Source: Yuukianura sp. NJ FZ-2021
Lineage: Eukaryota
DNA: 64,000 nt
Assembly (NCBI GenBank): GCA_046563655.1
Contig: CM102290.1
Span: 5,828,001 to 5,892,000 of the forward strand
Direction: 5' to 3'
Part shown: positions 1-64,000 of the stretch, piece by piece
Layout of the letters: the number at the start of each line of letters is the position of its first letter
Numbering within the stretch: the first letter of the stretch is position 1
Program-made: the position numbers and the translations under genes
Notes under the pieces: model-generated
Database searches by the model: none
Seen by the model: only the letters and a program-made list of their open reading frames with translations
Told to the model about the DNA's origin: nothing

Positions 1-86
1 ATTTTACAGAAATTTGTTGCCGAAAAACGTAATCAAAGAAAAAACAACTGGAAAAAAAATCAAATATAAAAAAATTACTCCCTCCG

Positions 87-200
87 AAAAATTTCTTCTT
101 GATGAAATCTAGCTAAGTGTCAGAAATATCTAAAAATTTCTTCTTGATGAAATCTAGCTAAGTGTCAGAAATATCTAAAAATTTCTTCTTGATGAAATCT
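87..200. repeat. 45-bp tandem repeat, 2.5 identical copies
   Basis: Unit aaaaatttcttcttgatgaaatctagctaagtgtcagaaatatct starts at 87, 132 and 177 (partial); a diverged single copy lies near 38184-38230. Confidence 0.9.
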
Positions 201-202
201 AC

Positions 203-3200
203 CAGTACAAATCATTTGTGCATCGATATGAAGTAGAACTCACCTCGTTTTCAATTTGGATGGAGTTGTCATCGTCACTCTCAGCCTCGTCATCTTGTTC
301 CTCCACTTTGAGTTCAGGAATGTCATAAATGGATCCACTCGAGAACTGAAGGACTTTCGGAACATGGTCATTCGCATCACTCACTCTCACGATCACTTTG
401 GTCATCGATGTCAAGTTCCCATCCGAAATGACAACGTCCAGGGTATGTTCGGGAAGGGCCTCCCTGTCCAAGGGTCCCCTCGTGGACATGATCCCTGTGA
501 CCCCATCAATGTCAAAGTAGGCAGAGGACGTCCTGAGTGAGAATCTGAGTTGCTCAGGAGAGTTATCACAATCGAAGGCATGGACAGTGAGGACAGGGAC
601 GGGCCCTTCAAGATTTTCCTCCACTGTGGCCAGGTACATGGGGGCCCTTGACAAAGGCACACAGTCGTTTTCATTCTCCAGTTCCACCACCAGGAAGCAG
701 TAGGCGACAGTGGACATGTCAAGGGCACTTTGCGCCTGGACAGTTAAATAGTGCCAGTGGGGCTGAGATTCGTAGTCCATGTCGTACATAGTTCGGACAG
801 TTCCGGCCGAGTCGATGCTGAAGAGGTACTGAGAGGGCCCTTGAAGGGACAAGTAGATGCCTGGGTAGGAGGACTGCTGCGGCTGAAGGGCCCCCACCGT
901 GGTTACGACAGATCCTACAGGGGCCCCTTCTCTTATGGACGCCACGACGACCAGCTCAGGGAAAGCAAGCGGCGGAAGAGGTTCCGGCACATCGTAAATC
1001 TGAAAAAAAAAATCAGTTTTTCTTGAAAATGCAAATTCACTTTTCAAAAAAGTTGTTCGGCACGCTTTCCAATTTCAGTTTTTGAAAAAGTTGTAAAAGT
1101 TGAAGTCCAAAGTCAACAAAAGCCCCCCGCCCGCCCGCACACAAACATTTGAGAAGGTAAACACCCGCCTCCGTTTGTATTGGAAGCTGCCACGAATAAT
1201 TGGATCCGGCACAAACTCCTCTCCGAAGAAAAAACTTTTACTTCCTTCCAGTTCAACTAATGACACAAACTTTTACATCCGCTCAATTCAAAACCACATT
1301 TTCAAAAAAAAAAGTGAAAAGAAACTCGTGTTTTCAAAATAAACTTCTAGAATGGCCCAACTTTTTTCTTCGTTTGTATTCCATTCACTCATTCTATTAA
1401 ATGTGTAGCCAAGAGTTCCGTTTTCTTAACTTTCCAACATGAAATATCCATTTCATTTTTTAAGTTGTGACTGACAAATTTTTTTTAAATTTTTTTTAGA
1501 TGATAAGCCTTCCGTTCAAGTTCAAAAAGTTCACTTCCCACCAAAAAAAATTTTTTTTTTCAAATGGCTTGATACGTCGTAAAAAATAAAAAGAAAAAAA
1601 TTTGACGAGAAAAAAGTTTCTCTTCCGAATTCAAAAAGTTGTGGGTCCGTTTAGAAATTTCCGATTTTTTTTTTGCTCATTGTACGTTTATAAGTTTCAC
1701 AATAAAATTTAAATGGTTTTAAAAAATATTTAAAAAAAAATTAAAAAAAAATTTTTTTTTGAAAAACAGAGTATGGAAAGTGTTTGTTTTGCACAAATGG
1801 GCCACTTGTTACAACTTTCTTTGCTCCGCGTGGTGAAAGTGTTTGTATAGAACGAGAGAAAGTTGGGTGAAAGCTGTGCACTTTCTCTCCTGATTTCATT
1901 AACTTTGAATTTAGTCCACAAAGTGATTAAGATTTCCTCTGACAACCAACAGCCAACACCCAAATTAAAATCTAGAAAATCCAAGGTTCCTAGAGCAATG
2001 AAATAGGTTTTGTTTAACAGGTTAGGGAAACAGATTGAGCGTTGACTTACCTCTATGACGATGAATGTCTCTGAAGCGAGGGACGGAGTGCCAAGGTCCT
2101 TGGCCTGAATTGTCAAATTGTACATGGACGTTCTCTGGTAGTCCAACTTCCGGTTCACTCTCAACACTCCCGAAATGTCGTCCACCACAAAGTCTCCTCG
2201 TCCACCGTCCACTAAAGCGTACCGGACGATCCCGCCGTCACCCAAGTCCGGATCTTCAGCCACGACACGGGTGACGACACTGTACAGAGGCCAATCCTCA
2301 CGCACTTTCACTACACGACTCTTCTGAACTGACCCGCCCAAGGTCACGGCGCCACTTCCGAAGTTCAAAAACTTGGGACTCTCGTCGTTCCGATCTTGGA
2401 CAACGACAGTGAGGACGGCAGTGGAGGATCGTCTCGGAGTCCCACCATCTTGAGCCACGACTAAAATGTCGTATCGATCCACTTTCTCGCGATCCAACTC
2501 TCCGATCAGTCTCACTTTCCCGCTCTTTCCATCGATACTAAAATTATGAAGAGATTCATTGAGGAGGCGATAGGAAACGACTGAATTCGGACTGCCCTCT
2601 TCATCCTCATCGAAGGCCTTCATCTCTGCAATTGTTTCTCCCGATAACTCATTCCCTTCACGAATCTGAATTTTCATCGCAGGTTTCAAAAATACTGGCC
2701 AATTGTCATTCTCATCCAACACCTACAAAATATTAGAAATTTTTTAAATTTTACCAATTTCCAAAGTGATAACAATTTTGAGTCATTTGAATTTTCAAAA
2801 TCATAATAATTTTCAAAATTCCAGAAATCCTGAAATTCCAGAACCTCCTTTTCCCAGAAAATGTGCAGGAGCGAAGAGTTTACCTCTCTATCACTTCCTA
2901 TTCCCAAAATATGAATTTTTAAAGTTTTTGAAAATTAAAATGAGTTTTGACAATTTAATATTTTGGAAACGGAAAGAGTTACAGACCTAATCTCAACAGG
3001 ACAAACTTTCAACAAATATAGAGAACCTTTAGAAAGTTTGAAAACTCGAATATCGAACATCAAATTTTTTGTCAAATTTTGAAAAAACAAAAAACAATGG
3101 ACTATAGTCCATGAATTATTTTTTTCGACATTTGGTCTAAATCTGAGGGTACTGAAAATCAGCACAGCGGAGTGGTTTAGTCTCCCACCTCAAAAAAGGT

Positions 3201-6200
3201 GGGAGGGGTGCGAAAACTACAGTTGTCGAATTTTTTTTTAGGAAACTGATACTTTTGTTATGTTTTGTTGTTATTTGGGCCGATTTGAAGTGGTTTTAAG
3301 TAGAATTTGGTTAGTTACCTTAATTGGGAGGAGTTTGGACATGGTTCTGGGTGGCTTGCCTTGATCAAAGAGTGAGATATTGAGAGTGTAGGATGGGAAC
3401 TCTTCACGGTCGAGTGGTCGAGCGACGACGAGCCACGCTTCCTGGACAGTGGCTCCTGTCCAGCTACTCGTCTCCACGCTCACAATGTCCCACGCCCCAT
3501 GACTCTCGTCTCCACCACAAATCACAAACTTCACCCACGCATTGTAACCTTTGTCCTTGTCAACTGCTTTCAACTTCACCACTCTCGTCCCCACTGCCAC
3601 ACTCTCGTTAACCTAAACACAAAACAAACAAATTAGAATCTGGGCCAATCACAAGCCTTTTTACAATCTCTGGACCAATCAGCAGCCTTTTTACAATCTC
3701 TGGACCAATCAGCAGCCTTTTTACAATCTCTACACCAATGAGGAGCCGATTCCTGGACTTTTGGCCAATCAGGAGTCGATTCACAGTGGAAAAACATTCT
3801 TGAAGTTTTGAGACAAAAGTTTACATGCAGTTTTCTGTCTCAAAACGTAGACTTTTTCCCACTGTGCGATTCCGTGACTTTTCACCAATAAGGAGTCGAT
3901 TCCTTGACTTTTGACCAACCAGAATTCGATTCTTTGACTTTTGACCAATCAGAATTCGATTCTTTGACTTTTGACCAATCTGAAGTTGATTCCTTGACTT
4001 TTCACCAATGAGGAGTCGCACAGTGAGAAAAAAGTCTTCTTTTTGAGACAGAAAATTCCCTTTAACTGTATGTAAACTCTTGTCTTAAAATTGCGACTTT
4101 TTTTTTGTATTGACAGTCACTTCCTTGACTTTTGACCAATCAGAAGTCGATTCCTTGACTTTTGACCAATCAGAAGTCGATTCCTTGACTTTTGACCAAT
4201 CAGGAGTGGAATCGACGCTTTGGGCAGGAATCGCTGACTCTTGTAAAAAGAAAGTCCAATTGTTGGAAGAGATTGATGATGATTTGAGTGGGGGTTTATT
4301 GAATGGTAGGGATTGACACGCCTCACTGACCTGCTCAGAGACTATTGAAGTAGAAAGGAATTTGTAAAATGATCGTCTTACCCGGATTTCTGAGGGAAAG
4401 TCCACAAAGTGAGGCTGAGTATTTTGAGCGTAGTGACTCGGCTCAGGCGGGAATCGGTTTTCCTCCAACTCCGTCTCATCAACTTTATTGTTCTCTTCGG
4501 ACAGAGCAGCCATGCGATCATAACGTCCTTGCACTCCCGTGTCCAGACACTCAAACACAGAATGCGAAGTGGAGTACACTTTGACCCCCGTCCGAGAAGA
4601 AGAGTCCGATTTATTGAAATTCGTCCTCAGAGAGTCACGAAGTTCAATTTTGATGGACATCACATCAGAAAAGTACTCTCCATCTCCCGCCGTGATGTTG
4701 AGCACTCGCTTCGCACTCCGGAAGTCCCTTAAGTCACACATTACTCTAAGGGCCCCCAAATTGTCCACGGAGAAGCACCCGTCAGAGTTGCCGTGCACAA
4801 TTTTGTAAGTGACTGGATCGTGATCGAAATCCAGAGCCACGACCCGCCCAAACTCAGTCTCGAAACTAATTCGTCTGTCAATTACACTCACACAGGAAGA
4901 GAAGATGAAGAGAGGGCGATTGTCATTGATCGGCACAACTGAAATTTGAAGTTTCATTTCCGACTCACGACGAAACGGTAATCCCCAGTCGGTAGCACGA
5001 ACTCTGGCGACGAAACTTCGACGACTCGATTCATAATCTAACACTTCCGTTGAGCGCACTTCGCCCGTAAAATGGTCAATTGTGAACGGCAAGTTGTTGA
5101 GATTGGCCATACTGTACGTCACGTACCTGAAACAAAAACGACATCAAAACGTAAACGACATAAAAACGTAAACGACGTAAAAACGTAAACGATATAAAAC
5201 GTAAGAAACGTAAAAACGTCAAAATTACGTTTTTTTTTGGAAATTACCCGTTTTCTCCTTGGTCATAATCTCTTGCATGGATTCTCGTAACGAGAGTTCC
5301 CACGGGTTCGTTCTCGGCAAAATAAACTTCCGTCTGATTCCCGGTTGACCCGCCGAGGTCAAACACTGGCCAAAACTTGTTTTCGTCAATCAACTTAATC
5401 ACGATCTTGACTGCCGAGCGGTGCCGACGAATGGTGTCGTATCGGGCGGGTCGAAGGTCAAGTGAGTCCACAGTTAGAGTGAAAATGGACTTGCGCTCAA
5501 AGTCAAGCCATTTAGCAGTGGAGAGGACGCCGGAGGGCGCCAATCGAAACTCCTCCCCCTCGTTTCCAGAGGAAATAGACAAAGTGACCTTGGGCGGGGG
5601 GCGGGGGAAGCGAAGGACCAAGGTTTGGGGGGGACTTGACTCGGAAATGTCCACTTCGTACAAGTCCTTGTCAAAGAGTGGCTGAGACACGAACGACGAA
5701 GGGCCCTCTGTCACCTTCAGCTCAAGTTCCTGCAAATAAATCATAATTTTGTACTTTTGGCGCCAAAAAAAAGTGTGAGAGTGCCATAAAAATTGTCTTC
5801 CACAAGCACAGATGCTGGAATCCCAAATTTCCAAAGTCATAAAGTTCAAGATTTTGGAGGGAGTAACTACGGGGTTTTCTGGCGGGTAGGGTTTGAAAGC
5901 CGGGTGAAAGTTGGTTTGTGGTGGGACTTGTTTTTATGTGATCTGGTGGGGCATGTGGTGGGAACAGTCATTTGACGAAAATTTCCCCGTTTTCATTACA
6001 CACAATGTCTTACCACCAACTGTGCCTCTGTTTCCTGGATTTCAATCTCACTTTGCCCCTAGAAAAGTGAAACATTGACCTTTGACCTCACCTTTTCAGA
6101 AGCCTTGGATGGCTGCCCTCCGTCTTCCGCTCGGAGAGTCAAGTTGAAGGTGGTTGATCTGGACGGTGGAGTGCGGAACGTGAATGTGTTGGCGACCACT

Positions 6201-9200
6201 GGCGACAAGACGACATAGAACTCATTTCGACTGGATGCTGGGAGCACTCGGAACATGCCGTTGGGGTCCCCTTCCTTGATTGTGAGGGTCACAAGGCCAC
6301 TGGGCCCTTCGTCATTATCACGACAAGACACGACGGCGTAAATCACTCCGTAAGGCCTCGTCTCCACCTCAAAAATCGCAAAAGTAAAATCGGAAGTTGT
6401 AAAAAGTGCATCAGTTACGAAAAGTTATCCATACTTAAGGAAATGCACAAACGTAAATTGTAAAAACGTAATTTGTAAAAACGCAAATTGTAAAAACCTA
6501 AATTGTGAAAACGTAAATTGTAGAAATGTAAAAATATAAATTGTGAAAGTGTTGTAATAATTTGAACCATGAAATGCTAAATTCCAAAAACATCTATTGT
6601 AAAAATATAAATTATAAAAAGTGTGACTTGTAAAACTCTTAACTGTAAAGAGGTATATTGCAAGATGCGTAAATTGTAAAAATGTAAAATGTAAATTGTA
6701 AAAAATGGTGTGTTGTGTATTTGAAGTGAGTGAGATTGATGGTGGATGGTTTGAGTTTTGTATTGGCTCACTTGTGGTGGACGATTAATTAGGATTTGTG
6801 GCGTGTGTCTGTTTGCAGGGCGAATGGAGACGATGGCTGTGGAGTCTGCTGCTGGTCCGAAGCTCCACCGATTCCTCGCCTGGATCTTGATGTGCTGTCG
6901 CTTCCCCACCAGCCCCACCAGAGATCTCGTGGGACTCACCACTCCCACAATCGGATCCACCGCAAAATGGGCATTCCACTCCGCTAAACTGGAACAGAGA
7001 GACACGATCGCCTCATTAGGATCTACCCGCTCTTATTAAGGGCCCTCCAACAGGGCTCCACAGTCCCCCGGGCAAACCTCCTTACAAACTTGGTCCCCGG
7101 TGGGCAAAACTGCAATCAGCTGACCACCAGAATCTCATTTCCTGAAACCCAGTGCCCAATGGGTAACATGGCTTGAGAAACAAAGAACGAGAGTGTAGAA
7201 AAATAATGGACCTAGTGGGATTCGAACCCACATCTCTTCTATCCGGGAAGCACTCTAACCCCTGAGTTATCAGGCTCTATTCTACATAATCTCAAAGGAT
7301 GGAGGAACTACAAGGCAGTTTAACCTGAAAAGTTCGTTCTGACTAAAATGGATCTGACCTCGGGTACCCGGGTGGGGAGTGGGGTTTTTGGTGGGCACTG
7401 TCTAACCCTGTTTTGCCCAACTTTAGAAACTCGTGTAATTTTCAATATGCATGAAGGATCAATGCGGGATGTTTTCATAAACTAGTGAAACGGAATATTT
7501 ACTTTTGAAATACTGCTGTTCCCACTTTCACCACAGTCAGCAACATCCTCCACAAACAAAGTTCTTGGCGCTAGGATTTGAAAGTTTTAATCTGGTGGGA
7601 GAGGAAGTGGGTCTTAAGCCACGAAACACGGTGGTGGTGGTGGGTTGGAGCCACCCCGTGGGTGGGACGAGGATATTAATTTAAAGTAATCGCCCCACCA
7701 CTCCTCGATTATCTTTTAATGTCTCTGGAAACGGCAGAGTCTCAACTTGCCCCAAACCCTCGTCCGCTCCCAGCATCCTCAAATTCTCTTTTTCCAACAT
7801 TACAAAAACTGTTCAAGTCGTGATCCGAATTTTGTTTCGAATTTAACACGGAGAGTTTAGCAGCAGAGCCTTTGGGCCAAGTTCGTGGCTGTTTTTGGCG
7901 CGTTTTTTGAAAGAAAAAAAAACGATTTTCGGTCGTAACGGCTTTGTGAATGGACATTTTGAAAATTAATTCTAGAACACACCAGGATTTTGAGTAGGGC
8001 TTAATTGAAAGATCTCAAACACAAATTTAAAAAAAAAATTTGGTGCCAAAACCGTTAGGGCTTTAACGTTAAAAATTCCGAACGGCAACTTTTGGCCTCC
8101 AAGCGAAACGTGCTGAAGCCTAAACTTTTTTTTTATGAAGAACAAAATCCGTTGATACACGCGCCAACATAAATTTGAAAACGAAAATACAAAAGTGGAA
8201 ATTTTTTCCGCCAAAATTTTGAAATTTGAAATGAGAATGAATTGTACCTGTAGTAGATTTCTTGATTCCTGCCAATATCTGCATCCACTGCAACTATTTT
8301 TGCAATTTTGGACAGAATTGGAACATCTTCGAGGACACTCATATCGTAAGTTCTCTGTTCAAACAAAGGACCATTGTCAGGTTGATCCAGAATTTGAATA
8401 TAGACAGTACACTCTGCAGTGGCCACTGGAACCCATTTTGTGTCCTCCACTAGGGGCGCACTGGTGGGTGGGTCCTTGGCCCCACCAGGCGGGGCCACAG
8501 TGGAAGTCGTTTGGAGCGTAATTGGAATTGGCACAATTGCTGACTCTGAACTCTGTTTTTTGTTTTTGCGTTTCGTCGATCCGTCACTCTTTGACTTGTT
8601 TCTGGGTTTGGTTCGACGCTCATCTCTTAGGTTTCGTCGAAGGAGAGATTTGGAAGATTTGGATTTTGAAAAACTTTTTGATTTTGAAATTTGAAATGTT
8701 TCATTTTTTCCAAAATTGGACAAAGGTGACCAGGAGTGGAGATCAAGCGGAAATTGGTCTGTGGTCTCTTCTGGAGGGAGGTCCAAGTACCTCTGCAGTC
8801 TTCTGGGCGAAGGGGTCCCCTCTGATTTCAAATCTCGAGCCACTTTGTTGACCCCCGTGGACAAAGGGCCCCCTGGGGGTCTCTCATCGTGGAGGGGGTT
8901 GACGGAGGGGGTCCCTTGCAGAAGCGTGGCCTTCACTCTAATTTTGTAGACGTCTTTGAACTCTCTGTTCAAACTGCGTTCGTTGTTGTTGACGCGCAGA
9001 ATGAGGAAGCAGAAGATGCCGACCTGCTTGGTTTCCACTCGAAAGAGCCTGAGAGGATCGCCGTCGATGATCTGCAGATCCACTTTGGCCGATGCATCGG
9101 TCCACAATCCCATCTTCTCCGTGGGGAGGACCAAGGTGGAGCCGAGGGAGTTCTCGGCCACCGATCCATTGTACACTGAGCGTGTAAACACAAACTGACC

Positions 9201-9299
9201 ACTCACACTTCGGCTGTCTTCGGATTCACTCGGATTCTCAAGAGGCTCAACAGACGTCGACACAATCAGCACCACTAAAGTCAACCAGCACAAACTCAT
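203..9299 (-). CDS. kug: Fat-like (Fat2/kugelei-type) atypical cadherin, N-terminal part; gene continues beyond the left edge
   Basis: Exons with GT-AG ends and consistent phases: 9299-8248, 6988-6772, 6367-6092, 5729-5248, 5126-4382, 3612-3319, 2722-2051, 999-203. Signal peptide MSLCWLTLVVLIVSTS, then cadherin repeats (LDRE, LDYE, DxNDNxP, AxDxD). N-terminus FVFTRSVYNGSVAENSLG...EKMG and LDYESSRRSFVARVRATDWGLPFRRESEM resemble Fat-like/FAT1-3 from memory. Cadherin call is secure; orthology is less so. Confidence 0.85.
3782..3866. mobile_element. 85-bp non-autonomous Transib-like MITE
   Basis: Ends CACAGTGG...CCACTGTG, internal inverted repeat ttttgagaca/tgtctcaaaa, perfect 5-bp direct repeat cgatt at 3777-3781 and 3867-3871. 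Confidence 0.7.
4019..4110. mobile_element. Second, inverted and partly decayed copy of the CACAGTG MITE
   Basis: cacagtgagaaaaaagtcttctttttgagacagaaaa...actgtatgtaaactcttgtcttaaaa matches the reverse complement of 3782-3866; right terminus is degenerate. Confidence 0.6.
6448..6705. repeat. Degenerate ~16-bp intronic tandem repeat (aaacgtaaattgtaaa)
   Basis: Repeated taaattgtaaaaa/aacgtaaattgt units in Fat-like intron 2; a similar aaaacgtaaacgac repeat fills the intron at 5135-5230. Confidence 0.7.
7209..7276 (-). mobile_element. tRNA-derived repeat (SINE-like), copy 1
   Basis: Reverse strand agcctgataactcaggggttagagtgcttcccggatagaagagatgtgggttcgaatcccactaggtc: A-box-like motif and GGTTCGAATCC B-box; degenerate cloverleaf. 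Confidence 0.65.
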
Positions 9300-11636
9300 C
9301 TTGCCACACCTTCAAAAGAAATCAAATTTTTAATTTACTTTAATTTATTAATTTTAATTAATTTTCACTCTCAATACAGTCAAATTTTCGATTTTGAATC
9401 TCAGTAGTACAGTACAAATCGAATTTGCATACTATCAATACAGTCGAAAGTCAAATTTTCACTTTGAATACTTTTTATGAAAAATTGGGAACAAGTTTTA
9501 AGAAATTCTGATTTGAAAAAAATTGTTTTTTGAAAAAATTGGAGACATGGAAGGTTTGCAGACGTTTCAAAAAAGTGTCAACTATGCCAACACATCAATT
9601 TTTGAAAAAATCGATTTGTGCTGTTGCACACTCCTGTCATTACTTTAAAAATTTAGCAGCACAAACAACTTTCTTGTTGAAAAACGTAACAAAAAAAAAT
9701 TAAAGTTGATGAGTAGTTGGGTTGAATGGAAAAGTGCTATCTGTGCATGGAGTGAACATGAATGCAAGTCTAAATGTTGGTTTGGAGGTCAGAGGTCAAC
9801 TGTAAACTGATTTCCATGTCTCTCAATGAGCATAGTCCATTAATCCAACTCCATTCCGAAAGCTACTTAATTACTCAACTCTTCCACTTCTGACTCATCA
9901 TCTCTCTTCAACTGGAAATACTTCCAAGCACAAAATACTTGCAACATGATATACTGGAAATACTTGCAACACGGTATGCTGGAAATGCTTGCAAGGACAA
10001 AACATTTGAAGGAAAGAAGAGAGAGACACGTCAGTTTCTGCTCCGAGTGAGAGGCGGAAGCGGGAAATTTTGATTTTTGTGAATCTGTTTTCCATTTTGA
10101 AAGAGAATTGGATGTTTTTGGGCGGATTGGACTCAACCTGTCACATCAAATCTTCTCAACTCTCTCATTTTTTCCCAACTTCGTCTTTGGCACGGAGGAA
10201 ATTAAGACAGAAACACTTTCTCCTCATTTCCCACATCCGCCGCTTCTTTTCTTTTTTTGAAAAATGGAACAGGAAAACGCCATTTTCTTTTCTCTTTTTT
10301 CACCCCGACGCCATCCCTTGTCAATGTTACTCCGCCCTTCAAAAAAAAACAACTCTACTGGAAAAGTTGAGAGACTCACTTCCATCTCAAAATCACTTTT
10401 CAAAATCACAACTTCCAAAATCAAAAGTTCCCTTTTCAATGCTGAGTTTTGTTTTAAATTTTAAAATTTCAAAAAACTTTTTAGTGGAAAGAAAGAAAGA
10501 CCTTGGTATTTTATGCAAAGTTTGGTGAAGGCCTCGTCACAGCGTGGTTCCGTTCCCATTTCAGTTGACAGGTTTCCTCCAAAGTGGTTTAGGCCAACTC
10601 ACATCCAATCAATACACAAACGGGACCGTCCACAAATTACGTCACCCCGACATGAGGGGGGGGGGGTTCTGATACCTCCCCCCCTTAGCTCAGGGTGACG
10701 TAATTCCGATACCCCCCCCCTATGTTACCTCGAAACTGTGTGGCGGAACTTAACATTTGACCCCCCCCCCACCAAAGAGGTCACTAAATTTGTGAATTTA
10801 TCGGAGGGGGGGGGGGGTTGGTAGCCTGGAGGTTCTGTGTCTGAGGTTGTGAATTGGGATCAAGGGATCGAATGCCGGTCGGAGTGACATGAATGGAAAG
10901 TGGATTGTGCTGTGGGGTGGATCTGGTGGTGACACGAAGACGTTCCATTCAACCTCAAACCAAATTACATGTCATTAGACAGGCTCTTCCACTAACTCTC
11001 GGAGGAAATATTGGAAGGGGGGTTCCACCACCTCCCCTCGGGGCATAATTTATGCACACATTAGAGAATGGGTGAAGGGAGAAGAAAGTGGAGAAAGTGA
11101 GGATTATTAACACAGTCACAATTTCACTCTCCACTTCCTCGCTCTTTTTACGGCCAACTAAATTTTCATTAATGATCACACACTATCTGTCCAAATTCAC
11201 TTAACCCCGGCTCAATTTTCACGTAATTTCCAAATTTTGCAAAACTGGAAATTTTCAAAAAAGGAAAAAAGTGAACATTGCACGAGTATGTTGGAAAGTG
11301 GGAACATAAAGCAGCCCCCACAAAGTGCTTTTGAGGGGGTCGATTAGTGGGTTGTGGTGGGGGGTAAAAGTGGAACAGATTCAATGATGATGACAATGGG
11401 CCACCATGCAGAATCTTGTGGTTCAACTGGAGCAGGGGAGGGGGGGGGGTCGGATGCACTTTGGCTCAACCCCCCCAGACATGTTCCAGATTAATCTCTG
11501 GAGATGCAGCGTCTCTAATCTTCCCAAAATTAAATTTCCCATCAACCCACACGCATAAACATTACCCACCACACTTCCAGCCACCACCAAAGTGTCATCT
11601 TTGTTCAAAGTGTTGCTCAATCGCTGGAGACCAATC

Positions 11637-11695
11637 TACTTACATCATGTAACCTACATCATGTAAGCTACATCGTGTAAGCTACATCATGTAAA
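11637..11695. repeat. ~14-bp tandem repeat tacatcatgtaa(g)c x4
   Basis: tacatcatgtaacc tacatcatgtaagc tacatcgtgtaagc tacatcatgtaa. Confidence 0.8.
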
Positions 11696-13210
11696 ATTTA
11701 TTATGTAGACTTTGCTATCCGTTAAACTTTTTTAAAACAATTTTAAAAAAGATGGTGGAAATTTTAAAAAGTTAAGACTGGAGAACTAACTACCGCTTTT
11801 GATTTTTTTTAAAGTTGCCCTCACGTTTTTTCTTTTTTTTTTTTGTGTGTTTTTTTAAAGGGCACTGGTTGTGCATGTCAATTTGGCCCAAAAGTTGGTA
11901 AAGATTTTAAGGTGACGTTGACCATAGAGCGTGATTAAGGTTTGGATTAAGAATTAAGAAGGGAAGATGCCAACTCGTTTGTGAATCTAATCACTGTCCA
12001 ACCCCCTAACATGCAGAACATGGTTCCAGAGACATAAATACGTCAGTTCTCCACTTGACTACTTAAAGTGACTTCACTTATCCAATTTATGTCCATTACC
12101 CACAGTTTGACATCCAAACAACCTCAACTCACTTTCGCATTCACAATTCCATTCCTTCAGTGCAGGCAACTTCAGTCTGCACAGAAGCAGGCAAATTGAG
12201 TCTGCTCAGGAGCAGACTGAACCCAAAAAGCTCTTTCCGTCTGCGCAGACACCTTCCAAAATTGAAACCACGAATTCTGAGTCCTGTTCAGACAGACAAA
12301 TCCAGGTCAGTTGGGGTTGGTTGTGCGCAGAGACAAATTGTCTACTGCGCAGATTCCTTCTGACAACTGATCTTGTGTCCATAAAAGTTAGAAGAAAGGC
12401 GGTTCAAAGGGAATGACGTCTGATGCTACATTTGATAATGTTTCACAAAAGACTTGGACACAATGGGAAACTAATCTGATCGGACTCAAAGTCTCATCCG
12501 CAAAAACCAACACTTTCACTCCACAAATGAACCAATCCCCACAAAAAAATATCTTTGTAGTTTCAAAAACACAGCCTGAATCCAGCAAAAGTCAAACATT
12601 TCGAAACCAAACAGAAATGGATCCCGTTTTGCACAAAAAAAAGTTCCGATTTTTCACTCTCAGACTTTTTTTCCGTCTTTTTTCAATAGTAGCACTGACT
12701 TTTTTTTTTTGAAAAGTCACGCCCTGACTTTTTATTTTTTTGAAAAGTCACTCCCCGACTTTTTTTTTTTGAAAAGTCGTTCCGTGTAAGCTGAGGAGAA
12801 AGTGAAATCAATCCGAGAGAAGATTGGATGTGAGGCTTAGTTTTTTCGTGGAAGTGGAGCTGGGTGGGGATTAAAGTGGGGATGGAAATTAGTTTGGTGG
12901 GGACTGGGTGTCATGATCCCCAGAATGGAATGGACTCAAATCCAGGTGAGACGTTGATTGGACTATTCAAAGTCCAACTCGAAGGAATCCACTAATATCA
13001 AAGAAAGCACAATTTCACCATTTTCCATGGAAAAAAGGAAATCCAGCACAATTTCTCAATTTTCCAAGGAAAAAGGAAACCCAGCGCCTCATTTCCACAC
13101 ACGAAGTGAAAGCAGAGATAATCTCACCAAACATCGCCACTTTTTTGTCCAATCCAAATTACTTTTACTTTCTTACTTTCATCTAATATGTTGAGGCTAA
13201 AAGACAAGAT

Positions 13211-13315
13211 GTGAGTGGGTAGCTCAATGGTGAGAGGGATTACCTCGGAGCGGTAAAAGTGGGTTCGAATCCCACTCCAGCCACGCATTTTTCCTCTCTT
13301 TTTCTTGCAATATAC
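13211..13315 (+). mobile_element. tRNA-derived repeat (SINE-like), copy 2
   Basis: TAGCTCAATGG A-box, GGTTCGAATCC B-box, 3' tail ccagccacgcatttttcctctc...ttcttgcaat shared with the copy at 20478-20572. Confidence 0.7.
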
Positions 13316-13978
13316 CAACTGTGAATTGATTTCATAACAATTTGCACATTTGAAACAAATTTGTAGAAGTCATTAGGAAGTAAACGTGGTGATGCTGTGA
13401 ATTAAGTTGGAACTAATTCAAGAACAAACGAATTCCACAATTCCTGTTCCACAACTCTCAATCTAATCACGACTCAATTTTCCCTCTCCCGTCAAAATTC
13501 AAATTTCCTCTTCTGCATCTCTTGTTTTGGCAAGATCCAACTTTCCTCCTCCTCCTCCTCCACACAAGGAGGAGGAGGAGGGTGGAGGACCTTGCGAATT
13601 GTGTAATTGCGTCCTAAACCAAACATACTTGACTCCTGCACGTGAGTGAAGGGAGTGACCCACCTTTGAGCGGAAGTCATTCCTCATAAACTCACTGCGA
13701 ATTTCCGCTCCTCCCGCCAATTCCTCATTCATCATTATTCTCCAAGTCAAAATTTGAATAGAAAAATATGTTCTTTTTTCATTTTAAAAAGTAAAGATGA
13801 AGGAAGAGGAAGGAGGATGGAAACGGAAATTGGGATTTGAGTTTCTTTTGTCGTGTGCAGGTAAGAACCTGTATTCTGTTCCATGGATTTCAAATATCTC
13901 TTTCCCGCTCCCTTCCCTAATTCCCTCAATTTTTCTCTCCAACTCCCCGATTCTCTGAATATCCCTCTTCCAATTCCC

Positions 13979-14233
13979 CAAGGTTCCTTGACAACGAAGA
14001 GTTAACTTTCTTTAACAGGTTGGGTACTACCTCGCTTGCTGACAAAAAATAAAAAACAAAAAATTAGTACCACTCTGAAAGATTGGTACCAATTAATGCA
14101 AAATTAAAAACAATTGGCTGTATTGTTACAACTTCGATGCACCGAAATGAAAAGACACTTTTTCTTGCAAAATCGAAAAAAGCATGAGGTATTACCCAAC
14201 GTGTTAAAGAAAATCACAAGTCAACAAACCATG
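13979..14233 (+). mobile_element. ~250-bp MITE, CAAGGTT...AACCTTG family
   Basis: Subterminal inverted repeats ttctttaacaggttgggta / tacccaacgtgttaaagaa; homologous to 19036, 34915 and 59390; interrupts a ~30-bp ccccgattct minisatellite. Confidence 0.85.
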
Positions 14234-17200
14234 CATTCCCCGATTCTGTGAATTTCCCTCTTCCACTCGCCGATTCTAGGAATCTTTCCCTCCAACTCCC
14301 CGATTCTGTATAAATTTGAGTGAGTTTGGGTGGAAGTAGATAGAGTTGTGGATTGTAGTTTCTTGTGCTGGAGAATAATGGGCTGTTAACACTGAAATTC
14401 AGATGGAGTGTTCAAGTGGAGCAACACAAACAAATACGAAATTCCACAAACTCATTCGAAATGGGCCAAAATACATCTTCATCTTCCGCTTTCCCCAACA
14501 GGATATCGGGGCCTTCCACGAACTTGGGCTGTCCACAACCTATGCTCTCTACATTCTGAAACCAAAATGTTACAGAATAGCACGCACAGTCAAATAAATT
14601 TTGGAAATTTTGAAACTTTATACTTCCAAGAGTGTAAACAATGCTTAACGTCCAACTCAAACTCACACGATACAATCAAAACTTTTTTTTAGAGAAAAGA
14701 AGTTTTCCATTTTTTTTTGTCAGTAAAATGGAAAGATGCGTACAGCTGGAACTGTGATTTTTTGTGTAAAAAAAATCAGAAAAGTAGTTTCTCAAATGGC
14801 AGAAAAGATCAGGGGAGAAAAGCGACGCGGGAAAATTCAAATTTGAAAATTCAAAATTGGTAGTGAGCGTAAACTGTAATAGGAGCACGGAAAAACAAAG
14901 TTTTTTCGTGTTCCAAATAAAATTTGTCCTATATTCGTTTTTTTCTGTAGTCGTTTTCGTTTTTGTGCATTTTGAAACGGAGTTCCATTTCCCGCTTTTC
15001 CTGCGTCCCATGAATATTCCACTTTACTTATTTTGTGTTTGTAGTCTTTTCAAATCGTTCAACATCTTCCTTACGTTTCCTCATTGTGCACAAAATTCCA
15101 ATACAACTCTCTTCTTACATCTTCTCAAAGTCTAACACAAACTATAGCACTTTTAGTTTTTTTTACTTTCCAACACTGATATTTTTAGACACCAGCAGGA
15201 AAAACGACGTGTGCGTCTTCAAAAAAACGAAACTTTTTTTTAGTAATTCATGGCTCCTTTTGGGTTTCACTTTCTGTCTCCTCCAAATTTAACAAAGAAG
15301 AGAAAAAGAACTTTTAAAGACAGCGTCTAACAAAACGACTTTGAATTCCAAAATTCTAAAAAGAAAAAGCTTATTTGAACATTTTGAAAAAGTTTCTGTT
15401 CTAACCAACCGTTTCCTCATTCGATTCTTTTTTTAGTCCTTAAGAAGATGAAAAAAGGAGAGAAAAAATGTTGAGATGTTGAAAATTTTTTGAGATGTTG
15501 GCGCATTTTCATTGTCATTTTAATGAATGATTCCTCTTCCATTTCATTTCCTCAACTGTCGCAGTCTTCACTGTTCTTTTTTAAAAAAAAAAAGTTTTTC
15601 TTGGCGGCTAAAAATTATGAATTTAAGCGAAAAGCCTCATCATCCACTTTTTCTTCCAAAAAATATAGAAAGAAAAAACTTTTTCAAAATTTTCAACTTT
15701 CGTTTCCTTCTGTCTAGAAAAAAAGAATTTGAATTTAAATCCTGTCCTATGACTCACTGTCAACTAAAAAGCTAAAAAGCTTTTCATTTGTGAAAAGTTG
15801 AAAAATTCAAATCGTCCCAATTACGAAATGGACTTGATTTCCATGGTTCAAATTCAAATTTTCATGTTTCCCGCCCACTAATGGACAAACTAAGTTGAGC
15901 ATGGACATGTTTGGACTAAAAAGTGTTGTCCTTGTCCCATGTCCACACTTATTTTGTCAAAGGAGGAGTACTAAATATCTCAAAATGGAAATCCAGCATC
16001 AATCCCAACTTGTCGTGCACAAAGTAAAAGTGGACAGTCCCAACTTATCCCAAATGTCCACACTAACTCTGACAAAAGAAGATGACAAGTGAACAATTGA
16101 TTGTTCCCCACATTCCACGGAAACTCCGAATCCAGAGCCATCACGCTCAAAAACTTATGCACTTCCACCCTCCTCCTCCTCCGAGAAACCATTTTCCTCC
16201 TCCAGGGAAATGGACAAACGGAGTTTGGAAGAGAAGTCTGAGGACTCCGACGAATGGGCACTCCAAAAAGAAATGTTGAAAAGTGCGGATATTTTTGAAT
16301 TGTAAGTCTCACTGGAGTCGTTTCCAACTTCCTCACGATTACCATGTCACCATCCATTCACAAACGATCCACTTTCACAACTACTTTCAAACCAACTTCC
16401 AACATGCGTCTTATACGTGCGTATTATACAACAACCCCGCGCGCATTATACAACAATCCCACGCGTATTATACAAACATGTCCTTTCATGCTAACCAACG
16501 TTGGGAACGGTTTTCAATGTTGTCGTTTCTCAATAGTGGAAACGTTTTCAACTTTTCGGTTTTCCAACTTCGAAAACGCCTTTCTGTACCAGAAACGTTT
16601 CTCAACTTCAGAAACGTTTTTTTTTACTTCGGAAACGCTTTTCTTCTTCGGAAACGCATTTCACGGAAACGTTTTTTTGAGCTTCCACTTTCCCGTTCGT
16701 GAAGTTGGACGTTTGGATTTGGTGAAAGTTGTAGAAAAGAGTGAAAGTAATGTTTTAAAATGGCTGCCATTGGGACGGTAAGTCCCAGACTCCGCTTACG
16801 TCTGGATTTGGAAGGTTGGTGAGCCTTGCCTTGTTTCACCTGGCATTTGAAGGGACATTTCCCCAAGGGCCTTGTACGAAGGGCCCCCTCCAAAGCCCTT
16901 GGATTACGCCTTAACACCACTTTCTCAAAAAACAACTCCCTTCTCCTGTGCAGAGTTTGGATTTTTGATTATTTGTGAGTCGGTTGTTCCATCTTCATTA
17001 GAGCCGACAGAGGCTGGAGCAGACGGAGGCTGGGATGCTCAAACTAATTTCAACGGATCTCCCTTCATCTTCTCCAACAACCGAAACACAATTACGATCT
17101 CCCCCTCTCTCTTCTCTTCAAAAACTACAAACTACGACGAAACAAACACAAGTTACAAAAAGAGGAAGTTGGTCCAGAGGTCTAAAAAACCTAAACAATG

Positions 17201-18404
17201 TTCCACCATTTCCATCCACTCACTCTCATCCATTCTCATTATGACAACAGAAACAAGAGGAAGAAGCGGAGTTCACAAAAACAGACTTCCAACACTTTCT
17301 AGCTTTTGCTACTCGACTTTTACTTTTACTCGATTTTTACCACCAAGCTCTGATCACAAATCATAACAGAGGAAAAAATGTTTTCACTGTGTGAGATCTT
17401 TTTCAAGGTTGATTGACTTTTTGAATTTTTCGAGATTTGAGTTTGTGCTGGGTGGAGAGTAAGAGAAATGGAGGTTGGAAAAGAATAAATTGATGTGGTC
17501 CATTTGAATGTGATGAGAGAGGGATTTGGATGAAAGCGACTCCATTTATTCGCTGGGTCAATGGAGAAAGTGGGGATTGAAACGATGGACATTTGCATAA
17601 TGCATTGGAAAGACGCCTGAGTCAGCACACATCCACAACATTACACATAAACACCCTGGCCTCATACCTCACACTTTCAAACAAATTCTACAATTTACTC
17701 ACAATTTGAACCTCAACTCAAAACTTAGATCCAAAACTTAGATTTCTGCACAAAATCTCTGCATTTCCAAAAAGTCCAACAACATGCACAGAGGAACCCC
17801 AGCTAAAAAAAAATTCCTCGGAAAACGATCCGAAATGGCTCCAAACGTCGTAAAAAGTGAAAAGGAAGAAAAAAAGTTCTCGAAAAATTCGACAAAAAAA
17901 AGTTTCTTTACGGGATCCGAAAAACTGTGGGTCCAGTTTCAATGTTTCAAAAAAGCTTAGACTTGTGCACCAATTCCTGCTGAGTCCTGAATAAGGACTT
18001 CTCATATTCAAAAAATAGAGTTGTGCACCAACTCGTGATTGAAAAGCTAGACAACTGCACCGCATGTACCTTGACCTGTTTCTCCCAATGACCCTGACGA
18101 AGTTCCTTGTATATTACGGTGTTAATTGATTTATTTGTGCCCAAGGTCACCGTTTGTTGGCTTACTCGTGTCCATTGGTTGTGGAGGAAGAGAGTGTGAA
18201 TAATATTGGATTATGCACAAAGTGGAGAGATGTGAATGCATAATGGAATGGAAGATGAGCTCAGACTCCAATATTTGCTCAACTCACAAGTCACAATCAC
18301 GTCCGCACCCTCCCCCGACATAACTAATCAGCGGCTACTCTCACTTCCCAACGATCTTATGCCCAGTTATCTCCAAAACACAAGGTCTCACCCACTTCAC
18401 TTTC

Positions 18405-18675
18405 TCCATCCGCCATCTCACACTTTTAGTCTACCTCTTCTATTCATCATCTACGAGGTCACACTCTCTCAACTTCCGCAATCTCTCACATTATTTAGTC
18501 TACTTCAAGGTTTCCTGGAATATCCGCCAATTCCGAGATTTAGTCAACATCCACAGGATTTTCAACAACCTTGAAACCATTTCTGCCCATTCCCACATTT
18601 AGTCTACCCCTACCCATTTGAACTAAAGACTGCCAGGATCTTGGAAATACTTCCGCCGATTCCGAGATTTAGGGA
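18405..18675. repeat. Degenerate ~60-65 bp tandem repeat, about 5 units
   Basis: Recurring tccgcc/ctgccc...cacatt or gagatt...tagtcta motifs near 18409, 18474, 18522, 18583 and 18651. Confidence 0.55.
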
Positions 18676-19035
18676 ACCCCTCGAGTATTTTTTGAAGAGA
18701 AGCCAAGATGTTGGAGTCTGTGATTTGGGGATTCCAAAGTAATGATAACAATTGAGAGAGTTGGGATTAGTGCTAGATCTGCCTTTGGCTCACACCAAAA
18801 TCACTTCAGAGCAATCATCAATCTTCCCTTTCGACCAATCAACTCTTGTACTTCCATCATCTCAGTCTGCACTTTCTGCTCTTCCGACGAAAAGTGTCTC
18901 ATCATCCACCTCCTAATTAAACTACTCTTAATTACACACAATTTCAACACCAGCTTAATTCACCTCCAGCTCCAAAAACCAACAATTATCCAAACTACAA
19001 ATTTTAAAATCTAACCTAACCTAACCAAAAGTACG

Positions 19036-19295
19036 CAAGATTCCTTGACAACCAAAAGTTAGTTTTCTTTGACAGGTTGGGTACTCCCTGGCATGTTGAC
19101 AGAAAAACGAAAAAAAAAAAATTGGTACCAATTTTAGTACCAATCCGAAAAATAGCTACCAATTTGTATGCAAAATTTCGGCTGTATTGTTATGACTACT
19201 ATTCTCTGAAATAAGAGACACTTTTTTTTTGCAAAATCAAAAAAACATGAGGTATTACTCAACCTGTTAAGGAAAATCAAATTCAACAAACCTTG
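19036..19295 (+). mobile_element. MITE, CAAGGTT family copy
   Basis: caagattccttgacaa...ttttctttgacaggttgggtact...attactcaacctgttaaggaaaatc...aaaccttg. Confidence 0.85.
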
Positions 19296-20477
19296 CTCGT
19301 ACGCACTCTGTTTCAAAAAAGTTGCTCCCAACATTTCAAAAGACTATAATTTGAAGGGGATCAAAAAGTAGAGTGAAAGTGGGAGTTGCTTAATGAAATT
19401 TTGCAACTTTTTGGTGAGTGGAATTAGTTGACATGACAATGCGATGGGTCACGGGGTGGTCAGCGATCGAGTCAACCCTGGACTGTCCAACTTCATTTCC
19501 TCCGTTAGTCAATTGATTTACAACTTTCTCCAACTTTCTCTCAACTTCTAACTTGGAACAAACAGGTGAACTGGGAAGTTGAAAAATCGATTTACTTTCC
19601 CTCCAACACACAAAAACAGTTGCGAGTGGAAAGTTATGACATGTACCGTAACTCCTCTGAAACTGAAACTCACGTCAAATTTTAGCTGAAGGGGGTTCGT
19701 TAATTACGGGGGTTCTACGCATTCCCCCCACAACACTACATTCACAACAAACTCTTCACTTTTGAATTTGAAACTCCCGCCGAAATACTTGAAACTACAA
19801 CAATTGTCAAGGGATGACTTCAAACTCTGTCATTAAACGTATCTTAGTCACGTCTATTTTGAATTTTCCCAGAAGAGTAACAAACCCCTCCCCCCACCTC
19901 CTTGTTCCGAACCCCCCAACCTCCCACCCTCTTTGTTCTAAACAATTGAAAGAAGAGTTGAAATAATTTTTATGTTGTTCCCTCAGAATTGTAGTGGAAA
20001 TGAAAGTGAATGCTGGAGGGGGAGACACAAAAGCGGGTTATTTGAAAAGAGAAAATCCTTAAAACAAATCCATTCCAATTTGAAATCCTGTTCATCTCCC
20101 GCTCTCTCTTCCACCATCATTGTGGATGCAACAGGCTAACCTAACCTAAGTCCAAACCTACTTTTGAGCCTAACTGGAATAAGTCCAGGTAGCACTATCC
20201 CATTAGAATATCAATACTCCCCACATACTAATCCACAACCTTCCAGGAACTTCCAGCAGTCGCTTTCACAGGAGCCGCAAGCTACTCCCGCCACTTTCAC
20301 TTCCTTTCAAACACTCCCGCTCAATAACTCCCCCCAAGGTCAAACCTCTTTTCACAAAAATTACCCTATTTTCTCGCACATAATGCTTCTAGTATCTCTG
20401 CATTTCAGAAAAAGATATGAAAAATTGTGTTTTCTCAAAATGCAAAGTGAAATCGACGAAATTGGGTTGTAGCGACT

Positions 20478-20572
20478 GTACATTGCAAGAAAGAGAGAGA
20501 AAAAATACGTGGCTGGAGTGGGATTCGAACCCACATCTCACCTTTCCGGAGTAATCGCTCTCACCAGTCTAA
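20478..20572 (-). mobile_element. tRNA-derived repeat (SINE-like), copy 3
   Basis: Reverse strand ctggtgagagcgattactccggaaaggtgagatgtgggttcgaatcccactccagccacgtatttttt...ttcttgcaatgtac; close to copy 2. Confidence 0.7.
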
Positions 20573-23500
20573 CCTTCTTGCCCTTTAACCTGAATACAAA
20601 GTTTGAAAAAAATTTGGCAAAAGTGTATACATTCAACATTTGGAAAAAAACGTTCAAAAAAACAAACATTTTTTTGTAAAAAGTTCATAATTCATATTTG
20701 AGAATGTGACGTTTAGCGTATGGAGGGGCAGTTAAATTAAACAATAAGGATAAGCATCACCTAGCGTAGCTTTTTAGCCTAATGCAAGTCATCACGCACT
20801 CCGCCCTACACCAATTTCCTCAGAACCTAAACTTTAGACGAAAATGTTAGGTTAGGTTTTTAGTTCCAGGCGAAAAGTGAGGGTTATTCACTTTCTGGAC
20901 AAAAAAGAGTTCCACTTGAACTTAATTTGCTCGATAGAAATGTTTTTGAGCCAAAAAAAAAGTAGAGGCCAAAAAAAAAGTTAAGCGTGGCGCATATTGA
21001 CTTTCGTGTGTTGGTTGGGCTAAAGGTTAAAGAAACAGGAATGACTGAGGCGGGAGGAAGTGAAATGAACTCGTTTTAGTGCATTTCCTCTCTGGATTCC
21101 GAATGACCACATTACAAAACCTAATGAACTATAAATATAAAAACCCGCTTTAAAACTTTTTTCCGGGAGAAAGTTAAGTCGGGGAGAAAGTAGGAGTTTA
21201 CCTTTACTTGTGTCGTTGGTTGGAGATGGACTGTGGTCCATATTTCAGGATCATTGAGCAGTTCCAGTGGCAGTACAAACAAAAGACGACCACTTAACTT
21301 TTAAAACTTTACTTTTTATTTCAAAAAGGACCGAGATGCACAGACTAACAAAGTTTTTCCACAAATACTTTCCGAGATTCAAGGAAAGTTTGGAATTCGG
21401 GAACTTTGTGTCTGAATTTAAGCGGGTTTTAGTACAAGAGTGACCGAGTGCGGTGAACAATGGAGCGTTGTTTCGTCACTCGTCACCGGGCAGACTCGCA
21501 ACAATGAAACAATGGACAATGGCAGTTCCTTCCTTGTAAATTTCTTGGAAGTTGTATCCGCAGTTCCGACTTTTGGCTCCCTCTTCTTCCTTGTTATTAA
21601 TAGAACAATTCCCTACAAATGGATCATTGGATTCGGTTGAAGGGAGTAACTATGTGAGGAAGGTTAGCCTTGCACAAAGGAGTGGGGGCCCTTGGCCCAT
21701 CTCAACTGGACCAACTGAACTTGAACCTTAACGTTGTATTGAAGAGGGAGATTTGAAGGACCGGTTTGGACTGGAGCTGCAGAAAGACTGAGTCAAAGAG
21801 GTTGATGGTTGGAGGCGAGAGGAGGGAGAGAGCCGAGCACTGTGCTTGTAGCCGAAGAGTCCAAACTGGGGAGAGACTTCGTTCGGCTGAAGTTGATGGG
21901 CCAGAGTGGTTGTGGTGCCAGATCGTGATGGGGGAAGGAAGCATGGACGAAGTTAGACAACTCTCACTTCATCCCTCCTCCTTATTCTTTGTGTCCTGGA
22001 AAAAATAGAAACTGTAAGTTGGAAGTAGTGCAGTGATGCAGTGTCAAGGTATGGGAATGCACCTGGTGTCCACCCCAAGTACTGTTGACATGGTTCCATT
22101 CACTTCCGCCTCCCTACAAACAAACTTTAAGTTAGGTACAGCACTTAACCCGCTCAACTACAAAGTATACATTAGTCACCGGCTAATTTCGGCTGGAAGA
22201 GATTGGATTCCGTTGTTACTGGCATCTCTTTTGTCCGGGTAACTCTTTCCTTTAGACGGTGTGACATCGGAGCTACTTCTAGGCACTTCTTAGATGTTGG
22301 AAGTTGTAGCTCCTTAGACGTTGTTGTTTTGTTACTAGACGACATTGTTTCGTTTCCATAACTGATGAGTTGGACACTGGGGATGATTGGTGACGAAGAT
22401 ACGAGAGTGAGATAGTGTCAGCTGGTGAGCAGGGTACATTTTCCTTGGGAACGGCAAGTGATACACCGATTTCCATCCACACTCCACATGGCTCCCATTG
22501 AACTATTCCTGCAACTATTTACAATTAGACTCAACACTACCCGAATTCCTTCCTAATAAGCAACCAACATCTTCTGCAGTACATTAACAGAACAAAGGAA
22601 CAGAAAGAGCAAAGACTTTTGTTGGTTGATCGTACCTTGTTTTCCTGGAGTCTCTGTTCCTCCTAGTCCATAAATAATAAATCAAAAAGTTCCAGTCTTA
22701 AGAGTCCTTGTTTGTGCAACGTTCCAGCAACAACGTCGGATTCCGAATTGAAAAGCACTTGGCAGGATTTGAACCGAGAAACCAAAAAACCAAAAGTTCA
22801 CTTCTACTCCTTCCAGTCTCTAGAACTCCTTGTGTAATTTTCAATTTATAACAAACAATTACCTTAACTCCGATTCTTCTTACCGCATTTCAGCCACTCC
22901 GATTTCTCCATTTCTAATTTTAAACTTCAAGAGTTAAGAAAGAAAGGGAGAGAGAGAAAAGAGAAAAAGTTAAAAAGAGACAAAGAGAGGAAAACATTTT
23001 CTTATTTCTTGTCTTTTTCTTTATCAACACAGCTGTTATGGCGCACAAAATTTGAATCTGTTTCCCGCATAAAATTTGAATTTGTTTCCCGCTCGTACAA
23101 AATTTGAATCCATTTGAAATGTTTCACATTGCCCCAGCTAAATCCCCGTCACCTGCAAGGTTCCTAAACAAAAAAAAAATACATTTCTACACCAGGTTGT
23201 CCAATAACTGGAAGTATTAAAATTTGTTTCAAATCTAAAATCTGCGTTTCTCTGGTAAAAACGACAACCTGTTGTAGGAAATACAATTTGTTGTCGACGA
23301 ACCTTGGTCACCTGCCTCGAGGTCAATGACTTTTGCTTTCTAAAAACATCAAATCCCAACTAAAATTTAAAAAAGGAAGAGAAAGCGAAAGCAAAGATTG
23401 CGAAACTGGAAGTTCTTGTGGAGAAAGGCACTGAGCAATTAAGGGTCTCTGTGAAATTGCACTGGAAATGAAACCGCCACTTTTTTTTCGTTTTTCCCAT

Positions 23501-25928
23501 TTGCTGTTTATTGCGGTATGGGCTTACCCTTTTGAATAATTTAGCAGAGACAATCAAAACCCGAAATGAACTTGGTAGAAAATGATCAAAAAGAGCCATA
23601 AATGATTTAGGCTCAAAAATGATGCCCAACTTATTTCAGCACAAAATTGTCTTCATAAACCAAAATGTGTTTTCACAAAAAAAAAACTTTCTCCATGAAA
23701 AAACATAAAAACTTTTTGGTTAATTTTTCATGGCGAGCGGGTTGAAGGTTCTGCTAATGCTCCTCGAGAGTAAAAAATTTGCAGAGTTGAGTTGAAGTGA
23801 CTAATTTAATCGTGGTTAAAAATAATGTCAAGTTAAAAGTTAAAGTTAGGCACGATTTTATTTGCATTGCGTGATGTCATTTGGGAGTAATCTGCATGCG
23901 TCTACTAATATTTTTCAATTGTCTCAGAGGCGCCAAAGTGGAGACAACTCAAATTCTTCGTCCATGGATAACAAAGTGAAGAGAATTGAATTAAACGGAT
24001 TTCAAACACTGCAAAAATCAGGCTCCAATTTCAAAAAAAAAATCTAATCAACTTTTGCAATTTCACGTTTTCACAGTATAAACCATGCGCACTATACAAA
24101 AACTTGGAATACAACCTAATTCTTCAAAATACTCCACGTTTTTAAACGTATAACGCGCAGTAGTCATGCGTACTATACAGAGAATTCTTAGAATAGCGGC
24201 AATAATTCAAACTTAAACAATGGAAATGTTGAATGTGGGAAATTTAACAATGTCGTCAACTTTTTGTTTAGTTTAACAAAAGTTTAGAATCGTTTTCTAT
24301 TAAAGTGTCTCACCCACTTGACCTTAATGTTTGGATGACACAAAGGTCATGCTTTAAGAGAGAGTTGTTTGGAGTCTCCGCCGGGGGGAAGTGCATTGCG
24401 CAAGACTAAGAATGTTAATAACTAGACTATGTTTGCATTGCATTAGACTCTGATGGTTTTTGTTCATGGAAAAATGTAATGTAATCCAGGTGAGGTTTTA
24501 CTTTGACTCTGTGCAATGTAAATCCAAACACGATTTTTCGCATGGTCATTAGAGTCGTCCTGTGGAGGTGGAATTGTTAATTTAAAGAGTCTGATGAATG
24601 AGATGAGACCCCCCCCCCCACTGCAGACCCCCCCCCAAAAAGGGGGGGGGGGTGTGCAGTGGAGTGGAATACTTGTGGCACTTGACCAATTTGAGTCCGA
24701 ATTAGCACCATCAAAGTGTCAATGTTTTGGCAAATACTTGCCAACTTTGTGGGCAAAGGGAAATTAGCGTGTGGAGGCCTATGAACCCATGAACCCGTGA
24801 ACCCACAAACCCATTACGTTATACCAACTTCATATACTAAAAATCAACTTTTCAAAATTTCCCGCTTTTTAAAAATTGGCGGTCGTAATGAGGTGGACAA
24901 TTGAGATTAACCAAGGAAACAAAATTTTTTTTAGGAAAAGTTTTTTTTTTGTAAAAGCTTTTGTGAGTGTGCTTTCTTGTCATTAGAAAGTTGCCCCTAA
25001 AACCCCGGGGATTTTGGAAATCCCCGGAGGGTAATGAATTATACCCGGGTTTTGAATTGACCCGCCACTTGTTGAACCCTGCTACTTTTTAATATTCAAC
25101 TCCCACTGGACATGACGAACAGAACTCCCAGGCAGACCAGATCCTTAACTTTTTAGTCAGACTCCAGCGATCCCAATCTCACAACTTCTCTTCACGGTCA
25201 TTTGACCATTCCCAGTCACTTTATTGGCCATTTTTGTCGTAGTTCAAATTGCATTTGGCCATTGTGCAAAATTTCACTGTTGCTCAAATTGCAGTTGGGG
25301 AAATTTGCGAAAATGTGACGGTCCAGAATAGTTTTTTGGACCATCCGGATCCACTCCATCATTTTGATGATCATGGAACTTAATGGACTTGTGTCACGAG
25401 GGAATGCATTGTCTCCAGTCTACAACTGTCACACTCTACGCACTACGTGTAACACACGCTTTACGTGTACAATACACGCAATACGTGTACACTTCGGAAA
25501 TACACACTCTGTAGTAGTAGTTGATGATGGATTTGACACGTCAAAATAATTACAGCCTCAGTCACTTCATCATCGCAAGAGGAAGTCTCTGTTCCAAATG
25601 TTTCAAAATTTAGAACATGTTCAAACAAGATTTATTATTCAAAAGTGCTACACTTTGACTCTAGAAATTTAAAAAACTTCACTGTGCGTGTCCTGTCACT
25701 CTTGGGTCGACTCCAATGTCATCGTCACTGACACTTTTCATTGTTTTCCAAAAGTCAGGGTCAACTTAAACACCCATTTTTAACAACAGGACAAACTTAC
25801 TTTTTATCTTTTTCAAATCTCCCTCTCTTCCTCATTTCCATTCAAAGTGTAGCGCTGCTGCTGATTTGGATTCTCTCCCGAATACAAATTCTGTTTTTGT
25901 GGCGCAACTTTTGTAACGGCAGTACCCA

Positions 25929-25948
25929 TCGGTTGCCATGGCAACCGA
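25929..25948. promoter_or_regulatory. Perfect RFX X-box inside a 20-bp palindrome
   Basis: tcgGTTGCCATGGCAACcga; the core 25932-25945 equals the canonical RFX consensus. Function untested. Confidence 0.55.
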
Positions 25949-28900
25949 CAACATTTTTATGCAAGATTCTCAGGGAGACAAGAAAAATGAGGTCAAAGGG
26001 TGCAATCATTCTCAATTTTTTTTAAAAATATTTCTTCTTGAAGAGAAATGGCGCCTCGGAAGTTTCGATTTTCCAGAGAGTGGAGTTTTTTTTTGAAATT
26101 GGAAACTTCTTTTTTTTGAAAGATGACAGAGATTTCCATCATCACTTTTATTATTCCGGACACCGTTCTCGAGTCTCAAGAAGCCCCAGACAAGGAGGTG
26201 ACATGACACTGTCATGTCAGCTGATCCATCCACGACGTCCATGTCAATGACATGTCTCGTCCTGGGTTCAATGTCAATGCAATTCCTGTCACACCAACAG
26301 TAGTTGGCCAAAAGATGACAAATTACAAACCAAAACCCAAAGTTGACTTCAATCTAAAAAAAGGCGGGCTTTTCTAACTTTTTTTAGGCGGGCTTTTTAA
26401 ATTTGAAGGAACGTAATCTGTCTGCGTCCTGAATTTTGGTTCCTCATTTATCATAGCGATCAAAAAGAAATTCAGTTTTTCCGCACATCCAAAGAATCAA
26501 CAGGCAACTCTAAAAAATTGTTCTTGTTGAAAACACATTTTTCAAAAAAAAAGAGTTGAAATTTTTTGGAATTTTGTTCCGTTTTAGCCGAAAACCTTTG
26601 ATTTTGAGCAACTTTTAAACGAAGTAGGCTGGATTTGGAAAAGTGGAGGCATTAGGTTAACTAAATTTAGGTTAGCGTTAGGTTATTGTGACATTGCCTG
26701 TTGATTTGTCCTGTTTGCTCAAAGACTACGTCGGTTGAAGAGACTGTCAAGTTATTGTTATCCTAATCTGGACAGAGTCAGGGGCTTACAGGTCTTCATC
26801 ATAAGTGTAAACAAAGAGGCTCAAATGGACTCAAGTGGAATGACGACAAACACAACTACACAGGCTCACTCTCTTTTTTTCAAAAAACTATCCTTTTTTA
26901 AAAAAAAAAGTCTTCATTTTTTTGAAGTTGGCTTGAAACTTGTGAGTGATGCTGTAGAAAGTGGGTTCAGAGGTCAGTGGAGTGGAGTGAAGTGGATACT
27001 TGGTTGAAAGAAGTGAAAACTTGAGTTGCGAAATGGAGTGGATACAACTACTCACTTCGGCCGAAAGTCAACCACAAGTTTTTGTTCTTGGAAGGGATAA
27101 CCCGGTTAAGTCACTTGATCAAATATCCCCCCCCCCCGTTTTAGAGGGGGGGGGGGTTAAGAGATGGGGGTGGGGTTCCCCTCTCTGCAGAAACAGCCTC
27201 ACTAACTTTATCTTTAGTGTAAGTTGGGGAATGTGGCCAGGAGAAAGTCAAACTTTCCTTTTCATCTCCAAACGGCAGTTTATTGATAAAAATCTCTGGA
27301 AGTGCTTCTGCACGTTACCAATCACTTTTTTTTCATGTACAGAGCGGCTCTTCAAAAAGTGTCACACTATTTTTTTCAAAATTTCTTTTTTCTCAACTTT
27401 TTTGCGTAAATTTTGAATTTCTGGACTTGACGACTGCTTAGCGTGACCTAACCGAAATTGTGTGATGGAGGTGAATTGTTGCTGACCTTTGGGAAGTCAG
27501 TGACCTTTGTCGTTTGTGGCTTTGTGTTGACCCACTCTGTACATTTTGGAAAGTGGAGTGAAAGTGGGATGAGATGATGTGGGAGAAGTGGGCTGATGGA
27601 AATATTATTATGCAATAATCCAAACAGAAACGCTGCTCCTCCTCTCCATAAAAAGTGATTCATGGCGCCAAACTGTACCAAAAAATTTTTTTTTGAAAAA
27701 GAGAAGAAAAACTTTGAGGGAATTTTGAACGATACGAATCTAAAACGAGGATCATTTGAGCCAGCCTGGAAAAGTTTCACAAGTTGCGAAGCAAGAATAT
27801 GTTTCAACTACTTTTTGAAAATCGCGCCATTTTTTGTCTTTATTTCATAATTTGGTTATAACCGTGAAATGCCTATCTCCATTTTTTTCCTTTGACAGTT
27901 TTTGGCAAAAAGTGAAACGCACTTTTGCAACTTGGCCAAAATTTAAAAGTTTTGGAAATTTGATTTTCGATGCGATATGAGTCGTCAAAAATACGCGCCA
28001 CTTTTTTTTTGTTTTCATTTTGGCAACACGGTGGGTATGACATGCAACATGTCACATTTAAAAAAAACGAAGTTTTTTCAAAAAAGGAAACATTTTTGAC
28101 TTGAAAATTGAGATTAGAAATTCAAATTATGAAGATTGAGAACTGTTAATTTATGCAACCGGCTTTGTAAGAATTTCAAAAGAAAAAGCAAGAAAAGAAG
28201 TAGAAAGTGAAAAGTTTGTTGCGATTTTTTGAATTCGAAAAACATCAATTCCGCCCAATTTCAATTCACTTTGAACTTTTACTCCATAAATTTTGCATTG
28301 AGTTCGAGAAACTTTTTTTTTCAAAAACAGTTTTTTTACAAGTCCAAATAGAACCTGTTGTACTTCGGTTGTTGCATTCGAAACGTCTCGCCAGAAGAAA
28401 AATCAACTTTTTGGAGAAAGCAAAAATAATTCCATTTTCAAAAACTAGTATATAACTTAAAACTAAAGTTTTAAACAAAAAAAGAAACTTTTTAAAAAAT
28501 TAGACTCTATTTGAACAAAAAAGTAAAAGTTTGCGTCAAACAGGTCCTCTTACTATTCAACTTTCTCATGATTTACTAATTAGGAAATGACACAAAGGTT
28601 CGACAGAAGAAAGACTCACGTTTCGAAAAAACAGATGAAGACTTTTTCAACAAAGTTTTTTTTTAAAGGAAAAGTTGAAAAACGAGGGAAACTTTTTAAA
28701 AAGTTGAACAGACGTTCTTTCTTAAATTTTTAACATTTGATTCAGTCGCTTCCTTTCGTCTTCTCTTTTGTTTCTACCTGTGACTCTACGGGACTCGACA
28801 AGAAAACGCGAGGGAGAAAGTCAAAAGACTTTTTTAAAAGACATACTTTTTTTTAAAAAATGTATTTTTTTTACTTTTTGCTTAGTATACTGCTTTCTCC

Positions 28901-31900
28901 CGGTTTTCAGTCTCCGTTTTCTCATAAAAAATTCAGAGACTTTTTTGTTGCCTGCCTCCATCAACCTACAAACGACTGCGACCTCGTCACCCACTTCCAC
29001 CTAAGTCACCAGTTGACATGCAGTTTCAAAAAAACAACACAAATTTTTACGTTTTTTTTTTGAAAATTTTCAAAATTTCCAAAGAAACTCCAAAATGTAT
29101 CCCCTCCCATAATTTCAAAAAGTGGATGCGGGGGTATTTTTGAAACATGTCCAAACACAACCATTTTTGAATGCCAGTGAAGCAAGTTTTGCTAATTTTG
29201 TAACAAAATTTAAAAAGTTGTAGTTATTGCGTAACCTGTTCAAGAAAAAACTATTTTCTTGGGTACGAACCTTGGAGAAAAGAAAAGCCAGATTTTAAAT
29301 AATTCCACCGAAAAGAGTAAAAGCGGGCAACAGGATTCCTGCGTTGGTTTTCTGCTTGATGAGATTCTTGACAGAAAAGGCTTTTCTCTTTGGTTGGAGA
29401 AAGTGACAGGCAGAAAGGCCAAAAGCCACACACACAAAATGTCCTACAAGCAAAACTACCTAAAACAACTTGACCTACGTTGAAATAACCTGCTTTTGTT
29501 ACGCTTTAGCCAAAAATGAAGTTGAATGTTTGTGTTGTAGGCCGGTTTGTGTTTATTTTTTGACCTGCGGTGGTCCTACACTGGTAGACTTGAGGGAAGA
29601 GGCTTAATGAATCTCAAGTGATGTTGGATTTAGTCATGAAGTCTCTTGGAGCTATGAATACAAAAAGAGCGGCAAGATCAAAAGTTAATTGTGGAAAACC
29701 ACCACAAATTTATAAAATAATTAAGTCAATCTTACCTGTCCACCCCCCCCTTCTCTTGAGCATCTTAACCCCCCCCCCTTCTCCCACTTCTTAAAAACCA
29801 CGTTTTCAAAACAGAGTTTCAAAAAAGAGGAAAGAATTCGTGGAAAAAATTTTCCCCAAAATTGGGAAAATTTTTTATCGGGAAAACTGAGGAGTTTCGT
29901 ACAAGTAAAAAGTTAGGGTTTCATATTGCCCCAGAAAAGTTTGCAAAGTGAAAGCGAAAATGTGACTGGCCACTTTCTCCTTAGTTTTGGACAGAAGGAA
30001 GCGGATGGATTGACCTTTGACCTCTGACGACTCTTTGTGCGTCTTCAAAGGAAACGGAGGTTAGTCCGAGGTCAACTTGAGACGTCCACATCAAAGGGTT
30101 TTCCTGCATGGGGGAAAGTCTGGTTTCAGAATTTCCCTCACTTTTTGGATGGTCGTAGTCCTGTCACTTTCGCAGTGGATGATCGACGGAATTCAATCTG
30201 AACCTTCCCGCCAAAAAAACTTCTTTGAACTTCCTCCAAAGAGAGAACAAAGACCAAACCTCGTTCCGTACAAAACACAATAAAGACCAAAACGAACTTT
30301 GACTTCACTAACAACGTTCACTCAATCATCATGAATTACTCGCCTTCCACCGAAAAACATAAAAGAATCAGGAAATTCGGAGGATCAGGAATCGGCAATG
30401 CTGGACACAGGCATCAGAAATGGTCAAGAATCAGGAATCAGGAAAATCAGTCTAGGAAGCATCAGGATTGAGAATTTAAGCTATCTCTTCACCAGAATTT
30501 TATGAAACGCGATTCAGTCTCATGAAAATTTGAGTTTAAAAGCTAACGTTTTCCCGTGCAAAGAAAAGTTGAGATTTATGGTTCATTTTCAGTTCATAAA
30601 AGCGTGCGTTCCCAGCGGAGTACAAAAGTTCATCACTTTCTCTTTTTATGCAACACTTAAATACCACACACAAATTAATCTTAGCCACAAATGGTTCATT
30701 TCAAGTTCAAGCCATACTCAACTTTTTTCAAATTTGGTCTTAAAATAACCATTTTTAAAAAAAAGCCGCTTAGAAGTTGGACATGAACAAATTCTAGGAG
30801 CAGGATTTGAATTTTTAACGAAGTGTTTTATGCCAAACCATCAAAAGTTAAGAACCGCGTTTTAAAAAACAGGGAAGATTTGAATTTGAGCAAACAAAAT
30901 TTGGTGTAAGGTCGTGTAATGTTGAGTAACAGCGTCGAAAGATGTGACCTCGACGATGTGTGTAGTTGACGGGAGAGGTCAAAGGTCAAAGTGTTAATTT
31001 CCTGCTTGAGGTGCTCTGTGCTAATTAAGAATTCAGCTAATCATGCAAATTCTCCTTTCCATCAACATTTCCACTTTTGTGTTCATAATCCTCCATTTTC
31101 TGTTCAAGTGGACGCTCCCATAAAGTTGCCATTCCACTTGTACTTTTTAGAGTTACAATGTTGACGGCCCATGTCAAACGCCAACTTTCAAATGTCTCGC
31201 AGCCTTAATTAACATAGAGTCTCCAAGGTAACTTCTTGTTCTAGAAATTCTAAACTCTTGTTCTAAAATCTAGATTTGGAGTGTAATTTAATTCATTTCC
31301 GCCTCCATGATTCAAATTTCCTCCTCCAATTATCAAATGCAGAAACTCCTCAATGGAAACCAAATATTCTGCCTACTTAATCATTCAGTTTCAATCTCAC
31401 ATTCAGGTATGCTCCACGGCCGAGACAAAACTGGCCAACACAATTTTGACACCACAAGTTCGTCACCTTAAAAAATGGTCACATTGGCATTAATTTTTAA
31501 AAACCAAAACAAACAGTGCGGCGTTTGAGTTGTAAAGTTGTGGCTACTTTTGCTTTTCGGCACTTTTGCAAAACGGCTAAGAATACATGGGAAATCCGAA
31601 TTAGTTGGAAAACTCAATTTTGTAACTATGACGTTTTGGTTTTTGAGTTGTAGCCACTTTTGCTTTTGGGCACTTTTGCAAAACTGGAATAAATTCGAAT
31701 AGCGAGGCGTTTCAATTAAAAACATTGATGAAGAAATGAAGTGCGTGTGATTGTGTGAATCATTTTGTGACTTTTGGTTTGTGTTGTTCCCATGTTTTAT
31801 GTGATCATAAAGTATAAATTAATGTTAAATATGTAAACATATATTTAAATATGTGTAGAATATTGGGCCATAAACTAAGGTTATTGGACACTAATCGGTG

Positions 31901-33659
31901 GAGTGACTGGACTCTGACTGTCATCATGACTCATTCCAGTCGGAATTGTGTTTTTACGAGAGGAGATGAGTGGAGATGTCCAAGTGATGTGAGACAAGTG
32001 CATAATCTCCACAACAACATTAATCCTTAAGTCAAGAGGTCAAGTGAGGAGTGACCTCTTGGTTGTGCATGCGCAGAGGTCAACGACCCCTCCAGTCCAA
32101 CTAGGTCTCCAATGTCACCTTCTCATTCAACCTAAGACTCAATCCTCAACCGGTTTCCCAACAACTTTACACAACTTATTCTGCAAGTCAAACCCACTTT
32201 TGTGTCAAACACATTTTCAAAAAAGAAAACCAACTTTTTGCATAACATTTTTGCACAAAAGTGAATGAAAACCAACTTTACTCGCCTTCATTTCCATTTT
32301 TTAGTAAAAAGACAAAAGGAAGTCCATCTCTTTGCACCACCCACTGAGTAACAACACATAAAAAAAAGAGTTGTTTCTACTCAAAATTTTGATCCACAAA
32401 ATTCCGACATTTGTCTTGTCATTAACTCTAATTTTCAAATTCTGCCCTAAAATTTTGGTCACAATTGAAAAGTGGATTCAAATTTTGAGTTCATGGGTGG
32501 AGAACAACGAATAATGTACAAATCTCTTCTACAACTAAAATTTTTGTCTAATTTTGTTTGATTTTAAGTGAAAAGTGAGATAAATTGGGTATACTTTTGT
32601 ATGTTTAAAATTTTGAAAAAAGGAGTTAAAAATTGAACGGAGTTTGGTTCGGGTGTGTCACTTTTGAATAACATTTCCTCGTTGCAAAAACTAAAATTGG
32701 CAGAGTGCCTAACTGAATAATTCTAGAAGATGCTGGAGTTTAAGGATCATTTACAACAGAAAGTGGAAGGCAGGAATGGAGCAGAGTAAAAAAGAAATTC
32801 TGTTTCGAATTTCGGGTGATTCGGAGTTTTAGTTTTTTTTTTTTCGGAGTTTTCGGTTTTTTTTTTGGCCCGTTTGTAGAACAGGAAGGAATCTGGCAAG
32901 AAAAAAGAGAGCGTGGAGCCTGTTTCGTAGTTTATGGTTCCTTGCGGTACGAAACTGGAACTGTAAAGATCATTTGTATTACCGAGGGGGGGGGGGTCTG
33001 GCAAGGAGGGGGGGGTGTACGAACCCCCCCCCCTTTGCCAACAGAAGTGTCATCCACCGGAAAACGAAACTTCCTTTCCGTCCCGTAGGAAAAACAAACT
33101 TAAATCATAGAGTAAATATACACAAAAAAAAAGAAAATTTAATAATTCTTGTTCTGTTTACAACTTAAGTTTTCATCCAAACTTTTCTTTTGGCGCTTAG
33201 TTTGAGATCCAATTTGGAAAAATTTGAATTGACATTGAACAACAAAAAATTTGGAAAAATGAAATTCCGACAACACGAACATCAATTCTTTTTATGCGAT
33301 TTAGACGCGAGAATCTTAATTTCCCAATGGAATCCTCCTCATCCTAAATCCACTTTGAAAAGTTCACGCATTGTAACATTAGCGTTACACTTTTTCAAAT
33401 TACATTTTTAAATTCTGGCACATAACTCCCCTCACACTTTTTTGTGAAATGAACAAATTTAAATTTTAAAAGCGGCATTCTGACATCGTGTACTCAAATC
33501 TCCAGAGGAAATGAACAAATTGAAAAACAAACTGCTCAATTTGCTACACTTTATTGAAAATGAACTCATGAGTTTAAAATTCAAAATGAAAATAGTTGTT
33601 CAAAAATGGAAATAGTTGTTGAAAAAGGAAACTAGTTGTTGAAAAGTATGAAGAATGTG

Positions 33660-34004
33660 TTATCTGTGTGGGTCCACAATGCGGACTTGTTGGGGTTGTT
33701 GGACGATGGGGACATGCATGGCTTCGGGGTCGCGTATTGGTCTTCTCCTGTCGACATCTCTATTGCGCATGAGTTGTCTGCGTTGCCAACATGGTTTGCA
33801 TTTGAATCTGTAGATGAGGTAGACGAGGATGCCGAAGCAGATGATGGCGAAGAGAATGACGAGCACAATCGTAAGGGTCCAGGCCCTGCGCCCTTCAAAC
33901 CCAGTCTCGTGGATCTCGCCCTCAATCGGCGGCGGATGCTTGATTCGCGTGCGCCAAACCTTCTCCGTAGGCGCATTCATTATTTCCAACTCTTCATCAT
34001 TCAT
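33660..34004 (-). CDS. Orphan 114-aa single-pass membrane protein
   Basis: Intronless GC-richer ORF MNDEELEIMNAP...; one hydrophobic segment AWTLTIVLVILFAIICFGILVYLIY followed by basic/Cys RFKCKPCWQRRQ; AATAAA ~100 nt downstream on the minus strand (33550-33555). No family recognised. Confidence 0.6.
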   Translation of the reverse strand: MNDEELEIMNAPTEKVWRTRIKHPPPIEGEIHETGFEGRRAWTLTIVLVILFAIICFGILVYLIYRFKCKPCWQRRQLMRNRDVDRRRPIRDPEAMHVPIVQQPQQVRIVDPHR

Positions 34005-34576
34005 CTTAAACACTTACTCGACGCACTTTTCAAAAAACTACAAGTTTTCAAAAAAAAACTGCAAGGACTTTTAAAAAAAAACTGCTGGTTTTTACTGAAA
34101 AAAAAAAACTGCAAGAACTTTGCAAAACTGGAGCGACTTTTCAAACCCCATGAAATTCATACTTTGGATTTAAATAGTTTGAGTAATTCCAACGATCAAA
34201 TTATTGTAAACAAAGCATAAAAATCAATTGAAATGTTCCATGACAATACTTTTGTGTACTTAAAAAGGTTTCCAAAACATTTCAAATCTTTATTTGATAA
34301 CTCATCAAGTCATCAATAATAATCACGGAATAATTAAAAAAAAAAGCGTACACCCAACAATTTGTAACTCCAAAAACGTCTGAGTTAGTTTTTCAAATGC
34401 TGTTTTTATTTTGTGTATTATATTTAAAGTTAACATTTTAACACGTAAATTGCTATTGTTGAATGATTAATTCTGTTTCCGTATCCGAATCTGCTTGGGA
34501 AGTGAGTAAAAACAGTTAGAATTTAAGTTATGGAAGATTTTGAGACTAGAATAGAGCGAGACATTGTTCGTGTCAC

Positions 34577-37500
34577 TTATTTTGCTGACAGTGACTCTCG
34601 TCCACAGCGGGCAATGGAACTGAGGAGTTTGAACAGTCCCGTGTCCTTCGGTTTCTCCAGTCCTCTCATTAATCGATTCTTCATCACAGCCACAAACTCA
34701 CGATTACTCAGCTGTCCATCCTCTGCAAACATTCATTAACTAAAGTTAACGCTTCAATCCAAAGTATAATCGCTTACGGTTTTCATCAAATAAGGTAAAG
34801 ACGACATCGATCATATGGTCCGACAGGTCAACATGTGCTACTGTCCTGGCAACGTGCTTCAGTGTTCCTGCATTTTGACATTCACAATTAAGATTCACAT
34901 GAACTGGACACAACCAAGGTTTCTAAGACAAGGAAAAGTTAATTTTCTTTAACAGGTTGGGTACTACCTCGCTTGTTTACAAAATAAAAAAAAAATTCAT
35001 ACCAATCCAAAAATTGGTACCAATTCGTATGCAAAGTTTAAAAAAATTGGCTGCATTGTTTATGACTACGATGCCCGACATGAAAAGATACTTTTTTGTA
35101 AATCAAAAAAACATGAAGTATTACCCAACCTGTTAAAGAAAATCAAGGCAATAAACCTTGGGAAAGAACTGTGAGAAACTTACGCTGATCAATCGCTGCT
35201 CCAGCGATGTGGTAGAAGGTGAGGGCAGTATCTACGTCGTTAATGTTACTCAGCAAGTGGAAAAACTGCAAGTAGTCGTCCAGGGAGATTCCTTTAGCTA
35301 AGGCAGGATCTTTGTATCTAAAACAATCAGGTTCAATTTGGATCAGTGCTAAAGAGGATTCACTAATCCTCGGAATCCGACGATTCCGAGGATTAGTCAG
35401 TCCCGTTTTAAACTTTGACCTTGAGCTTACTTTCGTTTGACTCTTTTGAGCATTCGGGCCTTTTTCTTGGGCGTGTACCCCGCATAGGCCAGCAGTAGTT
35501 CTGCAAAGTCACTTTCGCTGATTCTCTTGTTTTCTGCCGGCCCTTTCCTCCGGAATTCCAAATTCAGAATTTCCCGCTGAAGATGTTGCTGGAAGTCCAG
35601 GAATTTCTCTATCGTCAACTTCTCTCGCCGATTGGATCCAAAGAAGAATGTGGTCAGAGCAGAGTTCATTCCCTGAATTCAATCAATTACTAATTAGTGA
35701 ATCAAATTTATGTAAATGAGGACTCACTTTGAGTGAATTCCCTGCCACGGCATGTTCTCTATGTCGTGATCCAAAGGTGGTTCTCTGGCGAATAAGGGCT
35801 GTCACTTTTTCAAATTCTTCGTGATCCACGTCTCCATCTCCATTTAAATCGAACATGCGGAATGCAATCTCAAAGTGACGTCGTGAAGCTAAAAACAAAA
35901 AAGAAGTGTTTAAAGTTCCCTCTGAGTTGGTTGATTAAAAATTTGTTCCGTTACTTGATAAAACTGTGAGGAGAAAAATGTAATCTGAGAAGGAGATGAG
36001 TCCAGCACTTCCCAGTTTGTAGAAGATGCTGTCCGAATCAAGCTCCAGTTCCAGCCGTCCAGCTACCTAAAACAAATGTACAAAATATACAAATAGACAA
36101 ATTGAAACACAAAGTGTTGGATACTGTCTACAAGGGTATCGCATTCTCCCGGAGTGGTTCACACATGCGACATGTCAGTATATAAGTTCGTCTGTCGAAG
36201 TATTTAGTAAATCGCACGATTCTAGAAAACAACTGAGCAGCTAAACTCTTTGACTAAAAGGTCTACAAGTATTGGGGTCCAAATTGTCTTCGTTGTTCAA
36301 ACGATGATATGTCATGTGATCATGCCAATCCAGAATTCACAAGTTTGAAGAGTAGGATTTACATGCATTTGAGTTGGAATACTTCCAAGTACTTGAGATA
36401 CTTCCAAGTACTTTGTAGATATTTAGCTAGCCAGTTGTCTTCGGAAGTGGGAGTGCATTAGAAAATCTATAGTCGTCAACTTGGACTAAGAGTGAGTAGC
36501 ATATTGGTAGTTATGGTTCATAAGGACTGAATACTTTGACTGAATACTTGAGTTAGCTCGAAAGCGTGCTAGAGATAAGTTTGAAAACGGAGTGAGTGTT
36601 AGAAGGTAGAGGTCAAAGGTTATGCCTTAGTGTGTGATAAAGAGCAAAGACAAAGAGTGCAGAGACAGTTTGAGAATAGAAATTACCTCCAGAGAACTCT
36701 GTGTGATAGGCAAAGGAGGTGGTCGATGGTTAAATGGGTTTGAGAGAATAATCACAGATTACCATCATTAACAAAGGCATGTTACATTACTCTCGTCAAG
36801 AGGAGATTACAGCACAACTTGACTCTTCCCTAGCTAATTGGCTTTACACTGGACGAATTACAACTTACTTTGGGATCAAATCGCTTGAACTGGTCCAATC
36901 CCACACCTAAAACAACAGAAAAACAACAATTAGTAATCAACTAACTAAACTAATTAACTAATTCTTAACTAATTAAGAATATATTAGTGTTGTACCGTCA
37001 GGCTGCTTGATTCCTGGAGTGATTGATCTCAAAAAGTCATCAGGAGTCATGAAGATCTCTGCTTCTCCAGAAGGATTCACAACCTGGAGAGTGGCAAAGT
37101 ACCGAAACGTTTTGTCTGGAGTTGAATACTGTCTAATACGATTCTCATATTCCATGATCTGCAACAATTAACCAAATGCTAGTCTAATTAAGGTGACCTT
37201 GATTAATTGCTTAATTGATTTAGCTCAACTTACTTTGCGATCTCTAAATCCCACTTTCTGGCCCTTCTTTTTGCGTTGATGCTCTTCGTCAATCTGTCCC
37301 GTTATTGTGGTGCTGTCAACGTCAGGCGAAGCTGCATCTACTTTGGGCGGAGAAGGGAGGAATCTCTGTGCTTTGCCCTTGACCCACTCAGTAATCCTGC
37401 AATTGAAACCAACCGATTGATGATCTTTATCTGTGTAAATTAAGTTGTGTCTTACATGTCCCAATCCAGCAAAGAGGCAATGAAGCCCCCGATCACAATG

Positions 37501-37790
37501 AAATGCATGATCCTCCTCAACGTAGGCATCGTCTCTGTCCGATGTCCGAAGTTACTGTATGGACCACCATAATGAGTCGTGGGTAGGTCACTTTTCTGCA
37601 ATGAACTGGAGTGTCTTGTGACAAGTTGGTGTAGACGGTGACCTTTGACCTCGAGGCGATGGGAACATCCGGTGGTATCCAACGGATGATAAATTAGGTA
37701 AGTTCTGTAATTAGTTATGCAGTGAACTGATGTAGCACTGGGTCTTAAGTATGGACGGAGAAGATACCGCAAATCGTTTGTTAAACGCAT
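34577..37790 (-). CDS. MICU1: Mitochondrial calcium uptake protein 1 (EF-hand MCU gatekeeper)
   Basis: Exons 37790-37456 (may contain a 63-nt in-frame intron at 37767-37705), 37396-37234, 37158-36996, 36906-36869, [36698-36687 candidate microexon], 36066-35955, 35888-35728, 35672-35431, 35317-35184, 34867-34778, 34722-34577. Diagnostic motifs [31 protein letters not shown]-hands [14 protein letters not shown] and [15 protein letters not shown]-terminal [10 protein letters not shown]. Confidence 0.95.
34915..35160 (+). mobile_element. MITE, CAAGGTT family copy in a MICU1 intron
   Basis: caaggtttct...ttttctttaacaggttgggta...tacccaacctgttaaagaaaa...aaaccttg with a perfect 21-bp subterminal inverted repeat. 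Confidence 0.88.
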
Positions 37791-38234
37791 CTCGATAATC
37801 GCCGAATTCCGACTGCTTTTTAGCTGACCATGAGAAGTAATCGAAGTAATCGAATTCAAAGTAATTAATTAGTAACTCCGTAGTTAATTGGTAAAGTCAA
37901 CAGAAATGACAAAAACACATGATCATATGTTCTTTAAATTGTGCATTCATGCAGCAGCTACTCGCACTCACGCACGTCACCCACTTACCACAGCTGGACA
38001 ATACCAGAGTTCTCAGGAATTCAATTTTAAGTAAATTTTTTGAAAATTTTCAAAAAACATTTTTAAATTCCAAAAATTTCAGAAAACAAAATTTTTGAAT
38101 AAGATGAGGTTGGAGTTGTGACAAACTAAATTCAGAAAATCGAATTGTAAATACCAAATTTTGAAAATGTGAAGAAAGAATGATTCTTGATTCAATCTAG
38201 CTAAATGCCTAAGGAATACCTAAAATTTTTACAA

Positions 38235-38361
38235 TGGTAGGGAATTCTGAATCTTCAAAAGCAGTAAGAAATTCTGAATTTTCAAAAGTGGCCGTGAATT
38301 CTGAATTTTCACAAGTGGTAGGAAGTTCTGAAGTTTCGAAAGTGGTAGGAAACTCTGAATT
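38235..38361. repeat. 27-bp tandem repeat x~5
   Basis: Consensus gtggtaggaaattctgaattttcaaaa; explains the repetitive ORF 38234-38476. Confidence 0.8.
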
Positions 38362-39580
38362 AACCTTAATTTATGAACACACCTTAACAAGATTAAAAAA
38401 ATCGCACTTTTTAGGTTTTAATCCTTCCAGTTTTAGACATTTTGAAAATATAAACATTCAAAATACGATGGAATGAGTAATAGACATTGAACCGATTAGA
38501 AACTAAGACAGTTTGATTCTAATCATTTGTTCCAATAATGACAAAAAAACATACTACGCATCCATCCTAAAATGCATAACCTGTAATTTTTCCTTGTGAG
38601 TAGCTTTCAATTTTTGCAATGTCAATTTCTAATCTACATAAGATCATCTTCCAAACCTCAGCATCAGACAAGGATTTTATGAAAAACTTCATAAAAAAGC
38701 AAAAAAAGATGAAAAATTTATAAGCATTAGGTTTTACGTAACTTTTTCAGGAGGTTAAACTGACTGTTGGGTGGCCTTGTAGCAGTTCATTTTCACCTTT
38801 TAGTTCGTTCACTCTTCCGAATTCATCTTCAAAAAAACAACTGTTTTTCAGTTTTCTTTGATTTTGGTTTTCAGTGTTTCCAAACTTTCAAAAATTTGCA
38901 AATTAGCATCTACAAAAACGGTAAGTTTTTTTTATATTGGACAATGTCTTTAGCTAGAATACAAAGAAAATCAAAATTTTTAAAACGTTAGTACAAAAAA
39001 AAAATCTCTTTTTTGGTAAAAGCGTGTCGGTTGAAATTTTGAAAAGGTGGTAGCACCTGCATGTGTCAATGTGAATTGACTGAGAATTGCTGCCAAAGGG
39101 CTCCCCCCGTTTTTTACTTCTTAAAAAACGTGTCAAGGGTCCCCTCCTTTAGTCCATCTTACTATAAATAAGTACTGAGATCGCGTGCCAACCTAAAAGT
39201 GGAGCCCTTGGACTTGTGGAATGTACGTCCAAAGGGGTCAGGTCACCACAGCGTTCCTTATTTCTCAGAATAGGCTAAGGGGTTTCAATGGAAACGGGAC
39301 CCTTAATTGTTGGAAGAAGAAGCTAACGGGGTCCAGCAGGGGGACTTTTCTTGATCTTCCACAATAACTGTTGAGCAGAAACTGATTTGTGGGTTGAGCA
39401 GTTCTAAAAAGATGGGCCCTTACACAAAGGATTCATTCAACATCCAAAGGGCTAGGGACCCTTAAGGCTTTGGATCTGTTAGGATTCTGAACAAACAGCA
39501 TTCGAGGTCACGAGAAGACAATGGACAGATTACAAGTCCAGCTTCACCTGCCACTAGTCTATCAATTCCATCTTCAAATA

Positions 39581-39662
39581 TTTCAGCCACTTTCAGCCGT
39601 TTCTGCCACTTTTAGTCGTTTCTGGTACTTTTAGCCGTTTCTGCCACTTTTAGCCGTTTCTC
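39581..39662. repeat. ~21-bp tandem repeat x~4
   Basis: ccacttttagccgtttctg units. Confidence 0.75.
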
Positions 39663-40917
39663 GCTAACTGGATAACTGAGAAAAATGTGATTTTTATTGG
39701 GTTAACAACTTTTTTCGGTTGTGTTGTAAATTTTGGGTTTTGAGTTTGTACACCCTAAAAATTGCATCTTTTTTGAAAGTTGGTCTGATTTGGCAGTTTG
39801 TGTGATAAGTCGCGTGAGAGGGAACGTTTGGATGACAGTTTGACTCATAATTTGGGAAATCGTGGTGTAGACAGGAGGGAGATTTGAAATTTATGAATTT
39901 TGTGTTAGAATTGACATTGGACAGAGGAGGAATTGTGTCCGTGTGTCCAATAAATCATGTTAGACTTTTGTTAGAGGAGGACCATGGCCAATCCTTTAAC
40001 TGTTCCAATAAAAACCCAGCGTCCCTTCAATCGTCACCCTCCGAGGGGGCCCTTAAGGGGGACCCTTAGAAGGGGTGACAGGCTCAGGGGTGGCACAAAC
40101 CAAATGGGATTCGTAGGGAAATCAAGTTCAAATTATACTCGGGAGACGAAACGCTTTGAAATGTGACTCCACATTAAAGTAAGCTTTCTTTTTTTATTTC
40201 AATTCCAAAATGTCAAAATTCCCAAGGGAAAAATAAAAACGATTTAAATCAAAATTACTAAAACTGAATCCCGAATGCCACTTTTTTGGAAAACATCAGA
40301 ATCAAAAAGAAAAAAAATTTTTTTTTAAAGTATTTTGAAAAACGACTATATGCATTAGGTTTTTAGTTTTGTACTCCTTTGGAATATGAATTTGTTTATC
40401 CTTTTTCCAAAAAGAGTCATTTGTGGTCAAGGTCAAGTGTGAGCATTTTCCGAGGATTAGAAGCACTTAGGCAGAATCCTGTGCGGAATAAGAATGATAG
40501 TCATTAGGTATTGGTTGAAGTTGAGGTGTGACGGTGTGAGTACAAATGGACACGCAGAAGAGGCATGCCTCACTCCAACCATGGACTCGTCACCGTGGTT
40601 ACAGCTTTGGTAGGTCAAGGTTGAGGAAGGGGTTCGCATCTCGGCTCCTTTGTTTTTTTGTGATTGTAACTTATCCTTTCTGTGTTGACATAGTGGACAC
40701 TTATTTGTTGTCAAGGGTCAAGAGTCCACAAGTCCAATCAACGTTCACGAGAGACCAAGTGGCTACTGGTTAGTCACAGTTTACTATTTTACTAAGGAGT
40801 TCATCAAGTCCCCTCTCAAGGGCCCCCGAAGCCCTTCAAAGGGCTATTATTGAATTGCCTTGATAAAATGTGCCCTTGACCAACTTATTCTTAAGTAAAT
40901 ACATCTAGACTAACTTA

Positions 40918-40996
40918 ATCGGAGGAGGAGGGGGTTGTCCGGAGGTGGAGGTGGTTATCCGGAGGTGGAGGAGGTTACCCGGAGGAGGAGGGGGGT
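40918..40996. repeat. G-rich 20-21 bp tandem repeat x4
   Basis: ccggagg(a/t)ggagg(n)ggtt units upstream of Kruppel. Confidence 0.75.
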
Positions 40997-43610
40997 TGGG
41001 AGTGAGCAGCCTTAATTGGTGTGTCCAAGGTGTTCCCAGGGGGATGAATTGGCCTTTGTTGTGAGCCACCACTTTTGAGAGTGGTTGGAGTGAAACTTGA
41101 GTAATTTATTGATAAAGTGGCTGGAGGGAGTGGTGGTTGACCCTGGGGCGAGTGGAGACGGGATCGAATCCACCTCGGTGGAGTCTGGCAGAAAAGTGGT
41201 ATCGATTTGGTGGGGCAGGAGGGGAGAAAGTTGTTGGAGGAGAGGGATGATGGGTCTGGTGAAAGCCTTCTTCTGTCTCAAAAACTTCCAACTTGGGGTC
41301 ATGCCCCGCCGATTACCAAAATCCACCGTTTTTTTAACATGACGCAAAAAATGGAAAAAGAAAGTGTCCGCTCCTGTCTCACTTTTAGTGACACTCAAAG
41401 TTATTCTCTGAGGAACCAACTTCTACAGTTTAAAAAAGACAAAAATTGTTGTTCGCTTTTTTCAAAAACTCAAAAAAAAAATGAAATTTGTGAACAGTTT
41501 TGTATTGGAGAAAGTGGTGAAAGTGGACTCTTCTAAACCTTGTTGTGGAAGGGTAGTTTTCCTCTCTTTTTTTGAATCCTCCCTCCTCTTTTTTGTGGTT
41601 GAGGAGAAGATGGTGGGGCAAGTTGAGACTTTGAACTTAAAAAGTGCCCCCAACGGGTACTTTTTTCCAAAGTGTACCCTTTGGGGGTACTTTTGTGCTG
41701 AAACTGACGGAAGGATATTTCGGTTGGATAAACAGTGAAAAGGGCTCCTTGAGCAGCAAAACCTCTTTTTGTCCCCCCACAAATCCAAGGGAGGGGAGAT
41801 GAAAAAACACAATGAGAGGGAGAAAAAGAGGGATCGGAGGATACAAAAACAGAGTGGGATTTTCCGCATCTCCGTGCACCCTTCGTACACTTTTCCACAC
41901 TCCCGTGTACACGTACACGTACACGTACACGTAGAGTGGAGAGGGTAGAGCTGGAATCAGGGCGGGTTAGGCCGAACGACCACCGATTTACCCCCTCTTC
42001 CTCTTTTTTATTTTTTTCCAAATTCCTCAGTTTTTAGTTCAGTCGTTGGGAGGGAAGGGGACTCAAAGGATCTCTCCACTTTCACTTACAATTGTATTTA
42101 CTTTACGTTTCCTAACTAACACAGTCATTTCTTACTCAAAGTGTCACAGTTTCAACTTACTCCCGGTGAATATCCCTGTTTTCAGTTGACCTTTGACCTG
42201 TCTCCAGTTGACCTTTGTGGCCAAAGGTCACGAGTGCCCGAGTTGTGATTTTGATCTTGTGATTTTTCCAATCTTCAAAAGAATTGTGGGGGCTGACTAA
42301 TAGTCGGAGTATTGTGCATGGAGTGAGTTTACGAAAAAACAGAATTTTGGAATCTCTCCCTCTCCAGTAGAATCCGCTCAACTTCTCGGTGAGTCACACT
42401 TTCTTCACTTTCATGCAAGTTAAGGTCAAGGTCAAAAGGTCACGCAAAGTCTGACTTTTGTGGAAGTCAAATTTGTCATCGTCAACTAACTTATTATGCA
42501 ACTCCAGAATTTCAAACATCAGTTTTTTGTTTTAAAATATCAAAGATTAGTTTTACGTTTTAAACTTTCAAAGATCAGTTTTTCGTTTTTTTTTGACATA
42601 AAATATGCTGTTGAACAAAGAATGAGAATTTGTCAGTGTTGGAAGTCGCTGAGTATGCGAGGTCAGTAATCGAAGTGACACAGTTTGCGAGGTCAGTGTT
42701 CGAAGTGAAGCATTTTGCGAGGTCATTGTTCGAGGTCATGGATTTTGTTACGTTAGTTTAGCATTGTTGAGTTTTGGAGGTCAGAGGGAGAGGTCATTTG
42801 CTTCGCATCTTCTTAGGGTTATAAAACCAAGGTTCACAACTTTTTTTAAAAAGGACGGAAAAGGGATTTTGTTCAAGATTTCTTGTGCCTTTTCGTAATT
42901 ATTGTTGAGATTGTGAGTGTTCGTTGGATTGAAGGGCCCTTCAAGGGTACCCTTGCATTCACTTTGGCATAAAACCCTACCAACACATTTCATTCCTCAA
43001 ACATCCTTTTTCTCAGGAAAAGAAGCCCTTTTTCCCCAGAAAATAAAAGATGAAGGGCTCTTTTTTCATTTGGCGAAAAGGGGCCCTTGGTCCTTGGAAA
43101 TTAAAAACCAGTGGCTTTACCTGAAGTTGCAGAGAGGCCTTGATCTTGTCCTCCCTTAAAGGGAGGCCCTTCAAGAAAAAGCAGAAGCTGGGGTGAAGGC
43201 CCCCTGCTCAGCCTCCCTCCGTTGACTCATCACGAGGCAAAAGAAGGAGAGAAAGAGGAGAAAGTCTCTCGGGACTTAAATTCCCCCACACATCTATCAA
43301 TTTTTACCAAAAAAGAAGTATTTTTATAAGAAGTTTTTGTACTAAAAATCATGATTTTTGGAAAATCAAAATTTGGGAATCTACTGGAAGTGAAATCAAA
43401 AAATTGAAAACGTCACGATTTCTTGTTTTTGACGCTTTTTTTGTGTTTAGACTTCCGAGAAGTTTTTGTTGGTGCTACTGAAGAGCGGGTTGAAGTGCGC
43501 AATCGCACGAGGGAGAGACTTCAAGTGTCGTGACGTCTGACCTCGTTCTGACGTCATATTGACATCGTTGTGACGTCATCGTGACGTCTTTGTGACCTTT
43601 TTGTGACGTC

Positions 43611-45081
43611 ATGGCTTCTGAAAAGTTGATGCGTGAGCAGGAACGGCGTGAAATGAGGCACCTCGTGACCTCGAGCGTCCCTTCGCCGCCCTTCAGTGGC
43701 CTCTCAATCCTCAATCCAGCCACTCTGTCCGTCTTCAGTTCTGATCCACGCGCAGTTCTGTCTGCGCATCTCTTCGCCAGCTACGCAGCAGCCAATCCGG
43801 AGGCAGGAAGGTTCCAGTTGCCCCTGCCCATCTCACTCGTCTCTCAAGGTCAGCCGATCTACCCCAAACCACCAACTCCCCCTCAGTTGGACATCATCTC
43901 GTCATGGGTCAATGACCACAAGGGCAAGACCAGGAAGAAGAGAGGCCCTTGGGACAAGGACCAAGGACCCACCAACCTCAGCAAGGACAGAGGTCAGGGG
44001 GAGCAGGGGGGCCCTTCGAAAGAGGAATCCAACAACAACAACAATGACAATTTGAACAAGAACCATTCCAATCAGGCGGCAAGGGACAAGCAGTTCACGT
44101 GCGAAGTCTGCAACAGAGGATTCGGATACAAACGTAAGTTTTCAAAATTTTGAAAAAAAGTTAAAAAAAATTTAGAAATTTCAAAAAACTTAAGCACTAC
44201 AGTGAAACGACAGTTGTAAAGTATCGCTAGCATCAGTTCGAGTGGCACGAGTTTCCAAAATTTCAAGTGCGACAAAAAATGGAAGTGTTTTGATGAAACT
44301 GGCACAAAATCACTTGAAGTTTGAATCTTTTGAGACTGATCAAAATAATTTTTTGTTGTAATTTTTAGACGTTCTGCAGAATCACCAGCGGACTCACACT
44401 GGAGAGAAGCCCTTCAAGTGCTCCATCTGCCCCAAAAAGTTCACAAGGGACCACCACTTGAAGACTCACATGCGACTCCACACCGGAGAGAAGCCTTACC
44501 GCTGTTCGCACTGTGACCGCCAGTTCGTCCAGGTCGCCAACTTGCGGAGGCACTTAAGGGTCCACACCGGAGAGAAGCCCTACGCCTGCGACCTCTGCAA
44601 AAATCGCTTCTCAGACTCCAATCAACTCAAGGCTCACATGCTCATTCACAAGGGAGAAAAACCATACAGTTGTGTCAACTGCGAAGGGCGCTTCAGACGC
44701 AGACACCACCTTCACAACCACAAGTGTGCCCTTAAGGATCCCCTCATGGACACAGGGTCCCCTCCAACTGAAACCAAGGCACGAGTACGCAAGTCACGAG
44801 AGACACGCAGAATCATTAGGATTGATACGCCGGGGGCCCTTGAGGGTCCCTTGACCTACCTTCCGGAAGTTCCCGAACAAACGCATCCCGAGGACTTGTC
44901 TACCCACAGTTTGAACTTGAGCAGCAGCCACTCCAGTTCTTCTGCGTCTCCAAGTCCCCTTAGCGGAGAATCTCAAGGGTCCCTTGGTCTGTACTCCGTC
45001 GAGAGTTCGGAGGGGGCCCCTTATTCCACGGATGACGACGAAGAGGGGGGTACTGAAAAGTCGGAAGACTCAGATGACTAA
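43611..45081 (+). CDS. Kr: Kruppel gap-gene C2H2 zinc-finger repressor
   Basis: Exons 43611-44133 and 44369-45081. Fingers [83 protein letters not shown] are Kr-diagnostic; C-terminal [10 protein letters not shown] (CtBP-binding motif). Probable non-coding first exon ~42040-42388 spliced to the acceptor at 43450. Confidence 0.96.
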
Positions 45082-47106
45082 AACACACAATTCAGAAACA
45101 TTCCAGGAGGGGGTACTTGAAAGTCGTTTTGACCTTGAGGTCAAAGGTCAGGGTGTTTGTTATTACGGGTTTTTAGTTTTATACGTGATATTTGAAATGA
45201 TTACCGGTTGAAACTAAGGAAAAAAGGAGAAAGTTCCATACTTTCTGTGATGATTTTTAGTTTGAGAGTTTAAACTTTTTAGTTGAATTTTGAAATAATC
45301 TTGTCCAATTTTACGGGTTTTTTTGTTTCATTTGGAACAAATTTAAAAAAAAATGAAGACAAGACAAAAAGTTATAGTTTGAAAGTACCTTAACAAAACT
45401 AAACGAAAGTTCCTCAATTAACATTTAATTAGCTTAAATTTAAAAAATTTAAATTTAAAACAGATTGATGCGGGTATAACTTTTTCAAAAAGATTTTGAA
45501 TTGAAGGAGAGAAGGAAAAAGGGTTTGCTCACTTTGAAATTTTAAGACTTTTTAGAAAAATCAAAAAGTATTTTTCTCGGAATTTTTTAAAAGTTAAAAA
45601 AAGTTCCTATTTTACTAACTTTTTTTTTCTGGCAACACTCAACATAACTTTTGGTGATGATTGACTATTCAAAAGACAAAAAGAAAAAAGAACTTCACGT
45701 TTCTTTTACGGGTATTTGTCTAGTTGAATACAAGTTGAAAAGTGTATTATAATAAGTGTTAGGTTAAAATTTTAAACTTAAAACGTCAAGTTAAAATGTT
45801 AGGTTAAAACATTGTTTGTGCCAAGAAACAAGTCCCGGTGAACTTTGTACTAAACGAGACGTGTCGTCCGTTAGAAAGAAATGCTAAGTTGTTTAGAATT
45901 TTAAACAAAACAATCTAAATTTTTAAAATATTCCTACCGGTGGTAAATTTTTCGGTGAAATATTTTCTTACAAAATTTTGAAACTTTAAAATTTTACACA
46001 AAAGAAATTGCCAATGTCAGGGAACAAGAAATTCATTTCACTTTTGACATGTTGACACTTTCGGAAGTCCAAACGTCAAAATTTCAACTTTTCTAGAATT
46101 TCAATGAATTTGATTAGCAAGTTTCAATTTCAAGAAATCCCTCAATTGACTTTTCATTTGAATTTGAACTTTTTCAAAAGATTAATCAAAATTTTTGATT
46201 GACGAGTGACAGGGGATCATAATTTTTTTTTTGTATTTTCCCCTTGATCGAGCTGAAAACTATTTTAGAATATGTAGGAATAGAATACAAAAAATAAATT
46301 TATTAAAATGTTATAAGTTTAAAATTTAAAATTAGAATTTAGAAAGTTGAAAGTTAAGGTGAATGTACAGAAAAGACGGGTCAAAGGTGATGAATTTACT
46401 CTCACAATGGAATCTTATTACGGGTATCACAATTGTAAAGGAATCAACTACCTCAACAACGGAATCTACCTCAATTATCTACATTTCCAAACTAATTAGT
46501 TAACACAACTATTAATTACAACTAATTAATTACTTTTACAACCAATTACTTTTGGTAATTCAAGTTAAGGAAACGTTGTCATTTGTAACTGGTAAAACGG
46601 GTCTTGACAGTTGTCAACTTACAATTAAAGTTTTATAACTTTAAGTAATTAAATAATATAATTAATTAATATGAAATTATATATTAATTCGTACACTCGA
46701 ATGTACATTAGGCAGCTGAATGGGACTAACTCACAATCTCAACACTCCTACCTCATTCCTAAGTTAATCAATTGAGTAATTAACCCGTAATAGTTAAATC
46801 ACATTAGAATAGAAAATTAAAAAAAAAGTTTTTTAAAGTGGGTATCTCAAATTTTCAAAAGATTTTCTTGGAAAATAGTTTAAAACTGTTTGAAAATTTG
46901 AAAGTTTGGTAATTTGGATGTTGTCAATCTGTATTTGTGTATAGTCTGTGAATGTAATACAATACATGTAATAAAGTATGTAATAATTGCAGATCCTTGT
47001 TTTTAGTTCCATTTCAATTGAACGTGACTCATGAGTCAAGAATCATGAGTCAAATGAGTCGAGGAGTCACAGATAGCGTGGGTAGATGATTGGCGGTGGA
47101 TTGGTT

Positions 47107-47120
47107 CCGCCATCTAGCGG
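47107..47120. promoter_or_regulatory. CTCF-like motif between Kr and ABCE1
   Basis: CCGCCATCTAGCGG closely matches the arthropod CTCF consensus GCGCCATCTAG(T/C)GG; ~170 bp upstream of the ABCE1 ATG. Confidence 0.55.
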
Positions 47121-47288
47121 TGAGCTGTGTGATGAGAGAAGCACATTTTGCATTGTGGCGCCGAAAGAAAACGGGATTTAGAACTTTCACTTTATTTTGA
47201 CTTTGCATAGAAGTTTGTGAGCAGCCGGTCAGTTTTGGTACTTGTTTTGTAGTTAATCGATTAATTAGAGTAGGGGTCAGAGGTCAGG

Positions 47289-49776
<2,488 letters not shown>

Positions 49777-50280
49777 ACTTCCGTCTCCCCTGGCAACCAT
49801 CGTCAACAGTTCGTTTGTCCATCTCCAACTTCTTCAACTGACGATGACATTTTGAGGCAGAAGAAGAAGATGGAGGAGGATGCTGGGCAGCACTTGGAGA
49901 TTTGTTCCATTTTTCAATTAATCGATTACTGGTTTTAAGGATTTGAGAAATGGAGGATCTTCAGAGTTGTGTCTGGTGCTGGAAGGGACAAATCCTTAAC
50001 GCAATTAAAATTTTAATTATGTTGGATTATAATCAGAGTTTAACTACAAATAAAAATGACGAAAGTTTTTTCGTACAAAAGTCCGAACCTCTAATGTTTT
50101 GATCTTGATTTGGCATGCGTCATGTATCAATCTGCAAAATTCTTGAGAACAGCTGATGAGTCACAACTCGTTTCTTATTCTTTTACTATGTGTTTCGCAT
50201 CTTGATCTCCACTTAATTGTTCAACTCCAGCACAAGTGACCGGTCGTCACCCTGACGTTTGTCGTGTCAAAGTTCACAAA

Positions 50281-50762
50281 ATGCCGATTAGTAACAATGA
50301 CATCTACGAGTTTTGCCGTGTGATTGCAGAGCAAAGGCAACTCAAAGTTTGTGTCAAGGAGGCTGCCAAGGCAGGAATGATTACCGGAGGGGTCACTTTC
50401 GCATCAGCCTTGATTTTGGGTCCACTCGTCATTGTGCCAGGTACTTTACTGTTATTAATCGATTAATACTGCAATTAATCGAGTAATTTGGTTTAATTGA
50501 CAATATGACCTTAGCTGCTCTTGCTGGAGGACTCTTGGCACATAAAACGTGTAATCGCTATGTGCCGCTGTACCAAATCCTGAGTGACATGTCGGAAGAT
50601 GACAAGCAGAAGTTGTGTGATCACATGCGCAGTATCATCAACAGTTTGGACATTGGAGACGCCGTGACACTGATGGCCATTGTCACTGCTGCCCAGAGTG
50701 ACGGAGTGTCCTACGGTCGCATGCTCACTGGCATGGGAACATACTTCCAACAAAGCTGGTAA
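50281..50762 (+). CDS. C19orf12: C19orf12 / nazo-family protein
   Basis: Exons 50281-50440 and 50515-50762: MPISNNDIYEFCRVIAEQRQLKVCVKEAAKAGMITGG...LGP...AALAGGLLA...YVPLYQILSDMSEDDKQKL...LDIGDAVTL follows the C19orf12 pattern (glycine-zipper hydrophobic segment, PxxQIL, xDAVxL). The stop overlaps a gtaag, so the 3' end is uncertain. Confidence 0.8.
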
Positions 50763-51046
50763 GAAAACGTTTTCAAATCGTGCCAACTATGCAGTCATCA
50801 TATCAACTACGGTGCAGTTCTGCTATTTTCTAAAACAATGAAACACAAACTTACTTTTAAACTTAAAGTAAACCATTTCCAGAATTTAATTAAGAAACTT
50901 CGTAAGATATTGAAAGTAATTGACAATTGATTGGTAAGAGCTTGTCCAGGTGACTAGTGACAGGTGACACAAGTCCTAGTCTTCTTATGAATGTTGGAGC
51001 CCTTGATAAGGGTCCCTTGTTGTGTAAGAATGTCCGAAGGCTGTCC

Positions 51047-52441
51047 CTAGTCACCTTTCCTTAGGAGCTTCCAAGCTCCGATTTTATAACGAAGCCAAAT
51101 TAGAATCAAGTCTCTTCCCATTTGTAACCAACTCCAAATCGGAGTTAACTTGGAACCTGTCAAATTAACATTTTAATCAATTAAAAGTGACTGACTAAAT
51201 CACAGAAATGGCCGATTTGAAATCGGACTTACCTTCAATTTCTGTCCAGTAAACAGCCACCTCGTCCGTTGGAATGCGAAGACTTTCGGCAATGTACAGA
51301 AGTTCCACATCAAAGGCCCTGTTACAATTAATTAGTTTCAACTAATTGGAATTAATCGCTGTAGATGTAGTAATTTCCTTACCATCGTTCAATGTGTAAG
51401 TTAGGGAAGCAGATTCTGGCGGCAGAGCGAGAGAAGAACTTGAATCCACATTGGGTATCACGAATCGTTCGGACTGTAAACAACCAAACGAGGAAGTGGA
51501 AGCCATGCATGAGGAAAGTTCGGAAGAAGGATCTACTCGCAATGGACTCCTGCTCCAAGTGAGCTCTGGATCCACAGATCACGGCAGCAAACTTCCAAGC
51601 AGGTTCGGAACGAGTAGGTTGAGCTGCAGTTTTAACGATAAGTTAACAATTAGTTCAATTAAGTTTCAATTAGTTTAGTTTTTGGCGTTGGTCCTTACCT
51701 TTTCGAAGGAGCAAATCAAAGGCGGACTGGAGCTTGTCAATGTCGGAGAATCTGGTGGCACCATCCGCATCCGCGAACAGAATAAACTCACCTCTGGAAC
51801 TTAGAACACCCTGAAACCAATTACTAATTGAACATCCAATTACTAATTGATTGAAGAATGTACTTTTGAATTGACTTACTAATCGAATAGCTCCTCCTTT
51901 GCCCCGATTCTTGACCAAATGAACCAAGCGACACTTGTCACTCCCGTACTTCTCTACATAACGCATCACGACATCCGACGTTCTGTCTGAGCTCCCGTCG
52001 TCAACCACAAGCACTTCGTATGAAAACTTGGCCTCGTTGCTTACTCGTCTCTCCAAGTACTCGAAGCATTCCTCCAGCATCGGAGGTACTAAACAAAACA
52101 ATTGAGTTGATAATTAACTAATCACTATGTGAACCTTAGGAAGTGGCTTACATCTGAACTGTTCGTTGTATGCTGGAACGACAACTGAGAGTGACACTGT
52201 GGGGATGTCTGACAAGGACGGAAAGGGGCACTTGAGTCGTGTGGAATTGTCTTCAAAGTACTTTTCATCATCGTAACGAACATATTGAGGGTAAGGTTTA
52301 GTTATCATCAGTAGAGTAGCACAAACCTAACACAAATCAACATTAATCATTACTATCAATTCAATTGACTCAGATCTTCCTTACCCCTAAGATCAAAACA
52401 ACGACGATTATGGAAATAATAACTGCCACAAGAGAAATCAT
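51047..52441 (-). CDS. ALG5: Dolichyl-phosphate beta-glucosyltransferase (GT2; wollknaeuel)
   Basis: Exons 52441-52385, 52326-52152, 52088-51880, 51810-51699, 51623-51383, 51318-51233, 51156-51047. N-terminal TM, SVVVPAYNE, VVDDGSSD, NRGKGGA, FADADGAT, GSRAHLE, DTQCGFK, WAFDVELL, SWLQMGRDL. Confidence 0.96.
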
Positions 52442-54578
52442 CGCAACTGGATCGTTTGCCTCTGTTGAGGCGACGACTTATTTTCTTATTGCAATTCGAC
52501 GTTGATTACTCCAGCGTCTGCCTCGGCCCAGTTGAAATATTGAGTGTCAGTGGACGAAATGTGGCTACTTGTTGTTTGTCTTAGATGTCCATCCTGTTGA
52601 GCAATTAACATAAATTAGGAATTACTGTAACGTGGCAACTCATAAATTTTGCAACTGCCCTCAAGACTTGAGTGAAATTGGCAATTTGAATTCATAATTC
52701 CATATATTTGGATACCTTAGAAGAGTACTGAAGGAACTGCCTGAATGGCTAATTAGGGAACTATGCGTGCTAATTAGTTACTGATCAATTGATTGATGTC
52801 AACTACCGGTACGTATTGTCAACGATGGAACCCAACAACAGCTGCTGTAACGTTGAAAAGTCCAGGGAATAGTCAGTCAGTTATATCAGATAAATCAGGG
52901 AATTAGACAAGAGAAGAAGGGGAAGGCAGATAATAGGCAGATAACTGGAAAACGTCAGAAGGGACAGGACAAATCCCGGAAATGGCAGAAAGCACAGACG
53001 TTGAGCGGAGTTTCCGCCGGAAACTGCTTGCTAACCTTGAAACCTGATAAAAACTTGAAAGGCGGCGTTGCAAAGTCCAATGAGTACTCCAAATTTAATC
53101 GACACGACCCCTTACTAAAGCCCTTGAGTACTAAACAATTTAGCCCTTGAAACGAGACGTTGCTACATGCCTGTCCTTATTTTTTTCTTTGTTCCTTTGT
53201 GTCGGATCAAAAAGCTGTTTTCTGACATTTCTGAGTTTTGTGCTGCCGCTGCCCAATGTGACGTTACACGTTAACTGTGGATCTTTTTCCTCATAGGTCG
53301 CATTAATTAATTAATAAATTAATCAATGATTATAACAAAGGGAGACATTTGACATTGAGAGTGTGTTGCTGCTGTGGACATTACCTGGGACCCTTCCCTC
53401 TCCCAAGGTTAGACATTGCCTAATTCCTAATCAAACTAATAGTTGCAAACTAAAGTATTTCGTGTCAAATGTAAGAATATTGTTTTTGTATTGAGGTGCC
53501 ACAACTCCTTGGATGTGACATTGACCATGACCTCAACAGTCCCTTGACCCAGCTGCTTTCGTCAAGCAACACACACCGTGCCCTCTAGCCTCATCAAATT
53601 GGTGTCATTGGTCCGTCATCTCTCGCTCACTTCAATTGACCAACATTAATCTTGTGTGACCTTACGTAAGTTCTACAGGTTGGGATAGCCTCTTTCAATT
53701 GAACTGTACATTGAGTAAGAACCTAAGGCTAGTCGCTGCAGTAACGGATTAACGACCGTATTGTGCATGTGTCTAACCTTCTCGTGCTTACTTCACTTGT
53801 TCATTGACAGAAACCTTGAACTTAATTAACGCTTTTTACTACCGTCATTTCATCCTCATCCTTTGTTATCCTTTCCTTTCTATGCTCTTGCTCAGTTCAA
53901 CTAATCCTAAGAAGTAGCTTTGAGTTGTTGTCAATGTGAGTCGTTGAGTCCAGACAAATGGTGTCAAGGTCAGAGGTAATGTAATACTTCACTCAATTGA
54001 CCTTACACACAACAAAACCGTAGTATTTCATATCTTTTTCATTTGTAAAGACGATTCGAGATTGTGGTTTCGACTTTGATTGAAATGACTGACACTTGAC
54101 AGCCTCAGCTTCTGCTACTCTTCAAAACCTTGAGCAATCCAGCACACGCCTTTAACGCTTTCAAATTTAAAACGCATGTTGTACTACCCAACCCATTTTT
54201 TGGTGACTTTGCATTGACTTTGGCCATTTTTATGCCAAACATAGCCCAACTCTTTGACACTGCTAAATTGACAGGGTCTGGACAGCTCTGTTGAGATTTA
54301 ACTGCTCAGTTGAATATTTTGTTTACAAAGTGGATTACTTACAGGCCTCCTTGGATGTGGGAGTGACGTGCATGATTAAGTACTAAAAAGTGTGTAGCAT
54401 CTGGAAGTCTGGACTGAATCTCTGCAAGTGATCTAGAGGATGGACTAACTTGGACAAATTTGCACGAAACACGACGGAGTAGCAGATTTTGGCTTACTTT
54501 TTACTTTTGTGCATGACACGAAGCTCATTCTAATCCCACTTCGCTCTTCCTTTGGATTTTACATTTTGACATTTTAAA

Positions 54579-57500
54579 ATGGCGCACAAGGAAGTGGATC
54601 CGAAAGTTCGCGGGGTGAAGGGGATGCTCAGTCCCAACTTCACCTTCTACTACCCGCACCCACTGCCTCACTATGTTCAGGAACGGGTAGGACTTCTTTT
54701 TAACAATTTTTTCAAATTTTACGTTTTTTTTAAATTTTAAGTTTTTCATTATGTGGGTAACCGTGGAAACTAAACTTCGTTTTTGTTACGTTTTGTTTCT
54801 CTTTGCGCTTGGGAAAACAACCAATTTAGAATTAGAAAAGAAATGAGTAGTAGGCTAAAATTTTAATTGTGTTTTAGAATTAGGCTAAAAGAGTGTTTGA
54901 AATTACCTTTTTGAAAAATCCAAAGTGGTTTTTGGAAAAAGTAGTTTGAAGACTAAAAAGTGGATGGTCAGAGTTGGACTTTGGTTGAATTTAAGTACTG
55001 ACTGTTGAGGCTGAGTTGGAAGAGTGGCTTGTTGAAAGTCGTAACTTGGAACTGTAACTTCCAAAAGTACAATTCCAAGAAGTTGGTGTAATTTTAGTCA
55101 TTGAATGGACAATTAACAAAGTAAAGTAATTAACAAAGTGTTTGGAGAGTAATTGTTTTGGCCGTGAGTGGACCAATTCCAACATAGGCATTGACCCACT
55201 TCCACAAAATGCTGCTTCAGCACTTTTTAGAAAAAGTGGATCTACTGGAATGTGGAGAGTAGAAGTTAAAAGTGTTAATTTCAATTAGTAATTAGTTGAG
55301 TCGAAATGGGTAACAGCGTTGGAAAGGAAAGCAAGTGGAGGCGGTTCGGAATTCAACTGTTCCGGACCAAAAAGGCCGTTGACAAATTGGTCAGAAGTGA
55401 CTGGACTTAAAAACAAATTCCATTTTAACAAAAAGTGTTCCAATTTTGTACTAATTTTCATAATTTTTTGAAACAGTTTCATATGGGTAAAGAAATGGAG
55501 GACGATGACTCGGGTGAATCCAGTTCTTCGACTGAGAAGAACGTCATTGTCGGGATCTGCGCAATGGCCAAGAAGTCTGGCTCAAAACCCATGCAGTCCA
55601 TTCTCACTCGACTCGAAGAGTTTGACTACATCAAAACAATCATCTTCGCAGAAGAAACCATTCTCAAGGTACATATTTTCAAATTTGAATTCTAGTTTGG
55701 AAGAAAAAAAAAAAGAACCGAGTGGGACTCGAACCCACATCGTTTCAATCTGGAAAGAGCTCTAACCATTGACCTACCCAACTCTTTTTTTTTAATTTCA
55801 GGAGCCGATTGAAGACTGGCCAATCGTAGACTGCCTCATTTCGTTCCACTCTAAGGGATTTCCATTGGAGAAGACAATGAGTTATGCTAAACTGCGGAAT
55901 CCCTTCATCCTCAACAACATTGAAATGCAATTTGAGCTCCAAGATCGTCGCAAAGTGTACTCAATTCTGGAGGAGGAGGGAATTCTACTCCCGAGATACG
56001 CCATTCTAGACAGAGATTCTACAGATCTAACTAAAAGTAAGAAAGTTGGGATATCTGCGGATTCTGAGGAAAAGGGCCTCATTTTTTAAGTTTTCAGTGC
56101 ATGAGCTGATAGAGTCTGAGGATCACATTGAGGTGAATGGAGTTGTGTTCAATAAGCCGTTTGTGGAGAAGCCAGTCTCCGCTGAGGACCATAACATTTA
56201 CATCTACTACCCAACTTCAGCTGGAGCCGGAAGTCAGCGTCTCTTCAGAAAAATTGGGAGCAGAAGTAGTGTCTATTCGCCTGAATCGCGTGTACGAAAA
56301 ACTGGATCCTTCATCTACGAAGACTTTATGCCAACGGATGGAACTGACGTCAAGGTCACTCTCAAATTCTCAACTTCTTAAAACTTTTTATGAAAAGTTT
56401 TTTTGAAAAGTTGTGTTGAATGTTGATTATTTAGGTATATACTGTTGGACCAGACTATGCACACGCTGAAGCCAGAAAGTCTCCTGCTCTGGATGGAAAA
56501 GTGGAGCGAGACAGTTGCGGAAAAGAGGTGCGATATCCTGTCATTTTGACTGCTGGAGAAAAATTGGTCGCCAGAAAAGTTTGTATGGCTTTCAAACAGA
56601 CTGTTTGTGGATTCGACTTACTCAGGTGAGGTCAAAGGTCAAAGGTCAACGTTTTTGAAAAACTCCTCATTTGTGGATTTTAGGGCCAATGGAAAGTCGT
56701 ACGTGTGTGATGTGAATGGGTTTAGCTTTGTGAAGAATTCGAACAAGTACTACGACGACTGTGCCAGAATACTGGGCAACATGATACTGCGGGAGTTGGC
56801 TCCTCAGCTACACATTCCCTGGGCAATTCCCTTTCAACTCGACGATCCACCCATTGTTCCCACCACTTTCGGAAAAATGTAACTTTTGCAATTTGTTTTT
56901 TGAAATTTTTGGAAAAATGGAATTTTGTATTGTTGGTGATTTTGTGTAGGATGGAACTTCGATGTGTTGTTGGAATTATTCGACACGGAGACCGAACGCC
57001 GAAGCAGAAAATGAAAATGGAAGTTCGTCATCCAAAGTAAAAAGTTAAATTTTGGAATGTCGGAGATTGGGTGAACTTTTAATTTTTAATTTGTGTGTAG
57101 GTTCCTTGAGCTGTTTGAGAAATATGGTGGCACTCCTGAGAATAATGTGAAGCTCAAGAAGCCGAAACAGCTCCAGGAAGTGTTGGATATCGCGAGGTTT
57201 CTTCTCTTTGAAGTCAAACACTCGGAGGGAGAGCGGGAGTTTGAAGAGAAGCGCGGAAAACTGGACCAATTGAAATGTGTTCTCGAAATGTAATCCAATT
57301 CCTCTAGTTTTTTTAAAAGCGTTCTCATTTTCAACATTTTTGTGAACTTTGATAGGTACGGGTATTTTGGAGGAATCAACCGGAAGGTGCAGCTCAAGTA
57401 CCAGCCAAAAGGTCGTCCAAGGGGCACGAGCAGTGATGACGGTGAGAACCACAGTTCGTTGACCTTGTCCTTACAAACTGGACTTTTGATCTTCTGACCT

Positions 57501-60500
57501 GTCGATCTTCTCACCGTTTGGTCCTTTGACAGTTTGAACTTCTGACCTTTTGACGGTTTGAACTTCCGACCTTTTCACCATTTGCTCTGCTGACTTTTTG
57601 ATGTTTTGATGTTGTGACCTTTTGATGTTGTGACTTTTTGATGCACTGACGTTTTGATGTTGTGACCTTTTGATGTAATGACCTTTTGATGTAATGACCT
57701 TTTGATGTTTAGATGAGCCGAAGGAGCCTTCTCTGGTGCTGATCCTGAAGTGGGGCGGGGAGCTGACGCCTGCAGGTCGCGTGCAGGCGGAGGAGTTGGG
57801 CCGAATATTCCGCTGTATGTATCCGGGGGGTCAGGGTATGCACGCAACTAAACTCTTCTCCTACTAATCTCCCTCAACGTCAACCGTCATGTCGCTTTAG
57901 TCGGGGATTTTCAAAACCACTTCTCAAACCACACTTTCCAAAAAAGGGGGTTCCTTCTAAACGGAAAAGGACTTTAACGTTAACAGGGGTCTTGGCAGGT
58001 TTTTTAACAAAACATAATCATTTTTGAATGTTTTTTCTTTTTAAAATCCTACTCACTTTTGTTGAAGTTTTTTTGTTGGCGGAAGAGACAGAGTTGAGAA
58101 TGTTGATTCTGTTTGATTATGAAATGTTTAGGGCAAATTGACACGCACAAGGGCCTCGTACACTACGAGCCGAGTGAGTCACTTTTTGGACATTTTTAAA
58201 CTAAACAGCTTCCTTTTTGAAATTTTAGAATTTCTCTATACTCTTGTAGTTTTTCTTCTTTTTACTTTGGACTTCTGTTTTTAGAGGTATTTTGCTTTTT
58301 TTGTTCATACTTTTGTCAACTGCTTAACTAAGCGTTTTAATTACATCGATTTTAATTGGGTTTTGCTTTTGCGTTTGGCATGATTTTTGTTTAGTTTTGT
58401 TTTCTCCTGTCCTTTGTTTACTTTCCTTTCTTCTTTCTGCTTCATGCTTTTCAAAATTTTGGAGCTTTTTATACAAATTACTTTTCAAAAAGCAGAGTTT
58501 TGCGGTTTTGTATTTTTTCAACTTTGGTTCAAAATTTTTGAAAGGTGAATATGCTGCTCAGTACGCTCAAGGGCTGGGACTCCTTCGACTCCACTCCACA
58601 TTTCGACATGACCTCAAGATTTACGCTTCCGATGAAGGCAGAGTCCAGATGACAGCAGCAGCATTTGGTAATTCAAAAACTCTACAAAACTTTTTTTTAG
58701 AAAGTTAGTTCAAAATTTTAGAAATTTGAAATTTGATTTTTTGAATTCAGCCAAAGGTTTGTTGGCTCTGGAGGGCGAACTGACTCCGATTTTGGTCCAA
58801 ATGGTAAAATCTGCTCACACAAATGGACTCCTGGACAATGACTGCGAATCCAGCAAGTTTCAAAAACAGTAAACACAAAATTTTGAACTTTTGTTTAGAA
58901 TTTGAGTTTTTGAAGTATTTTTGACAAAGTGTGGTTTGTTTTCAGCGTGAAGCAGAAGTTGCATGAGTTGATGCAGCAAGACAAAGACCTAACGGAAGAA
59001 GACTGTTTGAAGATCAATCCGACCAAGTCGTCCAGTATCTCGAATGCTCTCAACTTCATGAAGAACCCGTACAAATGCTGTGAGAAAGTGCTGGAGTTGG
59101 TGCACAAGTTGGTGGAGCTCATAAGGGAGCGTCGAGAGGGGAAGTCCCCCCTGTACCACGGAGAGTCCTGGGACCTCATGGCTCGTCGCTGGACAAAACT
59201 GGAGAAGGACTTCAAGACGAAGGGCTCCTTCGACATCTCCAAGGTCCCCGACATCTACGACTGCATCAAGTACGACATCCAGCACAACTCACACGCCATT
59301 GGCTTCGACCAGGCAGAGGAACTCTACATCTACGCCAAGAGTCTCGCAGGTCCAAATTTAAAATTTTTCAAAAATAAGAACATTTTAACCAAGGTTTATT
59401 GACTCATTTTTTTTAATAGGTTGAGTAATCTCATGTTTTTTTGATTTTGAATTTTGCATACGAATTCGTTCCAATTTCTTGGATTGGTACTAAAATTGGT
59501 ACCTCTTTTTTTTTTCGTTTTTCTGTCACCAAGCGAGGTAGTACCCAACCTGTTAAAGAAAATGAACTTTTCGTTGTCAAGGAACCTTGATTTTAAGAAT
59601 TTTGAAAAATGTAAATTTTTTTTCGTGTTGCAGACGTGGTGATTCCGCAGGAGTACGGAATCACTCAACTGGACAAGTTGGCCATCGCGCAGGGCATCTG
59701 CTCCCCCCTCCTCAAGAAGATCCGGAGTGACCTTGAGAGGAACATCAACGAGACGACGGGGCAAGTGGAGGGGGCGGATGGAGACGAGTCAGTGAACAGA
59801 CTCAATCCAAGCTACTCCCACGGAGTGTCCAGTCCAGGGAGACATGTTAGGACAAGACTCTACTTCACCAGTGAAAGTCACATCCACTCTCTCTTGACCG
59901 TCATTCGCTACGGGGGACTTGTGGACGTCAGTTTTCAAAACACTGGATTTTTAGAATTTCACTTTCCAAGTTTTTGAAAATTTTGAAGTTTTTGATGATT
60001 TTTGTAGCTTCCGATTGAGATGGGTCGAAAGCTGAGTGAGCAGGATGAGCAGTGGCAGAGAGCAATGGAGTACGTCAATGCTGTATCGGAACTCAACTAC
60101 TTGACGCAAATTGTGATCATGCTCTATGAAGATCCCACCAAAGACGAAGGTTCGGAAGAACGGTAAGCACAAACGGTATTAGTCAAAAGTTCGGCAACGA
60201 TACAATTCCGCACATTCGATACAATTCGAAATTAAAATTTACTATTTGAAAAGTTTTTTTTTTGTGGTTAGATTCCATGTGGAGCTGCATTTTAGTCCAG
60301 GCGTGAACTGTGGGATTCAGAAGAACTTTCCACAAGGACCTGGATTTCGCCCGAACAGCAGAAGTGAACATCATAAGAGTGTAAGTTCAATTACTAATTT
60401 CTTAATTGCAATCACAATTAAGTTAATTGATGGTTAAGTTCTTGTGATCTCATGTGGCAGTTCGATATGGAAGGGAAAGAGGACAAAGTTTTGAAAAAAG

Positions 60501-62008
60501 CGCCATCAATGGTGAATGGAGAGCCTGTTGTGCCCAATCCCGTCGCTTCAGGCTCATCAGCCGTACCGGACGTCTCTGAAGTTTCGAAACCGGAATCACT
60601 TCAGTCGAAACCGGAACCAATTCCTTCTGTTCCGGCCTACAGTACCGTAGTTGTACCGTCGAAAGAAGAAATCGTACCGAAAGTTGCAGTCACTCCCACA
60701 ACCATCCAGTTTTCACTCAATACGCAACCGAAAGGCTCCATGGAAGACAAGGAAACCAAATCTGAAGCCATTCCAATTACCAAGTGCGACACAATTTTTA
60801 ACATGAAATTTTGAACATTTTCAAAATTCGAAACAATCTCATTTCAAAATTCGTTGTTTTTTTGCAGTACCGTGAAACCGGACAGTGCCTTTTCAGCGTT
60901 GGCTCAACTTCCATTCAGCCCCAACAAGTCTCGCATCAGGGGTACGCACTTTGAATTCAAATTTTGAAAAAACCGCTTCCTCGTTTTTGAAAATTTTTAA
61001 GTTTTAGTCTGTTGCCTGTGCTTGTGACTTTGTTTTTCTAATTGTAGTTTTGTGTTTGTTTTGTTCTGTTTCGTTTTTTGATTTTGGCCTGCCTTTGTTG
61101 TGCACGTTGACTAAAGACTGTGATGAAATGGAGAGCCTTAGAGTGAGGAAGGAGGCCCTTGAAGGGGACAGTGATGAGGATGAAGGGCCCCCCGTCAAGG
61201 ACGTCTACTCCAGAAGTGGTGAGAGGGAGGGGAGTGGGTGGATGAGTGCGAAGCGCCTGAGCAGGTCCCGCCGTCACATGGAAGTGTCGTCGTCCAACCC
61301 CGAGCTGTTGGCCCTCGGTGGGGCTTGTTCCCACCGGACAGAGGCCCACCGGCGGTGGAACGCTTGTGCGGAGTTTTGTTGTTACCAGAGTTACATGACA
61401 CAGGAAATGGTACGTGGAGTTTCGTATGACAACTACTTTGCAGGGGGCCGTTGAAGAAGTTTGGGAAGGGCGGAGGGACGAGCCTTTTCTCGACGGCCGT
61501 CATCACTGGCCACTCCTCCAGCCAGTCAGCATCCAAATCCCAGTGTGACTTTGAGTTCTCACAACCAGTGCGCATACCCAGTAAGACTAACTTTAACTAA
61601 CCAAGGTTAATTAACTAATTAACTTATGTTTTGATTTGGTTTGTACAGTGACTGACAGATTCCCCATTCCGCCCATTCGTCCGCTCGAGACTCTGCACAA
61701 TGCACTGTCCTTCATTCAGCTGGACAACTTCCTGGAGCGCATTCTGTCGGCCCACTACAGACCAATGTCTTCACTCACTCCTGCTACTGCTCCCTCCACA
61801 GGTACAATCAATTAAATTTAACTGTAATTAGTTAATTTATTTATATAATTTATTATATTATTAATAATTGATGATTTTGTTAGAGTGGAAGAGTGTTGGT
61901 GAGATGGGAGAGCATGGACAACGGGGGAAGAGGAAGACGAAGGCTCCGATGAAGGAGGAATTCCCCTACTACTTGTTCACTTTCAGGAAGCCCAAGAGTG
62001 ACAATTAA
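54579..62008 (+). CDS. PPIP5K: Inositol hexakisphosphate / diphosphoinositol-pentakisphosphate kinase (VIP1/PPIP5K)
   Basis: Probable first coding exon 54579-54686, then 55477-55668, 55802-56036, 56098-56354, 56435-56625, 56684-56878, 56950-57036, 57101-57289, 57356-57441, 57713-57835, [58132-58173], 58545-58667, 58751-58868, 58946-59349, 59634-59926, 60008-60162, 60272-60380, 60461-60783, 60868-60941, 61117-?, ?-61580, 61649-61801, 61884-62008. ATP-grasp kinase motifs ([31 protein letters not shown]) and histidine-phosphatase motifs ([17 protein letters not shown]). Both termini and 61117-61444 are uncertain. Confidence 0.95.
55715..55784 (-). mobile_element. tRNA-derived repeat (SINE-like), copy 4, in a PPIP5K intron
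   Basis: Reverse strand gagttgggtaggtcaatggttagagctctttccagattgaaacgatgtgggttcgagtcccactcggttc followed by a T-run. Confidence 0.65.
57520..57710. repeat. Intronic tandem repeats (tgaccttttgatgt, ~16 bp; 24-bp variant upstream)
   Basis: gtgaccttttgatgtt / atgaccttttgatgta units fill the PPIP5K intron 57442-57712. Confidence 0.8.
59390..59589 (-). mobile_element. MITE, CAAGGTT family copy (inverted, internally deleted) in a PPIP5K intron
   Basis: caaggtttattg...tacccaacctgttaaagaaaa...tgtcaaggaaccttg; flanks attttaac / attttaag (7/8 match, 8-bp TSD-like). Confidence 0.85.
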
Positions 62009-63141
62009 CTAAGCAACTAATTAATCGTCTGAGCAATTGAGTTACCTAGCTGTTCCACAATGACCTCCACATCTGTGATACGCAGTTATCATCTACACAT
62101 CCAACTTCTATTTTCAACGTAGTTACTTAAGTGTCACAAATAGTTACGGTTACTTGACAACACGATCCTGTTCCAACTCCGTTTCTAGTCAACCACAACC
62201 ATCTTCACGATCTGTCCCTTTTTACAACAAAAAGAAGAAGAAGCTGAATTTTAGAATACTCCCAATATGCTCAACAACAATTTGGTCAAAAAGTAAAAAC
62301 GTCAAGACGTGAGATCATCAACACAAAAGATTTGTAACGATTGACATTTTGACTTTGTGATGAACATGTGTTGAGTATTGGTCCTGCTACAGTTATGAAA
62401 TGGATTAACTAAAGTTTGATGTGATTAAATGTTATATGTGAAATTGATTAAATGTTATGTTGATTGAATGCTACGTTGTGTTTTTGAGTTGAGGAAGATC
62501 GGTTAGTGGTTTGAAAGTGGTTAGGGTAATTAGTTGTGCAATTAATTGAATGAGTGGCGAAGGAGAAACCACTGCCAGTAGTACTTGCCTCTTCGTGTGC
62601 CGTCACTTCCGTGGGGTCACTTTGACAGAGTGGGGAAGTGGTTCTGGGTCAGGAGTTGCGCAGTGACACTTGGACCAAGTCCCCCCCTGGGGAAACCACT
62701 CGCTGTCGCCTCCGTCTCATTACACCAATCAATCAGATGCTGCTCCAATATCATGCAATACTTGGTTAACCCAATTAAACGCTATTGCCCAACACCAGTT
62801 GCCCAATATTTTATCAACGCATGTGCAATGGCAGCGATCTCCAAATGCCCTCACCATTTTGTCTTTGTTAAGCTTGGCTCATGCGTACTCATCTCGAGGT
62901 CACCAGACTCATGGGGTCATGTCACATTTCTTAAAGTGTTTTGTAAAAAGAGGGAAAAGTGAAACTTTTGAAACGTGTGATTTTGCTTCCGTCTTTTTTC
63001 TTTGAGTGGGTGGGGAGATGCGTTGTGGCCAAAGTGGTTTGGGCAGTTTGACTCTCGTCCCACGTAGCCCCACATTGCTCAACGCCCCACCAGACATGTT
63101 GACAGAATGAGCCAAAAAGATGGTCAGGAGCTAAGTGGGGA

Positions 63142-63176
63142 TATAAAAAGGATTCTACAGGATCAGCATATCAGTA
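63142..63176 (+). promoter_or_regulatory. TATA box and arthropod initiator of the cuticle gene
   Basis: TATAAAA at 63142, TCAGT at 63171 (29 bp later), ATG at 63240. Confidence 0.75.
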
Positions 63177-63239
63177 CGACTCATTCTCTCATCACAAAAT
63201 CATCTTCACAGGTCACAGGTCAACTGTAAACAAGAAATC

Positions 63240-63944
63240 ATGTTCTCAAAGGTACTTTGGAGTCCATTTGGACACAAGGAGAAAGTGGACTCACTTCCGC
63301 AGTCGTGACAATTGGACACACACACTCAGGATCCGCTCAACTGACCAAAACTCACAGACCAAACTCAACTTTGACCTTTGACATTTTTGGATTTTGAATT
63401 TTCCCACTCATTTTGTTCTGGATTTTGTAGGTTGCAGTTCTGTTCGCCGTTTTGGCCGCTGCCCAAGCTGGAAACGAAGCCCCGCCCCCAAAAGTCCACA
63501 CTTACTCTGTCCCCAGTGTAGCCAAGGTCTCCTATCCAGGTAATACTATAATTAATTGTTAATTAAGATTAATTGTTAATTAACTTAACTTAATTGAAGG
63601 ACCCACCGTGACGAAGAGTGTGGAAACGTACTCTGCTCCATCCATTGAGAAGACGACCACCATCACCCGCACCATCACTGCACCACTCAACGCACCAGCC
63701 GGAAAACAAGTCGCCTACGCCGCACCAAGCCCACTCATCAAAGCAGCTCCAGCTCCAGCTGTCTACGCCGTACGTCCTACTTTTCAAAAAAGTTACACAA
63801 ATTCAAAAATGTTGCTTTTCAAAAAAAAAAATCGAAATTTTTTTGAATTATAATTTTCAGGCAGCGGCTCCCATTGCAGCTGCCCCACTCGGTTACGCTG
63901 CTGCACCAGCTCCACTGGCCTATGCTCAAGCACCAATCGCCTAC
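63240..63944 (+). CDS. Ala/Pro-rich (AAP-repeat) secreted cuticular protein, 5' part; continues beyond the right edge
   Basis: Exons 63240-63251 (MFSK), 63431-63539, 63600-63769, 63861-63944. Signal peptide MFSKVAVLFAVLAAAQA, repeated YAAP/AAPA/AAPI; a 4-codon first exon is typical of arthropod cuticle genes. Confidence 0.85.
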
Positions 63945-64000
63945 GTAAGAATTCTTCACTCTTTTTCAACTTCCTTTTCAACAAAATCCTGAAAAAACTC

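Follow-up and report, generated by a model that had tools for sequence, protein, structure and literature searches.

The closest described counterparts of the segment analysed in this work are two vertebrate microexons of MICU1. In MICU1.1 the residues EFWQ, present in mouse and human, are inserted after residue 181 of mouse MICU1 (PMC8909990), and the resulting protein has a roughly tenfold higher affinity for calcium and escapes inhibition by MICU2 (PMC6801532, PMC7575740, PMC8909990). The same source adds a neural TE exon, assigns control to RBFOX2, and reports that TE at this site leaves MICU1-MICU2 behaviour unchanged (PMC8909990), so that an insert at the junction need not retune gating. 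Table S2 of PMC8797185 lists the mouse 12-nt exon (MmuEX0029002) and 6-nt exon (MmuEX0029001, grouped 'Neural') in one intron. In zebrafish, inclusion of each of the two micu1 microexons falls when the eMIC of srrm3 is mutated (dPSI -42 and -17; PMC13281805). In two reviews (PMC6801532, PMC7575740), the MICU1.1 exon is described as conserved among vertebrates, with its mechanism unknown.

Here we describe a putative 12-nt microexon at the corresponding position of MICU1 in the springtail Yuukianura sp. NJ FZ-2021, within a window (the whole stretch of DNA analysed) of 64,000 nt. Vertebrate RFDGK aligns with springtail RYDPK. Isoforms of fish and opossum carry DFWQ and TE/ME immediately behind R[FY]DGK, a point at which a rodent read-through model also reveals a phase-0 donor; the placement at the vertebrate MICU1.1 position, proposed in an earlier sequence-only reading of this DNA, is therefore upheld by a shared phase-0 junction. 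With MICU1.1 exon 5' the springtail microexon shares the gene, the phase-0 junction after R[FY]D[GP]K, the frame-preserving 12-nt length and the addition of four residues, and Rbfox-type motifs downstream in the springtail intron are a further likeness. The acidic-aromatic sequence D/E-F-W-Q, by contrast, was not found, its place being taken by polar x-x-x-E residues (SSLE, SSVE, TCRE, NYEE and NHSE). Only in vertebrates have inclusion in muscle, control by RBFOX2 and a raised calcium affinity been established, and part of the MICU1.1 effect is escape from MICU2, a protein that flies lack (PMC6506686) and that was not found in this springtail genome. With MICU1.2 exon 5'' (TE), a neural microexon, the shared features are the intron and the terminal Glu, whereas the lengths differ (6 nt versus 12 nt in the springtail) and little functional effect with MICU2 is reported for TE. 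Compared as sequences, the springtail microexon is MICU1.1-like in place and size and is not a member by sequence.

A third described system, the 9-nt eMIC-dependent microexon DmeEX0002678 of Drosophila CG4495/MICU1 (PMC8797185, table S2), is likewise an eMIC-type microexon of an arthropod MICU1, but occupies another intron. Fly exon lengths deduced from the listed coordinates (163, 38, 115 and 161 nt, the 38-nt exon being chr2L:7183778-7183815) match those of the window (163, 38, 112 and 161 nt), which places the fly microexon two introns downstream of the window's microexon intron and excludes it as an orthologue. The window intron equivalent to the fly's microexon intron measures 55 nt. This difference of intron fits PMC8797185, which gives only four same-position fly-mouse eMIC exons and does not include MICU1 among them.

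Finally, automatic RefSeq isoforms already hold arthropod inserts (Folsomia CRE, decapod SAEE, odonate NHAE and Zootermopsis NHDK) that share the junction, a length of three to four residues and variability between isoforms. These are automatic annotations, and no paper was found in which they are described or related to MICU1.1. The literature examined contained no account of an invertebrate microexon at the MICU1 junction, although figures and supplements of the 2016 MICU1.1 and 2019 eMIC papers may bear on this point; MICU1 is not named in the ExOrthist supplements, and no splice variant is mentioned in the available part of PMC7434445.

The MICU1 gene and its 12-nt segment

The MICU1 model of the window (Table 1), microexon included, keeps an open frame with two EF-hand loops (two canonical EF hands). 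Over about 470 aa the protein is 73% identical to MICU1 of Allacma and 70% identical to those of Orchesella and Folsomia, and exon 3, found as a single copy in the genome, is 91%, 89% and 87% identical to its nearest named proteins, those of the springtails Allacma, Folsomia and Orchesella, respectively. Similarity is best to MICU1 rather than to MICU2 or MICU3, and the Allacma relative scores 455 bits against human MICU1, compared with 139 for MICU3 and 131 for MICU2. The sole paralog found in the genome is MICU3-like, scoring higher against MICU3 than against MICU2 (172.6 versus 153.6 bits, and 45 versus 36.4 in a second comparison); MICU2 itself was not found in the search of the genome.

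Several features of the surrounding sequence were noted in passing. The exon at 37158-36996 (-) was found once in this genome, and the proteins examined from Allacma, Orchesella and Folsomia likewise show it a single time; its counterpart forms a duplicated, mutually exclusive pair in many insects and some decapods, as judged from read-through models, Schistocerca X1/X2 and two fly exons. A 117-aa open frame with one hydrophobic stretch and no significant Pfam match adjoins MICU1 downstream (34013-33663, -), and tandem repeats lie upstream of the gene (38224-38361, a 27-nt unit repeated 5.1 times, and 39581-39661, a 19-nt unit repeated 4.3 times). The window also contains a two-exon C2H2 zinc-finger gene identified through Pfam (43596-45078, +), which looks Kruppel-like.

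The sequence-only reading had reported a 12-nt candidate in the longest MICU1 intron, and the candidate is found as described: the minus strand runs cctcctttgcctatcacacAG, then AGTTCTCTGGAG (36698-36687), then GTaatt, with AG/GT borders and phase 0 at both edges, so that SSLE would be placed between RFDPK and VAGRLEL. Among the coding introns of the model the host intron is the longest (the others span 55-316 nt), and its upstream donor is strong. A weak 10-nt repeat lies at 36380-36413 within this intron. The microexon itself begins with AG (36698-36697, -), so that splicing could also use an acceptor 2 nt further on (CAGAG), with a change of frame; this second acceptor also occurs in one related springtail-like locus (L002) and is absent from two others (L003 and L005).

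Taken by itself the segment is unremarkable. The host intron contains 25 in-frame AG..GT candidates of 3-30 nt, which the requirement YAG..GT(A/G)A reduces to 36698-36687 only, and among 2000 dinucleotide shuffles subjected to this requirement 69% yield some candidate and 12% a 12-nt one; the observation in the window alone is therefore not beyond chance.

Table 1. Features of the window's MICU1 gene and of the loci compared with it (positions are within the window unless another locus is named)
Feature	Position	Strand	Remarks
MICU1 gene	34577..37790	-	ten constitutive coding exons and the microexon; protein of 531 aa if it is included, 527 aa if skipped
Putative cassette microexon	36687..36698	-	12 nt, phase 0-0, encodes SSLE
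Host intron	36067..36868	-	802 nt, phase 0, GTAAGT...TTTTAG; 170 nt precede and 620 nt follow the microexon
Upstream constitutive exon	36869..36906	-	38 nt, ends RFDPK; length equals fly exon chr2L:7183778-7183815
Downstream constitutive exon	35955..36066	-	112 nt, begins VAGRLEL
Conserved block (acceptor region, exon, donor, downstream CU-rich tract)	36656..36756	-	88/101 bases identical to L002
Microexon 3' splice-site region	36699..36789	-	89-nt AG-free zone, TTAAC at -35, UGC at -14, CAG acceptor
Microexon 5' splice site	36681..36686	-	GAG/GTAATT; GAG/GTAA in four springtail loci and L016
Three GCATG (Rbfox-type) motifs downstream of microexon	36164..36367 (at 36366, 36325, 36168)	-	none upstream
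L002, counterpart cassette	4437-4448		SSVE
L003, counterpart cassette	6514-6525		TCRE
L005, counterpart cassette	6497-6508		NYEE
L016, cassette	1451-1462		NHSE; GTAATT donor, 146-nt AG-free zone; insect locus, exon nearest Menopon
L014 (annelid-like), putative microexons	5312-5344, 5980-5994		33 and 15 nt (11 and 5 residues)
L015 (annelid-like), putative microexons	3514-3546, 4129-4143		33 and 15 nt (11 and 5 residues)
Srrm234-like gene end	G000:C6:2193250-2193960 (L090, L091)		RS-rich exon and short downstream exon
MICU2/3-type paralog	G000:C8:1852192-1852650 (L085, L092)		one found in genome

Key to the case are related loci. Of 80 loci retrieved by scanning metagenome contigs, L002, L003, L005 and L006 have springtail proteins as their nearest relatives and span the intron, L006 being the same as L005 over the region. 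A 12-nt YAG..GAG/GTAA cassette lies 171-231 nt into all four distinct springtail-like introns, the window included (181-231 nt from the intron donor in L002, L003 and L005). When each intron was shuffled 2000 times, this strict pattern, defined only after the springtail-like loci had been viewed, came up 0-1 times. Under a looser filter (YAG, in frame, GT[AG][AG], an AG-free zone of at least 35 nt, pyrimidine-rich) a 12-nt match arises in 2-5% of 1000 shuffles per intron. Across the springtail loci the AG, the GT, the frame and the 12-nt length are constant while the inner bases vary. Between the window and L002 identity reaches 88/101 in the microexon block, compared with 148/360 in the deeper intron, 13/34 at fourfold-degenerate sites and about 75% in two coding exons. 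Retention of the microexon within flanks more conserved than the coding exons therefore points to selection, and on these alignments conservation in relatives lifts the microexon beyond chance. Variation between transcripts is suggested by Folsomia, in which RefSeq X1 and X2 differ solely by CRE at the junction, an insert of three residues rather than four that may be compared with TCRE of L003; the insert is absent from the proteins of Allacma, both Orchesella species and Folsomia X2.

Splice signals provide a second line of evidence. Exons dependent on eMIC are characterized in PMC8797185 by a long AG exclusion zone, UGC near the 3' splice site, a strong CUAAY branch point and a long CU-rich tract. 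The first two of these are present at the microexon, whose AG-free zone covers 89 nt where the gene's nine remaining acceptors have 15-55 nt; the zone is long at all five loci (96-146 nt in the other four), and UGC occurs within 15 nt of the acceptor in four of them (the window, L002, L003 and L016; absent in L005). Branch-like motifs were found in two of the four springtail loci (TTAAC at -35 in the window, CTAAC in L003; none in L002 or L005), and pyrimidines make up 0.67-0.72 of the microexon flank versus 0.54-0.60 intron-wide. From their sequence these signals look more like those of neural eMIC-type exons than like those of specifically muscle exons. The genome also encodes an Srrm234-like gene end, whose last two exons cover positions 4-55 and 57-66 of Pfam SRRM_C at 22.7 and 9.5 bits, both below the cut-off of 27. 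We presume the C-terminal SRRM_C motif to be the eMIC core. Downstream GCATG favours Rbfox-driven inclusion. Three such motifs were observed in the window intron against 0.25 expected (reached by 0.1% of 2000 shuffles), one each in L002, L003 and L005, where they are individually non-significant (23-36%), and none within the part of the L016 intron covered.

Inserts at the junction in arthropods and other animals

Comparable inserts recur in other pancrustaceans. Isoform pairs differ by SAEE in the decapods Homarus, Penaeus japonicus, Scylla and Portunus, by NHAE in the odonates Hetaerina and Ischnura, by NHDK in the termite Zootermopsis and by four residues in Artemia, while a partial protein of the cockroach Diploptera ends in NHDE and a beetle-like protein carries HGFQ. 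These RefSeq X isoforms are computed models compared as proteins and some inserts may represent splice-site shifts: in Periplaneta and Schistocerca the first inserted residue is Val, as expected of donor read-through, and the Daphnia insert LLSFNDFQ resembles an acceptor extension. At the genomic level, the looser filter applied to 20 further loci returned two matches, a 42-nt match in L059, which we take as chance, and the insect cassette NHSE of L016, which matches odonate NHAE, termite NHDK and cockroach NHDE. The search for conservation in other arthropods that the sequence-only reading had proposed thus yielded SSVE, TCRE and NYEE in springtails and NHSE in an insect, so that the refuting outcome it had named for relatives, a lack of conservation, did not arise.

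The AG/GT donor consensus allows only K, Q or E, so that the terminal Glu is partly forced and the signal in the sequences is thin; what springtail, insect and decapod inserts have in common is therefore their length, their place and a first codon beginning with A. A single origin of one old pancrustacean exon of the form [NST]-x-x-E/K appears likely. No insert was seen at the junction in the Bombus and Neodiprion isoform sets, the intron measures 76 nt in the ant-like locus L023, and the coordinates listed in table S2 of PMC8797185 give 56 nt for that of the fly; judged from these sequences, the exon was probably lost in several holometabolous lineages, namely bees, sawflies, ants and Drosophila.

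Beyond Pancrustacea, the same intron is present in divergent animal loci, and inserts at the MICU1 junction were observed in 22 of 24 species isoform sets spanning vertebrates, molluscs, a nemertean, chelicerates and pancrustaceans, the 24 sets being clusters chosen for their multiple members and not a random sample. Besides opossum and Lineus, the positive sets come from five molluscs, three chelicerates and twelve pancrustaceans. In two of the 22 every insert begins with Val and may reflect a shifted donor, and several further inserts may reflect a shifted acceptor. Insert sequences are unrelated and their lengths lineage-specific, with 7 aa in molluscs (K-D-x-x-x-x-L type), 5 and 6 aa in Lineus and 15-18 aa in chelicerates, and Pecten, Gigantopelta, Lineus and Homarus combine several. 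Aplysia carries the insert ETFE. In the aligned part of the introns of the annelid-like loci L014 and L015 only two blocks are clearly conserved, both of them in-frame AG..GT cassettes, with TGCATG following the second, 15-nt cassette. The strict filter missed both, for which reason its blanks in other annelid-like introns carry little weight and its use as a test of absence was rejected. An initial assignment of L014, L015 and L057 as non-bilaterian was also dropped, L014 being nearest to annelid-type proteins. Three further annelid-like loci with the intron after RYDPR (L028, L050 and L058) contain a conserved block of about 120-200 nt that has no obvious in-frame cassette. One Amphiura and two Saccoglossus proteins have no insert at the junction, and no named cnidarian, sponge or placozoan was among the best 120 matches of a protein search.

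Possible function and origin of the microexon

We consider it probable that the segment is, taken as a whole, a regulated pancrustacean microexon in a hotspot intron. That the springtail microexon is real appears highly probable from its sequence conservation, and if it is real we would strongly expect it to be alternative rather than constitutive. Flanked by strong sites and itself weakly defined as an exon, it would be skipped in most tissues; neurons, and perhaps muscle, may include it with the aid of the Srrm234 eMIC domain, to which the long AG-free zone and the UGC by the acceptor point, and Rbfox may assist through the downstream GCATG motifs. Inclusion would add four polar residues with a terminal Glu to the N-lobe, in a flexible loop that follows R[FY]DPK and is remote from the EF hands, and by analogy with vertebrates the insert may fine-tune the gatekeeper, through its calcium threshold or its partner binding, in excitable cells.

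By analogy with MICU1.1, we lean slightly towards a measurable effect of the microexon on calcium gating. The strongest alternative, somewhat improbable in our judgement, concerns function only and overlaps the preferred reading in its splicing: the exon would be real and regulated and have no calcium-gating effect, either with a loop that tolerates inserts or with an influence on a channel-independent role of MICU1. Insert variation even within springtails (SSLE, SSVE, TCRE, NYEE) is consistent with such tolerance, as is the human TE insert that leaves MICU1-MICU2 behaviour as it is (PMC8909990). The loop with the insert site is unresolved in crystal structures (PMC8909990) and of low confidence in the predicted structure of Folsomia X1, which has the MICU1 fold (block pLDDT 56-61 at the loop) and gives no mechanism, and a channel-independent role would accord with flies, in which MICU1 lethality is uniporter-independent (PMC6506686). 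Against this stand the retention of an in-frame 12-nt exon whose flanks are more conserved than coding exons, and the roughly tenfold rise in calcium affinity that four residues at this site bring about in vertebrates (PMC8909990, PMC6801532).

With respect to origin, the sequence-only reading had offered 'an ancient or convergent' microexon. The exon is probably old within Pancrustacea and probably convergent with vertebrates. An intron that serves as a hotspot for different short exons in each lineage leads us to read the match to MICU1.1 as parallel use and not as one inherited exon. Were the springtail exon instead orthologous to EFWQ (5') or TE (5''), a single ancestral bilaterian microexon would have drifted in sequence while length and place mattered, a scenario we regard as unlikely. 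It draws on the shared intron and phase and, for EFWQ, the 12-nt length; on the 22 of 24 isoform sets, from four phyla, with junction inserts, besides the two conserved annelid-like cassettes; on the terminal Glu common to TE/ME, Aplysia ETFE and the pancrustacean exons; and on the dating of neural microexons to bilaterian ancestors (PMC8797185). However, no residue is shared with D/E-F-W-Q, and intermediate lineages possess inserts of other lengths (11 and 5 aa in the annelid-like loci, for example), often several per intron, which shows that such exons were gained repeatedly. The lack of an insert in the one Amphiura protein and the two from Saccoglossus also weighs against common descent, as does the preference in PMC8797185 for convergence in three of its four same-position fly-mouse exons.

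It is very improbable that the conserved block is an intronic regulatory element or a constitutive exon rather than an alternative cassette. While intronic splicing enhancers can be conserved, the AG, GT, frame and 12-nt length are kept here as the inner bases change, and a search of 35900-37000 against Rfam returned nothing at E<=1; the block also folds no better than its shuffles (z = 0.37), and on these two grounds a structured RNA or snoRNA was ruled out as the cause of conservation. A constitutive exon would have to be reconciled with the proteins of Allacma, both Orchesella species and Folsomia X2, which are without insert, and with the presence of both forms in Folsomia. A chance AG..GT arrangement, for which the 12-nt candidates in 12% of host-intron shuffles may be cited, is barely credible and already largely refuted by the recurrence of such a cassette in three more introns of springtail-like loci and in one of an insect, each with a 2-5% rate in shuffles, and by the peak of conservation around the microexon.

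Together these observations suggest that use of the junction extends far beyond vertebrates, to a different microexon in Pancrustacea and to further ones in molluscs, a nemertean, chelicerates and annelid-like loci. A hexapod that has a long intron at this point would add a candidate to the set of same-position fly-mouse eMIC exons, and suggests that Drosophila understates the sharing of positions, while the natural variants make the question of length or sequence directly testable. A bolder reading, which we hold tentatively and think doubtful, is that of a bilaterian-wide device in place since the bilaterian ancestor, in which tissue-specific microexons would lengthen the MICU1 loop and reset the mitochondrial calcium threshold in nerve and muscle, with length or charge counting for more than sequence; such a device would have been missed because Drosophila lost the site. 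If this were true, SSLE, SAEE, NHAE, the mollusc 7-mers, DFWQ and TE would constitute a panel for studying how four distant residues alter calcium affinity.

Follow-up and report, generated by a model that had tools for sequence, protein, structure and literature searches.

The locus raises the question of what reads the word TACGGGT, which recurs in the AT-rich DNA immediately 3′ of a Krüppel (Kr) gene within the window, the whole stretch of 64,000 nucleotides that was analysed. The initial annotation had offered two answers, namely an array of target sites for the microRNA miR-100 or DNA sites through which the Kr protein would regulate its own gene. The positions that it had given for the TACGGGT copies, the variant TGCGGGTA, the ACGGGT cores, the antisense copy and the AATAAA hexamer at 46293 all proved correct, and the cluster itself is real: 45084–46995 holds four sense copies of TACGGGT against 0.055 expected, and at least four copies were reached in none of 20,000 dinucleotide-preserving shuffles of this interval.

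The gene next to the cluster can be named from its translation. Joining the two coding exons (Table 1) yields a single open frame of 411 amino acids, in which FGYKH and VLQNH meet across the junction. In a protein search, exon 2 matches many entries named ‘protein krueppel-like’, including that of the barnacle Pollicipes (82% over the fingers) and those of many beetles; with the ‘longer’ setting, the search returned only poly-zinc-finger proteins. In the alignment, long stretches of the Kr-specific C2H2 fingers, FRRRHHL among them, are invariant among ‘protein krueppel-like’ proteins. Additionally, the translation carries PEDLSTH 3′ of the fingers, a C-terminal PxDLSxH box whose role we take to be of the CtBP type, and (Q)TEPEDLS is found in the majority of the aligned proteins that are named Kr or are Kr-like. 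Because both the fingers and the PEDLS box are as in its ‘protein krueppel-like’ relatives, the gene is, as judged from its predicted protein, a Kr orthologue and not Kr-h1. Kr is a gap gene and also supplies the second factor in the temporal series of neuroblasts. A scan of a prokaryote genome collection contained no Kr orthologue; its best match is 55% identical, and all of its matches are generic C2H2 proteins. The next gene is ABCE1 (pixie), and the nearest named relatives of a 92-residue segment of it are springtails (Allacma fusca 90%, Orchesella 84%, Folsomia 84%), while metagenome proteins are up to 95% identical to it. Judged by this one segment, which is short and conserved, the DNA is probably that of a springtail.

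Table 1. Features of the Kr locus in window coordinates, followed by seed matches at four further Kr loci given as distances in nucleotides from the Kr stop codon.
Feature	Position	Strand	Remarks
Krüppel coding exon 1	43611–44133	+	ATG at 43611; end falls within first zinc finger
Krüppel intron	44134–44368	+	GT...AG, 235 nt
Krüppel coding exon 2	44369–45083	+	Stop TAA at 45081–45083; Kr-type fingers and PEDLSTH box
Putative Kr 3′ UTR	45084–~46990	+	~1.9 kb, 28% G+C; limits are AATAAA at 46970 and next gene's upstream region from ~47020
miR-100 7mer-m8 site (TACGGGTt)	45164–45170	+	L001 counterpart degenerate (TTACGGTC)
miR-100 7mer-m8 site (TACGGGTt)	45312–45318	+	ACGGGT core kept at aligned L001 place as cACGGGTt
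TGCGGGTA, non-canonical variant	45469–45476	+	G:U wobble at seed position 7; low weight
miR-100 8mer site (TACGGGTA)	45707–45714	+	Adjoins conserved block TGTCTAGTTGAAT; kept in L001 at stop+676
miR-125 7mer-A1 match (TCAGGGA), weak	46017–46023	+	Not conserved in L001
Proximal AATAAA hexamer	46293–46298	+	Possible short-isoform poly(A) signal
miR-100 6mer core (gACGGGTc)	46376–46381	+	7mer-A1 at the corresponding L001 position
miR-100 8mer site (TACGGGTA)	46419–46426	+	Within 12-nt block TATTACGGGTAT, identical in L001
let-7 8mer site (CTACCTCA)	46448–46455	+	~29–30 nt past miR-100 8mer; position not kept in L001
let-7 8mer site (CTACCTCA)	46466–46473	+	Conserved in register in L001
miR-100 6mer core (aACGGGTc)	46597–46602	+	Ends conserved stretch of ~28 nt (27 nt at 92.6% identity)
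let-7 8mer site (CTACCTCA)	46748–46755	+	Position not kept in L001
Antisense TACGGGTTAA	46780–46789	-	TACGGGT copy at 46783–46789; not conserved in L001
Distal AATAAA hexamer	46970–46975	+	Candidate end of long UTR
ABCE1/pixie, next gene	start 47290	+	Same strand as Kr
L001	miR-100 8mers +676, +1328; 7mer-A1 +1287; 7mer-m8 +1658		let-7 8mers +1363, +1436
L002	miR-100 8mer +50		let-7 8mer +2382 only, none within 2 kb of stop
L004	miR-100 7mer-A1 +149; 7mer-m8 +981		let-7 7mer-m8 +544, +1304; 8mer +1132
L007	miR-100 7mer-m8 +516		let-7 7mer-A1 +656, +819

The interval downstream of Kr contains no open reading frame of at least 100 amino acids, and an Rfam scan of the whole window returned one tRNA and nothing else. 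The microRNA-type sites lie on the sense strand from +82 to +1666 after the Kr stop. The 3′ end of the transcript is not definable from poly(A) hexamers, because AATAAA and ATTAAA, of which there are six in the 2 kb downstream of the stop, are frequent in DNA this AT-rich. As the initial annotation had noted, part of the array lies beyond the AATAAA at 46293, and this part comprises the best-conserved miR-100 8mer (46419) together with all three let-7 8mers. Since a conserved distal module (46376–46755) thus sits past this hexamer, the arrangement points to a Kr UTR that would be longer than the hexamer allows, or to a long isoform.

All four sense TACGGGT copies are preceded by T, and an A follows those at 45707 and 46419, which makes these two TACGGGTA 8mers. 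With a canonical seed match defined as pairing to positions 2–8, or to positions 2–7 plus A, the interval contains two 8mers and two 7mer-m8 matches for miR-100 and three 8mers for let-7, and the miR-100 matches in the putative Kr UTR also include two 6mer cores. The let-7 8mers are an addition to what had been listed before. We take CTACCTC, and its longer form CTACCTCA, to be the let-7 seed match, the let-7 and miR-125 seeds being assumed, and we likewise take miR-99 and miR-100 to share one seed. According to excerpts of a study of PCSK9, UACGGGU is a validated miR-99a site (PMC11611869).

Both words stand out of the local sequence. Measured against the same shuffles of 45084–46995, CTACCTC occurs three times on the sense strand against 0.014 expected and CTACCTCA three times against 0.0057 expected, and neither count was reached in any of the 20,000 shuffles. 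CTACCTC and TACCTCA first surfaced in a count of all 7-mers. When all 7-mers of the interval are ranked, TACGGGT is first and CTACCTC second under an order-1 Markov model, and CTACCTC ranks first and TACGGGT fourth under an order-2 model; among 8-mers, TTACGGGT and CTACCTCA are the top two under both orders. With such ranks among all 7-mers, the prominence of TACGGGT and CTACCTC does not depend on a prior choice of word. The sequence context that TACGGGT copies have in common spans just 14 nt, is T-rich and concerns three copies. The copies therefore do not belong to a longer duplication, and a longer repeat or a transposon around the sites was rejected on this ground.

Kr loci from other genomes were sought by scanning metagenome contigs with a Kr alignment. 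The scan gave 79 loci, of which six are Kr-like (L001, L002, L003, L004, L005 and L007) and 73 served as zinc-finger controls. L001 is 77% identical across all of exon 2, shows the same order of Kr and ABCE1, and has an ABCE1 segment that is 96.7% identical; it comes from a close relative, so that the window and L001 do not count as independent. The Kr orthologues L002, L004 and L007 are more distant, with downstream regions that are unalignable to that of the window, and they were therefore counted as independent. L003 offers only 242 nt downstream of the stop. The (Q)TEPEDLS motif is present in L001–L004 and L007, and L005, a divergent and truncated Kr-like paralogue, is without miR-100 or let-7 sites.

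A sense TACGGGT occurs within 2 kb past the stop in each of L001, L002, L004 and L007, and miR-100 and let-7 sites co-occur in the window, L001, L004 and L007. Pooled over L001, L002, L004 and L007 (7,564 nt), TACGGGT counts six sense and no antisense copies and CTACCTC five sense and one antisense, whereas the 73 control loci (339,681 nt) hold 0.0177 copies of TACGGGT and 0.0353 copies of CTACCTC per kb per strand. With the window included (TACGGGT 4:1, CTACCTC 3:0), the sense-strand enrichment over controls is roughly 60-fold for TACGGGT and 24-fold for CTACCTC. The initial annotation had suggested comparing strand bias and conservation among Kr orthologues, and both were compared. Specifically, the two words together count 18 sense versus 2 antisense copies in the window and the four loci, and TACGGGT is the top shared 7-mer, present in 5/5 loci (p = 4e-8), in a test that compares, for each 7-mer, the number of downstream regions holding it with the Markov expectation of each region. 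It is still the top word when either L001 or the window is left out (4/4, p about 7e-7), and it is the top sense 7-mer over all seven Kr-like loci, now with the two that had been omitted from the five-locus test (5/7, p = 2.4e-7), its reverse complement occurring in fewer than two. The let-7 words are weaker across the seven loci, with TACCTCA at rank 14 and CTACCTC at rank 27 of 2,234 shared 7-mers. In the 2 kb upstream of Kr, neither TACGGGT nor the let-7 word is present on either strand in the four loci examined.

The close relative L001 shows which positions have been kept. Between the Kr downstream interval of the window and that of L001, aligned columns show 54% identity, and 4.3% of 7-mers stay in register. 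For five of the six ACGGGT cores, L001 has an identical core no further than 10 nt from the aligned place, versus a background of 9.4% (p = 4e-5), and L001 also retains both TACGGGTA 8mers (p = 1.5e-3). In particular, TATTACGGGTAT, which contains the 8mer at 46419, is one of only nine blocks between window and L001 with at least 10 identical bases. Across the five loci, the A after the motif, seen as CGGGTAT in four of them, is the base most often kept. The conserved unit is 7–8 nt long, as is expected of a microRNA seed site. For let-7, one of three window sites is positionally kept (46466) and the second L001 site lies elsewhere, which suggests turnover of the predicted let-7 sites between the window and L001.

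The two kinds of site also lie near each other. In four of five loci, a canonical miR-100 site has a let-7 seed match no more than 40 nt away, at 30, 36, 36 and 10 nt. Under random placement of let-7 matches this closeness has p = 0.004, in a test that counts two mere 6mers among these let-7 matches and that takes in both the window and L001, loci that are not independent of each other. Within the module at 46419–46473, the sites are 29–47 nt apart, a spacing that favours cooperative action.

Taken together, these findings suggest that 45084–~46990 is probably a Kr 3′ UTR of about 1.9 kb that would be repressed by miR-100 and let-7. The first of the two answers offered at the outset, a miR-100 target array, gains support at the level of predicted sites from the sense bias, the let-7 8mers, the recurrence in four other lineages and the positions kept in L001. 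We propose that the let-7 complex, the unit in which other animals co-transcribe these two microRNAs, would switch on late in development, that Argonaute loaded with miR-100 and let-7 would then bind the sites, and that this binding would lower both the translation and the stability of the Kr mRNA, through which a transcription factor with early gap and temporal-identity roles would be cleared. We infer that one mRNA spans all sites, that miR-100 and let-7 are expressed in the organism and that repression takes place. In Drosophila, let-7 is co-transcribed with miR-100, as stated in excerpts of a study of the let-7 complex (PMC3545287).

Strand specificity and conservation indicate an element that acts at the RNA level without naming its reader, and the motif could instead be read by an RNA-binding protein or by a lineage-specific small RNA that shares the seed, in which case the match to miR-100 would be coincidental. 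We know of no RNA-binding protein with TACGGGT specificity. The conserved unit is exactly that of a seed site, including the T at position 8 and the frequent A after the motif, and the motif adjoins seed matches of let-7, the partner of miR-100 in the fly transcript described in those excerpts (PMC3545287). We consider such another reader unlikely.

A strand bias of 18 to 2 over five loci is unexpected of DNA sites, and it is very unlikely that the TACGGGT copies are sites for Kr protein (autoregulation) or for another transcription factor, with an enhancer lying 3′ of Kr. The islands of conservation in this non-coding DNA might just as well belong to an enhancer, and the antisense copy at 46780–46789, TACGGGTTAA, agrees at 9/10 positions with AANGGGTTAA, which we take to be the Kr DNA consensus. 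However, this copy is not conserved in L001, and it alone fits: none of the four sense copies comes within one mismatch of this consensus, on which point the second answer of the initial annotation fails. Matches to AANGGGTTAA are fewer in the whole window (14) than in its shuffles (26.5). Moreover, the base kept after the motif is A, in CGGGTAT at four of five loci, where the Kr consensus requires TTAA, and the co-enriched second word is the let-7 seed match and not a Kr-like word. It is extremely unlikely that the cluster arose by chance or follows from the AT-rich composition of the region or from short duplications within it: the window-wide enrichment of TACGGGT on both strands is modest (7 versus 2.66 expected, 7 being reached in 1 of 100 shuffles), three copies have the 14-nt T-rich context in common and the motif was picked after the sequence had been read, but the local count was never reached by shuffling, the top rank among all 7-mers corrects for post-hoc choice, the word recurs in three unalignable orthologous regions and its positions are kept in L001.

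Repression of Kr by miR-100 and let-7 would resemble several known systems. In C. elegans, let-7 reportedly represses hbl-1 (hunchback-like) and lin-41 via multiple sites in their 3′ UTRs, findings said to go back to Reinhart in 2000 and to Abrahante and Lin in 2003. As in these cases, a heterochronic microRNA would act through an array of seed sites on an early factor of the gap or temporal series. Unlike let-7/hbl-1, the target here would be Kr and not hunchback, the array adds miR-100, and the system is known from sequence alone. In Drosophila, chinmo is reportedly a target of the let-7 complex, the work being ascribed to Wu et al. in 2012. The published fly cases reportedly rest on let-7 and miR-125, whereas here miR-100 is strongest and miR-125 almost nil. 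Another fly target of the complex is abrupt, according to excerpts of the study that describes it (PMC3545287). The present array is like the fly targets in that several members of the cluster can act on one UTR. Insect Kr-h1, an eight-finger protein, is responsive to juvenile hormone. It is reportedly controlled by let-7, miR-278, miR-2 and miR-927, in work that two papers cite in their reference lists (PMC10094939, PMC11277110). The likeness is that let-7 acts, in a context of developmental timing, on a zinc-finger factor whose name includes ‘Krüppel’, and the difference is that the gene here has the fingers of the gap gene Kr and the PEDLSxH box. On the vertebrate side, let-7 and miR-9 target early temporal transcription factors, as excerpts of a preprint state (bioRxiv 10.64898/2026.10.02.755877), and the present case is similar in that rising microRNAs would remove such factors. 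Vertebrate miR-99/100 sites have the same seed-match word, UACGGGU, yet they concern other targets in another phylum and are single sites, versus 4–6 per UTR here.

Among the titles and abstracts searched, with subscription journals and TargetScanFly-type tables outside the scope, none describes targeting of Kr, the gap gene, by miR-100, let-7 or another microRNA. In the excerpts of microRNA literature that were examined, every mention of Krüppel concerns Kr-h1 or is a citation on gap-gene patterning, and the literature search on springtail microRNAs gave nothing useful. Within the literature searched, the predicted link of Kr to miR-100 and let-7 is new; multi-site microRNA targets among timing genes are already known.

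miR-100 is among the oldest and most conserved animal microRNAs, and to our knowledge it has almost no agreed targets outside vertebrates. A target with several sites and with conservation in several lineages would provide it with a developmental role open to testing. Additionally, a direct link between Kr and the let-7 complex would join the hormonal and heterochronic timer to the intrinsic cascade of temporal transcription factors, and the paired miR-100 and let-7 sites would be a natural case for cooperation of co-transcribed microRNAs on one mRNA. More tentatively, we put forward the possibility that the let-7 complex may have targeted Krüppel since ancient times and with conservation across several arthropod lineages, miR-100 and let-7 cooperating on paired sites to switch off this early gap and temporal-identity factor. 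If this were true, it would, along with let-7/hbl-1 in worms, mean that heterochronic microRNAs began to target the temporal series of hunchback and Krüppel early in the evolution of ecdysozoans.

Two further candidates in the interval were set aside. miR-125 was rejected as a core signal, for L001 keeps neither of its two matches, a 7mer-A1 (46017) and a 6mer (45148), and the G:U variant TGCGGGTA at 45469 was not retained as a supporting site, since it is not conserved in L001 either. The initial annotation had seen one TACGGGT copy elsewhere in the window; outside the Kr downstream region there are two, at 57357 on the plus strand and at 59065 on the minus strand. The bare 6-mer ACGGGT shows no window-wide enrichment (16 copies versus 17.0 expected), and 7 of these 16 copies fall in 45165–46788.

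Several further words, in addition to the miR-100 and let-7 seed matches, are shared downstream of Kr in the sense orientation only. AGTTCCT, the seed match of miR-276, lies on the sense strand in the downstream regions of four of the five Kr orthologues, with no antisense copy, and the K-box word CTGTGAT, a match to the miR-2 family, is located within a conserved 13-nt block downstream of Kr. These two words suggest that several microRNAs converge on the Kr UTR as a hub. The word CCGGTG is likewise present in the sense orientation in 4/5 of the downstream regions and in the antisense orientation in none, and its extended form ACCGGTG ranks second among the 7-mers shared downstream of Kr; the CCGGTG core is complementary to a CACCGG seed of the miR-35/36 family. 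Additionally, the block TTTGCTCAC.TTGAAATTTTAAGACTT at window positions 45525-45550 is kept in L001, the Kr locus of a close relative, with 17 nt identical, and it contains TTGCTCA, the seed match of miR-87.

Coordinates of the sense-strand words downstream of Kr and of the tRNA
Feature	Location	Strand	Assignment
AGTTCCT / CTGTGAT sense-only words	window 45226-45252, 45408-45414, 45602-45609; also L001, L004 and L007 downstream regions	+	
CCGGTG / ACCGGTG word	window 45830-45840 and 45934-45943; also L001, L004 and L007	+	
tRNA, 71 nt	window 7207-7277	-	Rfam: tRNA, 36.2 bits; ARAGORN: tRNA-Ser(GGA)

L004 (1-10693), which like L007 is a more distant metagenome Kr orthologue, lies on a contig of 52% G+C and encodes Kr as one open frame of 702 aa, the first finger of which is free of an intron, with two tandem copine genes upstream. 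The 14-nt word GCTACTACCTCTTT is common to both let-7 7mer-m8 sites of L004. The Kr-like gene of the paralogue L005 (5920-6297) is truncated and divergent, with altered finger linkers and without the PEDLS box, and the 1,861 nt downstream of it are devoid of miR-100 and let-7 sites, which makes L005 a natural negative case.

C2H2 zinc-finger ORFs with 40-55% identity to the Kr fingers were also observed in numerous assemblies that carry the label Endozoicomonadaceae, Kistimonas, Babeliales or Pseudomonas. These loci (L080-L149) come from the prokaryote genome collection and could represent either contamination from a host or bacterial proteins that are genuinely eukaryote-like.

The CRE/ATF-like word GTGACGTC is present in four copies within the 81 nt immediately upstream of the Kr start codon (43530-43610), and in five copies across the whole window versus 1.1 expected; no such cluster is apparent at the corresponding place in L001. 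The stretch that separates the Kr 3' region from ABCE1 holds, at 47026-47060, four ATGAGTC words (AP-1-like, TGAGTCA) that overlap or adjoin one another; these words were not found at the corresponding place in L001 and may be part of the ABCE1 promoter.

Elsewhere in the window, long open exons on the minus strand at 199-9311, judged from translation only, resemble a cadherin gene. The tRNA sits among these exons, and its length is short for a serine tRNA.
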